From: a virus
Virus record (IMG/VR): IMGVR_UViG_3300028831_000022
Coordinates: 1-46,450 of that record
Direction: 5' to 3' (one strand)
Length of the DNA: 46,450 bases
Below, one piece after another: positions 1-46,450 of this stretch. A program made the translations under genes and the position numbers. How positions within the stretch are numbered: the first letter of the stretch is position 1; the number at the start of each line of letters is the position of its first letter. The notes under the pieces were generated by a model that had not been told where the DNA came from, did not search any database, and saw only the letters and a program-made list of their open reading frames with translations.

Positions 1-141
1 TAGGCTTCAGCCTCATTGGGGTTCTGGGACTGTACCGCTGCCTTCAGCCTGGCCTCGGTATCCACTCGGGCAGTAGCCAGCCGCACATCCCCACCAAGGT
101 CGGCCTGCTGTCCCGCATGGATGGCTGCCTCCTGAGGACTA
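1..141. repeat. 141-bp terminal overlap, identical to 46310..46450 (circular closure or possible direct terminal repeat)
   Basis: Read directly: taggcttcagcctcattgggg...ctcctgaggacta occurs at both window ends. Unique genome length is 46309 bp. Confidence 0.95.
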
Positions 142-833
142 CGTTCTGCCGCCAGCATCTGATCGACCAGAGCCGCAGTCTCGTGATCATCCAGTGCCCG
201 ACCAAGGATAGCCTGGCCTACCTTGGTCACCTGTTCCCTGATGCTGGCCGGGTCACTGGTCACCACCTGATAGACACTGCCCTGACCGGTGCTACCAGAC
301 TTCACCTTCTGCTGGCCCAGTCCTGCATTGATCGACTCGTTGATGATCTCATCAATGGTCTTGATCACTCGCTCACTACCATCGGCATTCAACTGGGTAT
401 AACCCTGAGCGGTGGTGAGGACATTGATGGTGGCAGCGATATCATCCTGAGTGAGGATCTTCCCATTGGGTGGAGCTGCACCCTTGGAATAGGCTCTGTC
501 AGGATAGAAGCCTGCGGCATAGAGCCGCTGTGTGTAGGCTGCCAGCTTGTCCGGTGGCAGGTTGTGAAGCTGAGACAGTGTGTCCTTCAACGTCATGGTG
601 GTAGTAGGAATGGCAGGCTGCTTGATCAGGCCACCGCTGGTCTGGACATCACGTTCCTGCTGGCCCTTGTTTGTACCACCGAATGCCTGGCCCTGGCCTG
701 TCTGTAGACCATAGGCCCAGTTGACCAGATCATAACGTGACGAGGTTGGTTCCTCTTGAAGATAGATTGCTCGTGTGTCTACGCCTGTTCCGCCGCTGGT
801 TCCACCCATCCATTCAGTGCCGGTGTTCGCCAT
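1..833 (-). CDS. N-terminal 277 codons of a 300-aa virion-module protein that crosses the window junction; function unknown
   Basis: ATG at 833..831 overlaps the TGA of the giant ORF (ATGA). I scanned plus-strand triplets at 3,6,...,831 and found no tta/cta/tca, so the minus frame is open to base 1. It is absent from the ORF track because it has no stop inside the linear window. Confidence 0.8.
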   Translation of the reverse strand, partial: MANTGTEWMGGTSGGTGVDTRAIYLQEEPTSSRYDLVNWAYGLQTGQGQAFGGTNKGQQERDVQTSGGLIKQPAIPTTTMTLKDTLSQLHNLPPDKLAAYTQRLYAAGFYPDRAYSKGAAPPNGKILTQDDIAATINVLTTAQGYTQLNADGSERVIKTIDEIINESINAGLGQQKVKSGSTGQGSVYQVVTSDPASIREQVTKVGQAILGRALDDHETAALVDQMLAAERSPQEAAIHAGQQADLGGDVRLATARVDTEARLKAAVQSQNPNEAEA

Positions 834-3800
834 CAGTCAATCCCCAATTCAGGACGAATGATCCGGTTGTAGAATGCCTTGACCTGTGGGTTCTTGTCTA
901 CGTAACCCCTCACCCACAATGCGAACTGATCGGTCATACGCTCTTTGACCTGACGTTCTGCATTGGTATTCCGCTTGTACTGAGACTTGTTATCCAGATA
1001 GCTCTTGTAGTTAGTAACCAGAGTTCTCAGTTGGTCCTTGTGCAGAGCGTCCGGGGCATGAGGATCATCGAGAGCCTCTTCCATCTGGTCAAGGACCTGC
1101 TGCCTCCGCTGCTGAGCATCGGGGTCATTCAGAAGCCTACCGAAGACCTTGTGTTCGTCAAGGTACTCCTTCTTCCAAACCTGATACTGCTCTGTATACT
1201 GAGCCCGTAGCTGAGGATTGCCCTTGGCTGCTGCCATCCTCAGTTCGTAGTCATCCTTGTTGTTGAAATAGGTATCGGCTGCTGAGGCAAAGAAGTAGTC
1301 ATCGTACCACTCCTTGACAGACTTCCTCTTTCTCAGCTCCATACCGATTTCATCGTTGTAGGTCTGGTAGCTGAAGCCCGTATCATCGTCAGACTGTGGC
1401 AGAAGCCAAGGTCCTGCCATGCTGTACTTCTCAAAATACTCCTTGTTCTTATCCAGGAGAAGTCCTGCTTCTTCACTGGATGAGAGTGGAGCCTTGCTCG
1501 GTACGTCAGTCTTGACGATGGTGTAAGCCCTAGCGTCCGGGTGCTGAGCCATGAACTCCATGAAGGCTTCACCCATCGGGAGCCTGTTGTCATGGAGTAG
1601 TTTGTTGAACTCAGGCGTGAACTCGTCAATAGGCGCAGTGCTGGGTGCAGCCGGAGAGAAGAAACCGACTGCTCCCCTGAGGAACATCTGCATACGGGTG
1701 AAGTTCTCCAGCCGATGCCGGTAGTCTTTCTGCTCGTATTCGTCTGCATCCTCAGTCAACCCATACTTGTTGGCCCTGTCCCGAATCTCCTTGATCTTGG
1801 CCGCATCCTTCACCGGGTCAAGACCCTTGGCTTCATCCATGATTTCCTCAGTCTTCACCTGAAGCATCTGTGAAGTCTGGATCATGGACGAGGCGTACTC
1901 GCTGTCAGAGTCCACATCCTTAGCCAGGGCCTCATACATCTTGCCTGCCCAACTGGGCATGATGCTCTTGAGTATGAGGTCCACAGCGTTGTCATCGGTG
2001 ACACCACGCTCACCGACAATCGCCCTCTTGGCTGCATTCAGTTCAGGGAAGATACGGGTGACTGCCTCCAGAGGCAGGCCCATCATGGGGCTGACGCTGG
2101 GACCGATACGGTCCAGCGTGTCCAGACCGGGGATGACGTACTTCAGTTGCCCGGTCATAGGGCTGACGGTGGGGAAGGACACTTTGAACCGGCCACCACT
2201 GATCTTCTCCAGACCATTGGTCACAGCCTTGGTCATAATCCCTGTCATCGGGATATTGAAGACATCCTCACCGAACTGGTTCTGAGTCACCACTCCCGAA
2301 TTGCGTAGTGCGTCCATCGCAAGCTGTGCCTTACGGATAGCCGTGGGATCACGATAGACGTTGTTGATCGTCCTCTTGATGAAGTTCTCCTGAGCGAACC
2401 AGAAGGGAATGAGGTTCCGGCCATGCTGCTGGAATTGACTCCGTACCCTGTGGTCGTCGATCCAGGGAATGGTGTCCTCAATGGCACCCTTCTCTGCCTT
2501 GAGATGGGCCATCCGGTAGACCTCTGAGTTCCTGTCCAGTGCGTCCCTCAGTTGGGTCCACTCGTCGGCATCAAGGTCGGCATTCTCGAATGCCTTGGGG
2601 ATCTGAGGCGGGTAGCCGTTGTCACGGATACTGGTCCTCAGTTCATCATTGAGACTGAGATAGCTGTCCTGAATATCACGGAAGCTGTAGCCCTCAACGC
2701 CCAACTTCTGGACGTACTTGTCCTGCCACAGCTTCTCCACTTCAGGAAGGAGGTCAGAGTTCTGGTGCTCATAGAATGCGGTGAAGGCTTCGGCGAACTT
2801 CTTCTGATCCTCCACATCAATCAGTGAGCGAAGAGAAGGAGGAATAGGGTCCCTGGCAATCATGGCTGCCACCGGATCAACCGAGTTCCTAACCTCCAAG
2901 GGCAGGGACTTCCAGTCGGAGGCAAGCTGGTAATGACGGACACCTAATCTCTCGGAGAAGTTCTTGATAGTGTCGTGCGTACCTTCAGCCCCAAGCAGAC
3001 GCATCATCACGTCTGTCTCAGTCTTGAGCCTTTGGGCATAATAGTGCAGGTACATCTGGTTACGGATCATGGCGTTGCCGCCCTCACCGATGGCATCAAA
3101 GCCTCTGGTCACAAGGTCCTTGAACCAGTTCGTCCGGCTGGGCTCCAGAATGGATGCACCAATAGATGAGTCTGCGAGATAGGGTGCATGGTCGAACACA
3201 TCATTGACGTTGATGCGGTTCTCCAGCAGCTTGTGCTGAAGCTCTCGCAGAGCGTGCGGGTTCTTGGACTCGAAGACCTGTGAGTAACGACGGGCAGCCA
3301 CATAAGCCCAGTCGTCAATAGCCTCGTGACGAGCAGCCCCTACGGCAGGAACACCGTCAATCATCTGGAAGTTGTCATCGGCCAGTACCTTGTACTTCTC
3401 CCGCCAGGACTTCGGTATCCAGACCTGATTGGCAGCATTGGCCTGCGCCAGAGGGTCAAGGCCACCAGACACGTTGGCCTTGGCAAGACGCTGACCTTCC
3501 TGAAACACGTCTTCCGGCACATCGACATAGCCGATACTGACCGGCTGAGTCTTGTATTTGGCCTTGAGTCCATTGTGAATGTCTGCTGCATGAGCATAGT
3601 CCTGAGTGAACCAAGCCATCTCTTCAGGAGTCAGTGCCTCACCTTCAGGCAGGTCCTCAAGCAGATTAAGGTTCGGCTCGTGATTAGGACTGAGCCCATA
3701 GATTTCACCTGACTGGAACGGGATATAGCCATTCTCGGTGTCGATGACCGTGTTAGTCCTCGCCAGTTGGGGAGTGGGATTCTCCAAGGCTCTGGCCGTA

Positions 3801-6800
3801 CCGACAGGCTGAGTGTGGCCCAGGTCTTCGAATGCAGTAACCGGGTCCTTGTCCATGACCACGGTGTAGACCCGACGGGTACCCTTGACAGGTGCTGTGG
3901 CTACCGGCCTGTCATCCAAGGTTCTACCACTACGATAGGATTTCCGTACTGCATCAGACATATCGGCTGAGTTGAGCCTACGTCTGGTCAGCTTCCAGTA
4001 GGCATCATTGCTACTGCCCGGACCCCAGAGTGTGGCAAGGACATCTTCATATTCTTTTCTCGCTTCATCCTCTACGTGTTGCCTGATACGTGGAAGGTCA
4101 GACTCCACATCGAAGGCAGCGTTCGGATCAAGAATATGAGGACGATAGATTTTCTCTATCTCGCCATCTCTGGTGAAAATTGCTACACGTTGCCTTGTAT
4201 CTAGGTTCTCAATAGTATTGCGAAGCTGCCGTGCATCATCAAGCTCCATACCAGCACCAGTCAGATCGTCAAGGACCGACTGAATACTGGCGTGGGAGTC
4301 ATGCCTGAGCCAGCGCTCGAAGTTGGGCATCACCTCATCAGGTACCAGTTCCCTCATCTTCTTGAGGTCGCTGACATAATCCAGTCCCTGACCACGCTCA
4401 CTGATCAGACCAGCACCCCTGAACAGATCAGTGATCTGGTTGCCCTCTTCAAGTGTGAGTTGCCTACGTCCAGCGTCGATCATGCCTGCATAGACACGAT
4501 CGGTCTGCATTCTCCGCATCTCACGAAGGACAGTATGGGGGTAGAACCCTGAGAGAGCAGGACCCTTGATATGGGTAGTGAACTCTCCATGCTGGACAGG
4601 GACATAGGTGATCTCAGTGCTACCAGGGACCCGCTGTCCAATCACCTCTGTCTTGAGTCGTTCACCGATGGGAGTAGCCACCTCACCCAGGTTGGTGCCT
4701 AGCTGAGCCACTGCTCCATGTACGCCACCACCCTGATAGGCAAGGCTTCTGACTGCTGCAAGGTATTCCTCTGGTGCCATACGCTCAGCCCATTTACGGG
4801 TGAACGTACTGACTGATCCAGCCATGTTGTGAGCAAAGACTTCCAGTGGATCACTGACAGAAGTAAGAGGAATATGGGAGAGAAGAGAATCAGCGATCCA
4901 GCCAACCGGGCGCATCGGAAGGATATAGCCTTCCCTCGTGGCAGTAATAGCAGCCTGTGACTTGATCCATGCGCTGGGACCTTCTCTCAGCATGAAGCCA
5001 AGGAACTCTTCACCATAAGCCCTGGGGATGAAGCCTGCCTTGAGTAGTACAGCAGGCTTCCAATACTTCGACATGAAGCCGTTGATCATGCCTTCGTTGG
5101 TACCGTCCAGCCACTTACGGTACTTGGTTGTCTCAGCCGTGACCTTGAGCATCTCCTTGAAGTCAGGGATACCCCAGTATTCAGCCAGGTCTGCTTCACC
5201 AATACCGACCGGGCGATTGCCCAGACGGTCAAGCCCTTCACCGGCATAGCTCTGGGTACGACCAAGGATCTTCTGAAGCAGGCTCTTGCCTTCCTCAGTC
5301 TGTAATGCTCCCGAATAGTGGAACATGGACTGGACGCCTGCCTCATAGATGCCCCGTCTAGCAGTGACATCTGTGGTCTTCAGCCACTCGTTGAGGTAGT
5401 CATCTCTGAGATGACCAGGCAGGGCATATTCCAGTACAGCCCTGAACTGGGTCAGGCTGTGAGAGTCATCCGGCCCCATATAGTCGTACTTGGGAACCAG
5501 GGTATACATGCTGTGGATGGCATCACCCACAGCACCCTTCAGACTGATAGCTGCTCGCTGTCTGACATTGAAGAGTTCCGCCAGTTGACTAGGTTCCAGC
5601 GCATCGAAGCCATAGTCCTCAAGCCTGAACTGCGATACCCAATCCTTGATGCCGAGAGTCAGACCACTCCTGAATTCCTCACCTCTGGTCAGACTAGGAA
5701 GCACGGTACCGGGGAAGTGAGGTGCAGCGAACTTGCCCTCGTTGAGAGCCTTGGCCCCGGAGGTACTACGGAAGTAGTCGAAGATGTGTTCCCGATTGAG
5801 GTCTTCCAGAGACATGCCCCTCTTGGCAAAATACTGGGCCATGTCATGAAGGCCACCACCACGAAGCTGAGGTAGCCGGTCTAGTAGCTCACCCACACGG
5901 CCGGTATTCAGACCTTCAGCAATGGCATCGGCTGCCCGCTGGAACCGGGGCAGAGTCGAGAGATAGTTGACCCGCTGGGTCATCTCGGCAGCGTCGAGTC
6001 CTTCAGCCGCCGCCGCTACCGTCTTGGCTTCCAGACCATAACGGGCCAGGCGAGCTGACTGAGCCATCTCACCACCAACGATGGTGGGGTCAGTAAGGAC
6101 TCTGAACGTGCCGTCGATGCCACCCGACACGATGTTGAACGGAGTGGTCCCGTCCTTGAACGGGGTGAAGACCTTGGCAAAGTCCCGGCCTGGCGAAACC
6201 TTGTTGTTCCTTAGATCCTTGACTGCATCCTGAATGTCATCCTGATTCTGATACTGCGAATACTTGGATAGCTGCTCTTCAAACAGTGGGGTATCAGGAG
6301 TCAGTTGCAGGTTGTCAGTCAGGTAGTCACTGATGGTCTTGCCCTTGGCAAGCTCACTGACGAACTCGAATTTGTCAGCATCTCCACCCATGACCCGACG
6401 AACACGGTCCTTGGACTTCTCAGTGAAGTTGTTCTCACCATCATTAGTTCTCTTCCACAGGTCTTTGAAGTCACGATAGACAGCCAGTGGAGTAGCCCGA
6501 CGGTCCTGAATCTCAGCCTCATTGAGGCTGCCACCCATGCCGAAGACACCCTCTTCTTCACCACCCAACCGACCTGCACGATAGAGGTGGGTACCGATAC
6601 CACCAACATAGTCAAGACCTTGCAGTAACTGCTTGACCCCAACGACGTGAGTGACATCATGGACGAAGTCACCAGCCATCTTCTTGACAATGCCTAGCTC
6701 GGTGATATCAGGTTCCATAGCTTCGGGAGGGACATAGCCAGCCTTGCGAATGAGGCGCTGCTGTCCCTCATCGAATGCCTTGAATGCCTGCTGCTGCTTC

Positions 6801-7078
6801 CAGGGGTCCTGGATCCCCTTGAGGTGCTCAATGTATGCCTTGACCAAAATATCGCCACCAGCCGCCGTGGCATGACGAACAAGTTCATTGTCGTCAAAAG
6901 GACTACTGGCTAACTGGGTAGCGAACTTGACACCATCACCCTGACCGAAGATGGGGGCTGCATCCTGCACTAGCTTGATACGTCGGGCCAGGTTCTGGTT
7001 TGCCACATCACCGGGGCCGGTACTCTGGAGTCGTTGTTCCTGAGTCTGACCACCGGAGAAGAAGCTCACAATCCCCAC
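833..7078 (-). CDS. Giant 2081-aa virion-module protein (possibly internal/ejection or polyvalent minor head protein); function unknown
   Basis: One uninterrupted 6.2-kb ORF downstream of the portal. The start is GTG at 7078, or more likely GTG at 7069 (GTGA overlap with the upstream stop, GGAGG 10 nt upstream). I recognised no catalytic motif. Confidence 0.9.
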   Translation of the reverse strand: MGIVSFFSGGQTQEQRLQSTGPGDVANQNLARRIKLVQDAAPIFGQGDGVKFATQLASSPFDDNELVRHATAAGGDILVKAYIEHLKGIQDPWKQQQAFKAFDEGQQRLIRKAGYVPPEAMEPDITELGIVKKMAGDFVHDVTHVVGVKQLLQGLDYVGGIGTHLYRAGRLGGEEEGVFGMGGSLNEAEIQDRRATPLAVYRDFKDLWKRTNDGENNFTEKSKDRVRRVMGGDADKFEFVSELAKGKTISDYLTDNLQLTPDTPLFEEQLSKYSQYQNQDDIQDAVKDLRNNKVSPGRDFAKVFTPFKDGTTPFNIVSGGIDGTFRVLTDPTIVGGEMAQSARLARYGLEAKTVAAAAEGLDAAEMTQRVNYLSTLPRFQRAADAIAEGLNTGRVGELLDRLPQLRGGGLHDMAQYFAKRGMSLEDLNREHIFDYFRSTSGAKALNEGKFAAPHFPGTVLPSLTRGEEFRSGLTLGIKDWVSQFRLEDYGFDALEPSQLAELFNVRQRAAISLKGAVGDAIHSMYTLVPKYDYMGPDDSHSLTQFRAVLEYALPGHLRDDYLNEWLKTTDVTARRGIYEAGVQSMFHYSGALQTEEGKSLLQKILGRTQSYAGEGLDRLGNRPVGIGEADLAEYWGIPDFKEMLKVTAETTKYRKWLDGTNEGMINGFMSKYWKPAVLLKAGFIPRAYGEEFLGFMLREGPSAWIKSQAAITATREGYILPMRPVGWIADSLLSHIPLTSVSDPLEVFAHNMAGSVSTFTRKWAERMAPEEYLAAVRSLAYQGGGVHGAVAQLGTNLGEVATPIGERLKTEVIGQRVPGSTEITYVPVQHGEFTTHIKGPALSGFYPHTVLREMRRMQTDRVYAGMIDAGRRQLTLEEGNQITDLFRGAGLISERGQGLDYVSDLKKMRELVPDEVMPNFERWLRHDSHASIQSVLDDLTGAGMELDDARQLRNTIENLDTRQRVAIFTRDGEIEKIYRPHILDPNAAFDVESDLPRIRQHVEDEARKEYEDVLATLWGPGSSNDAYWKLTRRRLNSADMSDAVRKSYRSGRTLDDRPVATAPVKGTRRVYTVVMDKDPVTAFEDLGHTQPVGTARALENPTPQLARTNTVIDTENGYIPFQSGEIYGLSPNHEPNLNLLEDLPEGEALTPEEMAWFTQDYAHAADIHNGLKAKYKTQPVSIGYVDVPEDVFQEGQRLAKANVSGGLDPLAQANAANQVWIPKSWREKYKVLADDNFQMIDGVPAVGAARHEAIDDWAYVAARRYSQVFESKNPHALRELQHKLLENRINVNDVFDHAPYLADSSIGASILEPSRTNWFKDLVTRGFDAIGEGGNAMIRNQMYLHYYAQRLKTETDVMMRLLGAEGTHDTIKNFSERLGVRHYQLASDWKSLPLEVRNSVDPVAAMIARDPIPPSLRSLIDVEDQKKFAEAFTAFYEHQNSDLLPEVEKLWQDKYVQKLGVEGYSFRDIQDSYLSLNDELRTSIRDNGYPPQIPKAFENADLDADEWTQLRDALDRNSEVYRMAHLKAEKGAIEDTIPWIDDHRVRSQFQQHGRNLIPFWFAQENFIKRTINNVYRDPTAIRKAQLAMDALRNSGVVTQNQFGEDVFNIPMTGIMTKAVTNGLEKISGGRFKVSFPTVSPMTGQLKYVIPGLDTLDRIGPSVSPMMGLPLEAVTRIFPELNAAKRAIVGERGVTDDNAVDLILKSIMPSWAGKMYEALAKDVDSDSEYASSMIQTSQMLQVKTEEIMDEAKGLDPVKDAAKIKEIRDRANKYGLTEDADEYEQKDYRHRLENFTRMQMFLRGAVGFFSPAAPSTAPIDEFTPEFNKLLHDNRLPMGEAFMEFMAQHPDARAYTIVKTDVPSKAPLSSSEEAGLLLDKNKEYFEKYSMAGPWLLPQSDDDTGFSYQTYNDEIGMELRKRKSVKEWYDDYFFASAADTYFNNKDDYELRMAAAKGNPQLRAQYTEQYQVWKKEYLDEHKVFGRLLNDPDAQQRRQQVLDQMEEALDDPHAPDALHKDQLRTLVTNYKSYLDNKSQYKRNTNAERQVKERMTDQFALWVRGYVDKNPQVKAFYNRIIRPELGID

Positions 7079-7473
7079 CCCTCCAAACGTGCAGCAATGT
7101 CAGCAATGGTGGTGTCTCCGGTCTGAGCCGCAAGTTGACGAAGCTGAACAGAAGTCGTTCGTGACGGTGCGTTCAGAACTTCGGGACCACCACCGGGACC
7201 TATGGGAAGTCCATGAGTAATAGGCTCATGAGGTCGTTCTGTGGGTGCATTCAGTGGTACCGGCTGGAAGTTGTGGTTCTGTGCCGCAGCCAGTATCTGA
7301 TCCATCCCTGCCTGTTGCGGTAAAGGAGCTTGCTGTTGTGTCTGCTCCAGTGCCTGCTTCTCACCATAAGGAAGACCAGTAGGAGCAGCTACAGCTTGAG
7401 TGCCAGCAGTGAGGTCGGTCCTGTTTGCATGGGCACCTCCCGGTGCCGACTGCATCTTCCTTTTACGTGGCAT
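7066..7473 (-). CDS. 135-aa hypothetical protein between the portal and the giant ORF
   Basis: ATG ORF starting 4 nt after the portal stop. Pro/Gln/Ala-rich. Stop is coupled to the giant ORF start. Confidence 0.7.
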   Translation of the reverse strand: MPRKRKMQSAPGGAHANRTDLTAGTQAVAAPTGLPYGEKQALEQTQQQAPLPQQAGMDQILAAAQNHNFQPVPLNAPTERPHEPITHGLPIGPGGGPEVLNAPSRTTSVQLRQLAAQTGDTTIADIAARLEGWGL

Positions 7474-7476
7474 TGT

Positions 7477-9318
7477 CTACGTCCTATTGTTAACAATACG
7501 AGTCTGAACAGTCTGAGGAGGTCCTTGTAATGCAGCAAGAATCTGCTGCATACGAGCCTGAGCAGGCAGAGCCTGAGCCGGTGGCTGAGCTTCTGCTCCC
7601 TGTCCAGGCATCGCTAGACCTGGCTGTGCCTCGGGTGGAACAGCTAGTCCTGGATCTTCTGGTACCTGAGTAGCTTGAGCCTGACGATCCCTGGCTATCT
7701 GATCAGCCTTCCTTACTGCCTCGATCATGGAGCCCGTCTCTTGGAACACCTCATCAATGGTGACAAGGTCAATGAGTGGTAGTGCTCCCTGGGATGCGTT
7801 CTGCAAGAAGGTGACAAGCATTGCGTCTTCGATACGCTCATGGATGATGTTCTTCTGTTCCATGTTGGCATCAGCAATAAGAGGGTGGTTAGTGCGGCCA
7901 GTATCCCGAGACATAAGACCGGCACCAACCAACTGGGTAATAGCAACAGTTGCTTGGCTAATGTCAGTGCCAGGTAGAGCATAAGTGACTGCACTTTCGC
8001 TCGTCTCAAAATGCTTCTCTGGAATGTACTTGACAAGCTCTATATCACCAGACCAACCGCTGAAGACCGTGTACTGCTTGCTGGGCCAGTAGCCTTTCTC
8101 AGTCTCCATCACAGCATGGTTGATTGTCTCTAAGGCTCGTGCGGCAAACTTCTGAGCTTCCATGACCCTTGGGTCAACTGAGAATCCAGCCAGGGTGTCC
8201 AGCGCTCGTCCTGTTCTATAAGCACCTGAAGTCTCACCCCCGAATTGGGTAAGAACTCCTCCACTCGTTCGAGCAGCTCGCTCAAGCTGTTGAATAGTTG
8301 CCATTGTGCTCTGACTGACATTGGTAGTGAGAAGCTGCACTCCATCAGCATCGAGCAGGACGTTGGGTTCCCCTTCTCGTCCATCCTTCCAACGACCCCC
8401 ATGAAGTGTGGGAATAGCAGTCCTCTTACCCATGATCACCATGTCGGGGAAGGTCTGCCGTTCCGCAGCGATAGCTTCCAATGCAGTCATACGATCAAGG
8501 AAGTCCACCATCGGGAAAACATGGGTGAGTTGACCCATGATCCGGTCAAGGGTGGCTCTTCTTGGTACCGCACAAGGTACGCAGCCAGCCCGATTAGGCC
8601 AACGTCGTAGCTCCATAGCATTCTGGCTGGGGCCGGTAGCAGCCCCATATACCCGGTCATCGTGGGTGGAGTAGTTATGCCTTGGACCGAGGACCCCCAT
8701 GACAATGTCTTCTTCATCAATCCACTCCACACAGTCCCAGAGGTAACTGCCACCCATAGACTTCAGCGAGCTTCGAGTTGCAGGGTAATTGCTGAACAGC
8801 CAATCCTCTGAACGACCGAATACGAAACCAACGTTAAGTGGGGATCTAAAATCTTCTGGTGCTCTGAGTTCAGGGTAAGAGGTAAGGGGATCTCTAAGCT
8901 CGATTCGAGCCCGCTCTTCTTCAAAGTCAGGCACAACGACCAAGGATGCTGTGCCATACCCGATGTAGTGCCTGAAGTACCTATAGAGCATCAGCTCCAT
9001 TCCGTTCCAATGCCAGTTAGCATAGAGAGCCCTACGTCTTAGCGCTGCATTCTCCTTCGCCCTGACCTTTGATCCAAGTGCAGGACAAGAGATAGAAGGA
9101 ATGACAGAAGCAGCCCGCATAGCATTGTGGTCAATACCATCTGCCACGATCTGTGGAGATAGAGAGCCCATAGTAGGCTCACCATCAACGTCAGGCATAG
9201 GTACCACAACATCGCCGTTATACCGATCTCTGGCCTCGATCATCTGTCGAAGTAGGTAGCTGTCCCGCTGACGGCGCTGCCACATAATGTTGACAATGTC
9301 TTCCCACTTATAACTCAC
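7477..9318 (-). CDS. Portal protein (putative)
   Basis: 613 aa directly after TerL. GTG start overlaps the TerL stop (GTGA), with AGGAGA 5 nt upstream. Size and position are typical of a portal. C-terminal tail is Q/P/A-rich. Confidence 0.75.
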   Translation of the reverse strand: MSYKWEDIVNIMWQRRQRDSYLLRQMIEARDRYNGDVVVPMPDVDGEPTMGSLSPQIVADGIDHNAMRAASVIPSISCPALGSKVRAKENAALRRRALYANWHWNGMELMLYRYFRHYIGYGTASLVVVPDFEEERARIELRDPLTSYPELRAPEDFRSPLNVGFVFGRSEDWLFSNYPATRSSLKSMGGSYLWDCVEWIDEEDIVMGVLGPRHNYSTHDDRVYGAATGPSQNAMELRRWPNRAGCVPCAVPRRATLDRIMGQLTHVFPMVDFLDRMTALEAIAAERQTFPDMVIMGKRTAIPTLHGGRWKDGREGEPNVLLDADGVQLLTTNVSQSTMATIQQLERAARTSGGVLTQFGGETSGAYRTGRALDTLAGFSVDPRVMEAQKFAARALETINHAVMETEKGYWPSKQYTVFSGWSGDIELVKYIPEKHFETSESAVTYALPGTDISQATVAITQLVGAGLMSRDTGRTNHPLIADANMEQKNIIHERIEDAMLVTFLQNASQGALPLIDLVTIDEVFQETGSMIEAVRKADQIARDRQAQATQVPEDPGLAVPPEAQPGLAMPGQGAEAQPPAQALPAQARMQQILAALQGPPQTVQTRIVNNRT

Positions 9319-11150
9319 TTAGCTCTCCTGAGAGTTGTAGGCCGCCAGGGAAGTCCAGCCCTCTTGAAAGAGTCCTTCTTCTTCTCGAAGTCGATCACGT
9401 TCCTCACACCCAGCCAGTAGAGGTGAAGGAACCAGACAGACATGATCCTGTCCTGACGAAGCTTCATCCCTCGCACATGAGGCTTCCACTTCTCCATCTC
9501 GTCAAGGAGGGGCTGCCACATGGCTTCGGCTTCCTCTGATCCCCAAGGGATAGACATCTCACCAGAACGAATAGAGGTAGCCATAGCGGCTACCCCAAAC
9601 GTCTCGTCATGCTTGTTCTGGCCTGTGGTATGAGGGACGATAGCAAAGCCATACTTCTGGCTCATGGCAACCAGCCGGTCATCCTGGCTGAGGGCCTTCT
9701 GCCAGGCCATAGCTTCCACGATAAGAATCTCTGGCCGGTAGCCCTTCACCTTGCGCTCGATCAGGTTGAGAATTCCCTCAGTCCGACCCACGTTATAGAG
9801 GGTTTCCTGATCAATAAGCAGGAGCTTGGCAAAGTTGTACTGACCAACAGTGAGAGAGCAGCCACCAGCAATAGCCGGGTCCAGGGACATGGCTGTTGCC
9901 ATACCTTCGTACTTCTTGATGACCCGGTTCTGATCCTTGAATGCCTCTCTGACCTCAGGAGGGAAGGTCATCGCCCTAGTGTCCTGTGGTTCCTGCATGT
10001 AGGTCCTGGCCCAGACCTCTTCACCCACCTGCTTGCGTCTCTTCTTCAGAGCCTCGTTGGGCCAAAGCTCAGGGATCGTAGAGTTGCCCTCGCCATCGAG
10101 GATCGGTATCTCCACCAGTCTGTCGATGAGGTCTTCCTCAATCATCCTCTCGTAGACATCGCCCTTGCCTACACGGTTCCCGATGATGAAGATCCGGCCA
10201 GTCCTGCCTACTCGGGTAATCCAGTCCTGACGGAACTTGGACATAATCTTAGGCGTAAGGTTGAGGCTTTCAATGGACTGAATGTCATCGAGGAACATAT
10301 CGTCAACCCGAGAACCCTGGATCTTACTAGTGTTTCCCCTTGCCTCAAATGAATAGTCCCGTTCGTCGTGATGAGCCTTAAAGACGGTAAAGTAATTGTT
10401 CGTCCAAGGCTTACCATCACGCTCTTGGTTGTCTTCGTAGAACGGACCGAACTGTGCGATGTAGTCACCAAACTCCACCTTGTCAGTCATGCGCCTACGA
10501 ATACGTCCTGCAACTTTTACAGAGTGGCCGGATGACTCTGATATGTAAGCGATACGACGATCTGGATAGCGACCTAAGATTTCACAGATTTTGTCTTCAA
10601 GGAGAGTTGTTTTCCCTACCTCAGGAGCTACCAGAATCAGAGTGATACTCATAGGCTCTGCTGACTCTATAGCATCAATAATCATCGCATGAACGTAGTA
10701 CGTGTTCAGACGGAAGAATCTCTTCCTGAATGCAGAGAAGTCCTTCCACGTAGTAACATCCTCTGCATTGATAGTGTTGTACCAGTTCTGGCGTGCAAGG
10801 TCACATTCCCTCTTAAATCCAGGGAAGGTATTACGCCACTGGTAGTAGGTATTCATCTGAATACCTAGTTCCCTGCAAGCTTGCTCCGCTCTGTAGCCCT
10901 GAGAGAGCAGGCTGACAAACTGGCTTCTCCGCATATTGGCAGCCTGGGTACGGCCATCCTTGCTGAGAAGCTTCTCCCGCTCCTTCAGCCCCTTCTGCTT
11001 ACCTCTCTCGTAAGCTTCACCCAGGATGCCGACAGCAGGCTTGATGGGTACATCCTTGTACTTGTCTGGACCCACCCATATGCGCTTGACCTTCGAGCCG
11101 TCCTCAAGCTCGACTATCTCGTGCTTGATCGGGGCTCTATCGGTTGGCAT
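9315..11150 (-). CDS. terL: Terminase large subunit with an N-terminal TerS-like helix-turn-helix extension
   Basis: Walker A LVAPEVGKTT, Walker B VDDMFLDD, RNaseH-like nuclease half (SLDPA, IVEAMAWQ). Residues ~70-125 (FVSLLSQGYRAEQACRELGIQMNTYYQWRN) look like an HTH. Confidence 0.9.
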   Translation of the reverse strand: MPTDRAPIKHEIVELEDGSKVKRIWVGPDKYKDVPIKPAVGILGEAYERGKQKGLKEREKLLSKDGRTQAANMRRSQFVSLLSQGYRAEQACRELGIQMNTYYQWRNTFPGFKRECDLARQNWYNTINAEDVTTWKDFSAFRKRFFRLNTYYVHAMIIDAIESAEPMSITLILVAPEVGKTTLLEDKICEILGRYPDRRIAYISESSGHSVKVAGRIRRRMTDKVEFGDYIAQFGPFYEDNQERDGKPWTNNYFTVFKAHHDERDYSFEARGNTSKIQGSRVDDMFLDDIQSIESLNLTPKIMSKFRQDWITRVGRTGRIFIIGNRVGKGDVYERMIEEDLIDRLVEIPILDGEGNSTIPELWPNEALKKRRKQVGEEVWARTYMQEPQDTRAMTFPPEVREAFKDQNRVIKKYEGMATAMSLDPAIAGGCSLTVGQYNFAKLLLIDQETLYNVGRTEGILNLIERKVKGYRPEILIVEAMAWQKALSQDDRLVAMSQKYGFAIVPHTTGQNKHDETFGVAAMATSIRSGEMSIPWGSEEAEAMWQPLLDEMEKWKPHVRGMKLRQDRIMSVWFLHLYWLGVRNVIDFEKKKDSFKRAGLPWRPTTLRRAK

Positions 11151-11182
11151 TGGTGCATGGTACCTTAGAGTCGCCCAGTGCA

Positions 11183-11263
11183 GGGAGGGGGCTCTGTCAG
11201 GTCAAGGGGTGGCGGGCACCACTTCGGTACCGGGGGACAGGTCCCTGGCAGAGTCCCCCTCCC
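11183..11263. promoter_or_regulatory. Long imperfect GC-rich hairpin in the divergent intergenic region
   Basis: gggagggggctctgtcagg (11183-11201) pairs with cctggcagagtccccctccc (11244-11263) with one bulge, enclosing ~42 nt. It lies between the TerL start (11150) and the first plus-strand gene. Confidence 0.5.
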
Positions 11264-11348
11264 CGCCGGTCTGTAGCTTCGGGTTTCACCGCTCTTATAG
11301 GGCTCCGACTCGCTCGGCTCAGCCGTCGCTCGCCTCGCTCCTTCCTCT

Positions 11349-11375
11349 GGACCCCTCCGGGGTCCTTCTTTAGTT
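11349..11375 (+). terminator. Terminator- or attenuator-like hairpin just upstream of the first plus-strand gene
   Basis: The ggacccc/ggggtcc palindrome is followed by ttctttagttatt on the plus strand only. Confidence 0.4.
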
Positions 11376-11404
11376 ATTAGATCATGAGGAAGGAGAGGAA
11401 TAGA

Positions 11405-11647
11405 ATGAAGACTTCTATGACGTGCCCCCATGATCGGGTAGTCCGGCTGAGAGTGCCAGGTACTTCAGGCCCCCTGGACTACTGGATCTGCAATATATGC
11501 AATGAGCAGTTCATTCAGAAGAGGCAGGTGGACTGGAAGCTACAGCACCTGACCTCTGAGTTGGTTCGTCTAATACCGGAGAAGTTAGATGAGCAGGCTG
11601 CGAGAATGCGGGCAGAAAAAGGCGTTTCGGTACAGGAAGGAAGCTGA
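11405..11647 (+). CDS. Small zinc-ribbon-like protein (CPH...CNIC)
   Basis: ORF-track frame 11384..11647. The internal ATG at 11405 follows AGGAAGGAGAGG with 6-nt spacing. Confidence 0.6.
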   Translation: MKTSMTCPHDRVVRLRVPGTSGPLDYWICNICNEQFIQKRQVDWKLQHLTSELVRLIPEKLDEQAARMRAEKGVSVQEGS

Positions 11648-11660
11648 ACGCTTTGCCTTC

Positions 11661-11762
11661 ATGTTGAAGCGTAGGTACATGGACTATGCCCATGTGTATA
11701 GATGCGGGTACTGTCGCATGTACCATCTTGGTCATTCCAAGGGATTAAGGAGACGGTGGTGA
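11661..11762 (+). CDS. 33-aa Cys/His-rich peptide (MLKRRYMDYAHVYRCGYCRMYHLGHSKGLRRRW)
   Basis: Hand-translated; below the ORF-track size cutoff. Its TGA overlaps the GTG start of the next gene (GTGA). No clear SD. Confidence 0.3.
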   Translation: MLKRRYMDYAHVYRCGYCRMYHLGHSKGLRRRW

Positions 11763-12100
11763 TAGACGTAGGTGTGCTGGTTGACAAGATCAATCAGATG
11801 AGTTCCTTCGAGATTGCAGAGATGCTGAAGGCCCAGGGCGTACAGGGTGTTCCTTCGGTGGAGGAATCCTGTGTGCTGGCCCGGTGGATACACAAAGAGT
11901 CGGGGGTCTTCGTCAGGGTGGGCATCCATGAGAAGACCGAGTCCGGTAGCCGGTTCGGCATTGTTCCTCAGGATGCTGACTTGGATACAGGTAGCTTCTC
12001 AGAGTTCTATGCGGTGGAGACTGGAGTGCAAGCCTTCATCGGTGAGTTTGACAATGGCTGTTACCCTGAGCTTGTAGTTCCTTACGAGGAATATGAATAA
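11759..12100 (+). CDS. Hypothetical protein (~113 aa)
   Basis: Frame of ORF 11702..12100. GTG at 11759 lies 6 nt after AAGGAG. Its stop overlaps the next ATG (TAATG). Confidence 0.6.
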   Translation: MIDVGVLVDKINQMSSFEIAEMLKAQGVQGVPSVEESCVLARWIHKESGVFVRVGIHEKTESGSRFGIVPQDADLDTGSFSEFYAVETGVQAFIGEFDNGCYPELVVPYEEYE

Positions 12101-12840
12101 TGTTCAATGCTAAGGAGCTGGAGGGCAAGGAGTTCGATGAGATACGTTTCGTCATCCCAGAACTCGTGCCCGAAGGAGTTACTCTCCTTTCTGGTTCTCC
12201 TAAGGTTGGCAAGTCTTGGATGGCCCTCGGTATGTGCATCGGAGTGGCTACAGGAGGACCCTTCCTCCAACAGGTTTGCCACCGGGGTCGTGTGCTGTAT
12301 CTCGCTCTCGAAGACAACCCTCGGCGTATTCAGTCTCGTCTTACTATGGCAATGGGAGGCGAAGAGTTCCCAGCTAATCTCGATTTCGATTGCTCATGGG
12401 ATCGGTTTCCCGTTGGCCTGAAAGCGCTGGATCGTCTTCTGGCTCAGACTCGTTATGACCTCGTTGTCATCGACACGCTGGAGATGGTACGTCCACCTCG
12501 TCGTGCCAATCCCTATGAGGATGACTACAGGGCTATTGCCGGTATGAGAGAGGTAGCCTACAAACACCGTACCTCTATCGTGGTGGTCCATCACAACAGG
12601 AAGACTCAGACCGACTCTTCGATGAACGAGATTGATCCCATCGAACGGGTGTCAGGAACGATGGGTCTGACCGGTGCTGTCGATGCCATCCATGTTCTGT
12701 CTCGGATTAGAGGTGCCTCTATGGGTGACCTCCATATCACAGGCAAAGATGTGGAAGAGCAACAGATGGTGGTGAAGCTCGATACCTATCTGGGCCTCTG
12801 GTATGTCTATGAGAGAGGCATAGATGTTGTCCTCAGGTAG
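12100..12840 (+). CDS. RepA/AAA_25-like RecA-fold ATPase (replicative helicase or initiator-like)
   Basis: Walker A GSPKVGKSW, Walker B LVVIDTLE, VVVHHNRK motif; 246 aa. Confidence 0.7.
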   Translation: MFNAKELEGKEFDEIRFVIPELVPEGVTLLSGSPKVGKSWMALGMCIGVATGGPFLQQVCHRGRVLYLALEDNPRRIQSRLTMAMGGEEFPANLDFDCSWDRFPVGLKALDRLLAQTRYDLVVIDTLEMVRPPRRANPYEDDYRAIAGMREVAYKHRTSIVVVHHNRKTQTDSSMNEIDPIERVSGTMGLTGAVDAIHVLSRIRGASMGDLHITGKDVEEQQMVVKLDTYLGLWYVYERGIDVVLR

Positions 12841-13072
12841 GGACTGGGTACGTGACAAGATTACTGCTCATGTGAAGTTCCGGGTGGACGCCGTAGAGAA
12901 TAGGTGTCCTTGGTGCCTGGTCATAAGACCAATGGAATGGTTCGAGTACCAGACTACCCTGGATCAGGGAACCGACTTCCAGAGAGTGATAACTAAGACC
13001 ACGACTAAGTGCCGGAACTGTAGGCGATCAGACGGGCAATCACCCTCTCAGTACCGAAGAAGGTTCTATTGA
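12824..13072 (+). CDS. Small zinc-ribbon protein (CPWC...CRNC)
   Basis: 82-aa ORF overlapping the ATPase stop by 17 nt. Contains two CxxC pairs. Confidence 0.5.
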   Translation: MLSSGRDWVRDKITAHVKFRVDAVENRCPWCLVIRPMEWFEYQTTLDQGTDFQRVITKTTTKCRNCRRSDGQSPSQYRRRFY

Positions 13073-13878
13073 CAAGCGAGTTACGCTTAGTGCGTACCCA
13101 GCGCCGACAGGAGCGGTGTGGATGCCCGCTTGTAGCTTTTCGGCGTACCCAAACTGGGCTTGCATGGGACAGCTAGGGTAATCAGGCTAATAAACTCCCT
13201 CTTCATACAAAATATTTGTCATATATGGGGGTGGCCTTACACACTCTGTCCCCATACTCCCGTCAAGGTACATGGGTGGGTTGCCCTAAAGGCTACTACC
13301 ACACCTATGTGATAAGCATAACCGAAGATTGATGATAGTTAGAGCCTCACTTAGGTGCCAGAAACCTCACACCTTCTCTTTTTCCTCACCTACTTGAGGT
13401 ACTCTCCACGTACCAACCTTACGTGAAGTGCTGATACCAGCAGACTGCTAGGGATGCTCACTACGTTCGCATACTCCTTCTAATGCGGGGTCCCCTACCC
13501 CGCATACCTACTCCGCTGAGTAGGCAAGCAGAGGCCCGCACTGCGGCCGGGGAATGAACAAAACCAAGGATCAAAGATCCTTGGCCCTCCGGGCGCCCAC
13601 TTCGTGGACGTTTTGTCCTATGACCCGTCCTACGTGCTTCACCTTCGTCGTGTCCCCGGCGCTATTCCGGCCGATGAAGCTGGCCGGGCGCCTAGATAGG
13701 TATATATGCCCCCTGATCGAAGCATGGGCACAAAGCCCAGCCCTTCGGGGACAAATACGAACACTTCGTGTCCGATTTGTCAGGCTTTGCACACCATGCT
13801 CTAAGGGGGCACATACATACTGGGTGGTAGACAGGATGTGTGAACTACAAAACCTAAGCTCAACAAGGAGCGTGCATC
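13073..13878. other. ~800-bp non-coding region with repeats, hairpins and an AT-rich tract (candidate origin, regulatory region or ncRNA region)
   Basis: No credible ORF. Repeats: cacttcgtgNNcgNtttgtc at 13598-13618 and 13762-13782; gcgtaccca at 13092 and 13143. Hairpins at 13483-13505 and 13564-13584. AT-rich tract at 13204-13227. Confidence 0.7.
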
Positions 13879-13977
13879 ATGGTTAAGTTGTTCTTCGCCT
13901 CGACAGTGATCGTGTTCATCCCCATCCTGCACCAGGCCATCGAGGCTGTGCAGCACATCAGCAAGGTAGTCAACTAG
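13879..13977 (+). CDS. 32-aa hydrophobic peptide (MVKLFFASTVIVFIPILHQAIEAVQHISKVVN)
   Basis: Hand-translated. It is preceded by aagctcaacAAGGAGcgtgcatc, an upstream context repeated before two other genes. Confidence 0.5.
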   Translation: MVKLFFASTVIVFIPILHQAIEAVQHISKVVN

Positions 13978-14048
13978 CACGACCTGTGGTAAGCTAGAAG
14001 GTAGTTAGAGAAGAAGCGAGAAAGCTTCGTTACGAAAGGTGAACGCCA

Positions 14049-14789
14049 GTGAGCAAGGTACGATTCGTGATTGGTGAGGACAAGCTGCCGTCGTCGCTTG
14101 AGACGTTCCGTAGGAACATCGAGCAGACGGCACCGGGAGACACCAGCCAAGTTCCTCCGGCCATGACGAACGCTGAAGCCGCTGAGGTGGCAAGGCGGGC
14201 GCTCAGCCCGCAGGACACGCTGGTCGGCACGTTGAGCGACCCGGCAGGGATGCTCAGTGATGCACTGGGACGCTTCGAGGAAATCCCCGAGAAGTGGCTC
14301 AAGCGGGCCAAGGAGCTTGTGCGAGAGCACAAGGTCGAGGATGCCCGGTTCATGGTTCCATCAGAGCCTAACCTCGACGTGGTGATCGTGCTTCACCCCA
14401 CGCCTCAGAAGTACAAGGGCGTAGACGGTGAAGAGTACGACGGTGACCACTACGTGGTCTTCGGCCGTGAGTACCAGGGCACTCGCCGTGGTACGTGCTA
14501 CACCTGCAATAGCGCCAGCCGCAAGGGCGTGCGTCCTCTGCCTCACGACTGCTGGAAGCAGAAGACGTGGGAAGAATGGGAGCCGATGGTATTCGCCAAG
14601 GCTCACGGCCTGGACGACGCTGAGGACCTGGCTAAGGAGCTTCGCTCCGCATGGCAGGCCACAGCCGAGCAGAAGTACGGTGACAACCACCGTGATTGGT
14701 CAGCCGAGTACGAGATTCCGTTCTCGGGTGATTGGCAGGCTGGTTACCTCGCTGGTAAGGGAGGTTCAGCCTGGACCACGCTGGGCTAA
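14049..14789 (+). CDS. 246-aa hypothetical protein with visibly GC3-rich codons
   Basis: GTG-start ORF followed immediately by an intrinsic terminator. No family recognised. Confidence 0.75.
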   Translation: MSKVRFVIGEDKLPSSLETFRRNIEQTAPGDTSQVPPAMTNAEAAEVARRALSPQDTLVGTLSDPAGMLSDALGRFEEIPEKWLKRAKELVREHKVEDARFMVPSEPNLDVVIVLHPTPQKYKGVDGEEYDGDHYVVFGREYQGTRRGTCYTCNSASRKGVRPLPHDCWKQKTWEEWEPMVFAKAHGLDDAEDLAKELRSAWQATAEQKYGDNHRDWSAEYEIPFSGDWQAGYLAGKGGSAWTTLG

Positions 14790-14794
14790 GCAGG

Positions 14795-14822
14795 AGGGCG
14801 GGCCGAAAGGTCCGCCCTTTTC
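14795..14822 (+). terminator. Intrinsic terminator (10-bp stem, GAAA loop, T tract)
   Basis: agggcgggcc-gaaa-ggtccgccct-tttt. One G-T wobble makes it plus-strand specific. Confidence 0.8.
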
Positions 14823-14838
14823 TGCTGGGCACCTATAC

Positions 14839-14857
14839 AGGAAGTCTTTGAAGATAA
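14839..14857 (+). repeat. 19-nt 5' leader repeat aggaagtctttgaagataa (copy 1)
   Basis: Exact second copy at 15144..15162. Both lie ~20 nt upstream of a start codon. Confidence 0.85.
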
Positions 14858-14876
14858 TCCAATAAAGGAGATCACG

Positions 14877-15044
14877 ATGCTCGAACAGTTTAAGCACGCT
14901 GCGATTGCTCGCTTCTTCGACACCGACGACGCTAAGGAGCGGGACATTCTGGACCGGCTCCTGCGTCACTACGAGAAGCTGGAGAAGCAGCCACGCTGCG
15001 AGCGCAGCGGACGCACTGACTTCGCCTGCTGCGATGGTCACTAG
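14877..15044 (+). CDS. 55-aa hypothetical protein (MLEQFKHAAIARFFDTDDAKERDILDRLL...)
   Basis: Hand-translated. AAAGGAG lies 6 nt upstream, and a terminator follows directly after the stop. Confidence 0.6.
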   Translation: MLEQFKHAAIARFFDTDDAKERDILDRLLRHYEKLEKQPRCERSGRTDFACCDGH

Positions 15045-15047
15045 CTG

Positions 15048-15077
15048 GAAGCCCTGGTCGAAAGGCCAGGGCTTTCC
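15048..15077 (+). terminator. Intrinsic terminator (GAAA loop)
   Basis: gccctggtc-gaaa-ggccagggc-tttcc, with one T-G wobble. Confidence 0.75.
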
Positions 15078-15113
15078 TAGTGCAACACCAACCCCAAGGT
15101 GGCAGCAAGTCAG

Positions 15114-15127
15114 CTATAACAGATAGC
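15114..15127 (+). promoter_or_regulatory. Conserved intergenic motif, copy a (ctaTAACAGATAGC)
   Basis: One of five sites matching TAATAAC[AG]GAT[AG]GC in the early arm. Confidence 0.5.
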
Positions 15128-15143
15128 GACGTGCTAGCCAAGA

Positions 15144-15162
15144 AGGAAGTCTTTGAAGATAA
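15144..15162 (+). repeat. 19-nt 5' leader repeat aggaagtctttgaagataa (copy 2)
   Basis: Identical to 14839..14857. Confidence 0.85.
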
Positions 15163-15181
15163 GCTCAACAAGGAGCGTTAC

Positions 15182-15481
15182 ATGCCCTCTACCACCACCA
15201 CTCGCAAGGACGGGATCTTCCTCGTTTACAACACTCATGCTTATAGTGAGTGTGGTACATACGACGACGACACCACCTACGTCAAGTGCTCACTGTGCAA
15301 TCAGATCGTGATGGACGAATACGATTGCCTCACTGAAGAGGAAATCGAAGTCCACAAGCTGGGCCTGTGCATGGCTGGTGTTGCTATGCGATACACAGCC
15401 TACTGGCTGGGTGAGATGCACCGTCGTATCTACAAGCCCTGTGAATACTGCCACAACGAGCCTTGTGATTGTCCGTTCTGA
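15182..15481 (+). CDS. 99-aa Cys-rich protein (CSLC...CEYCHNEPCDC)
   Basis: Internal ATG of ORF 15080..15481, preceded by agctcaacAAGGAGcgttac. Confidence 0.65.
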   Translation: MPSTTTTRKDGIFLVYNTHAYSECGTYDDDTTYVKCSLCNQIVMDEYDCLTEEEIEVHKLGLCMAGVAMRYTAYWLGEMHRRIYKPCEYCHNEPCDCPF

Positions 15482-15485
15482 TGAC

Positions 15486-15513
15486 CAGCCCTGAGCCGAA
15501 AGGTTCAGGGCTT
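15486..15513 (+). terminator. Hairpin of the same family (GAAA loop) with a weak T tract
   Basis: agccctgagcc-gaaa-ggttcagggct, with one G-T wobble. Confidence 0.55.
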
Positions 15514-15553
15514 GAGTCATTGCCACTGCGAGCCAAAAGGGCGAGCAAGTAAG

Positions 15554-15567
15554 TAATAACAGATAGC
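15554..15567 (+). promoter_or_regulatory. Conserved intergenic motif, copy b (TAATAACAGATAGC)
   Basis: Lies 18 nt upstream of the ATG at 15586. Confidence 0.5.
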
Positions 15568-15585
15568 TCAATAAGGAGCGTAGTC

Positions 15586-15738
15586 ATGAGTTCAGTCCGC
15601 ATCTTCCTCGCCATTCTCACCTTCTCTGGTCTAGCCCTCATTCCTCCGGCTGCTGCACTCATCAACGCTGGTAACGAGTTCACTCAAATCGGCACTGCAC
15701 TGGTCTGTGAGAAAAACAGTCCATGCATAGAGAAGTAA
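15586..15738 (+). CDS. 50-aa peptide with an N-terminal signal-peptide-like segment (MSSVRIFLAILTFSGLALIPPAAA/LINAG...)
   Basis: Hand-translated. It is preceded by agctcaatAAGGAGcgtagtc. Confidence 0.55.
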   Translation: MSSVRIFLAILTFSGLALIPPAAALINAGNEFTQIGTALVCEKNSPCIEK

Positions 15739-15965
15739 CAAAGGAGGTGGTTGAATTGGCAATGCGTGATCCCAACACAGGGAAGTTCATGAAGAGAGTC
15801 AAAGAGGCGCTCAGTTCGAGCAAGCCAGCAACTCTCGATCACCTCTTGCCTGACCGAGAGGTCAAAGGCAAGAATGAAGAATTCATGGAGATGAAGGATG
15901 TCTCCGTGGACGTAGTACCAACCAAGACCAATGTGCGACAGAGCACGATGCAAAGGAGCTACACA

Positions 15966-16376
15966 ATGTCCGCTACCGTCACTGTCATCGGCAACCTGAC
16001 CGCTGACCCCGAACTTCGTCAGACCAACAGCGGGAAGTCGGTCGTCAACTTCTCACTGGCCTACACCCCCCGCAAGCCCGATGGGAGCGACGGCACCACC
16101 TCGTTCTACAACATCGCCGCTTGGGAGTACCTGGCCGACAACTTCGCCGCATCCTTCAAGAAGGGTGACCGGCTCATCGTGGTCGGCCGCCTCTCGCAGG
16201 ACCGGTGGCAGGACAAGGACAACCCCGAGAAGACCATGACCCGTCTGGTCATCACGGCTGACGAAATCGGTGGTACCTGCCGGTTCCACACGATGGACAT
16301 GCAGAAGGTCACGAAGCGGCCTGCCGTCGAGTCCGCTGCCGGTGACGACAGCGAGCTTCAGGACATCTTCAGCTAA
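15966..16376 (+). CDS. ssb: Single-stranded DNA-binding protein
   Basis: OB-fold start MSATVTVIGNLTADPELRQTNSGKSVVNFSLAYTPR and acidic tail DDSELQDIFS. AAGGAG is 7 nt upstream. The in-frame upstream starts (15723 or 15763) are less likely. Confidence 0.85.
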   Translation: MSATVTVIGNLTADPELRQTNSGKSVVNFSLAYTPRKPDGSDGTTSFYNIAAWEYLADNFAASFKKGDRLIVVGRLSQDRWQDKDNPEKTMTRLVITADEIGGTCRFHTMDMQKVTKRPAVESAAGDDSELQDIFS

Positions 16377-16455
16377 TGCGTAAGTACGAGAGCATGGTCC
16401 TCGTGATTACAGTTCTCGTACTAGGGCTCGTCCGATAAAGGACACAAATACGACA

Positions 16456-16486
16456 AGGGCTGGCCTCGAAAGGGGTCAGCCCTTTC
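16456..16486 (+). terminator. Intrinsic terminator (GAAA loop)
   Basis: gggctggcctc-gaaa-ggggtcagccc-tttcgtc, with two wobble pairs. Confidence 0.7.
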
Positions 16487-16615
16487 GTCATTGACACTGT
16501 AGCTCCCGGTGCTAGCCCGGATAGGCGCAGGGTCAGCATGTGTGGTCCCGAGCATGGTATCCAGGCGAGGCAGCCTGATCGGGACACTAATGATTTCCAG
16601 GGGGAGGACTGTTCG

Positions 16616-16638
16616 TATTAACGGATAGCTTGCTATCC
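16616..16638 (+). promoter_or_regulatory. Conserved motif, copy c (tatTAACGGATAGC), extended into the palindrome GGATAGC-tt-GCTATCC
   Basis: 7-bp perfect inverted repeat at 16623-16638, 18 nt upstream of the ATG at 16656. Confidence 0.5.
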
Positions 16639-16655
16639 ATCGAGAAAGAGAAAGC

Positions 16656-16943
16656 ATGAACGCATCACAGATCATCAAGGTTCACCACTCCCTCTGGAGC
16701 AGTCAGCCTCGTTCGTTCAACAGCACTCGTGCCGGTGGTCTTCGGTTCGTGACTCAGAACCTGAGTAAGCGAAGCAAGAACACTGAGTGGATCAAGGGCG
16801 ACCCGGAACATCGGAAGCTGACCTGGATCTTCAGCGCTATTGGGTACAAGGGACGCATCCGTGAGTACCAGAGCAGAGGCAAGACCATTATCGAGATTCA
16901 TACCCTGAATCCTGAGAAGCTGTTCTACAAGGAAGAGAAGTGA
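16656..16943 (+). CDS. 95-aa hypothetical protein
   Basis: ORF track; a purine-rich leader precedes the ATG. Confidence 0.6.
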   Translation: MNASQIIKVHHSLWSSQPRSFNSTRAGGLRFVTQNLSKRSKNTEWIKGDPEHRKLTWIFSAIGYKGRIREYQSRGKTIIEIHTLNPEKLFYKEEK

Positions 16944-17056
16944 ACGAGAACAGATCGACGCCGCTGGGTGAGGGACTGAAGGCTTGCCTTCAGTTCTTCC
17001 TTCTCTTCACAGCCGCTGCACTGATACTCGGCTGGCTCATGTCCACTGTGAGGTGA
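16940..17056 (+). CDS. 38-aa single-TM peptide (VNENRSTPLGEGLKACLQFFLLFTAAALILGWLMSTVR)
   Basis: Hand-translated. Its GTG overlaps the upstream TGA (GTGA). Confidence 0.35.
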   Translation: MNENRSTPLGEGLKACLQFFLLFTAAALILGWLMSTVR

Positions 17057-17057
17057 G

Positions 17058-17071
17058 TAATAACGGATGGC
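17058..17071 (+). promoter_or_regulatory. Conserved motif, copy d (TAATAACGGATGGC), overlapping the start codon at 17067
   Basis: 13 of 14 positions match copy e. Confidence 0.4.
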
Positions 17072-17372
17072 TACAATCGAAGTGACCGACGCAGCTCTCA
17101 GAAATATTGAGAACATGCAGAAGAGATGCTGGGACATCGAGAACAAGTATGGTGCTGATAGCAGCGAGGCACTGAAAGCGACGTGGTCTTACCTCAGGGT
17201 GCTGAGAGTCATCTTTCAGTGGCCTGGCCGAGTGACTGCTGAAGATGACCTCTCGCTTCTCATCGACGGGCAGATTACCATCGGCATCATCTGGCACCCG
17301 CTCAAGTTTAAGATGCCAGGTGGTGAATGGGAAGTAGACCCCCTCCTTGGTGAATGGAGTAGCCACTCATGA
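17067..17372 (+). CDS. 101-aa hypothetical protein
   Basis: ORF track; GAGGTG lies 9 nt upstream. Confidence 0.65.
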   Translation: MATIEVTDAALRNIENMQKRCWDIENKYGADSSEALKATWSYLRVLRVIFQWPGRVTAEDDLSLLIDGQITIGIIWHPLKFKMPGGEWEVDPLLGEWSSHS

Positions 17373-17635
17373 ATGAGCCATACGAAACTCTGCTTGGTCA
17401 TATGAAGGACAACCCTGTGATCGGCAAGTACCTCGACGGCGACGTGCCCAACTGGTCCGACATATGGATCGAAGCCATGCCGATGCTCAGCGGCGGAGAG
17501 AAGATCATGGTGGAAGTCGCCCTCGCCATGTATAATGGTAACGGCGTGGCAAGAATTGCAGACATCTTCCAGGTTGATCGAGAGAATCAGGAGCGTATCG
17601 TCAATGCCCTCAGGATTCGAGTCAGTCAATTCTAA
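17369..17635 (+). CDS. 88-aa hypothetical protein
   Basis: ATGA overlap with the upstream stop. Confidence 0.65.
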   Translation: MNEPYETLLGHMKDNPVIGKYLDGDVPNWSDIWIEAMPMLSGGEKIMVEVALAMYNGNGVARIADIFQVDRENQERIVNALRIRVSQF

Positions 17636-17828
17636 TCTCGATCTAGAACACGAGCAGATCATCCTCTTCTCCGACACTATCTCTGGTATCAAGAAGACCA
17701 TTGAAGGTCTAGCCCAGCTTGCTGGTCTTGAAGGTCTGGACTCAGTGGCAGAGAAGCTGCAAGAAGCTGTCGAAGAATGTGAACAATGGCCAGGAGTAGC
17801 AGATGTTTATTCGTCCAGCGATGAGTGA
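17604..17828 (+). CDS. ~74-aa acidic hypothetical protein
   Basis: Internal ATG of ORF 17535..17828, chosen to minimise overlap with the upstream gene. Confidence 0.45.
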   Translation: MPSGFESVNSNLDLEHEQIILFSDTISGIKKTIEGLAQLAGLEGLDSVAEKLQEAVEECEQWPGVADVYSSSDE

Positions 17829-18009
17829 GTCGCAGTTTGATCATGACAACGACATGGAATGGGGGATGAGCGATCCGTTCGATCCCGACCCGGTATGGCT
17901 ACACCCTGAGGATGGGCTCATCCCTCATCCCTTCCCCTCCAGGGCTGAGCCTGCCACAGCCGACGAGGCCCGAGCCTTCTGGCTCGACGGAGGCTGGGAT
18001 GACTGGTGA
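17803..18009 (+). CDS. 68-aa acidic, Trp/Pro-rich hypothetical protein
   Basis: AGGAG lies 6 nt upstream of the ATG. Confidence 0.55.
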   Translation: MFIRPAMSESQFDHDNDMEWGMSDPFDPDPVWLHPEDGLIPHPFPSRAEPATADEARAFWLDGGWDDW

Positions 18010-18178
18010 TCCTGTCGCTCAGGCGATGGACATTCAGCAGTCAGTCCAAGAGTTGCTTGAGTTGGTGAAGGATCAGAGTGAGGTGATCACTGAGAAGCAG
18101 GGGAAGGAACTCATGCATATTCTCAGAGAAATCTCTGGTTACATTCGAGGTATCCAACTGCAAGTCATGGTTCAGTGA
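17999..18178 (+). CDS. 59-aa helical hypothetical protein
   Basis: Internal ATG of ORF 17912..18178, with GGAGG 5 nt upstream. Confidence 0.5.
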   Translation: MTGDPVAQAMDIQQSVQELLELVKDQSEVITEKQGKELMHILREISGYIRGIQLQVMVQ

Positions 18179-18201
18179 TCACATGAGCGAAGGGGAATAG
18201 T

Positions 18202-19161
18202 GTGCCTGCGTACTTCGAGACTGGTATGTTCGTGCGGGAGAAGCCCTGGCATGGTCTAGGGAACTTGCTCGACAATCCGCCCAGCACTATGGAAGAAGCT
18301 CGTCGCCTTGCCGGGCTGGAGTGGGAACCTGAATACACTCCTATCTACAATGAGATGGGCGTGAAGATCGAGGGCTTCAAAGGTATCCGACGCAACGACA
18401 ACGGCTACATGCTGAACGTAGCTAGGGATACCTACGAGATGATCCTGAACAGTGAGACGTTCGAGATTGTCTGGACTGTGATGAAGCAGGGAGCCTACCT
18501 TGACACAGCAGGGTCTGTGCGTGACGGACGGCAAGTCTGGGCACTGGCACATTTGGATGAACCCATCGTCATTCCAGGTGACAAGTCTCTCTCATACCCC
18601 TATCTCGTCATGCTCACATCCCATGACGGAACAGCTGCATGTAAAGTCCTGCCGACAACTATTCGAGTTGTGTGTTGGAATACTTTCCAGATGGCCCTCA
18701 GTGAAGGGGACCGCACCGGAGTACAGTTTTCCTTTAGACATACTAAGCGAGTCAAGGACAGGATCGAAGAAGCAAAGCGGGTGATCGAAGGTACCCGACA
18801 CTTTGCCCTGCGCTGGAAGGAAGATGCCGAGTCTCTTATCGGTATCAAGATCACTCCTGTGCAGGCCAAGCAGTTCGTGCTGGACTTCTTCCCTACTCCC
18901 CCTCCCCACGTGGAGATGAGCGACCGTCAAGTCGATAACTTGACCATGAATCGTGCGACACTTACCCATCTTCTGGAAAATAGTCCTACTCTGGACGGCA
19001 TTAGGGATAGTGCCTATGGTCTTGTTCAGGCTGCTGGTGAGTACCTCGATCACCTTCGTGGAGGGCGAGGCGGTAGGGATGCTTACATTTCCCGTACTCT
19101 GCTGCGTCATGAACCGGAGAAGGTCAGGGCGCTGAAGCTAGCGGTGAAGATTGGTAAGTAA
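18202..19161 (+). CDS. DUF932 / phage-plasmid-like protein (TIGR03299-like)
   Basis: N-terminus F..REKPWHGLGN and a length of 319 aa are typical of this family. Recognised by eye. Confidence 0.65.
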   Translation: MPAYFETGMFVREKPWHGLGNLLDNPPSTMEEARRLAGLEWEPEYTPIYNEMGVKIEGFKGIRRNDNGYMLNVARDTYEMILNSETFEIVWTVMKQGAYLDTAGSVRDGRQVWALAHLDEPIVIPGDKSLSYPYLVMLTSHDGTAACKVLPTTIRVVCWNTFQMALSEGDRTGVQFSFRHTKRVKDRIEEAKRVIEGTRHFALRWKEDAESLIGIKITPVQAKQFVLDFFPTPPPHVEMSDRQVDNLTMNRATLTHLLENSPTLDGIRDSAYGLVQAAGEYLDHLRGGRGGRDAYISRTLLRHEPEKVRALKLAVKIGK

Positions 19162-19334
19162 TGAGCAGGCGACGGTGCGATTCCAGAAACAGGGCAGGGA
19201 TTGTCTGCGGTTCTGATGCAAGGTACTGTGTGTCACAAGACAACGAAGCCCGCTTCACCTGTGGCAAGCACCTAAGCTCGTTCATCGATGAGATGTTGGG
19301 ATCATATGCACAGATAAAGGTGCATCGGATCTGA
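19161..19334 (+). CDS. 57-aa Cys-containing basic peptide (MSRRRCDSRNRAGIVCGSDARYCVSQDNEARFTCGKH...)
   Basis: Hand-translated. TAATG coupling to the DUF932 gene. Confidence 0.45.
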   Translation: MSRRRCDSRNRAGIVCGSDARYCVSQDNEARFTCGKHLSSFIDEMLGSYAQIKVHRI

Positions 19335-19339
19335 TAGGT

Positions 19340-19408
19340 TCCTGGCATAGAGGCGCCCGCAAGGGTAAGGGTTACCGAACATGGCCCTTCCTCCCCTCTA
19401 TGCCAGGA
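19340..19408 (+). promoter_or_regulatory. 69-nt element closed by a perfect 14-bp inverted repeat (tcctggcatagagg / cctctatgccagga)
   Basis: Read directly. It starts 6 nt after the preceding stop codon. Confidence 0.7.
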
Positions 19409-19547
19409 TCAATGTTCCGACTGCCTACCTAGACATAGTCTAGAGGTTGTTTGCAGTGAACGTAGGCTAGAGCTGCAACTAGTTCCCGCACGCTAGTAAA
19501 CTGAGGGGCACCATGCAGTCCTTTAGGATGCGGGTATGGCATGGAGG

Positions 19548-19579
19548 GAGGGGCTGGCTTCGGTCAGCCCCTTCCTTTA
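19548..19579 (+). terminator. Terminator-type hairpin (UUCG loop, T-rich tail)
   Basis: gaggggctggc-ttcg-gtcagcccctt-cctttat, with wobble pairs. It lies inside the 5' end of ORF 19536..20429 as listed in the track. Confidence 0.6.
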
Positions 19580-19589
19580 TGATGAGGTC

Positions 19590-20429
19590 ATGGCTATACA
19601 ACGTGACCTTTCTCATCTGAAGTTTGTGAAAGAAGTCGAAGAAAGGAACGCTGTGTACGCCAAAGTTCTTGTTGAAGAGTGGGCCAAGCTGGCTCAAGAG
19701 AGAGGGACACTCGCTCATGCTGTCGAGGGCACAACGATGCGCCATTCAATGGCAGGCAAATGTGCTCGGCAGATCCATTACTATCTCACAGTGGGAGATG
19801 AAGGGATCACCAACCCCTTTGATCTGCCTGCCTACTGGAGCACTGGTCTGGGTACAGCAGTCCACGGATGGTGGCAAGCAGCCCTAGCCAACCTGTTCCC
19901 TAATGCTGAGCTTGAGAAGGTAGTCCACCTGCCCGAGGCTGACTCGTCTGGTCATGTGGATGCATGGCTGCCTGATGAGAAGATCGCCTTCGAGTTGAAG
20001 TCCATCAATGGCTTCGGCTTCAAGAAGATTCAGGAGGACAACAACGGTCCTCGCTATGGTGACTTCGTTCAGGCATGTGTGAATGCCTATGCTCTCCAGG
20101 CTGAGCGTATGGTCCTCATCTACCTGTCACTGGAAGCGATTAGTAGGCAGCGGGCCAAGCAACGGGAGATTGACGAGGTTGGTCGTATCGCCAAGGAGTT
20201 CCACTACACGCCGGATACCTTCGTCAAGGTAGCTGAGCGGGAGATTGAACGGTGGAAGGTGATCCGTGAGCGTGATGCCGATACGCCTCGTGCCATCCCT
20301 GACCCTGAGGTACCGGTTGGTGCCCGTGTCGTTGATCCTTCTACTGGTCGGCTGAGTAGTGGGTCATATGCCTGGCACTGTGCCTACTGTAGCTATCAGG
20401 ATCTGTGCGCTAGTGAATGCACCGAGTAG
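19590..20429 (+). CDS. PD-(D/E)XK nuclease, Cas4/RecB-like, with an Fe-S Cys cluster
   Basis: GHVDAW...ELKS core. One N-terminal Cys (GKCARQ) plus C-terminal CAYCSYQDLC (C-x2-C-x5-C). The start is moved to ATG 19590, downstream of the hairpin. Confidence 0.7.
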   Translation: MAIQRDLSHLKFVKEVEERNAVYAKVLVEEWAKLAQERGTLAHAVEGTTMRHSMAGKCARQIHYYLTVGDEGITNPFDLPAYWSTGLGTAVHGWWQAALANLFPNAELEKVVHLPEADSSGHVDAWLPDEKIAFELKSINGFGFKKIQEDNNGPRYGDFVQACVNAYALQAERMVLIYLSLEAISRQRAKQREIDEVGRIAKEFHYTPDTFVKVAEREIERWKVIRERDADTPRAIPDPEVPVGARVVDPSTGRLSSGSYAWHCAYCSYQDLCASECTE

Positions 20430-20521
20430 GTGCTTGCATCTACATACCTACTACATGGACGCTGGGGTACGGTGTAAGGATTGTCATAAGACGGCTCCAT
20501 ACAGTAGAGCATGGAGGGAAC

Positions 20522-20803
20522 GTGAGCTATCCCGAATACGAGCAGAGGGCAGACCGGGCACCGATAGGGACAGACATTGAGCGGGTGCAGAAAACTATCC
20601 ATGAGTATGATACTCTACTTGATCTTCTTACTCAGAAGCTGGAAAACATACTTCGTCCTGCTGTACCTTCTGCCGTACCACGAGATGACTGCCCTCGGAT
20701 AGCAGAAGTGTCACCTCTGCGGACAGAGATTCAGGTTCTTGGGAATAGAATGATCACGCTGAATGGTCGTTTCTCTGATCTCGTCGCACGGATTGACACA
20801 TGA
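20522..20803 (+). CDS. 93-aa hypothetical protein
   Basis: GTG with GGAGG 4 nt upstream, in the frame of ORF 20417..20803. Confidence 0.5.
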   Translation: MSYPEYEQRADRAPIGTDIERVQKTIHEYDTLLDLLTQKLENILRPAVPSAVPRDDCPRIAEVSPLRTEIQVLGNRMITLNGRFSDLVARIDT

Positions 20804-21069
20804 CTAGTCGGGATATACCCGATGATCCTGCTGGCGACTATAGGTTCATGGCTGTGGTGATGATTGATGGTCATGGCAAACCTAGGAAGCTGGAGCAGGA
20901 ACACCGTAAGTGTCTTGAGCGTCTGCTCTGGGAAGAGTATGGTGACCTAGCTACCCTTACTCTTCTGAAGAGGACCGATGACAGCCAAGCAATTACGGAA
21001 GCTACACTTCTTGCTGATGATCTTATGGGGCTTGTTGATAATCCCGACATTGATCTGGTGGAAGAGTAG
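20800..21069 (+). CDS. 89-aa acidic hypothetical protein
   Basis: ATGA overlap with the upstream stop. Confidence 0.6.
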   Translation: MTSRDIPDDPAGDYRFMAVVMIDGHGKPRKLEQEHRKCLERLLWEEYGDLATLTLLKRTDDSQAITEATLLADDLMGLVDNPDIDLVEE

Positions 21070-21172
21070 CGTTCTCTGGGTGGGACTCTGTTCCTGCTAC
21101 GCCAACTCTATAGCTCATGCTGCTGCCTATGCAGGAGAGAGAGCCGAAGACAGCAATAGTAATAACGGATAG
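20978..21172 (+). CDS. Possible 64-aa two-TM membrane protein overlapping the previous gene out of frame
   Basis: MTAKQLRK-LHFLLMILWGLLIIPTLIWW-KSS-VLWVGLCSCYANSIAHAAAYA-GERAEDS has a credible membrane topology. It overlaps the upstream gene by 92 nt. Confidence 0.35.
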   Translation: MTAKQLRKLHFLLMILWGLLIIPTLIWWKSSVLWVGLCSCYANSIAHAAAYAGERAEDSNSNNG

Positions 21173-21173
21173 C
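21160..21173 (+). promoter_or_regulatory. Conserved motif, copy e (TAATAACGGATAGC)
   Basis: Ends 10 nt upstream of the ATG at 21184. Confidence 0.5.
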
Positions 21174-21183
21174 ATAGGAGAGC

Positions 21184-21528
21184 ATGATGCGTACCCCTCA
21201 GGAATACATTGCAGATGTGACCGATGATGTGCTGCCCCGCTTTATGCAGAACATCTCTGGTCATGCGCTCTCTGCTAATGATCAGTACCATGCAGAGATG
21301 TGCAGGCTGGCTCGTAATGTGGGGATGAACCCTGAGTCTGAGGGATTCAAGGCTTCTCTTCTCCTTGCATCCGACTTGATTGATGGTCTTGCTGCTAGCC
21401 TCAGAGAGACAGAGCTTGAGGATAAAGAGATGGGTGCCTACTACATCGAACAGGCAGCAGCCCGTCTACGTCTACTGTCTCTATGGGGGAGCCGATGCAG
21501 GAAGGACTGTTTGGACCTGAGGTCGTAA
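21184..21528 (+). CDS. 114-aa hypothetical protein
   Basis: GGAGAG lies 2 nt upstream of the ATG. Confidence 0.65.
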   Translation: MMRTPQEYIADVTDDVLPRFMQNISGHALSANDQYHAEMCRLARNVGMNPESEGFKASLLLASDLIDGLAASLRETELEDKEMGAYYIEQAAARLRLLSLWGSRCRKDCLDLRS

Positions 21529-22271
21529 GAAAGAATGCCAAGCGACGAGTCACCGACGAGCCAGTCTACAACCGAGTCCTTAATTGCACAGCTTGTAGTC
21601 TATCTCAGTTGCGATGGCCGGTACCGTATCGAGGTCCATACCCCGCAAGAGTTGCCATTGTCGGTGAGGCTCCAGGTTATCAAGAAGATGCAAGAGGTGG
21701 TCCCTTTGTTGGTCCAGCAGGACAACTCCTGCAAGAACAACTAAGGATTCACAAGGTAATACCTGACCGACTGTTCTACATGAACATCGTGTCCTGTTTC
21801 CCCACCTCGTCTGATGGTGGGAAGTCTGCCAAGCCCAGTGTCAAGTCCATTGCTGCGTGCAATGAGAACGTATGGGCACAACTGAAGCTGGCTAGTCCAG
21901 AGTGGGTGGTCCTCGTAGGAGGGGTAGCCCTTGAGGCACTGGCTCCTTGGACATTGTGGCGATGTAAGCCTCGTACTATTACACAGATGCGTGGTCTGGT
22001 GTGGACTTGGGAGGGGATGCACTGGACACCTATCATTCATCCTGCGGCGGGCTTAAGGGAGAAGAAGTACATGACTCTCTTCCAGCAGGATATCTCCAGG
22101 CTAGTAACCATGCTAAGGAATGGTCCCGAGTACAGCGAAGAGTGTCTTCTCTGTGGCCTGGAGGTGTATAGGTACGACTACACTGGTATGCCCTTTTGTC
22201 AAACCCATTTCAAGGATGTAGAATTTGGGGAGAACAAGGGGGCCAACATTGCGAGTCAAGCCCATAGCTGA
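21483..22271 (+). CDS. Family-4 uracil-DNA glycosylase-like protein (SPO1 DNA-polymerase-related type) with a C-terminal Cys/His tail
   Basis: Motifs GEAPGYQEDARGGPFVGPAGQLL, an N-terminal CxxC, and HPAA near the C-terminus. The start could be 21483 or 21495. Confidence 0.75.
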   Translation: MGEPMQEGLFGPEVVRKNAKRRVTDEPVYNRVLNCTACSLSQLRWPVPYRGPYPARVAIVGEAPGYQEDARGGPFVGPAGQLLQEQLRIHKVIPDRLFYMNIVSCFPTSSDGGKSAKPSVKSIAACNENVWAQLKLASPEWVVLVGGVALEALAPWTLWRCKPRTITQMRGLVWTWEGMHWTPIIHPAAGLREKKYMTLFQQDISRLVTMLRNGPEYSEECLLCGLEVYRYDYTGMPFCQTHFKDVEFGENKGANIASQAHS

Positions 22272-22272
22272 G

Positions 22273-23013
22273 ATGGGTAGAGCGCCAGAACAGGGACGGA
22301 TCAGGTATGGCATTAAGACTACCTCTGCGAATGGGAAGACCATACCACGGAGTATCACTAAGTTCAGGTTCACGTCTTCTGATGTTACTGCGCTGGACCA
22401 GATTGCCAAACTTTATGGAGGTCAGGTTAGACCTTGGGAGAATGGGCAGTCTGAGGTGGTCAGTGGAGTCGAAGAGATACCCATAGTCCTGCCACCTAAT
22501 CCGCTGGGCGACGGGCCAGTCTATGAATTGTGGAAAGGTAGTGGCTGCATCCGTCGCTGTGATGGTGTGACATGCTGGGTTCCAGCTAATACTGAGGAAG
22601 GTGCAGAGCTACTTGAAGTTCCCTGTCTCTGTGATGAGAAGCAAACTTTGGATTGTAAGCCGACTACCCGTCTCTCAGTTATCCTGCCCGAGGTGCGGTT
22701 TGCAGGCGTATGGAGACTGGACTGTAAGGGGTGGCACGGCACAAATGAACTACCGGCTATGGTTGCGACGGTGCAACAACTGCAAGGCCAGGGATTGTCT
22801 CGGGCTTACCTTGCATTGGAGAAGCGGAAGAAGGGTAGCAAGCAATGGGTAGTTCCAGTCATCAGACTGGGAGCTACCCCTAACCAGCTCTTGCAGGCCA
22901 GGGAGGCTGGTGTCTTGGAAGCACAGACACAGCCTATAGAAATCGGGTCGGGTCTTGCTGAAGAGGTATGGGCTGGTGAGATACCGGCTGCCATAGAGAA
23001 CCCATATGGTTGA
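22273..23013 (+). CDS. phiC31 gp3-like (recombination-directionality-factor-like) protein; tentative
   Basis: The pattern GRIRYG..., FRFTS, YGGQVRPW, YELWKGSGCIRRCDG, PCLC, TRLSVILP, GVWRLDCKGWHGTNEL matches my memory of this actinophage family. Confidence 0.5.
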   Translation: MGRAPEQGRIRYGIKTTSANGKTIPRSITKFRFTSSDVTALDQIAKLYGGQVRPWENGQSEVVSGVEEIPIVLPPNPLGDGPVYELWKGSGCIRRCDGVTCWVPANTEEGAELLEVPCLCDEKQTLDCKPTTRLSVILPEVRFAGVWRLDCKGWHGTNELPAMVATVQQLQGQGLSRAYLALEKRKKGSKQWVVPVIRLGATPNQLLQAREAGVLEAQTQPIEIGSGLAEEVWAGEIPAAIENPYG

Positions 23014-23380
23014 GCTTGATCCCGGCCATATCCTCTTCCTCAAGGCAGAGGCGAAGTACATCCTGGCTGGGGGTACTACTGCTACGGAGCGGGAACTCAC
23101 TACCTGGGTGATGGACGTAGCCAAAGCCTCAGGCTGGCTCATCTACCACGTCCCTGACAGCAGACGGGCACCGTCAGGTTTTCCCGATCTTGTTCTCCTT
23201 CGTCCTCCTGAAGCTCTCTTTTATGAATTGAAGAGAATGGGAAAAGGAGGTACATTGAAACCATTGCAAGAACAGTGGCTCAACGGGCTACAGGAATGCG
23301 GCCTGGAGGCAGGAGTATGGAGAGCAAGCGAGATACCGGAAATCTGGAGGCGACTGACCGGGCTACCCTTCGAGCCTTGA
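23006..23380 (+). CDS. VRR-NUC domain nuclease
   Basis: GFPDLVLL...FYELKRMGKGGTLKPLQEQW, a PD-(D/E)XK variant characteristic of VRR-NUC. Confidence 0.75.
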   Translation: MVELDPGHILFLKAEAKYILAGGTTATERELTTWVMDVAKASGWLIYHVPDSRRAPSGFPDLVLLRPPEALFYELKRMGKGGTLKPLQEQWLNGLQECGLEAGVWRASEIPEIWRRLTGLPFEP

Positions 23381-23447
23381 TCGAGGCTGAGTTGGCGGCT
23401 GATCCTGATACTGACAGTGATCTGTGGAATCTGCTCTTGGATGCGGC

Positions 23448-23792
23448 ATGATCGAGCCGCTGTCCTTCGTCTTCCCTAATACACCTGGGCTGGAGAAGGT
23501 GAGGACAGGCATCGTGCTTGACGCCAGAGGGGCTAAGCTCACTGTCGTCGGCATGATTCCCTGTCGTTGTTCTTGCCATGATGTTAAGGTGGTAGTACAA
23601 TACGTAGTGAAGGGAAGAGGGAACGAAGACTCTCACCGGCTCAGCCTTGTCGAAAGGATGATCCGGGGTTCATGTCCCCAGCGGTATAACGATGCAGCTA
23701 CCGCTGCCCTGGAACTTACCAACATACTCATCAACAATCATCTTGATCGACAAGATCAGTGCAAAGGAGTAGTCAGTGGCGAAGCAGCTTGA
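23448..23792 (+). CDS. 114-aa hypothetical protein
   Basis: ATG at 23448 in the frame of ORF 23424..23792. Confidence 0.55.
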   Translation: MIEPLSFVFPNTPGLEKVRTGIVLDARGAKLTVVGMIPCRCSCHDVKVVVQYVVKGRGNEDSHRLSLVERMIRGSCPQRYNDAATAALELTNILINNHLDRQDQCKGVVSGEAA

Positions 23793-24132
23793 TCCCAGTG
23801 AAGTTGATTTCCGGCGTACTCGGGGCGACTCGTCTTGGTTTGACCCTGCCTGGCTGAACGGCGAGCCGTGGATGCTGAGTCCCGAAGAGGACTTCACCGC
23901 TAAGCCCGATACCGTCCGTGCCCGTCTCTACAATGAGGCTGCCGCCAAGAACCTGGCTGCTCGTAGCAAGGTGCTGGCTGACGGGAGCATCATCTTCCAG
24001 ACCTACACCCGTAGTGCTGAGGAAGAGGCCAAGGCCAAGGCTGCTACTGAGAAGCGTAACGCTACTCGGCAGGCCAACATCAAGGCTGGCAAGACTCAGC
24101 CTCGTGGTAAGAAGTCTGCACAGCCCGCATAA
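23776..24132 (+). CDS. 118-aa protein with a basic Lys/Ala-rich C-terminus
   Basis: GTG with AGGAG 7 nt upstream; a terminator follows. Confidence 0.65.
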   Translation: MAKQLDPSEVDFRRTRGDSSWFDPAWLNGEPWMLSPEEDFTAKPDTVRARLYNEAAAKNLAARSKVLADGSIIFQTYTRSAEEEAKAKAATEKRNATRQANIKAGKTQPRGKKSAQPA

Positions 24133-24157
24133 CATCTGCTCACTGGCAGAAGGGAAT

Positions 24158-24187
24158 AGCCCCGGTCTTCGGATCGGGGCTTTCTCT
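24158..24187 (+). terminator. Intrinsic terminator (UUCG loop)
   Basis: agccccggtc-ttcg-gatcggggct-ttctct, with one G-T wobble. Confidence 0.75.
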
Positions 24188-24240
24188 ATGCCCACTTGAC
24201 GCCAGTGATAAGATAGACATAGTGAAAGGGGAGGTGAACT

Positions 24241-25287
24241 ATGTCGCCAAGGAGAAGGCTCAGTCCTGAAGAGCTAGCAGAGCGTAGGTCTATCGCAGCC
24301 AAGAAGACGAACGCAACCCGTCAGCGGCAGAGGGAAGAGAAGGCACTTGAGAGAGCAGATGTTCTCAGGGACCTTCGCTCACAGTCCGAGATAACCTGGG
24401 TCCCAGTCAGCATGTGCTTCCGTGACATGATCTACCAGCGTCCCACCAACGAAGCTCGTGTCCGTAAGATGCGGGACGAGTTCGATCCCGATCTGTTGGG
24501 TGTAGTTACCCTGTCTGATCGTGGTCCTCAGCCTGACAACCTTCAGTATGCCATACTGGATGGTGGTCACCGTGTGGATCTGTACCATCTGATGGACTGG
24601 ACGGACCAGCGAATTCTGTCACAGGTCTACAAGGATCTGACCATCCAGCAGGAAGCCCACATCTACTCTGTCATGAACAGTGAGAGAGTACGTCCCACTA
24701 CTCTTAACCTCTTCCTTGCCAGGGTAGCCAGCAAGGACCCGGCTGCCTGTCTCCTAAAGGAAGCAGTCGAGGCAGGTGGCGCAGTCTTGTCTACAGACTA
24801 CCGGCCGGGCTCTCGCTACTTCCGAGCGATAGCCGAGGCCGAGCGAGTCTTCAAGGTCGCTGGACCTGAGGTAGTGCGGCAGGCAGTCTGGTGTATGACT
24901 GAAGCATGGGCTGATCGTGGTGAGCAGGACACCTACCCTGGCTCCGTCTTCAGCGGTATTGCCTACATCCTGCACAACTTCAAGGGTAGGGTGGACGTTC
25001 TCGGATTGGCAGAGAAGCTGAAGGACGTGACACCTCACCTCATCATGAACCAGGCTAAGGCCATGCGTGATGTGGTGAAGATGCCTCCTGTTGTATGCAC
25101 TGCCTCCGTCATAGCGCAGGTCTACAACAAGTTCCTTCGTAGCCGTCGCCTACCTGATGTGCCCACCAAGGGCTGGGGTAAGTCCATCCACCAGACCGTA
25201 CTGGAACTCCGTCAGTCCATCGACGTGCCCTATGTCATGGTCGAGGGTAAGATCCCTACTCCGGGCGAAGTAGAGAAAGGTGTTTGA
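24241..25287 (+). CDS. ParB N-terminal-domain (ParB/Srx, DGQHR-like) protein
   Basis: YQRP...VRKMRDEFDPDLLG...YAILDGGHR. GGGGAGG lies upstream of the ATG. Confidence 0.6.
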   Translation: MSPRRRLSPEELAERRSIAAKKTNATRQRQREEKALERADVLRDLRSQSEITWVPVSMCFRDMIYQRPTNEARVRKMRDEFDPDLLGVVTLSDRGPQPDNLQYAILDGGHRVDLYHLMDWTDQRILSQVYKDLTIQQEAHIYSVMNSERVRPTTLNLFLARVASKDPAACLLKEAVEAGGAVLSTDYRPGSRYFRAIAEAERVFKVAGPEVVRQAVWCMTEAWADRGEQDTYPGSVFSGIAYILHNFKGRVDVLGLAEKLKDVTPHLIMNQAKAMRDVVKMPPVVCTASVIAQVYNKFLRSRRLPDVPTKGWGKSIHQTVLELRQSIDVPYVMVEGKIPTPGEVEKGV

Positions 25288-25509
25288 ATGGGTGTCCGTA
25301 TTCTCTCCGTTGATGGCAACGGAGATACGTGTCTCTATGACTCCGTGACTGGCTGGGCCTTTGGTCCGGTGGCAAGCGAGGATGAGCTTGACAACTTCCT
25401 TGTCTGGTGTGAAGAGAAGCAAGTCCCTGATCTTCGTCGACTTCCTTCTGGTAAGCTGGAGGACCTATGGGCAGAGTATGTGAGTGGTGCCAGCGCAGAC
25501 AAGAGCTAG
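25288..25509 (+). CDS. 73-aa hypothetical protein
   Basis: Its ATG abuts the upstream TGA (TGAATG). Confidence 0.6.
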   Translation: MGVRILSVDGNGDTCLYDSVTGWAFGPVASEDELDNFLVWCEEKQVPDLRRLPSGKLEDLWAEYVSGASADKS

Positions 25510-25892
25510 GCTGGTACGGCGATGCCAAGGTCCATCATTGCCGGGACTGCCATCGGACATGGACCGGTACATCTCAGGTCCATTGTGTCCGATGTCACCA
25601 TCACTTCAGTTCTTACTCTGCCTGTGACCGTCACCTAGTAGACGAGCTATGCCAGCCTCCCCAGGAGGTACGTGACAAGAGCGGGATACCCTGTCTCGGT
25701 CTACGCAAGGACAAGTACGGCTACACATGGTCGTTTGCCGGGGACGGCACGCCCTGGTGGCTGGCCTTGCACGTTGACCCGGACGGACTGGAGGCTCAGT
25801 CTCTGGGCGGGGTATCAGAACCCCGGCCTCCCTTCTCCGAGTCCTTAGATCCGTCAGAATGTGACGAGCAATCAGGACTGATGCAGACTTGA
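25467..25892 (+). CDS. Cys/His-rich zinc-binding protein (CEWC, HCRDCH, HCVRCH...CDRH); resembles the FDXHR-type family
   Basis: The spacing of Cys/His pairs in a 141-aa ORF. Confidence 0.55.
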   Translation: MGRVCEWCQRRQELGWYGDAKVHHCRDCHRTWTGTSQVHCVRCHHHFSSYSACDRHLVDELCQPPQEVRDKSGIPCLGLRKDKYGYTWSFAGDGTPWWLALHVDPDGLEAQSLGGVSEPRPPFSESLDPSECDEQSGLMQT

Positions 25893-25897
25893 TTGTC

Positions 25898-26158
25898 ATG
25901 GATGTCTACAGGGGACCTATCGAATGGACCTGGGCTGAAGCTGCCACGGCAGTTGTTGCCCCTACATCTGGACTGGTCACCACGATTGCCATAGTCGGAG
26001 CCATTGTCCTGGTCATAGCAGTCGCCTTGATAGCAGTCTGGTTCATGGCTGATGAGGTGGACATTACCCAGCGACCGGCTACTGTTCGGGTCATCATGGG
26101 CAATGGCGATGCAGCCAACGAGCAGAGCCAGGAAGATGATGGCCCCAGCGATGGCTAG
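25898..26158 (+). CDS. 86-aa single-TM protein; last gene of the plus-strand arm
   Basis: MDVYRGPIEW...LVTTIAIVGAIVLVIAVALIAVWFM...acidic tail. An alternative TTG at 25889 overlaps the upstream TGA. It competes with the antisense ORF 25796..26188. Confidence 0.5.
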   Translation: MDVYRGPIEWTWAEAATAVVAPTSGLVTTIAIVGAIVLVIAVALIAVWFMADEVDITQRPATVRVIMGNGDAANEQSQEDDGPSDG

Positions 26159-26184
26159 TCCCTGGATGATACCTCCCCGTTCGT

Positions 26185-26385
26185 TCAAGTAGCCTCACCT
26201 CGCAGCATGGCCTGAAGCTTCTCCACCTTCTGCTTGATGTTGTCGAGCGCAGTGCCCACCTCACCGAGAGCCTGACCGCCCCACTCCACACCCTGGCCTG
26301 CAAGCTGGAGAGCTTCGGCTAATGCAGCGTCTGCCGTCTTGACTGGAGTGAGCATGTCAGCCAGCAGGTTATTGACAATATCCAT
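26185..26385 (-). CDS. 66-aa helical protein; last gene of the late arm
   Basis: ORF track; starts 3 nt after the upstream stop. Confidence 0.55.
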   Translation of the reverse strand: MDIVNNLLADMLTPVKTADAALAEALQLAGQGVEWGGQALGEVGTALDNIKQKVEKLQAMLRGEAT

Positions 26386-26387
26386 CG

Positions 26388-26723
26388 TTAGTACCTCCGG
26401 GTCAATCGGTGGACTACACCACCAACACTGTTGAGAACGCTGTCTACCACCGCACCTACGACATTGCGGCCCTCTTCAGATACCTCACCAGTGGGACCGA
26501 CCGTCTTCGTGGTCAGGCTCTTGGCTGTCATCTCCGCTGCATCCTCAACCGCCCTGGCTACTGTCTCAGGACTAGAGACAGCCTGACGAGTGAGTAGTCC
26601 CAGCACCAACGCAGCGGCAGCACAGGCTACCCGTACCCACACATCCTCTATTGCGAGAGCAGCACCCAGCGCAGCGAGCAGAGTGTAGAGCAGTTGAGGT
26701 TCCTTGGCCAGCACCTTCAGCAT
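26388..26723 (-). CDS. 111-aa two-TM membrane protein (holin-like candidate)
   Basis: LLYTLLAALGAALAI and VACAAAALVLGLL segments. TAATG coupling to the upstream gene. Confidence 0.6.
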   Translation of the reverse strand: MLKVLAKEPQLLYTLLAALGAALAIEDVWVRVACAAAALVLGLLTRQAVSSPETVARAVEDAAEMTAKSLTTKTVGPTGEVSEEGRNVVGAVVDSVLNSVGGVVHRLTRRY

Positions 26724-27208
26724 TACTTGGTCCCTCCCTCGGCTGGAGTCAGGAACTTATTACATGCATCCTTCAACTGACTAGGGATCGGAATAGGTTG
26801 CTCGCCGGTCGGTGCAATATAGGTGTAGCCATGTTGCTTAGCCTCTAGCCGGTGAGCTAGTTCATTTGCATCTCTATGTTGGATGAGCTGAAGGGCAATG
26901 CATTGTGCGGTGTCTTCAATAGCTTCCTGCACCTGACCTAACCTGTCTATAATATCAGACCGGAAGGAGAGTGAGGACTTCCTATTCTCTTCGTAACATC
27001 TCCCTTTAGGAGTGGTGCAATCAGAGATGACCTGACCAAACTGTCTGGTACGAGCAGAGTTCCAGCCTGAGAAGGCCATACTCAGGGTAGCTGTCAGGCA
27101 AGTAAGCAGGATGAGTAGGAACTCGAACCTCCGCAGTTGCTGGAGTGAGGACACTGCCTCTCTGGCAGCCTTGACTTCCTCGGCTGCACCGTTACTGAAG
27201 GGTTCCAC
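26723..27208 (-). CDS. 161-aa single-TM protein in the lysis cassette
   Basis: TM segment FEFLLILLTCLTATLSMAF; four Cys in the ectodomain. Confidence 0.6.
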   Translation of the reverse strand: MEPFSNGAAEEVKAAREAVSSLQQLRRFEFLLILLTCLTATLSMAFSGWNSARTRQFGQVISDCTTPKGRCYEENRKSSLSFRSDIIDRLGQVQEAIEDTAQCIALQLIQHRDANELAHRLEAKQHGYTYIAPTGEQPIPIPSQLKDACNKFLTPAEGGTK

Positions 27209-27605
27209 CCTTGCCCCTTATCGTGGAGATGAGATCCTTGAGTAGGGCGATCTGCGTATCAGCCATCTCGATCTGCTTGTTGTGCTCATCCCTACGAGCA
27301 CCCTCTTCTCTGGCAACTACCTCGGCCAGGTGCTCTACTGCTGCTCGCTGAGTCAGGTCAGAGCGGTAGGTGTCAGCCTTCTGTTCAGAAGCGATACGTA
27401 GCTGACGTTCCTTCTGTAGCTCAGCTTCAAGCTGTACCTGTAGTTCCTTCTGGTTGTCAATGATCCGCTTGTCCAACTCTCTCAGCTTCTGCTCAGAGGC
27501 TGAACGGAATACGGTATAAGCAATACCCAGAGTACCGGCTAATCCGAAGACAACCGAGAGTGCAAAGAGTATTGTGTCTGCACCCTGGAGTACCGCCAGT
27601 ATCAT
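27192..27605 (-). CDS. 137-aa protein with an N-terminal TM plus coiled coil (lysis accessory or spanin-like)
   Basis: TM ILFALSVVFGLAGTLGIAYTVF followed by a charged heptad-like region. Confidence 0.6.
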   Translation of the reverse strand: MILAVLQGADTILFALSVVFGLAGTLGIAYTVFRSASEQKLRELDKRIIDNQKELQVQLEAELQKERQLRIASEQKADTYRSDLTQRAAVEHLAEVVAREEGARRDEHNKQIEMADTQIALLKDLISTIRGKGGTLQ

Positions 27606-27754
27606 GGAATGAACGATGCGGCAAAGGAAGCCAGGCCCAGCATCTCGAACCTAAGCTGCTCTGCTGGAGCCATGTCCTTGGCAAAGAGGGCGACACCAAG
27701 GAAGCAGATGATAGCGAGAATAAGGAAGATGATGCGGACTATTCTATTGTCCAT
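27602..27754 (-). CDS. 50-aa hydrophobic holin-like peptide (MDNRIVRIIFLILAIICFLGVALFAKDMAPAEQLRFEMLGLASFAASFIP)
   Basis: Hand-translated and not in the ORF track. It sits directly downstream of the endolysin, and its stop overlaps the next ATG (ATGA). Confidence 0.55.
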   Translation of the reverse strand: MDNRIVRIIFLILAIICFLGVALFAKDMAPAEQLRFEMLGLASFAASFIP

Positions 27755-27762
27755 AGCTCCTA

Positions 27763-28623
27763 CTAAGGTAGCCCGTATAGTTCACCAGATGTAGCTTGGA
27801 TCAGGTACTTGTAGTTAGTCCAGCCAGTGGGATTAGGCCATATCTTGGTGGCCTCTTCAGGCCAGAGCAACTTGGCCGCAGTCCTGTTCCTGAAGAAGTC
27901 CTGCCCGTTGGCCCCGCCGTAGTACACAGCACCCTCGAAAGCAAAGATAGCTCCGTCGTCCTGTAGAATATAGAACCCGTTGGTGTACTTGTCCCTACGT
28001 GCATCCACCATACGGACGGTAAGCGGCGGGTCAATCATAGGGCGCACTCCCACTTCCAGCTTGAGAAGGTAATCAATGTCGATGTCACCTGGGTCCCAGT
28101 GACTGTTGACTGGAACATGCTGGTGACCACACCATCCATTGAACTTCTTCCAGTCAGTGACATTCAGTCTGATAGGGCTAGTGTCTCTGGCGAGGACGAT
28201 GCCTTCCTTATCTGACTTAAAGTCTAGGGCGGTTCGGGTGATTCCGGTGTTAGCTTCAATCCAACGCATGAGCCTGCCAATGCCGTCAAGGTATTCATGC
28301 TGGAGAGTTCCCGCTGAAGCTGCCCTAGCAACAATTTCAATCTGAATGCATCGGGCTCGATTAGTCTCGACTGTTCCGGCTGGGTGAGCAAGTGCTCTAG
28401 CTGCCTTATTAAGAGGGATATGTTGCCAAACTTTGAAAGTTCCTCCTTCAAAGCTGACAGTGAAGTGGGGAGCCACGTTAGCTCTTGCATAGACGGACCT
28501 TGCCCCGGCATAGCTATCACCCTCAGTTGTGTGAAGGACGCCTCTCCAAGCGAAGCCGTCGATGAATCCACCAGCATCCTTGAATTCATCCTTGGTAGCT
28601 AGAGGATACCACATCTCGCTCAT
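27763..28623 (-). CDS. Endolysin: N-acetylmuramoyl-L-alanine amidase (Amidase_2/PGRP type) with a C-terminal wall-binding region
   Basis: VLHTTEG, HFTV, NRARCIQIEIV, GHQHVPVNSHWDPG. The ATG at 28623 has GAGGAAG 9 nt upstream. The track's GTG at 28713 would add a Lys-rich extension that overlaps the upstream gene. Confidence 0.85.
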   Translation of the reverse strand: MSEMWYPLATKDEFKDAGGFIDGFAWRGVLHTTEGDSYAGARSVYARANVAPHFTVSFEGGTFKVWQHIPLNKAARALAHPAGTVETNRARCIQIEIVARAASAGTLQHEYLDGIGRLMRWIEANTGITRTALDFKSDKEGIVLARDTSPIRLNVTDWKKFNGWCGHQHVPVNSHWDPGDIDIDYLLKLEVGVRPMIDPPLTVRMVDARRDKYTNGFYILQDDGAIFAFEGAVYYGGANGQDFFRNRTAAKLLWPEEATKIWPNPTGWTNYKYLIQATSGELYGLP

Positions 28624-28657
28624 GTATGGGTACTTCCTCTTGTAGTAGTTCTTCTTC

Positions 28658-28894
28658 TTATTCAGGCTTTGGCTTTGCTTGCGGTTTCTTACTGGATTCG
28701 TACTTGCCTGCACCAGCTAGCTCCACAATGAGAAGGGCCACACTGTAGTCAAGGGCAGACTGTAAGCCTGGCCCAGGTGGTGCCTTGCTATGGGGACAGG
28801 TGAGAGAGCCGTCATTGTGGTACTTAAGTCGTTCAATCTCATGGCAGTACAGCGGATGATGAGGACCAGAGTGCTCAGACTGCTGAGCAGACAC
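28658..28894 (-). CDS. 78-aa Cys/His-containing protein with a weakly hydrophobic segment and a Lys/Pro tail
   Basis: GTG start. Its codon usage (T/C-ending codons) matches the rest of the genome far better than the overlapping ORF 28717..28929. Confidence 0.5.
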   Translation of the reverse strand: MSAQQSEHSGPHHPLYCHEIERLKYHNDGSLTCPHSKAPPGPGLQSALDYSVALLIVELAGAGKYESSKKPQAKPKPE

Positions 28895-28932
28895 ATTATC
28901 TGCAATGGCCCGAGCCGTGGATATCCCATTGG

Positions 28933-29103
28933 TTACTGACCGCCCCGTTGCCTGAACTTGACCAGAACTTCCTGGTCTTCCAGTAGCCGATCGACCTCGT
29001 CTAGGAATGAGTTCACCTCATCTAAGACAGAAGACTCCTCAGTTTCCCGGGAGTCCTCATGAGTCTCTTCCTTGGTGGTAGTACGAGTCGAGGTCCTTTG
29101 CAT
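28933..29103 (-). CDS. pup: Prokaryotic ubiquitin-like protein (Pup) homologue, 56 aa
   Basis: Hand-translated: MQRTSTRTTTKEETHEDSRETEESSVLDEVNSFLDEVDRLLEDQEVLVKFRQRGGQ*. The C-terminal LDEVDRLLEDQEVLVKFRQRGGQ parallels M. tuberculosis Pup LDEIDDVLEENAEDFVRAYVQKGGQ. The N-terminal half looks disordered and acidic. GGGGA lies 5 nt upstream of the ATG. Confidence 0.75.
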   Translation of the reverse strand: MQRTSTRTTTKEETHEDSRETEESSVLDEVNSFLDEVDRLLEDQEVLVKFRQRGGQ

Positions 29104-29126
29104 GTATTCCCCAGTCTGTTGGCTGA

Positions 29127-29279
29127 CTAGGCTATCCAGTCAGGAATCTTTGGATTCTTCATCCCCTTCGACTTCCATACCTTGAATCCATACTTGGCAG
29201 ATGACCCGGTGTTGGGGTTACCGGGCTTCTTCCGGTCACCCTGGTTCTTCATGCTTGATCCCCGGTTACTCTTTGCCAT
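29127..29279 (-). CDS. 50-aa Lys/Gly/Asn-rich basic peptide
   Basis: Hand-translated: MAKSNRGSSMKNQGDRKKPGNPNTGSSAKYGFKVWKSKGMKNPKIPDWIA. ATGA coupling to the upstream gene. Confidence 0.5.
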   Translation of the reverse strand: MAKSNRGSSMKNQGDRKKPGNPNTGSSAKYGFKVWKSKGMKNPKIPDWIA

Positions 29280-29479
29280 CACTTTCCCTTCTTCAAACTT
29301 GGGTACTTCGAGTATACCTTCCGCCTGACTGTGGCCTTCTCGCTATTTGTCCCATGTTGGGCTACCCGAGCCAGGGCATTCCGGGCATGGCTGATGTCGT
29401 GGATGGGATAACGACGGTTGGGTAGGGCGAAGGAGGATGAGGATAAGGAGTTCCTCTTCCTGGCTGTGAGCTTGGCCAT
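29279..29479 (-). CDS. 66-aa basic protein with an FALP..RRYPIHD..HARNALARV motif (DUF6582-like, tentative)
   Basis: ORF track; GAGGTGG lies 3 nt upstream. The family was recalled from memory. Confidence 0.6.
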   Translation of the reverse strand: MAKLTARKRNSLSSSSFALPNRRYPIHDISHARNALARVAQHGTNSEKATVRRKVYSKYPSLKKGK

Positions 29480-29491
29480 ATACCACCTCTG

Positions 29492-30154
29492 CTAAACACC
29501 AATATCCTCAACCAGGATATATGACACCACGTTTGATGCACCCACCATCTGTAAGGTTCCTGAACCAGAGTCCAATTGCAAGGACAATTTATAGGTATGG
29601 GAGCCAGCACTAGGCGTGAGCACCACTGACCCAGTAAGAGTACGGAACCCTGAGCCAGCAGTCCCCAATGTATCTCGGACAACCTGAAGAACAGTAGCTC
29701 CCTCTTTGATGTTCACTTGTGGCCCGTCACCATTAGCAGTGCTGGAGCAGCCAATGTTGAATGAGATGCGGATACGACGGGATGCAGCCACAGTGACAGT
29801 TACGCTGAGTCCAGTCAGATCTGTCTCTGATGTAATCCCAGTCTGGTTAGTTGTGCGTTGGGCATAACCAAGAGTACCCAGTGTCGTAGCTCCACCGGGT
29901 GGTGTTGCCCATGTAGTATCATAGTCTGTTGCGGAGACTTTCTTAAGGTAGGTATCGGTAGCACCACCAGCCGGGACACCGACACCAGCAGGGCCGGTAG
30001 GTCCGATGGAACCAGCCGGTCCCGTAGGTCCAGCAGGACCGGTGGGGCCAGCCGGTCCCTCAGGTCCCTCAGGGCCAGGAGGACCCTCGGTCACAGGATC
30101 ATTCAGATGAATATGCCTATGACGAAGAGGATCAAGGTAGTCAGTAGTTGGCAT
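29492..30154 (-). CDS. Collagen-like fibre protein (220 aa)
   Basis: A continuous 45-residue G-X-Y run (15 triplets, [40 protein letters not shown]) followed by a beta-rich C-terminal domain. Confidence 0.8.
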   Translation of the reverse strand: MPTTDYLDPLRHRHIHLNDPVTEGPPGPEGPEGPAGPTGPAGPTGPAGSIGPTGPAGVGVPAGGATDTYLKKVSATDYDTTWATPPGGATTLGTLGYAQRTTNQTGITSETDLTGLSVTVTVAASRRIRISFNIGCSSTANGDGPQVNIKEGATVLQVVRDTLGTAGSGFRTLTGSVVLTPSAGSHTYKLSLQLDSGSGTLQMVGASNVVSYILVEDIGV

Positions 30155-31260
30155 CAGGTCTTCACCAAGAAGTTGATGACCCGGTACTGCGGCATGTTGG
30201 CATCGGTACCACTGACACCGGCACCCTGGTTCGTAGCAGTAGCTGCTTGGTTGGTAGCTGTCTGATTCTGGTTAGTTGCCGTACCGTTAACGACAGAGAC
30301 ACCGGTAGCTGCATAGTCAATGTTTGTGTAAGTGATGTAGACACCAGAGCCAGCGTTAGCAATACGCTCGTTCTGCACTGGGCCAGAACGGAAGGCAATA
30401 TTGAAACCGAAGTCACCACCACCAATGCTGTGATGGTGGGTAGGATCACTGATACCGTGGCCGTGAGGATCTTGAGTGTGGCCGTGTCCGTTTTGAGTGT
30501 GGTTGTGAGGGTCCTGAGTGTGACCGTGACTGACCACTACCGCATTGTTGGAACCACCACCGGCACCGAGTGTTGATGCCGTGCCTGAAGCAGCCTTCCC
30601 TACCGGGAACGTGCGCTGGAAGTTCGGCAGGTTGAAGGTGGTGGTCCCATTCCCCGAGCCGTGGGTGGTACCAATAGCGGCGAACAGGTCGGCATAGGTA
30701 GCTCTGCTGACCTCCGACCCGTCACACATCAGCCAGCCGGTGGGAGCCGTGGCCCTAGCTGTCATCTTCAGGTCGCCGGGTTCCCAGCGCTGGTCCTCAG
30801 ACAACAAGGCATAGGTGATGGACTCTTCCACGATGTTCTCAGTGGTGATCGTGGAAGCTTCGATCATGTCTGCTGTGTGCAGAATATCGCTGTGCCTGGA
30901 TGTATTCAGGTACTGGCTGTGGTCATCCCTGGTATCGTCGTTGACATGCTGGCTGGCTTCAGTGGCCGAAGCTGCATCCCAGACATGCTCGACCACAGAC
31001 TGGGCTGCGTGAGCCTGAGCGGTGGTCCCGTCATAGCCTCTGGTCAGACCGGAGAACACATCGCTGGCCCGACTGGCTACGAGGATCTTCTCTTCCAGTT
31101 CCGTGCCAGGGTCGATGACCACTACGAAGGGAGCAGTCGCTCCACTGGGGTAACCTCCACCACCACCGGTAGCTACCGTGAAGTTGGTGGTGGTACCAGA
31201 GGCAAGCGAGCTTGACAGCCTCGTCTGCTTGGCGTTACCGGCATATTCCTTAAGTGCCAT
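30154..31260 (-). CDS. Tail fibre protein with a phage tail-collar domain and an HxH-rich repeat
   Basis: GWLMCDGSEVSRATYADLFAAIGTTHGSGNGTTTFNLPNFQRTFPVG, then HGHTQDPHNHTQNGHGHTQDPHGHGISDPTHHH, ending NMPQYRVINFLVKT. Confidence 0.85.
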   Translation of the reverse strand: MALKEYAGNAKQTRLSSSLASGTTTNFTVATGGGGGYPSGATAPFVVVIDPGTELEEKILVASRASDVFSGLTRGYDGTTAQAHAAQSVVEHVWDAASATEASQHVNDDTRDDHSQYLNTSRHSDILHTADMIEASTITTENIVEESITYALLSEDQRWEPGDLKMTARATAPTGWLMCDGSEVSRATYADLFAAIGTTHGSGNGTTTFNLPNFQRTFPVGKAASGTASTLGAGGGSNNAVVVSHGHTQDPHNHTQNGHGHTQDPHGHGISDPTHHHSIGGGDFGFNIAFRSGPVQNERIANAGSGVYITYTNIDYAATGVSVVNGTATNQNQTATNQAATATNQGAGVSGTDANMPQYRVINFLVKT

Positions 31261-33081
31261 TTAGACCACGCTCACTGTGACGAGGCGTACAAGGATGGTC
31301 CCATTGAAGAAGCTGTCTTCGGCATTCCAGTCGGAGGGCTGCACTTCCACTTCTGAGACATAGACGTTCCAGGCTACAGCACCCTCTTGGTAGACCTGTA
31401 GTCCCTTGGTATCAGCCATGTTCTTCAGGGCCAGGTAGTGGTCGAGAGTGTTCATCCTGACATCGAGGCCCTCACCCTGGTCCGTCCTCACCACGTCATG
31501 GACGATGAGCGGGACGATAATCTCATCACTGAGGACAGGAGTGACCCGGCTGTAGAGAGTCCACCGGTTGAGTACCGGTCCCAGGACCGTGGCCCTATTC
31601 AGGGTGATGACTACCTGAAGTGCCTCGGTTCCCTGCACCGTCATAGACAGTGGGGAAGCGGGAGACAGAGAGGTCGGTACGATGGACGAGCCGATGGAGA
31701 TGGTCTGGTCTTCCTCGGTAATGACACTGGCCGCAATGCTAGCCCCGGCCGGGAGCGGATCATGTCTCAGGTCGAGGGAGGTGGCGGCCTTCTTCTCAGT
31801 AGTGCCATATCTAATCTTTCCAGTATTGATTGTCCCACTGGGGACAAGAGATGCTGTCTCTCCAAAGAACCCAGCGCCGCTGACGGCAAAGTATCTTCGC
31901 CCACCGAACGATGCAATTGAGAGTACAGTTCCTTGCGCTGTAGCCATGATGTCAGATGCGTAAGCAGGAACAAGATCCGATACGAGACTACTAAGGTCAG
32001 CCCTACCAAGACCAGTAGAGACACCATCATAGTTACTCCAAGCAAACCAGACATACTCTCCCTGCCCCTCAGTAGCTCTTACTCCACTGGGGATTTCGAT
32101 GACTGGCCCAAATTGGATGGTGTTGTTCTGTCCAATACCAGCAAGGCGAATGCCTCGGCTAGTTGCAAGTAGTAGTATTCCCGAATAATGTTCAATGCTA
32201 TTAAGGGTTTCTCCGTCTGGAAGCGATGCAGCAAATACTGGTGGAGCCAATGCTCCCGTAGCGTCAAGGGCCGTGACTGAATAGATATCTGTTCTGTCTG
32301 CACTGATGCCTCCCACGTAGGCTGCATTGGGTGCAGCAGCGAAAACATTCCAAACAAAGTTTGGGTTAGGATGATTCCAGATGCTGATTGCTAGACCAGC
32401 CCTGGATATCTCGTAAAGCTGATTGCCGTTGGCTGCTATCAGGCGCCCATTCACGTAGCCAACCAGCGTATACGTTCCTGCAATCAGGGTTATCGCAGAG
32501 GTACTGCCAGCCACAGTCTCCCTGATGCCAGTGGTACCAACCGTCGCCCATACCTTAGCTCCATCAGTGGTTACTGAGGTGATGGTGCTTCCCCCAGCAG
32601 TGCTGTCAGTGAACGTTGGAGATGCTGGCGTAGGGTCTGAAGTGAAGAGCAGAGATGATCCATCTGCAACATACAATCTTGTACCGACGAGAAGCACTCG
32701 TAGATTAGTATTTGCGCTTGCTCGCTTGAGTTCGGTTCCGTTGAGAAGGCTGAGGTGCTTTCTTCTCCAGGGGTTGACGCCTTTGCTCGTCCAGAACCTT
32801 TGCCTAACGGAGTCGGCGTCATCGAAATACTCCTGGCCTGCACCTAGGTGGAATGACTGCTGACTCCTACGCCATAGTCCCTCTTGGTTCAGGCTCTGTT
32901 CCCCAGGTTCATTGCTGTTGTCCTGAGGTGGCCTGATAGGAGGAATGGTTCTACGCTGGTACTTCTTCAGGTCAATGAGATAGGACCTGGCCCCGATAGA
33001 GACAGGCAGATAATAGGGAGTATCAACCGCTACCTGACCACCCTCGTAGAATGGGGTGAAGAAGGTAGAAGAGATACCCAC
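31261..33081 (-). CDS. 606-aa tail structural protein (putative)
   Basis: Large beta-rich ORF tightly packed within the fibre/tail block. Confidence 0.6.
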   Translation of the reverse strand: MGISSTFFTPFYEGGQVAVDTPYYLPVSIGARSYLIDLKKYQRRTIPPIRPPQDNSNEPGEQSLNQEGLWRRSQQSFHLGAGQEYFDDADSVRQRFWTSKGVNPWRRKHLSLLNGTELKRASANTNLRVLLVGTRLYVADGSSLLFTSDPTPASPTFTDSTAGGSTITSVTTDGAKVWATVGTTGIRETVAGSTSAITLIAGTYTLVGYVNGRLIAANGNQLYEISRAGLAISIWNHPNPNFVWNVFAAAPNAAYVGGISADRTDIYSVTALDATGALAPPVFAASLPDGETLNSIEHYSGILLLATSRGIRLAGIGQNNTIQFGPVIEIPSGVRATEGQGEYVWFAWSNYDGVSTGLGRADLSSLVSDLVPAYASDIMATAQGTVLSIASFGGRRYFAVSGAGFFGETASLVPSGTINTGKIRYGTTEKKAATSLDLRHDPLPAGASIAASVITEEDQTISIGSSIVPTSLSPASPLSMTVQGTEALQVVITLNRATVLGPVLNRWTLYSRVTPVLSDEIIVPLIVHDVVRTDQGEGLDVRMNTLDHYLALKNMADTKGLQVYQEGAVAWNVYVSEVEVQPSDWNAEDSFFNGTILVRLVTVSVV

Positions 33082-34005
33082 CTATGCCACGCCTCTCAGC
33101 GGGTAAGTCTGCAATAGAGTCCAGCGTTCCTCTTCGATACGGTCATCCCTCAGCTTCTTGAGTTGGGCACCGACACTGGCAATGTGACCAGCCGGTACTT
33201 CCTCGCTACGTCTGGGTTCAGGCTGGGCCACCATACTGGTACGGGCAATCTCCTTGGTAGCCATGAGCCGCCAGGCTGCACCGATAGGTGGGATGTCGAT
33301 CATGGAACTTCTAAGTCCGATGCTCTCCACCACCGTGTTGTCATCCCAGACCGAGACATCGAACTTCTGAGCCAGTGTCACTCTCATCGAACCGGTGTTG
33401 GGATACTCACCTAGTAGCTCGATGGCTGCACCGGACGGGAAGTCCACAGTGTCCTGATCAGTCAGGAGATGCCAACGGAGAACGTTGGAGTGGGTGGTTC
33501 TGCCGATGTAGGGGCTGAACCTGACACTGAGCACAGCCAGGAAATCAGAGATACCCAGGTCATATGATCTGGTGGTGACAGACAATGCAATATTGGTTGA
33601 GGTCACCTTGAAGAGACGGGAACCCCACGAATCTATTTCTCTCCGTAGCGCATCCTTGATATAAATCCTCGGGAACCTGGGATTGACCTCAACATAGACA
33701 TCCTGTGCGTGCTCGACAGCCTCTGTTCCCATATAGCCACGCATAACCGTGACCTGCTTCGAGGCTGGAGCGGCGCTGATCACATACATCAGTTCATTCT
33801 CGACTGAGAGTAGAGCGCCCCGAACGATGTCGTTCAGGTCAAGCTCCATCGTGATCACGTCCTGCTCACTGTTGATACCACCAGCCGGAAGACGGTTGAT
33901 TGACTGTCTCCCTGATCCATAGAGCAAACGCTTCGTCTCTTCGATCAAGTCTGAGACAGTAGTACCCTCACCTCCCGGTGAGGTGGGCGGGCCTACAACA
34001 GGCAT
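33082..34005 (-). CDS. 307-aa tail structural protein (putative)
   Basis: Position only; abuts the neighbouring genes. Confidence 0.55.
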   Translation of the reverse strand: MPVVGPPTSPGGEGTTVSDLIEETKRLLYGSGRQSINRLPAGGINSEQDVITMELDLNDIVRGALLSVENELMYVISAAPASKQVTVMRGYMGTEAVEHAQDVYVEVNPRFPRIYIKDALRREIDSWGSRLFKVTSTNIALSVTTRSYDLGISDFLAVLSVRFSPYIGRTTHSNVLRWHLLTDQDTVDFPSGAAIELLGEYPNTGSMRVTLAQKFDVSVWDDNTVVESIGLRSSMIDIPPIGAAWRLMATKEIARTSMVAQPEPRRSEEVPAGHIASVGAQLKKLRDDRIEEERWTLLQTYPLRGVA

Positions 34006-34008
34006 AGC

Positions 34009-34305
34009 TCAGCCCCCTGTCCTGACATCTTGCCAGTCATAACCTGTCCACCTATTGAAGTCTGCCCGGACCCAAGCACTTCCTGTCCAGCGATAGAGTG
34101 GGTGTTCTTCCCAGGCACTACCTGTCCAGCGGTAGAGAACGGGTGTACCTCGGGAGACTGTAAGGACTTCAACAGATAAGGTACTCAGTCGAGCCTTGGT
34201 CGATCGCTGGACCAAGACTTCAGTATCAACGGTACTGACACGAGCCTTGCTGGCACTCTGACCCAGAACCTCAGTATCAAGCCTACTGATACGAGCAGTA
34301 GTCAT
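34009..34305 (-). CDS. 98-aa internally repeated protein (AR.S..DTEVL x3; RWTGSAW x3)
   Basis: The repeats are read directly in the translation. Confidence 0.65.
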   Translation of the reverse strand: MTTARISRLDTEVLGQSASKARVSTVDTEVLVQRSTKARLSTLSVEVLTVSRGTPVLYRWTGSAWEEHPLYRWTGSAWVRADFNRWTGYDWQDVRTGG

Positions 34306-35366
34306 CGAGCTTCGACTCCGAACTCAGCACCATTGACCTCAGTGTATGTCCAGGCTGCTGATGTAGCTGGTGAGACTTCCATCAACCGACTGGACAAGGT
34401 ATAGCTGCCAAAGGATGGCGCATCATCTGTAGCACTGGGATAATCAGTTCCACCTATTCGTGCTGTCTGACGCATAAGCTGGGCACCGGCATCTGACTTC
34501 GACATATAAGCCCTGGTTGCCACACCCTTGACATTAGGAGCACCGGTCAGATCAGCAAAGGCGTAGGTGTCCTTGTTTGTTGCTGTACCACTCTCGACAT
34601 AGTCAGTAGTGTTGGGCGGGTTCTCATCCACCAACAGATAGTTGTTGGTTGAGTCTGCGTCTGAACCTACCCATTGAGAGTAGTTGCCATTACCGCTGGG
34701 ATACAAGGTCTGAATAGTGCAGTCTCCCAAGAAGTCATTGTTGACAGAGCCAGCACCATTGAGGGCATAGAAGTCATCGTAACTGTTGCCGCTAACAGTG
34801 TCGGCATTACCGCTTGTGCCTCGGATCTTGAAGCTGTCGAAGACAGTCTTCGTACCACCATTCTTCGTATCAAGACCAGTACCACTGAGGATAGTGACAC
34901 CATTCTTCCGAAGAGTAAACGATCCAGTGGAGTCGTGGAGCGTAACCTTCAGTTCGAGATACATCCAAGTGTTCCAGTTCCAGGTGCCAGCCGGGGTCAG
35001 ACCTAGCTGAGTTCCATTACCCTGATACACATAGAGCTGTCCGAGAGTGTTCATGCCAAGGTACACATGCAACGTCGCTGCCGAATCAGAGCGCAATTCC
35101 AAGATACGATCGTTGTTGAAAGCGCCCGGAGAGCGAGGATACACAGCGAAACCAATCACAAACGTGGCATGTTCAAAAGCTGCTGGAACTACATACTGAC
35201 AATAAGCATCGTCACGAGAGAGATGCATCCCATTACCTGTCCGGGCAGTAGCAGTTTGGCCCGGGTAAAGGTTGCTCGTAGTCCACTTGAGCCCAGCCAG
35301 GTTGTCATCGAAGCCATCAATGAAGATGAGGCTCACGCTCGCATACCCTTCCTTGCATGAGTCCAT
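34302..35366 (-). CDS. 354-aa ConA/LamG-like beta-sandwich structural protein (putative)
   Basis: Beta-rich, Trp/Asn/Gly/Thr-rich composition. Fold assignment is tentative. Confidence 0.6.
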   Translation of the reverse strand: MDSCKEGYASVSLIFIDGFDDNLAGLKWTTSNLYPGQTATARTGNGMHLSRDDAYCQYVVPAAFEHATFVIGFAVYPRSPGAFNNDRILELRSDSAATLHVYLGMNTLGQLYVYQGNGTQLGLTPAGTWNWNTWMYLELKVTLHDSTGSFTLRKNGVTILSGTGLDTKNGGTKTVFDSFKIRGTSGNADTVSGNSYDDFYALNGAGSVNNDFLGDCTIQTLYPSGNGNYSQWVGSDADSTNNYLLVDENPPNTTDYVESGTATNKDTYAFADLTGAPNVKGVATRAYMSKSDAGAQLMRQTARIGGTDYPSATDDAPSFGSYTLSSRLMEVSPATSAAWTYTEVNGAEFGVEAR

Positions 35367-35379
35367 ATGTGCGGGGTCA

Positions 35380-36621
35380 TCAGTCGCTCACTCGTCGAAT
35401 CCACGCCCGGTATGAGTAGGCGACAGCCGTAGAACCCCAGACGGTGATCGAACTGCCGCCATAACCGTTATAGGCAGCGAAGTAGACCTTGTCACCTACA
35501 GCAAGGTCTAGCTCCATCGTGGCATCCATATTGTGATTGGCACCAGCCGCCGCCTTCGATACCCGCATCTTCTCCGTACCGGGAGCAGCACCTATCGTTG
35601 AGCTAGCACCAATAGAAAGGTACTTGTCCCCAAGTGTGCTCGCCCACTCGATCTGCACATGAATGATATATCGACCAGCCGTATTGATTGTGAACCTATC
35701 ACCAGAAGCAGTCGTGAAACAGTTGTCAGTATCTCTAACCTCAGTATCGAAGCTCAGATATGTCCATGCTGTAGCACTCAGATTATGGTCTGCTGCTCGC
35801 CTTGCTTCGGCTCCAAGAAAGGCAACAGAAGCAGCGGCAGGTGCAGCATCAGTGTCGATCCATAGATCATTGGTAGCAGGAGAAGAAGGGGCAGTATCCT
35901 GCTGAGCAATAGTGGAGCCGCCACCTGATACCGGTTGCCACGAGCGGTCATCCCTCAGATACTTAGACCCCGTTGGTGTACCAGTAGCAAAGTTGCTGTT
36001 GGTGACAAGCTCCGCTGTATCGGTGATGCCGTGGACAGCGGTACTGTCGGCTGCATGGGCAGCATCAGCAGCAGCCAGATCAGTATCAGCCGTAGCCAGG
36101 CCAGCCAGGTCAGTTAGCAGACCAGTAACATCAGACTCAGCATGGTCATGAGGACCAGCCTCACTAGCGACAACCGCTGTTGTCCAGCCAGTAGGTGAGG
36201 ATGACGAGACAACCAGAGCTTCACCATCAGCAGCACCGGTAGGATCAAAGGAAGCTGGACTCTCCGGGCCTGAGGCAATGAGAATGCTACCCTTGTCATT
36301 GAGTACCGACCGGGCGATGACCTCACTACCCGATGCTCTGCTCTCAATGTCAGCCGGGTCTGCCTCGATGGAGACATTCTGGATCGTGACTCCATTGATG
36401 AGCAGATCGTAGTAACCAGGCTCAGCATAGAATGAGCAGTTGCCCCTGGCATCAGTAGCTGTTGGGTTGGGGATGGAGTTGTCCTTGCCCCTGTCCTCAT
36501 AGAGCGTAGCCAGTGTGGTTGTGCCAGCTTGATAGACAGTGACAGTGGTATTGCGAAGAGGCTGTCCGTAAGGATCAACGAATGCTTCTGGGGAATAACG
36601 GCCAGCATAGGTAAAAGCCAT
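35380..36621 (-). CDS. 413-aa tail fibre-like protein
   Basis: HDHAESDVTGLLTDLAGL and AVHGITDTAEL fibre-repeat-like motifs. Confidence 0.65.
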   Translation of the reverse strand: MAFTYAGRYSPEAFVDPYGQPLRNTTVTVYQAGTTTLATLYEDRGKDNSIPNPTATDARGNCSFYAEPGYYDLLINGVTIQNVSIEADPADIESRASGSEVIARSVLNDKGSILIASGPESPASFDPTGAADGEALVVSSSSPTGWTTAVVASEAGPHDHAESDVTGLLTDLAGLATADTDLAAADAAHAADSTAVHGITDTAELVTNSNFATGTPTGSKYLRDDRSWQPVSGGGSTIAQQDTAPSSPATNDLWIDTDAAPAAASVAFLGAEARRAADHNLSATAWTYLSFDTEVRDTDNCFTTASGDRFTINTAGRYIIHVQIEWASTLGDKYLSIGASSTIGAAPGTEKMRVSKAAAGANHNMDATMELDLAVGDKVYFAAYNGYGGSSITVWGSTAVAYSYRAWIRRVSD

Positions 36622-37937
36622 CAGGCCACCTTCAACCAGAATCCTGCGACACCACCAATAGGAATAACCATAGAAGGTGTGGTACCACCACGAGCACAGG
36701 TCAGTTGCACAGTACCGGCTGTGCCCGCAGTCTCTATCACACCCCGGATCTCTGCGCCTGAGTTGGCAATCTGAGCTTGAGCAGCAAAGGTACCGAAGGC
36801 TGTGATGATCCCGGTGAACTCCACCGATGTGGAACTGTCCTGCTCCAGGGTGATTGCCACTGTGGCACCGGCTGGTCCTGTCACGCCATAAGCTGTAGTA
36901 GGGCTGGTACCTGTTGAGGTCGTGACGTTGACATACATCACGAAGTAATACTTGGAGTTGGCTGCCACATTGAAGCTGGCATCGGTGATGGCTGTCTGAG
37001 CCGTGGCAGTCAGTGTCTGAGCGCCGGTCTTCCTGATCACCCCACCCGTAGCCATCGTGGCATGACCGGCAGTGACGTGGGCAGCCAGGTCGGCATCAGT
37101 GGCATAGCCGGTGTGCGGATCGCTGGCAGCGGCATGTGTATTGATAGCCGACGTGACTTCAGCATCCCTGGCTATGGCAGCAGGAATGTCGGCATCGACC
37201 AGGGCTGTAGCTATCTGCCGGTAGCGGCTGTCTCCCTCAGTCTGGGTGAGGTACGTAGGGTGAGGATCAGCCGCTGCCTCATGAGTAGCTATGGCTGAGG
37301 TGACTTCACTGTCCCTGGCAATGGTAGCCGGGATGTCAGCGTCAAGTATAGTATGGGTGTGACCGGTCTGAGCATACTGGGTATGAGGATTACCAGTGGT
37401 CAGGTTGGTCAGGGCAGCATGGTCCGTGGTACCGGGAGGACCGGTCGGTCCAGTAGGACCAGTGTTACCCGTATCACCCTTGACTCCTTGAGGACCCTGA
37501 GGACCAGTAAGCCCAGTATCACCCTTGACTCCCTGAGGACCAGTCAGTCCTTGTGGTCCCTGTGATCCGGTGTCTCCGGTATCACCCTTGGGTCCTTGTG
37601 GTCCCGTTGGCCCTGCTGGTCCCTGAGGACCAGCCGGTCCTGTGCTGCCTGGTGAGCCTGACGGACCAGCCGGTCCCGGATCGCCCTGCGGCCCTGGAGG
37701 ACCCTCCGGTCCTTCTGGCCCTTCTGGTCCCTCCGGTCCAGTGTCACCTTCCGGCCCGGTCAGACTCAGCCATTCGGCGCCGTTCCAGAGGAACACCTCT
37801 CCAGTGGCTGGCCTGATCCACTCGTCACCGGCCCGCTGCGGAGCCGGTTCCTGATTCTGGACGTAGGTGGTGATAGGGGTACCACCACTTGTCCCTCCAC
37901 CACTACCAGCCAGTGTGGCTCTGGAGATAGGACTCAT
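36621..37937 (-). CDS. Collagen-like tail fibre protein (438 aa)
   Basis: About 37 G-X-Y triplets, followed by a duplicated DADIPAxIARDxEVTSAIxTHxAAxDPH unit. Confidence 0.85.
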
Positions 37938-38671
37938 GGGTGGAACTCCGTAATCATGATCCGGCCCTGAGTACCATCGAAGACACCAGAGGTAGGTCCC
38001 CGGTAGCGGGGAGGACTGGACTCGTAGTAGTCTCCTGGTCCCAGTCGCACTGTGTAATCATTGAGAGTGGGATTGAGGCCGAACTTCAGATAGAAGTAGG
38101 CATTGCCTACGCCAGGCTCGTTGAAGACAGTGAGGGCTACTCTGGTCAGAGCATCACCAATGACGAACGGCGTGGTTGTGGCATTGACTGCGGTGACAGT
38201 AGTTGTGGTAGCGGGCTGCTCGGTGATAGGTAGGGCACCGTCTATCCACTGAGCCATGGCCCCGTCGTTACGCTGGAGCTTCATGGATGACGGAGAGCCA
38301 GCCATAATTCTGGCTGGCTGCCTATCCTCTGATTGCTTGGTCTTGACGATTTCCTTGATCTGATCAAGGATGTTCTGCTGAGCAGACTGGGACTCCTGAA
38401 TAACCTTATACAATTCCTGGGGAAGTGTAGAAGGTTGAGGGATCTTGACTGGTGGTACGTTGACTACTGGAGCAGGTAGCTCAAGCAGAAAACCTTGTAG
38501 AGCAAGGACAGCCTCTGTCAGTCCCTGATTCTGGGCAAGCAACTCTGACAGTCTCTGGACAGTCAACTCCATCTTAGCCAGGGCCTGAGTAGGCCGGTCA
38601 TCGACTTGAGATAGACGTTCCAGTATCTGCTTTAGTAGAGCGTGCTCGCTCTGAACAGGGACGATTGGCAC
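37934..38671 (-). CDS. 245-aa structural-module protein; function unknown
   Basis: ORF track; ATGA coupling to the downstream gene. Confidence 0.6.
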
Positions 38672-38673
38672 TG

Positions 38674-39012
38674 TTAGATATCCCTGGCTACAAACCAGTG
38701 ACCGTTGACGTAGACAAGCCAGTCACCGGCATTGCCCGGAACACCATTGGCATCGAAGCCGGTGTTCATCTGGATAGCCTGAGCCTTGACGCTCTTCTCC
38801 TTGAAGCCGTCACCGGGGACATTGGTAGCGTCGGTGACACTAACGTAGTTGTCAGCATCGACATGGGCTGCACCAGCGGTAGGAGTAAGGAAGATGGAAC
38901 GAGGGAAATTAGGGTTCGTCTCGGGGCTAGCCAGGTCCTTAACTCGTACTGAGAAGTCCTTTGAGTCGGGAACATCAGGACCAGCAGAAGCGGCGGTCTT
39001 GCTCTCAGCCAT
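38674..39012 (-). CDS. 112-aa structural-module protein; function unknown
   Basis: The internal ATG at 39012 has GGAGGA 3 nt upstream. The longer track ORF would overlap the glycosyltransferase by 89 nt. Confidence 0.55.
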   Translation of the reverse strand: MAESKTAASAGPDVPDSKDFSVRVKDLASPETNPNFPRSIFLTPTAGAAHVDADNYVSVTDATNVPGDGFKEKSVKAQAIQMNTGFDANGVPGNAGDWLVYVNGHWFVARDI

Positions 39013-39694
39013 TGTTCCTCCGATAGCGTAGGTAGAATTCTTCATTGTAGTCCTGGGTCTTCTGGTGACCCAGCTTGATTCCGGTGTGGACATAGAGTGG
39101 GATCTTCATCTGCCTGAGCCTCATGCAGAAGGTCCAGTCTTCACCATACTCGTGTCCTGCATGAACAGTCTCTGAGAACCAAGGATGGGGATTCCTATGA
39201 CCGTCAGGCATGGTGCCATACTTATCGTGCATCTGTGTGAGAACGTCCCTGTGGATGAAGAGGCACGCAGCACCCGTAGCATCCACCTTACACAGAGCAT
39301 TGTGCGGGTAGTTTTCGATGACCTCGACAAGCTTGCCACTAGCCTTGGCTGGATCAGGGAGGCGATACAACGTTGGGAAGGGGACACCTACTCTGCCCCC
39401 GCCAAAGCACAGACCACCGACTACAGGGCGGATCTTCTCGTGAGCCGCCTCCAAGAACTTCTGGCAAATATCGGAGTCAAAGCTCATGTCAGCGTCGAGC
39501 ATCAGTAGCCATTCAGGCTTCTGCTTCATATCGAGGAATGCCCTGACAACATTGCACCTGGCAGTGGATATCCCTGGTCCTGAGACAAGAGAGATGTGAC
39601 CACTGATCCTGGACTCTGACCTCATCAGATCAAGGAGAGAAGTCAGGAACGGGGTAGCTACCTGGCCTGGTGAGATGAAGCCCACAACAATCAT
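39005..39694 (-). CDS. GT-A fold glycosyltransferase (family-2-like)
   Basis: LLMLDADMSF (DxD motif), ATGAACLFIHRDV, YGEDWTFCMRLRQ. Confidence 0.75.
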   Translation of the reverse strand: MIVVGFISPGQVATPFLTSLLDLMRSESRISGHISLVSGPGISTARCNVVRAFLDMKQKPEWLLMLDADMSFDSDICQKFLEAAHEKIRPVVGGLCFGGGRVGVPFPTLYRLPDPAKASGKLVEVIENYPHNALCKVDATGAACLFIHRDVLTQMHDKYGTMPDGHRNPHPWFSETVHAGHEYGEDWTFCMRLRQMKIPLYVHTGIKLGHQKTQDYNEEFYLRYRRNNG

Positions 39695-40119
39695 CAGCTA
39701 CTGATCCTGAACATTTCTAGTGTCCCGACGAAGTTGCGAGTGCCATTGTTCCAACTTTGGTAAACCATATACATCACGTAGTCACCAACGTTCAGAGTCA
39801 TCTCTGCGGTAATCGACCCTAAGTTATCCTGATGACCATGAGGACGCCGAATCTCTCGCAACAAGACATCAGAGCTGTTGTAAACACTGTACTGAATCAA
39901 AGCACGTTCTTCAGGAGCGCCGCCATCCAACGATGCCAAGCTACTTAGTACAAACTTTCCTGCCTTGGAGGCTGGAACAGTGAGAACCTTCGTAGGTGCT
40001 CCGGGAGCAAAATACCCACCAGCATCAGAGTCTTCTGTATCCCAAGATATGTAGGAGACTGCGTTCCTAGCAATACCCTGATTGGCTACTCTCCTGATCT
40101 TCAGATAGTCGTTAGCCAC
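39694..40119 (-). CDS. Jelly-roll (C1q/TNF-like?) paralogue 3, 141 aa
   Basis: Shares Y(W/F)..G.P....TVP..K.G...........Y.VYNSS.......R.P.........GDY...... with the two upstream genes. Confidence 0.65.
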   Translation of the reverse strand: MANDYLKIRRVANQGIARNAVSYISWDTEDSDAGGYFAPGAPTKVLTVPASKAGKFVLSSLASLDGGAPEERALIQYSVYNSSDVLLREIRRPHGHQDNLGSITAEMTLNVGDYVMYMVYQSWNNGTRNFVGTLEMFRISS

Positions 40120-40537
40120 TGGGCAGCCTTACTACTTCAAGTTGAGCAAAGTTGATGGTTCTGGCATTAGAAGCAAAATAGATAGCACAGGTGATGTAGT
40201 CTCCATCACTCAGCTTAGTGAAGGCTGACACCGACATGAGCGCATCATCCCGACCCATCGGACCCCGGTAATGCTTCTGCGCCACGTTGGAACTGTTGTA
40301 AACCTGAAGGTAGGCAAAGCATCGGTAGCCTGTTCCAGCCGTGGCAGTGATGACAAACGTGATGTAGTGGTAACCGTTCTTGCCAGTAGGTACGGTTATC
40401 CTAGTAGGGGCACCACTTGACCAGTAATCAGAAGCATCGAGAGTTTCTGCATTCCAAGGGACAACATAGCCAGCGTCAGGTCCTACAGACTGTGATCCAG
40501 TCCAGTTAAGAATTACCTGATCGCTGACTGTGCTCAT
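40112..40537 (-). CDS. Jelly-roll paralogue 2, 141 aa
   Basis: As above; ATGA coupling. Confidence 0.65.
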   Translation of the reverse strand: MSTVSDQVILNWTGSQSVGPDAGYVVPWNAETLDASDYWSSGAPTRITVPTGKNGYHYITFVITATAGTGYRCFAYLQVYNSSNVAQKHYRGPMGRDDALMSVSAFTKLSDGDYITCAIYFASNARTINFAQLEVVRLPSG

Positions 40538-41019
40538 GCGATTCTTGCCATCTCGAAACTAGCTGAGGTCAGGTTCCCACTTCTCGGCTGATAGACAACT
40601 ACCTTGATGTAGTCACCATCATTCAGCCGAGTCATGATCGTGTTGTGACCTGTATCCTCACCGTTGAACCCACCGGGACTGCGATAGGTACGGAGTGCAT
40701 TGTTCCCTGAGTCATAGACCTGAAAATCACCAAAGGACCTGTCAGTACCTCCATCGAATGCCCAGGTCAAAGTCATGAGGTGGTCACCAGCTTTACCAGC
40801 AGGCACAGTCAGCCTGTTCGGACTGCCGACCACCCAGTAATCTGATAGGTCTGCATCCTCAGCGTTGAAGTTCACGTCAATAGGGGCGTTATTGATGCTT
40901 AGGTTTGACGTGCGCCGTAGCGCCACATAGTCAGTGACACCTCCCGCACTGGCACCAGCACCGGCCCAGTTACCGCCGCTGGCTCCACGTTTACGAGTGG
41001 GCGCACCCGTACTACCCAA
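40534..41019 (-). CDS. Jelly-roll paralogue 1 with a Gly-rich N-terminal linker (~161 aa, TTG start)
   Basis: The TTG at 41019 lies 9 nt after GAGGGAG inside the 36-nt repeat. The track start (TTG 41037) is an alternative. Confidence 0.6.
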   Translation of the reverse strand: MGSTGAPTRKRGASGGNWAGAGASAGGVTDYVALRRTSNLSINNAPIDVNFNAEDADLSDYWVVGSPNRLTVPAGKAGDHLMTLTWAFDGGTDRSFGDFQVYDSGNNALRTYRSPGGFNGEDTGHNTIMTRLNDGDYIKVVVYQPRSGNLTSASFEMARIA

Positions 41020-41038
41020 CGTACAGAACTCCCTCAAT
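41003..41038 (-). repeat. 36-nt repeat, copy 2 (SD + TTG + conserved N-terminal codons)
   Basis: 32 of 36 positions are identical to 41708..41743. Confidence 0.85.
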
Positions 41039-41040
41039 CA

Positions 41041-41724
41041 TCATGAGTAGGTCGGTACATAAACATTGAACCGGAAGAGTTTAGCTCGGTGCTGACCAGC
41101 AGCAACGGACTTACAGAAGCCAATGTGGGTTGGTGTACCAAGATTGAAGGCGCCACCTGCATTCCACGTTGTGCCGTCAGGTGACCAATAGGGAGTCCAG
41201 TTGGTCCCCACCTTTCGGATCTTGATCCAGTGCTCGACTTGGTACTGGTTGAGCCCTGTCATGCTGGCGCCGCTGTTGCCCACAGTGCCGCCATAACCGA
41301 AGCCAGCGTTCGTCCCGAAACAGTAGAGCTGCCCCTGATAGAGGCAGAAGGTGTATCCGGCCCCATTGGAGCTACCAATCCAGGGACCGAAGCCAATGTC
41401 GCCACCTGGGATAGGAGCATGGAAGCTGGTGACAACCTCGTAGTCAACAGCACCAGGCGATGCCTGATAGATAGCAGCACCAACATCACCGATAATCTCG
41501 ATGTAAGTGTCAAGAAATGGGTACTTGATACCCGATGTGCTAGCCCCTACCGTCAATCCATTTAAGGACCACTTAGCTGCCATTGTACCACCGACAGAGA
41601 AATCATCTCCATAGGTAGCATGGGTAGGACGAGCTACGGTATCGTCAGGAGCAGGGGCAGCATCCCGACCTGCATTCAGGTTGGTGCTACCACCTCCACC
41701 ATGAGCGGCACCGGTACTACCCAA
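41041..41724 (-). CDS. ~227-aa ConA/LamG-like lectin-fold protein with a Gly-rich N-terminal linker (TTG start)
   Basis: Codon usage becomes genome-typical only after the TTG at 41724. That TTG lies 9 nt after GAGGGAG and 3 nt before the upstream TAG. Confidence 0.6.
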   Translation of the reverse strand: MGSTGAAHGGGGSTNLNAGRDAAPAPDDTVARPTHATYGDDFSVGGTMAAKWSLNGLTVGASTSGIKYPFLDTYIEIIGDVGAAIYQASPGAVDYEVVTSFHAPIPGGDIGFGPWIGSSNGAGYTFCLYQGQLYCFGTNAGFGYGGTVGNSGASMTGLNQYQVEHWIKIRKVGTNWTPYWSPDGTTWNAGGAFNLGTPTHIGFCKSVAAGQHRAKLFRFNVYVPTYS

Positions 41725-41743
41725 GGTACAGCACTCCCTCGAT
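41708..41743 (-). repeat. 36-nt repeat, copy 1
   Basis: Minus-strand reading: atcGAGGGAGtgctgtaccTTGggtagtaccggtgc. Confidence 0.85.
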
Positions 41744-42016
41744 AGTACCTGACTCCATATCCCAGAAAATCCCGTTGGTGAATGGGATACCCTGAGGGCC
41801 ATACCACTCTCTGGCTGACTCACTAGCCAGAAGGTTGATAGGTACCACGATCCTGCCGGTACCGGCTGACGTAGCGTCTCTGATTGTGACGGCAGCTACC
41901 GCTGGAGTACCTGCCTTCTCACGAATGGCAAAGCCCATGAGCAAGGCATAGCCAGTGACGACAGCAACGTCGGCAGTACCAGCAGGAATCTGGTACGTGT
42001 TAAGACCTCTAGCCAC
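41717..42016 (-). CDS. 99-aa protein immediately downstream of the capsid gene (structural, unknown)
   Basis: GTG start with GGAGGAGG 5 nt upstream. Confidence 0.7.
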   Translation of the reverse strand: MARGLNTYQIPAGTADVAVVTGYALLMGFAIREKAGTPAVAAVTIRDATSAGTGRIVVPINLLASESAREWYGPQGIPFTNGIFWDMESGTIEGVLYLG

Positions 42017-42041
42017 TCCGACCTCCTCCCTGGGCTAGTGG

Positions 42042-43160
42042 TTATGTAAGCGCCGAGAAGCGTGCGGCCCAAGCCTCACGGTGGAAGGAGAAGGACTTCT
42101 CACCAACCACCTGACCCTTGATGGAGTCACCGGTCTTAGCCAGCATCTCAAACACCAGAGGACGGAGCGTGAGGACCGTAGCCTGGTCCCTGGCAAAGAT
42201 GAACATATCCTGCTTCCGGCACCAACGGTCGATGACCAGTGACACCTGGCCGAAGTCAGACTCGTAGAAGTCCACAGTCTGACCACGAACATTGGTGTCC
42301 TGAACATAACGGATGTTGGAGCTACCGAACTGAGAGATGTTCCTCTTCTGGCTGGGGTTGACCACGATGCGGTCAGGGTTACCACCGGCATTGAACGCAG
42401 CCTCAAGCTGGTTCAGCAGCAGTGTCTCCGTCAGTGTGGTCGTGCTGGAGTCCACGTTGGTGGTGATGTAGAAGGTCATGCCACCCATCGTGCGCCAGCG
42501 GTTGGTGCTGTCCTCAGCCCTGGTGCCATAGAGCAGAGCCTGCTCGATAGCCACCATTGCTTCCTTCGTCCGGTTACCGATCTGATAGTCGAACTCGGAC
42601 ATGGGCAGCCCATACTTGCGGACCACGTTCTCAGTCTCAGATACCTGAACCTGATAAGGACCAAAGATTTCCGTGTAGTTGAACCGATTGGTCCTATCCT
42701 TGGTCCTGGCACTGGGCGGGTCGGTACCTTCTGGGAGAGCAGAGCCCACACCAACGATCTGGTCACCAACGACACCGGCATTAGTAGCTGTACCAGAATA
42801 AGCTCTGGTCACCAGTAGCGTGTCAGCCGTCGTGCCATAGCCAGTGACCCGCATGTACTCTGCTCTGGTGAGGATCACGTCACCGGTCTGGAACTTCTCT
42901 CTGTCGCCTGAAGCAACAGTGATGTAGGCGTCAGCCGTGACGTAGGTAGCACCAAGGGTAGTTCTCGGAGTGAGAAGAGTCTCGTCCAGCCATTCGATCT
43001 TCTTCTCATAGATGGTGTCCTGACTCAGGACGGTACGTCCATCGGACCCATTACCACCGAGAAGGGGAACATCGAAAGGGCTGATGACATAGATGAGGTC
43101 TTCGACCTCAAGCTGAACACCTACGGTAAGGTCGTAGGTGGTCATGGGACCGGTAGGCAT
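42042..43160 (-). CDS. Major capsid protein (HK97-fold; SU10/DUF5309-like by eye)
   Basis: 372 aa with AGGAGGG 4 nt upstream. The position after the scaffold and the motifs KIEWLDETL and RFNYTEIF..VQVSETE resemble that family. Confidence 0.8.
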   Translation of the reverse strand: MPTGPMTTYDLTVGVQLEVEDLIYVISPFDVPLLGGNGSDGRTVLSQDTIYEKKIEWLDETLLTPRTTLGATYVTADAYITVASGDREKFQTGDVILTRAEYMRVTGYGTTADTLLVTRAYSGTATNAGVVGDQIVGVGSALPEGTDPPSARTKDRTNRFNYTEIFGPYQVQVSETENVVRKYGLPMSEFDYQIGNRTKEAMVAIEQALLYGTRAEDSTNRWRTMGGMTFYITTNVDSSTTTLTETLLLNQLEAAFNAGGNPDRIVVNPSQKRNISQFGSSNIRYVQDTNVRGQTVDFYESDFGQVSLVIDRWCRKQDMFIFARDQATVLTLRPLVFEMLAKTGDSIKGQVVGEKSFSFHREAWAARFSALT

Positions 43161-43445
43161 TTATCCCTCCTGAGGAGATTGGTAAGCCTTACGCTTGGCT
43201 TCCTCAATCTTGTGCCTATTCTCAACGAAGGTCTTGATAGGCATTGGCTCTACAGTGCCAGGGTTGAGATAGGGCATCCCTCTCTCATCCTTGACAATGC
43301 CTTTTTCCCAGGAGTTGCCTGACTTCTTTACAGGCTGGTTATTCCTACGTCGGTTAGGTGTTGCCCTAGGGCTGACTTGTATGGTCTTCAGCTTGCAATG
43401 AAAGCAATCCTCAGGATGGTTACCTATCTCGCCTGAAGCGGTCAT
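43161..43445 (-). CDS. 94-aa basic protein between the scaffold and capsid genes
   Basis: Internal ATG of ORF 43161..43526, chosen to limit the overlap with the scaffold frame. Confidence 0.5.
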   Translation of the reverse strand: MTASGEIGNHPEDCFHCKLKTIQVSPRATPNRRRNNQPVKKSGNSWEKGIVKDERGMPYLNPGTVEPMPIKTFVENRHKIEEAKRKAYQSPQEG

Positions 43446-43953
43446 TAGGATTCCTAGCTGCTCGCTGATCGCCATCGGCAAACCGCTGAACCAAGGTCGA
43501 GACATAGGCACCAGCGGCATGATCATACTTGCCGCCTTCTTCGATCACTCTCTTGGCTGCATCGACAGCTTCCTTCTTGGGATGCACAGGGTTCTCACCC
43601 GGAGGGTTGCTGCCATTGCTGAGAGTCTGACGTTCCTTGGTGCTGTCCTTCTCTTCCTTGGGAATCTCGGGATTACTGGTCTGCGTTTCAATCAGACCAA
43701 TCTCCTGAGCTTCAGCGATGATTGCCTCTTTCGTAAGCTCACCCTCATAAGTAGCGAGAAGCATCTTGCCCAGCTTCGTGTCTGTGTCAATACCAGCCTT
43801 GGCAAAGACAAGTTCACGCTGAACTTTGTCCAAGTCCTGGGCCTTCTTGGCAGACTCTTCGAGGGCTCGAATGTCTTCCCGCTTCATCCGAACATAGGAC
43901 TTGCCGTCCTGCTGATCGTCTTGGTTGTCCTGGGGTTCCTCGTTCTCAGCCAT
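43420..43953 (-). CDS. Scaffolding protein (putative)
   Basis: 177 aa with an acidic N-terminus and charged helical composition. It lies just upstream of the capsid gene. AAGGAG is 4 nt upstream. Confidence 0.6.
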   Translation of the reverse strand: MAENEEPQDNQDDQQDGKSYVRMKREDIRALEESAKKAQDLDKVQRELVFAKAGIDTDTKLGKMLLATYEGELTKEAIIAEAQEIGLIETQTSNPEIPKEEKDSTKERQTLSNGSNPPGENPVHPKKEAVDAAKRVIEEGGKYDHAAGAYVSTLVQRFADGDQRAARNPNDRFRRDR

Positions 43954-44066
43954 CCATCTCCTTTGGCATCACTCTTGCCCGGAGCAGGCAAGGAGGGTAT
44001 GCAGGCCATCGACCGGGACCCTAGGTCTGACCAGGACAGCACACTGCATACGTGGATCATACAGCA

Positions 44067-44897
44067 TTATCTGGCGGCTCCAAGTCCCAGTCCCTCCCGA
44101 CTCTGACTGGCACCACCCCCACCACCAGCGAAGGCCGCTCGGCGCTCCTGCTGACGGCGGGTGAGTTCAGCCTCAGCCTGACCACCGGTCAGTGCAGCCT
44201 CGGCTACCCGGTCGTTGGTGATGTCCCCTGTCTCCGAGATGCTTTCCTCGGCCAGAGGCTTGAGTTGATACGCCTGCTGAAGTTGCTGTCTTGCCTGCTG
44301 TCCAGAGATACCAAGCTGCTGATAACGGCTGGCTTCCTGTTGGCTGAAGTCGAAGCCATACTGAGAAGCTGCTCCACCAATCTCTGCTTGAGTAGCCATG
44401 TCAGAGATGAGCTTGGCTCCCTTGGTCGGATCAAGGAAGAAGGAGGCGAGCATGGGCTCGCCCTGGACACCGAAGTATTGGGAGAAGGCATCCTTCACTT
44501 CCTGGGGAGCACCGGCCACCCGGACATAGCCTTGCTCTACCCTGGTCTGAAGTTCCTGCGGTGAGAGTCTCTTGGAGATAAGGTCTACGAAGTCATCGTG
44601 TGTATCGTAGAAACCCTGAGGTAGCCCGTAGTCCTTGAACATGGAGGTGACTGTCTCCCTGTAGGACATGATCTCAGCAGGAGACATCGGGGTACCTGCA
44701 TTGATGGCAGCCTTGTACTCAGGGAATGCGTCGTTGAATTGTGGAGTGTTGGTAAGCTCAAGCTTGATACGATCAGGACTGTAGTTCTGCTGGAGCCAGC
44801 CAAGGACAGTAGGTCCTAGTGTGTCCAGACCAAACTGACCTAGCCAATTGTTGAGGACTACTCTGTTGTCCTCCTGCTGGGGAGTAAGCTCAGCCAT
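44067..44897 (-). CDS. 276-aa virion-module protein with a Gln-rich, Gly-tailed C-terminus; unknown
   Basis: AGGAGA lies 4 nt upstream. Confidence 0.7.
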   Translation of the reverse strand: MAELTPQQEDNRVVLNNWLGQFGLDTLGPTVLGWLQQNYSPDRIKLELTNTPQFNDAFPEYKAAINAGTPMSPAEIMSYRETVTSMFKDYGLPQGFYDTHDDFVDLISKRLSPQELQTRVEQGYVRVAGAPQEVKDAFSQYFGVQGEPMLASFFLDPTKGAKLISDMATQAEIGGAASQYGFDFSQQEASRYQQLGISGQQARQQLQQAYQLKPLAEESISETGDITNDRVAEAALTGGQAEAELTRRQQERRAAFAGGGGGASQSREGLGLGAAR

Positions 44898-44905
44898 CCT
44901 GTCTC

Positions 44906-46240
44906 CTAGATAGCACTCTTACCAAACATGGCGCCCAGCGTACCCAGAACTCCTGTGACTTCGGCGGCTGAGTTACTGGTCTTCCAATACTCGTCCTTCT
45001 TCTTGATGAAGCTCGTCGTCTCTGCCACAGTCATTGGCCTGATGTTGCCCTTGTCATCAGCATAGGAGACGATCTGGTTGTACTTCGGATCGGTGAGATC
45101 CAGGCTGTTGGGGTCCACCTCAAGGAGCTGAGCAGCAGTATTGATGTGCTGGGAGAAGTAGTCTCTAGGTACCGTACCAGCGTCGATGAGGTCAGCGATA
45201 CTGGGGTAAGCAGACTTGGCTCTGGCCTTCAGTGACTCCTGAATAGATGCTTCACTGGCTTCACCGGTGAAGAGCTTCTTGCTCCAGTCGAATGCCTCTT
45301 GGTCTGTGATGTTGATGAGGTAGTTCTTGCCTGTCTTCTTGGCTGCTGTGGCATAGGCTCCTAGACCACCACCAAGGTTGGGATCGAAGTTGACCTTGGC
45401 CATAAGGTTCTGCTTGAGAGCCAGGTCATCCCAGCCAAACTTGATGGCGTCTGTACCCATCTGAACAAGGTCCTGATAGGTGAAGGACAGACCAAGGTTG
45501 CTAGACATTGCCAGGATATTCTTGGTCTTGGCATCAATCTCGTCATTGAGTGTTGTGCCATCAGTATGCTGACGTTCGATGAACTTCCGAACAGTATCCT
45601 TCTTACCCTTCCACCAGTTACTGTTCTCGAACTCAGCCCTGAAGCGTTCCGGTGTGTACTCGTTCTTGGCTGCTGTCTCCAGCAGACCACGTAACTCAGG
45701 GTCCTCCTTGACCCACAGCATATTGGCATAGTGCTCACGCTCATAAGCATCGACCTCAGCAGCAGTGCTGGGCTTCTTATGAGCGGCAGGAGGTGGCTGC
45801 CCCTGTACGGTGGATAGAGGTCTGGTCCCCGGAGTACCCCCGGTACCAGGCATGGTAGGTACCGGCTGAGGGCGAGGTGCATTGGGATAGAACTTGGTGG
45901 CGTCATCGTTGAAGGTGGGGATGACCCGGCCCTGAGCATCAGTATGTTCCGGGTGGAAGGGCCAGGGCTGATGCTGAGCATCAGGTGGAACATAGCTTGA
46001 TGCCGCTTCTCTGAGTTGTTGCTCAGTGACGATGCCCTGCTTGAGCAGAGCAGCCATCACGTCATTTGGTGTGTTCCCAGCACCAGGGTCATCGAGTAGT
46101 GCCTTCTTCAGGTCATCGACCTTGGCACCATTCATCCATAGACGGTTGAGGATATCCGAGAAGTTGCTGTCCCCATAAAGGGGTAAGATGTCATTGACCT
46201 TCTTCTGGATATCGGTGGAGTAGAGCTGAACAGTAGCCAT
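44906..46240 (-). CDS. 444-aa virion-module protein; unknown
   Basis: The ATG at 46240 has GGAGG 6 nt upstream and overlaps the upstream TGA. The track's TTG at 46243 is an alternative. Confidence 0.75.
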   Translation of the reverse strand: MATVQLYSTDIQKKVNDILPLYGDSNFSDILNRLWMNGAKVDDLKKALLDDPGAGNTPNDVMAALLKQGIVTEQQLREAASSYVPPDAQHQPWPFHPEHTDAQGRVIPTFNDDATKFYPNAPRPQPVPTMPGTGGTPGTRPLSTVQGQPPPAAHKKPSTAAEVDAYEREHYANMLWVKEDPELRGLLETAAKNEYTPERFRAEFENSNWWKGKKDTVRKFIERQHTDGTTLNDEIDAKTKNILAMSSNLGLSFTYQDLVQMGTDAIKFGWDDLALKQNLMAKVNFDPNLGGGLGAYATAAKKTGKNYLINITDQEAFDWSKKLFTGEASEASIQESLKARAKSAYPSIADLIDAGTVPRDYFSQHINTAAQLLEVDPNSLDLTDPKYNQIVSYADDKGNIRPMTVAETTSFIKKKDEYWKTSNSAAEVTGVLGTLGAMFGKSAI

Positions 46241-46450
46241 CAAGCCCCTCCACCTGAGATACCACCGTCAATCATCTGTCTCATGATATTGACGTAGTTC
46301 ATCTCTGAATAGGCTTCAGCCTCATTGGGGTTCTGGGACTGTACCGCTGCCTTCAGCCTGGCCTCGGTATCCACTCGGGCAGTAGCCAGCCGCACATCCC
46401 CACCAAGGTCGGCCTGCTGTCCCGCATGGATGGCTGCCTCCTGAGGACTA
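46240..46450 (-). CDS. C-terminal part of the same junction-spanning 300-aa protein (46310..46450 duplicates 1..141)
   Basis: The frame continues ...NEAEAY SEMNYVNIMRQMIDGGISGGGA to TGA at 46242..46240, which overlaps the ATG of the next gene (TGATG). Confidence 0.8.
   Translation of the reverse strand, partial: SPQEAAIHAGQQADLGGDVRLATARVDTEARLKAAVQSQNPNEAEAYSEMNYVNIMRQMIDGGISGGGA
46310..46450. repeat. Second copy of the 141-bp terminal overlap (same as 1..141)
   Basis: Base-for-base identity with 1..141 when read by eye. Confidence 0.95.

Follow-up and report, generated by a model that had tools for sequence, protein, structure and literature searches.

What use would a phage have for the gene of a prokaryotic ubiquitin-like protein (Pup) if its genome holds none of the enzymes that handle such a tag? 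The question is raised by a short minus-strand reading frame in IMG/VR virus record IMGVR_UViG_3300028831_000022, whose whole stretch of 46,450 nucleotides was analysed here and is called the window. Pupylation is known from Actinomycetota as a cellular pathway that serves in stress and protein turnover. A Pup that ends in GGQ must be deamidated by Dop before PafA can join it to lysines; its helix is bound by Mpa/ARC, which threads the protein from its N-terminus (PMC3511204, PMC8223512). In the classical locus dop lies upstream of pup, prcB/prcA or pafA downstream and arc/mpa near; the order arc-dop-pup-pafA is described as 'rigidly conserved', and some organisms possess two pup genes (PMC3511204). 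A first-pass annotation of the window had proposed that the frame encodes a Pup homologue dependent on the enzymes of the host, which might redirect pupylation, serve as a decoy or tag virion proteins.

A Pup-like frame in a complete phage genome

The first 141 nucleotides of the window recur exactly at 46310-46450. This repeat marks it as the complete genome of a phage, either terminally redundant or closed into a circle, with a length of about 46.3 kb. It carries genes for an SU10-type capsid protein, SSB, UDG and DUF932; no tRNA genes were found in it. When this complete genome was probed by tblastn with Dop, PafA and ARC no match was obtained, which upholds the first-pass statement that it has no PafA, Dop or Mpa candidate, and none of Dop, PafA and ARC was found in the related phage loci either.

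The frame of interest lies between fibre genes and the lysis cassette, with coordinates and translation exactly as first annotated (Table 1). It reads MQRTSTRTTTKEETHEDSRETEESSVLDEVNSFLDEVDRLLEDQEVLVKFRQRGGQ and is closed by TAA. Its neighbours on the fibre side are a Collar-domain fibre, a collagen-like fibre and two small ORFs; on the lysis side they are an Amidase_2 endolysin and three small membrane-type ORFs. No promoter-like or terminator-like sites were found between the Pup gene and the late fibre-lysis genes, and a CTGGGG motif 5' of its start codon is kept in three related phage loci (L001, L007 and L099).

Table 1. Coordinates of the Pup gene, its ribosome-binding signal and its neighbours in the window, and placement of Pup genes in other phages
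Feature	Genome or locus	Position	Strand	Remarks
Pup-family gene	window	28933..29103	(-)	56 aa, MQRTST...FRQRGGQ*; ATG start, TAA stop (translation)
Shine-Dalgarno-like GGGGA	window	29108..29112	(-)	7 nt 5' of the Pup ATG (sequence)
Partner reading frame	window	28658..28936	(-)	-1 relative to Pup; begins at the base before the Pup stop; about 78-92 aa
Amidase_2 endolysin	window	27763-28713		lysis side of the Pup gene
Collagen-like fibre	window	29492-30154	(-)	near the Pup gene
Collar-domain tail fibre	window	30154-31260		near the Pup gene
Pup	L003			between WhiB/HNH genes and terminase
Pup	L010			adjoins integrase
Pup	L014, L015, L016			replication modules
Pup, HUN42_00036	Dagobah (MT711977.1)			after endolysin; cultured Streptomyces phage

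From its N-terminus on, the encoded protein comprises an acidic half, the amphipathic helix FLDEVDRLLE, a linker of reduced length and the C-terminal segment VLVKFRQRGGQ. Residues 1-25 are, by sequence, polar, acidic and of low complexity, as the first-pass annotation had noted in likening this half to Pup, and are predicted to be disordered. Residues 26-50 follow the pattern LDEVNSFLDEVDRLLEDQEVLV and align with the helix by which Pup is bound to Mpa. In Pup a disordered N-terminal part is joined to a C-terminal half whose hydrophobic pattern favours a coiled coil (PMC3511204). Pup family proteins have about 55-70 aa and a terminal GGQ or GGE; the window protein has 56 aa and ends in ...RGGQ.

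Other parts of the genome also attract attention. A 2081-aa minus-strand ORF (833-7078) has no Pfam match at E<=0.001; its neighbours are a 613-aa ORF, likewise without a Pfam match, and a 611-aa ORF that matches HTH motifs only. The minus-strand fibre ORFs at 29492-30154, 35380-36621 and 36621-37937 include two fibre-like proteins with collagen triple-helix repeats, and one of the collagen-type ORFs has a weak C1q-like domain match. This suggests that the phage bears elaborate collagen-like tail fibres.

Homology to Pup

Taken singly, the window protein matches Pfam PF05639 at E 6.9e-5 from profile position 13 to the end (13-69 of 69) with 24.1 bits, under the gathering cutoff of 27, such that the Pfam check proposed in the first-pass annotation found the family and missed its threshold. 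Against TIGR03687, the NCBIfam model of the Pup C-terminus, it scores 10.9 bits for a cutoff of 41.45. A single-sequence search of the PDB returned only coiled-coil noise, weak matches to designed coiled coils included, and a search of PHROGs gave nothing significant for Pup.

The family to which the protein belongs is more informative. Among 1.84 billion representatives, searched exhaustively with phmmer, there were 21 homologues at E<=1e-3, three of them at <=1e-10, all of 55-81 aa and each aligned through to its own C-terminus; precomputed PF05639 matches are present on close homologues. In a 23-member alignment of the family (A1), every member matches PF05639, with a best E of 1.9e-9, and 18/23 match TIGR03687 weakly. 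The members share the pattern LLDE[IV]D-LLE-Q--L--[FY]RQR[GS]G[QE], in which no variation is seen at D35, E36, D38, L41, L47, Q52 or the Gly before last, and the terminal residue is always Q or E. Searched against the PDB, the A1 profile recovers solved Pup chains in 3m91_B (7.7e-9), 9cku_H (1.1e-8), 7px9_G (4.9e-8) and 7oxy_B, where Pup is held by Dop (5.8e-5), and more weakly the PafA-Pup fusion 4bjr_A (2.8e-3). Pup bound to Mpa is among these matches, all of which reach the C-terminal end.

When the window Pup is aligned with solved Pup from the C-terminus, the hydrophobic pattern of the second helix is kept (V-L-x-x-F vs F-V-x-x-Y), as is the Q-[RK]-G-G-[QE] end in the alignment of A1, and the linker between the two helices is two residues shorter than in M. 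tuberculosis Pup. The C-terminal alignment with M. tuberculosis Pup drawn in the first-pass annotation, GGQ included, is accordingly retained, with the qualification that the protein represents a divergent subtype, ending in [FY]RQ[RK][GSP]G[QE], and carries a deletion. Deposited phages were matched neither by positions 27000-31000 in megablast nor by the 56-aa protein in tblastn, nor by a second phage-type Pup probe, and alignments led by the window Pup and its downstream neighbour returned from IMG/VR either the canonical-type contigs L003 and L004 or nothing, tblastn confirmation being strict for queries of this length.

Since the single sequence falls below the curated cutoffs of both Pfam and TIGR03687, membership is argued from the family as a whole. 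By that family-level evidence (the PF05639 match, its presence in 23/23 members and the PDB Pup chains) we assign the ORF to the Pup protein family as a divergent member, and the homology first claimed for it stands.

Maintenance of the gene and of its C-terminus

The Pup gene occupies the same place in four syntenic phage loci, namely the window, L001, L007 (a 45.7-kb contig) and L099, which share about 70% nucleotide identity. Among the phage loci its pN/pS is 0.28-0.70 in frame vs about 1.0 in the other two frames. The ORF is a genuine gene under purifying selection.

The first-pass annotation had looked to the terminal GGQ/GGE of phage homologues, and conservation of this end proved strong. 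Window-type homologues end in G-[QE] (GGQ, GGE, SGQ, PGE), the first Gly being replaced by S or P in many members of the subtype, with a single exception; the 36 other viral Pups described below add to this without any. The exception, P0002 in locus L002 (848-1114), lacks the stop after GGQ, and 26 mostly hydrophobic residues precede the start of the next gene, the partner described below. The extension is given as assembled, from a single contig of a single sample, and belongs to a different phage lineage from the window; either this variant cannot be conjugated or the assembly is at fault.

A partner gene coupled to Pup

The earlier reading of the window overlooked a conserved gene that directly follows Pup, here called the partner (Table 1). 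Its frame is kept in L001, L002, L005, L007, L008, L009, L011, L012, L014 and L099, and pN/pS among the phage copies is 0.27-0.64. The product is rich in His and Cys, with the invariant residues H-H-P-x-x-C ... C-x-H ... L..EL, and belongs to a family of 666 proteins of about 84 aa, all of them 'hypothetical' or without a name; the named members come from Acidimicrobiia MAGs. No Pfam domain was found across the 666 homologues and no significant PDB match by sequence. An AF2 model of the partner has a core pLDDT of 85-93, and Foldseek found no structural neighbour for it, the best E being 2.4 in the PDB and 0.86 in BFVD.

The manner in which the two genes adjoin differs between cells and the window. 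In cellular loci a GTG or ATG of the partner overlaps the Pup stop (CA-GTG-A or CA-ATG-A); in the window this codon is GTA. Between positions 28892 and 28936 on the minus strand the window has no ATG, GTG or TTG before the GTG at 28892-28894, and L001 has none at all in that stretch. Candidate starts in the window are this GTG and an ATA at 28922-28924, homologous to a TTG in L099. Over the 14 codons from the Pup stop to the first GTG, the window and L001 differ by eight synonymous and no nonsynonymous changes, and purifying selection thus acts on the partner frame from the Pup stop onward. Translation of the partner may begin by near-cognate initiation or by termination-reinitiation. A -1 frameshift that fuses Pup and partner was considered and is unlikely, as the sequence offers no slippery heptamer and the codon that is ATA in the window is a TTG start in L099.

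How tightly the pair is held together became apparent from a metagenome scan led by the partner. Among 80 loci, 68 have a Pup-like gene directly upstream, three are cut by the contig end and nine lack such a gene, giving adjacency in 68/77 assessable cellular loci (88%). In cells, translation of the two genes is coupled, and on this ground the partner would probably bind Pup or direct its use. On phages, the partner lies beside Pup only in the window lineage and in that of L014/L002.

Several small ORFs at equivalent positions merit mention in their own right. Some of the partner loci without Pup have short upstream ORFs that resemble Pup remnants: in L022 (about 1690-1723) and L037 (about 710-744), ORFs of 9-11 aa (MPSTREVGQ* and MMPSIRQRLGR*) look like two Pup ends joined by an internal deletion. 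In L015 (9668-9850) and L016 (510-690) the ORF that overlaps the Pup stop starts with M-T-N-G-I, where the window partner has V-T-N-G-I, and continues as a different Cys-rich sequence undetected by the partner HMM. L010 has another small CxxC protein at the partner position.

Cellular relatives and the probable host

Searching with the A1 profile gathered 3,399 proteins, and several of the best-scoring carry the NCBI name 'ubiquitin-like protein Pup [Acidimicrobiia bacterium]'; P0052, P0096 and P0103 are examples of this type. Near cellular Pups of the window subtype, Dop, PafA, ARC and prcBA were absent from all of about 95 loci, which include 20-kb stretches of contigs of 82 kb to 320 kb. 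A control locus from Nitriliruptoraceae (L006) showed the expected ARC-Dop-Pup order. The flanking order of the classical pup locus (dop; prcB/prcA or pafA; arc/mpa) is absent around the window Pup as well as around the subtype loci, and the window gene is a member of the Pup family that is not part of a classical dop-pup-pafA locus.

Acidimicrobiales are reported to possess arc-dop-pup-pafA (Barandun et al. 2012, PMC3511204), and our literature search returned nothing else usable on pupylation in Acidimicrobiia. The Pup-partner pair may constitute a second, unlinked pup locus in these cells. In L008 (13722-18093) and L011 (15084-18862) the pair lies a few kb from genes for a HelY-type helicase and TatC. 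In M. tuberculosis, helY and tatC are the flanking genes of pafA-pafBC, where the classical Pup-proteasome locus ends, and their proximity in these two loci may be a remnant of the classical neighbourhood.

An actinobacterial host is indicated by two lines of evidence: the phage relatives of the endolysin are actinophages without exception (77 of Streptomyces, 32 of Brevibacterium), and the nearest cellular Pups and partners are those of Acidimicrobiia. The window has a GC content of 54% and its phage lineage 49-54%, vs 70-75% for the cellular loci, and the host is therefore probably a relative of lower GC. The capsid protein gave no clue to the host, its only matches being below 33% identity and to phages of unrelated hosts.

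Orphan Pup genes on other phages

Orphan Pup genes recur across many unrelated phage genomes. All 36 viral Pup loci in IMG/VR end exactly in GGQ (17) or GGE (19), and neither Dop nor PafA nor ARC occurs within 6 kb of any of them. Besides the window lineage, Pup is found in at least five other phage contexts, examples of which are listed in Table 1. GenBank notes the CDS of phage Dagobah as 'ubiquitin-like protein Pup', and the phage's own paper is silent on Pup. The first-pass view that Pup is not a standard phage annotation is qualified by this one deposited record; our literature search found no paper discussing a phage-encoded Pup.

A candidate for a phage with a full pupylation locus was rejected. 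The record MT835496.1, 'UNVERIFIED: Bacteriophage sp.' from human faeces, holds ARC, Dop, Pup and a PafA-like gene at 40636-46716 (L018); it is an unannotated 159-kb scaffold with cellular gene order and is probably bacterial rather than a phage with a complete pupylation system. As a separate observation, the L014 phage, which has the Pup-partner pair, encodes a protein with an Acb2/Tad1-type hairpin domain (13785-14021), from a family known for anti-defence sponges, along with WhiB and two dCMP-deaminase-like genes.

What the phage Pup may do

We favor, with a probability of roughly 55%, a reading in which the phage Pup would serve as a substrate of host enzymes, enlarging or re-routing the pool of conjugatable tag, with the partner acting alongside it. 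An ancestor of the phage lineage would have captured both genes of an Acidimicrobiia-type operon, and the lineage keeps both under purifying selection. Because the complete genome is without Dop, PafA and Mpa/ARC, the phage Pup would need those of the host: host Dop would deamidate its terminal Gln to Glu, and host PafA would then attach it to the lysines of its targets. Through its retained LLDE[IV]D-LLE helix and an N-terminus of roughly 25 presumably disordered residues, the phage Pup could be recognised and threaded by the ARC/Mpa ATPase of the host. In the course of infection the conjugatable tag pool would thereby be enlarged or re-routed. Conjugation by host enzymes, the targets and the role of the partner are each what we infer for the phage protein. 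The two-residue deletion and the S or P at the first Gly of many members speak against use of host enzymes, in so far as they make compatibility with PafA and Dop uncertain, and the subtype is never seen beside dop, pafA, arc or prcBA in cells, which may imply another route. The scores of the single sequence below both curated cutoffs, the gap in GC between the phage and the cellular loci and the residues past GGQ in P0002 weigh on the same side.

Of the alternatives, we regard as unlikely, while giving it first place among them, that the phage Pup, possibly held by the partner, is a decoy or inhibitor that binds Dop, PafA or the coiled coil of ARC/Mpa but is not productively conjugated, shutting down host pupylation or Pup-dependent degradation and, for example, sparing phage proteins. 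A protein that keeps the Mpa-binding helix and the C-terminal segment on a linker two residues shorter, with S or P at the first Gly in relatives and a C-terminal extension in one homologue, would suit such a role, as would a gene that no promoter-like or terminator-like site sets apart from the surrounding late fibre-lysis block. However, G-[QE] stands strictly last in all window-type members but one and in 36/36 other viral Pups, as a conjugated tag needs, and a mere binder would tolerate more variation at its C-terminus; cells, too, carry the subtype as a normal operon, a setting in which a self-inhibitor is less to be expected.

Less probable again is a two-protein module separate from PafA and Dop, which phages would have borrowed for a purpose outside classical pupylation. 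Pup might then act as an acidic disordered chaperone or antagonist of a small metal-binding protein, or as a tag for some other enzyme. The unlinked position of the pair with respect to dop, pafA, arc and prc in every cellular locus examined, the overlap of stop and start with 88% co-occurrence, a partner that matches no known fold or family and the poor score of the subtype against the NCBIfam equivalog model all fit this explanation. Yet both the C-terminal Q-[RK]-x-G-[QE] and the helix pattern are conserved in a form that fits the PafA/Dop groove, which is hard to explain if these enzymes play no part; most phage Pups occur without the partner and nine partner loci without Pup, so neither strictly needs the other, and the pairs of L008 and L011 lie within a few kb of tatC and helY.

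It is highly improbable that the operon is a passenger, taken from a host and without a role in infection. The fibre-lysis junction at which it sits is a typical position of accessory 'moron' genes, but purifying selection acts on it in four phage genomes that have diverged to about 70% nucleotide identity, and phages have gained orphan Pups independently in no fewer than five different contexts. That the frame arose by chance, or encodes an acidic coiled-coil peptide with a mere resemblance to Pup, is scarcely credible, for although the frame is short, of low complexity, under the Pfam gathering cutoff and weakly matched by designed coiled coils, this is refuted by frame-specific selection, end-to-end homologues, PF05639 matches in 23/23 members and recovery of solved Pup at 7.7e-9.

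Wider meaning and relation to known systems

The Pup family itself is known; new here are the widespread occurrence of Pup on phages, the divergent subtype and a coupled partner without a known fold. Orphan Pups that recur, always with a conjugation-competent end and never with the enzymes, point to viral manipulation of a ubiquitin-like system. It is possible, at well below even odds, that phages of Actinomycetota commonly carry an orphan Pup to hijack or jam the pupylation-proteasome system of the host, and that the Pup-partner pair marks a second, Acidimicrobiia-like Pup pathway, captured whole, in which the partner, as a small metal-binding protein, would control or direct the tag. If true, virus-encoded ubiquitin would thereby have a counterpart among prokaryotes. 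The cultured pair of Dagobah and Streptomyces coelicolor makes the idea of such viral manipulation directly testable; the window subtype offers a gauge of the sequence divergence that PafA, Dop and Mpa can accept, and the tightly coupled partner may add a new element to the Pup biology of Acidimicrobiia.

Compared with M. tuberculosis Pup (Rv2111c; PF05639; TIGR03687; 3m91, 4bjr, 7oxy), the window protein is alike in size (56 vs 64 aa), in its acidic and seemingly disordered N-terminus, in the LLDE[IV]D-[VL]LE amphipathic helix, in the hydrophobic spacing of the second helix and in the Q-[KR]-G-G-Q end. It differs in the linker, EDQE where M. tuberculosis has EENAED, and in FRQR where M. tuberculosis has YVQK. 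Its gene is moreover carried by a phage, unlinked to dop, prcBA and pafA, and is followed by the partner instead of prcB (PMC3511204). The Pups of Acidimicrobiia type come closer, with the motif LLDEID-[LV]LE[ED]Q--L--[FY]RQ[RK][GSP]G[QE] and the partner family directly downstream; however, they and their partners share only about 40% identity with the window proteins, their loci have 70-75% GC vs 54%, and their partners possess an additional conserved C and H (Q-x-C-[LI]-D-H) absent from the phage copy.

The other phage Pups, those of Dagobah and the 36 IMG/VR loci, resemble the window Pup in standing without Dop, PafA and ARC and in ending in GGQ or GGE, and the Dagobah gene adjoins an endolysin gene as in the window. 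Unlike it, nearly all are canonical, FV--[FY][VI]Q[KR]GG[QE], with neither the deletion nor the partner, and they lie in other genome modules (WhiB/HNH-terminase, replication, the side of the integrase). UBact is said to be a Pup homologue of several Gram-negative phyla, attributed to Lehmann et al. in 2017, that often ends in R-[TS]-G-[EQ] and is reportedly distinguished by this C-terminus and by linkage to proteasome and ligase homologues. That end resembles the RSGQ of many members of the window subtype, whereas the window protein itself ends in RGGQ and has its named relatives in Actinomycetota; no UBact model appeared among the Pfam/NCBIfam matches of the window Pup. Eukaryotic viruses encode ubiquitin, an example being the v-ubi of baculoviruses. 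Although the protein fold and enzymology there are unrelated and the hosts belong to another domain, the analogy, and it is an analogy only, lies in a virus that carries the tag and leans on the conjugation enzymes of its host.
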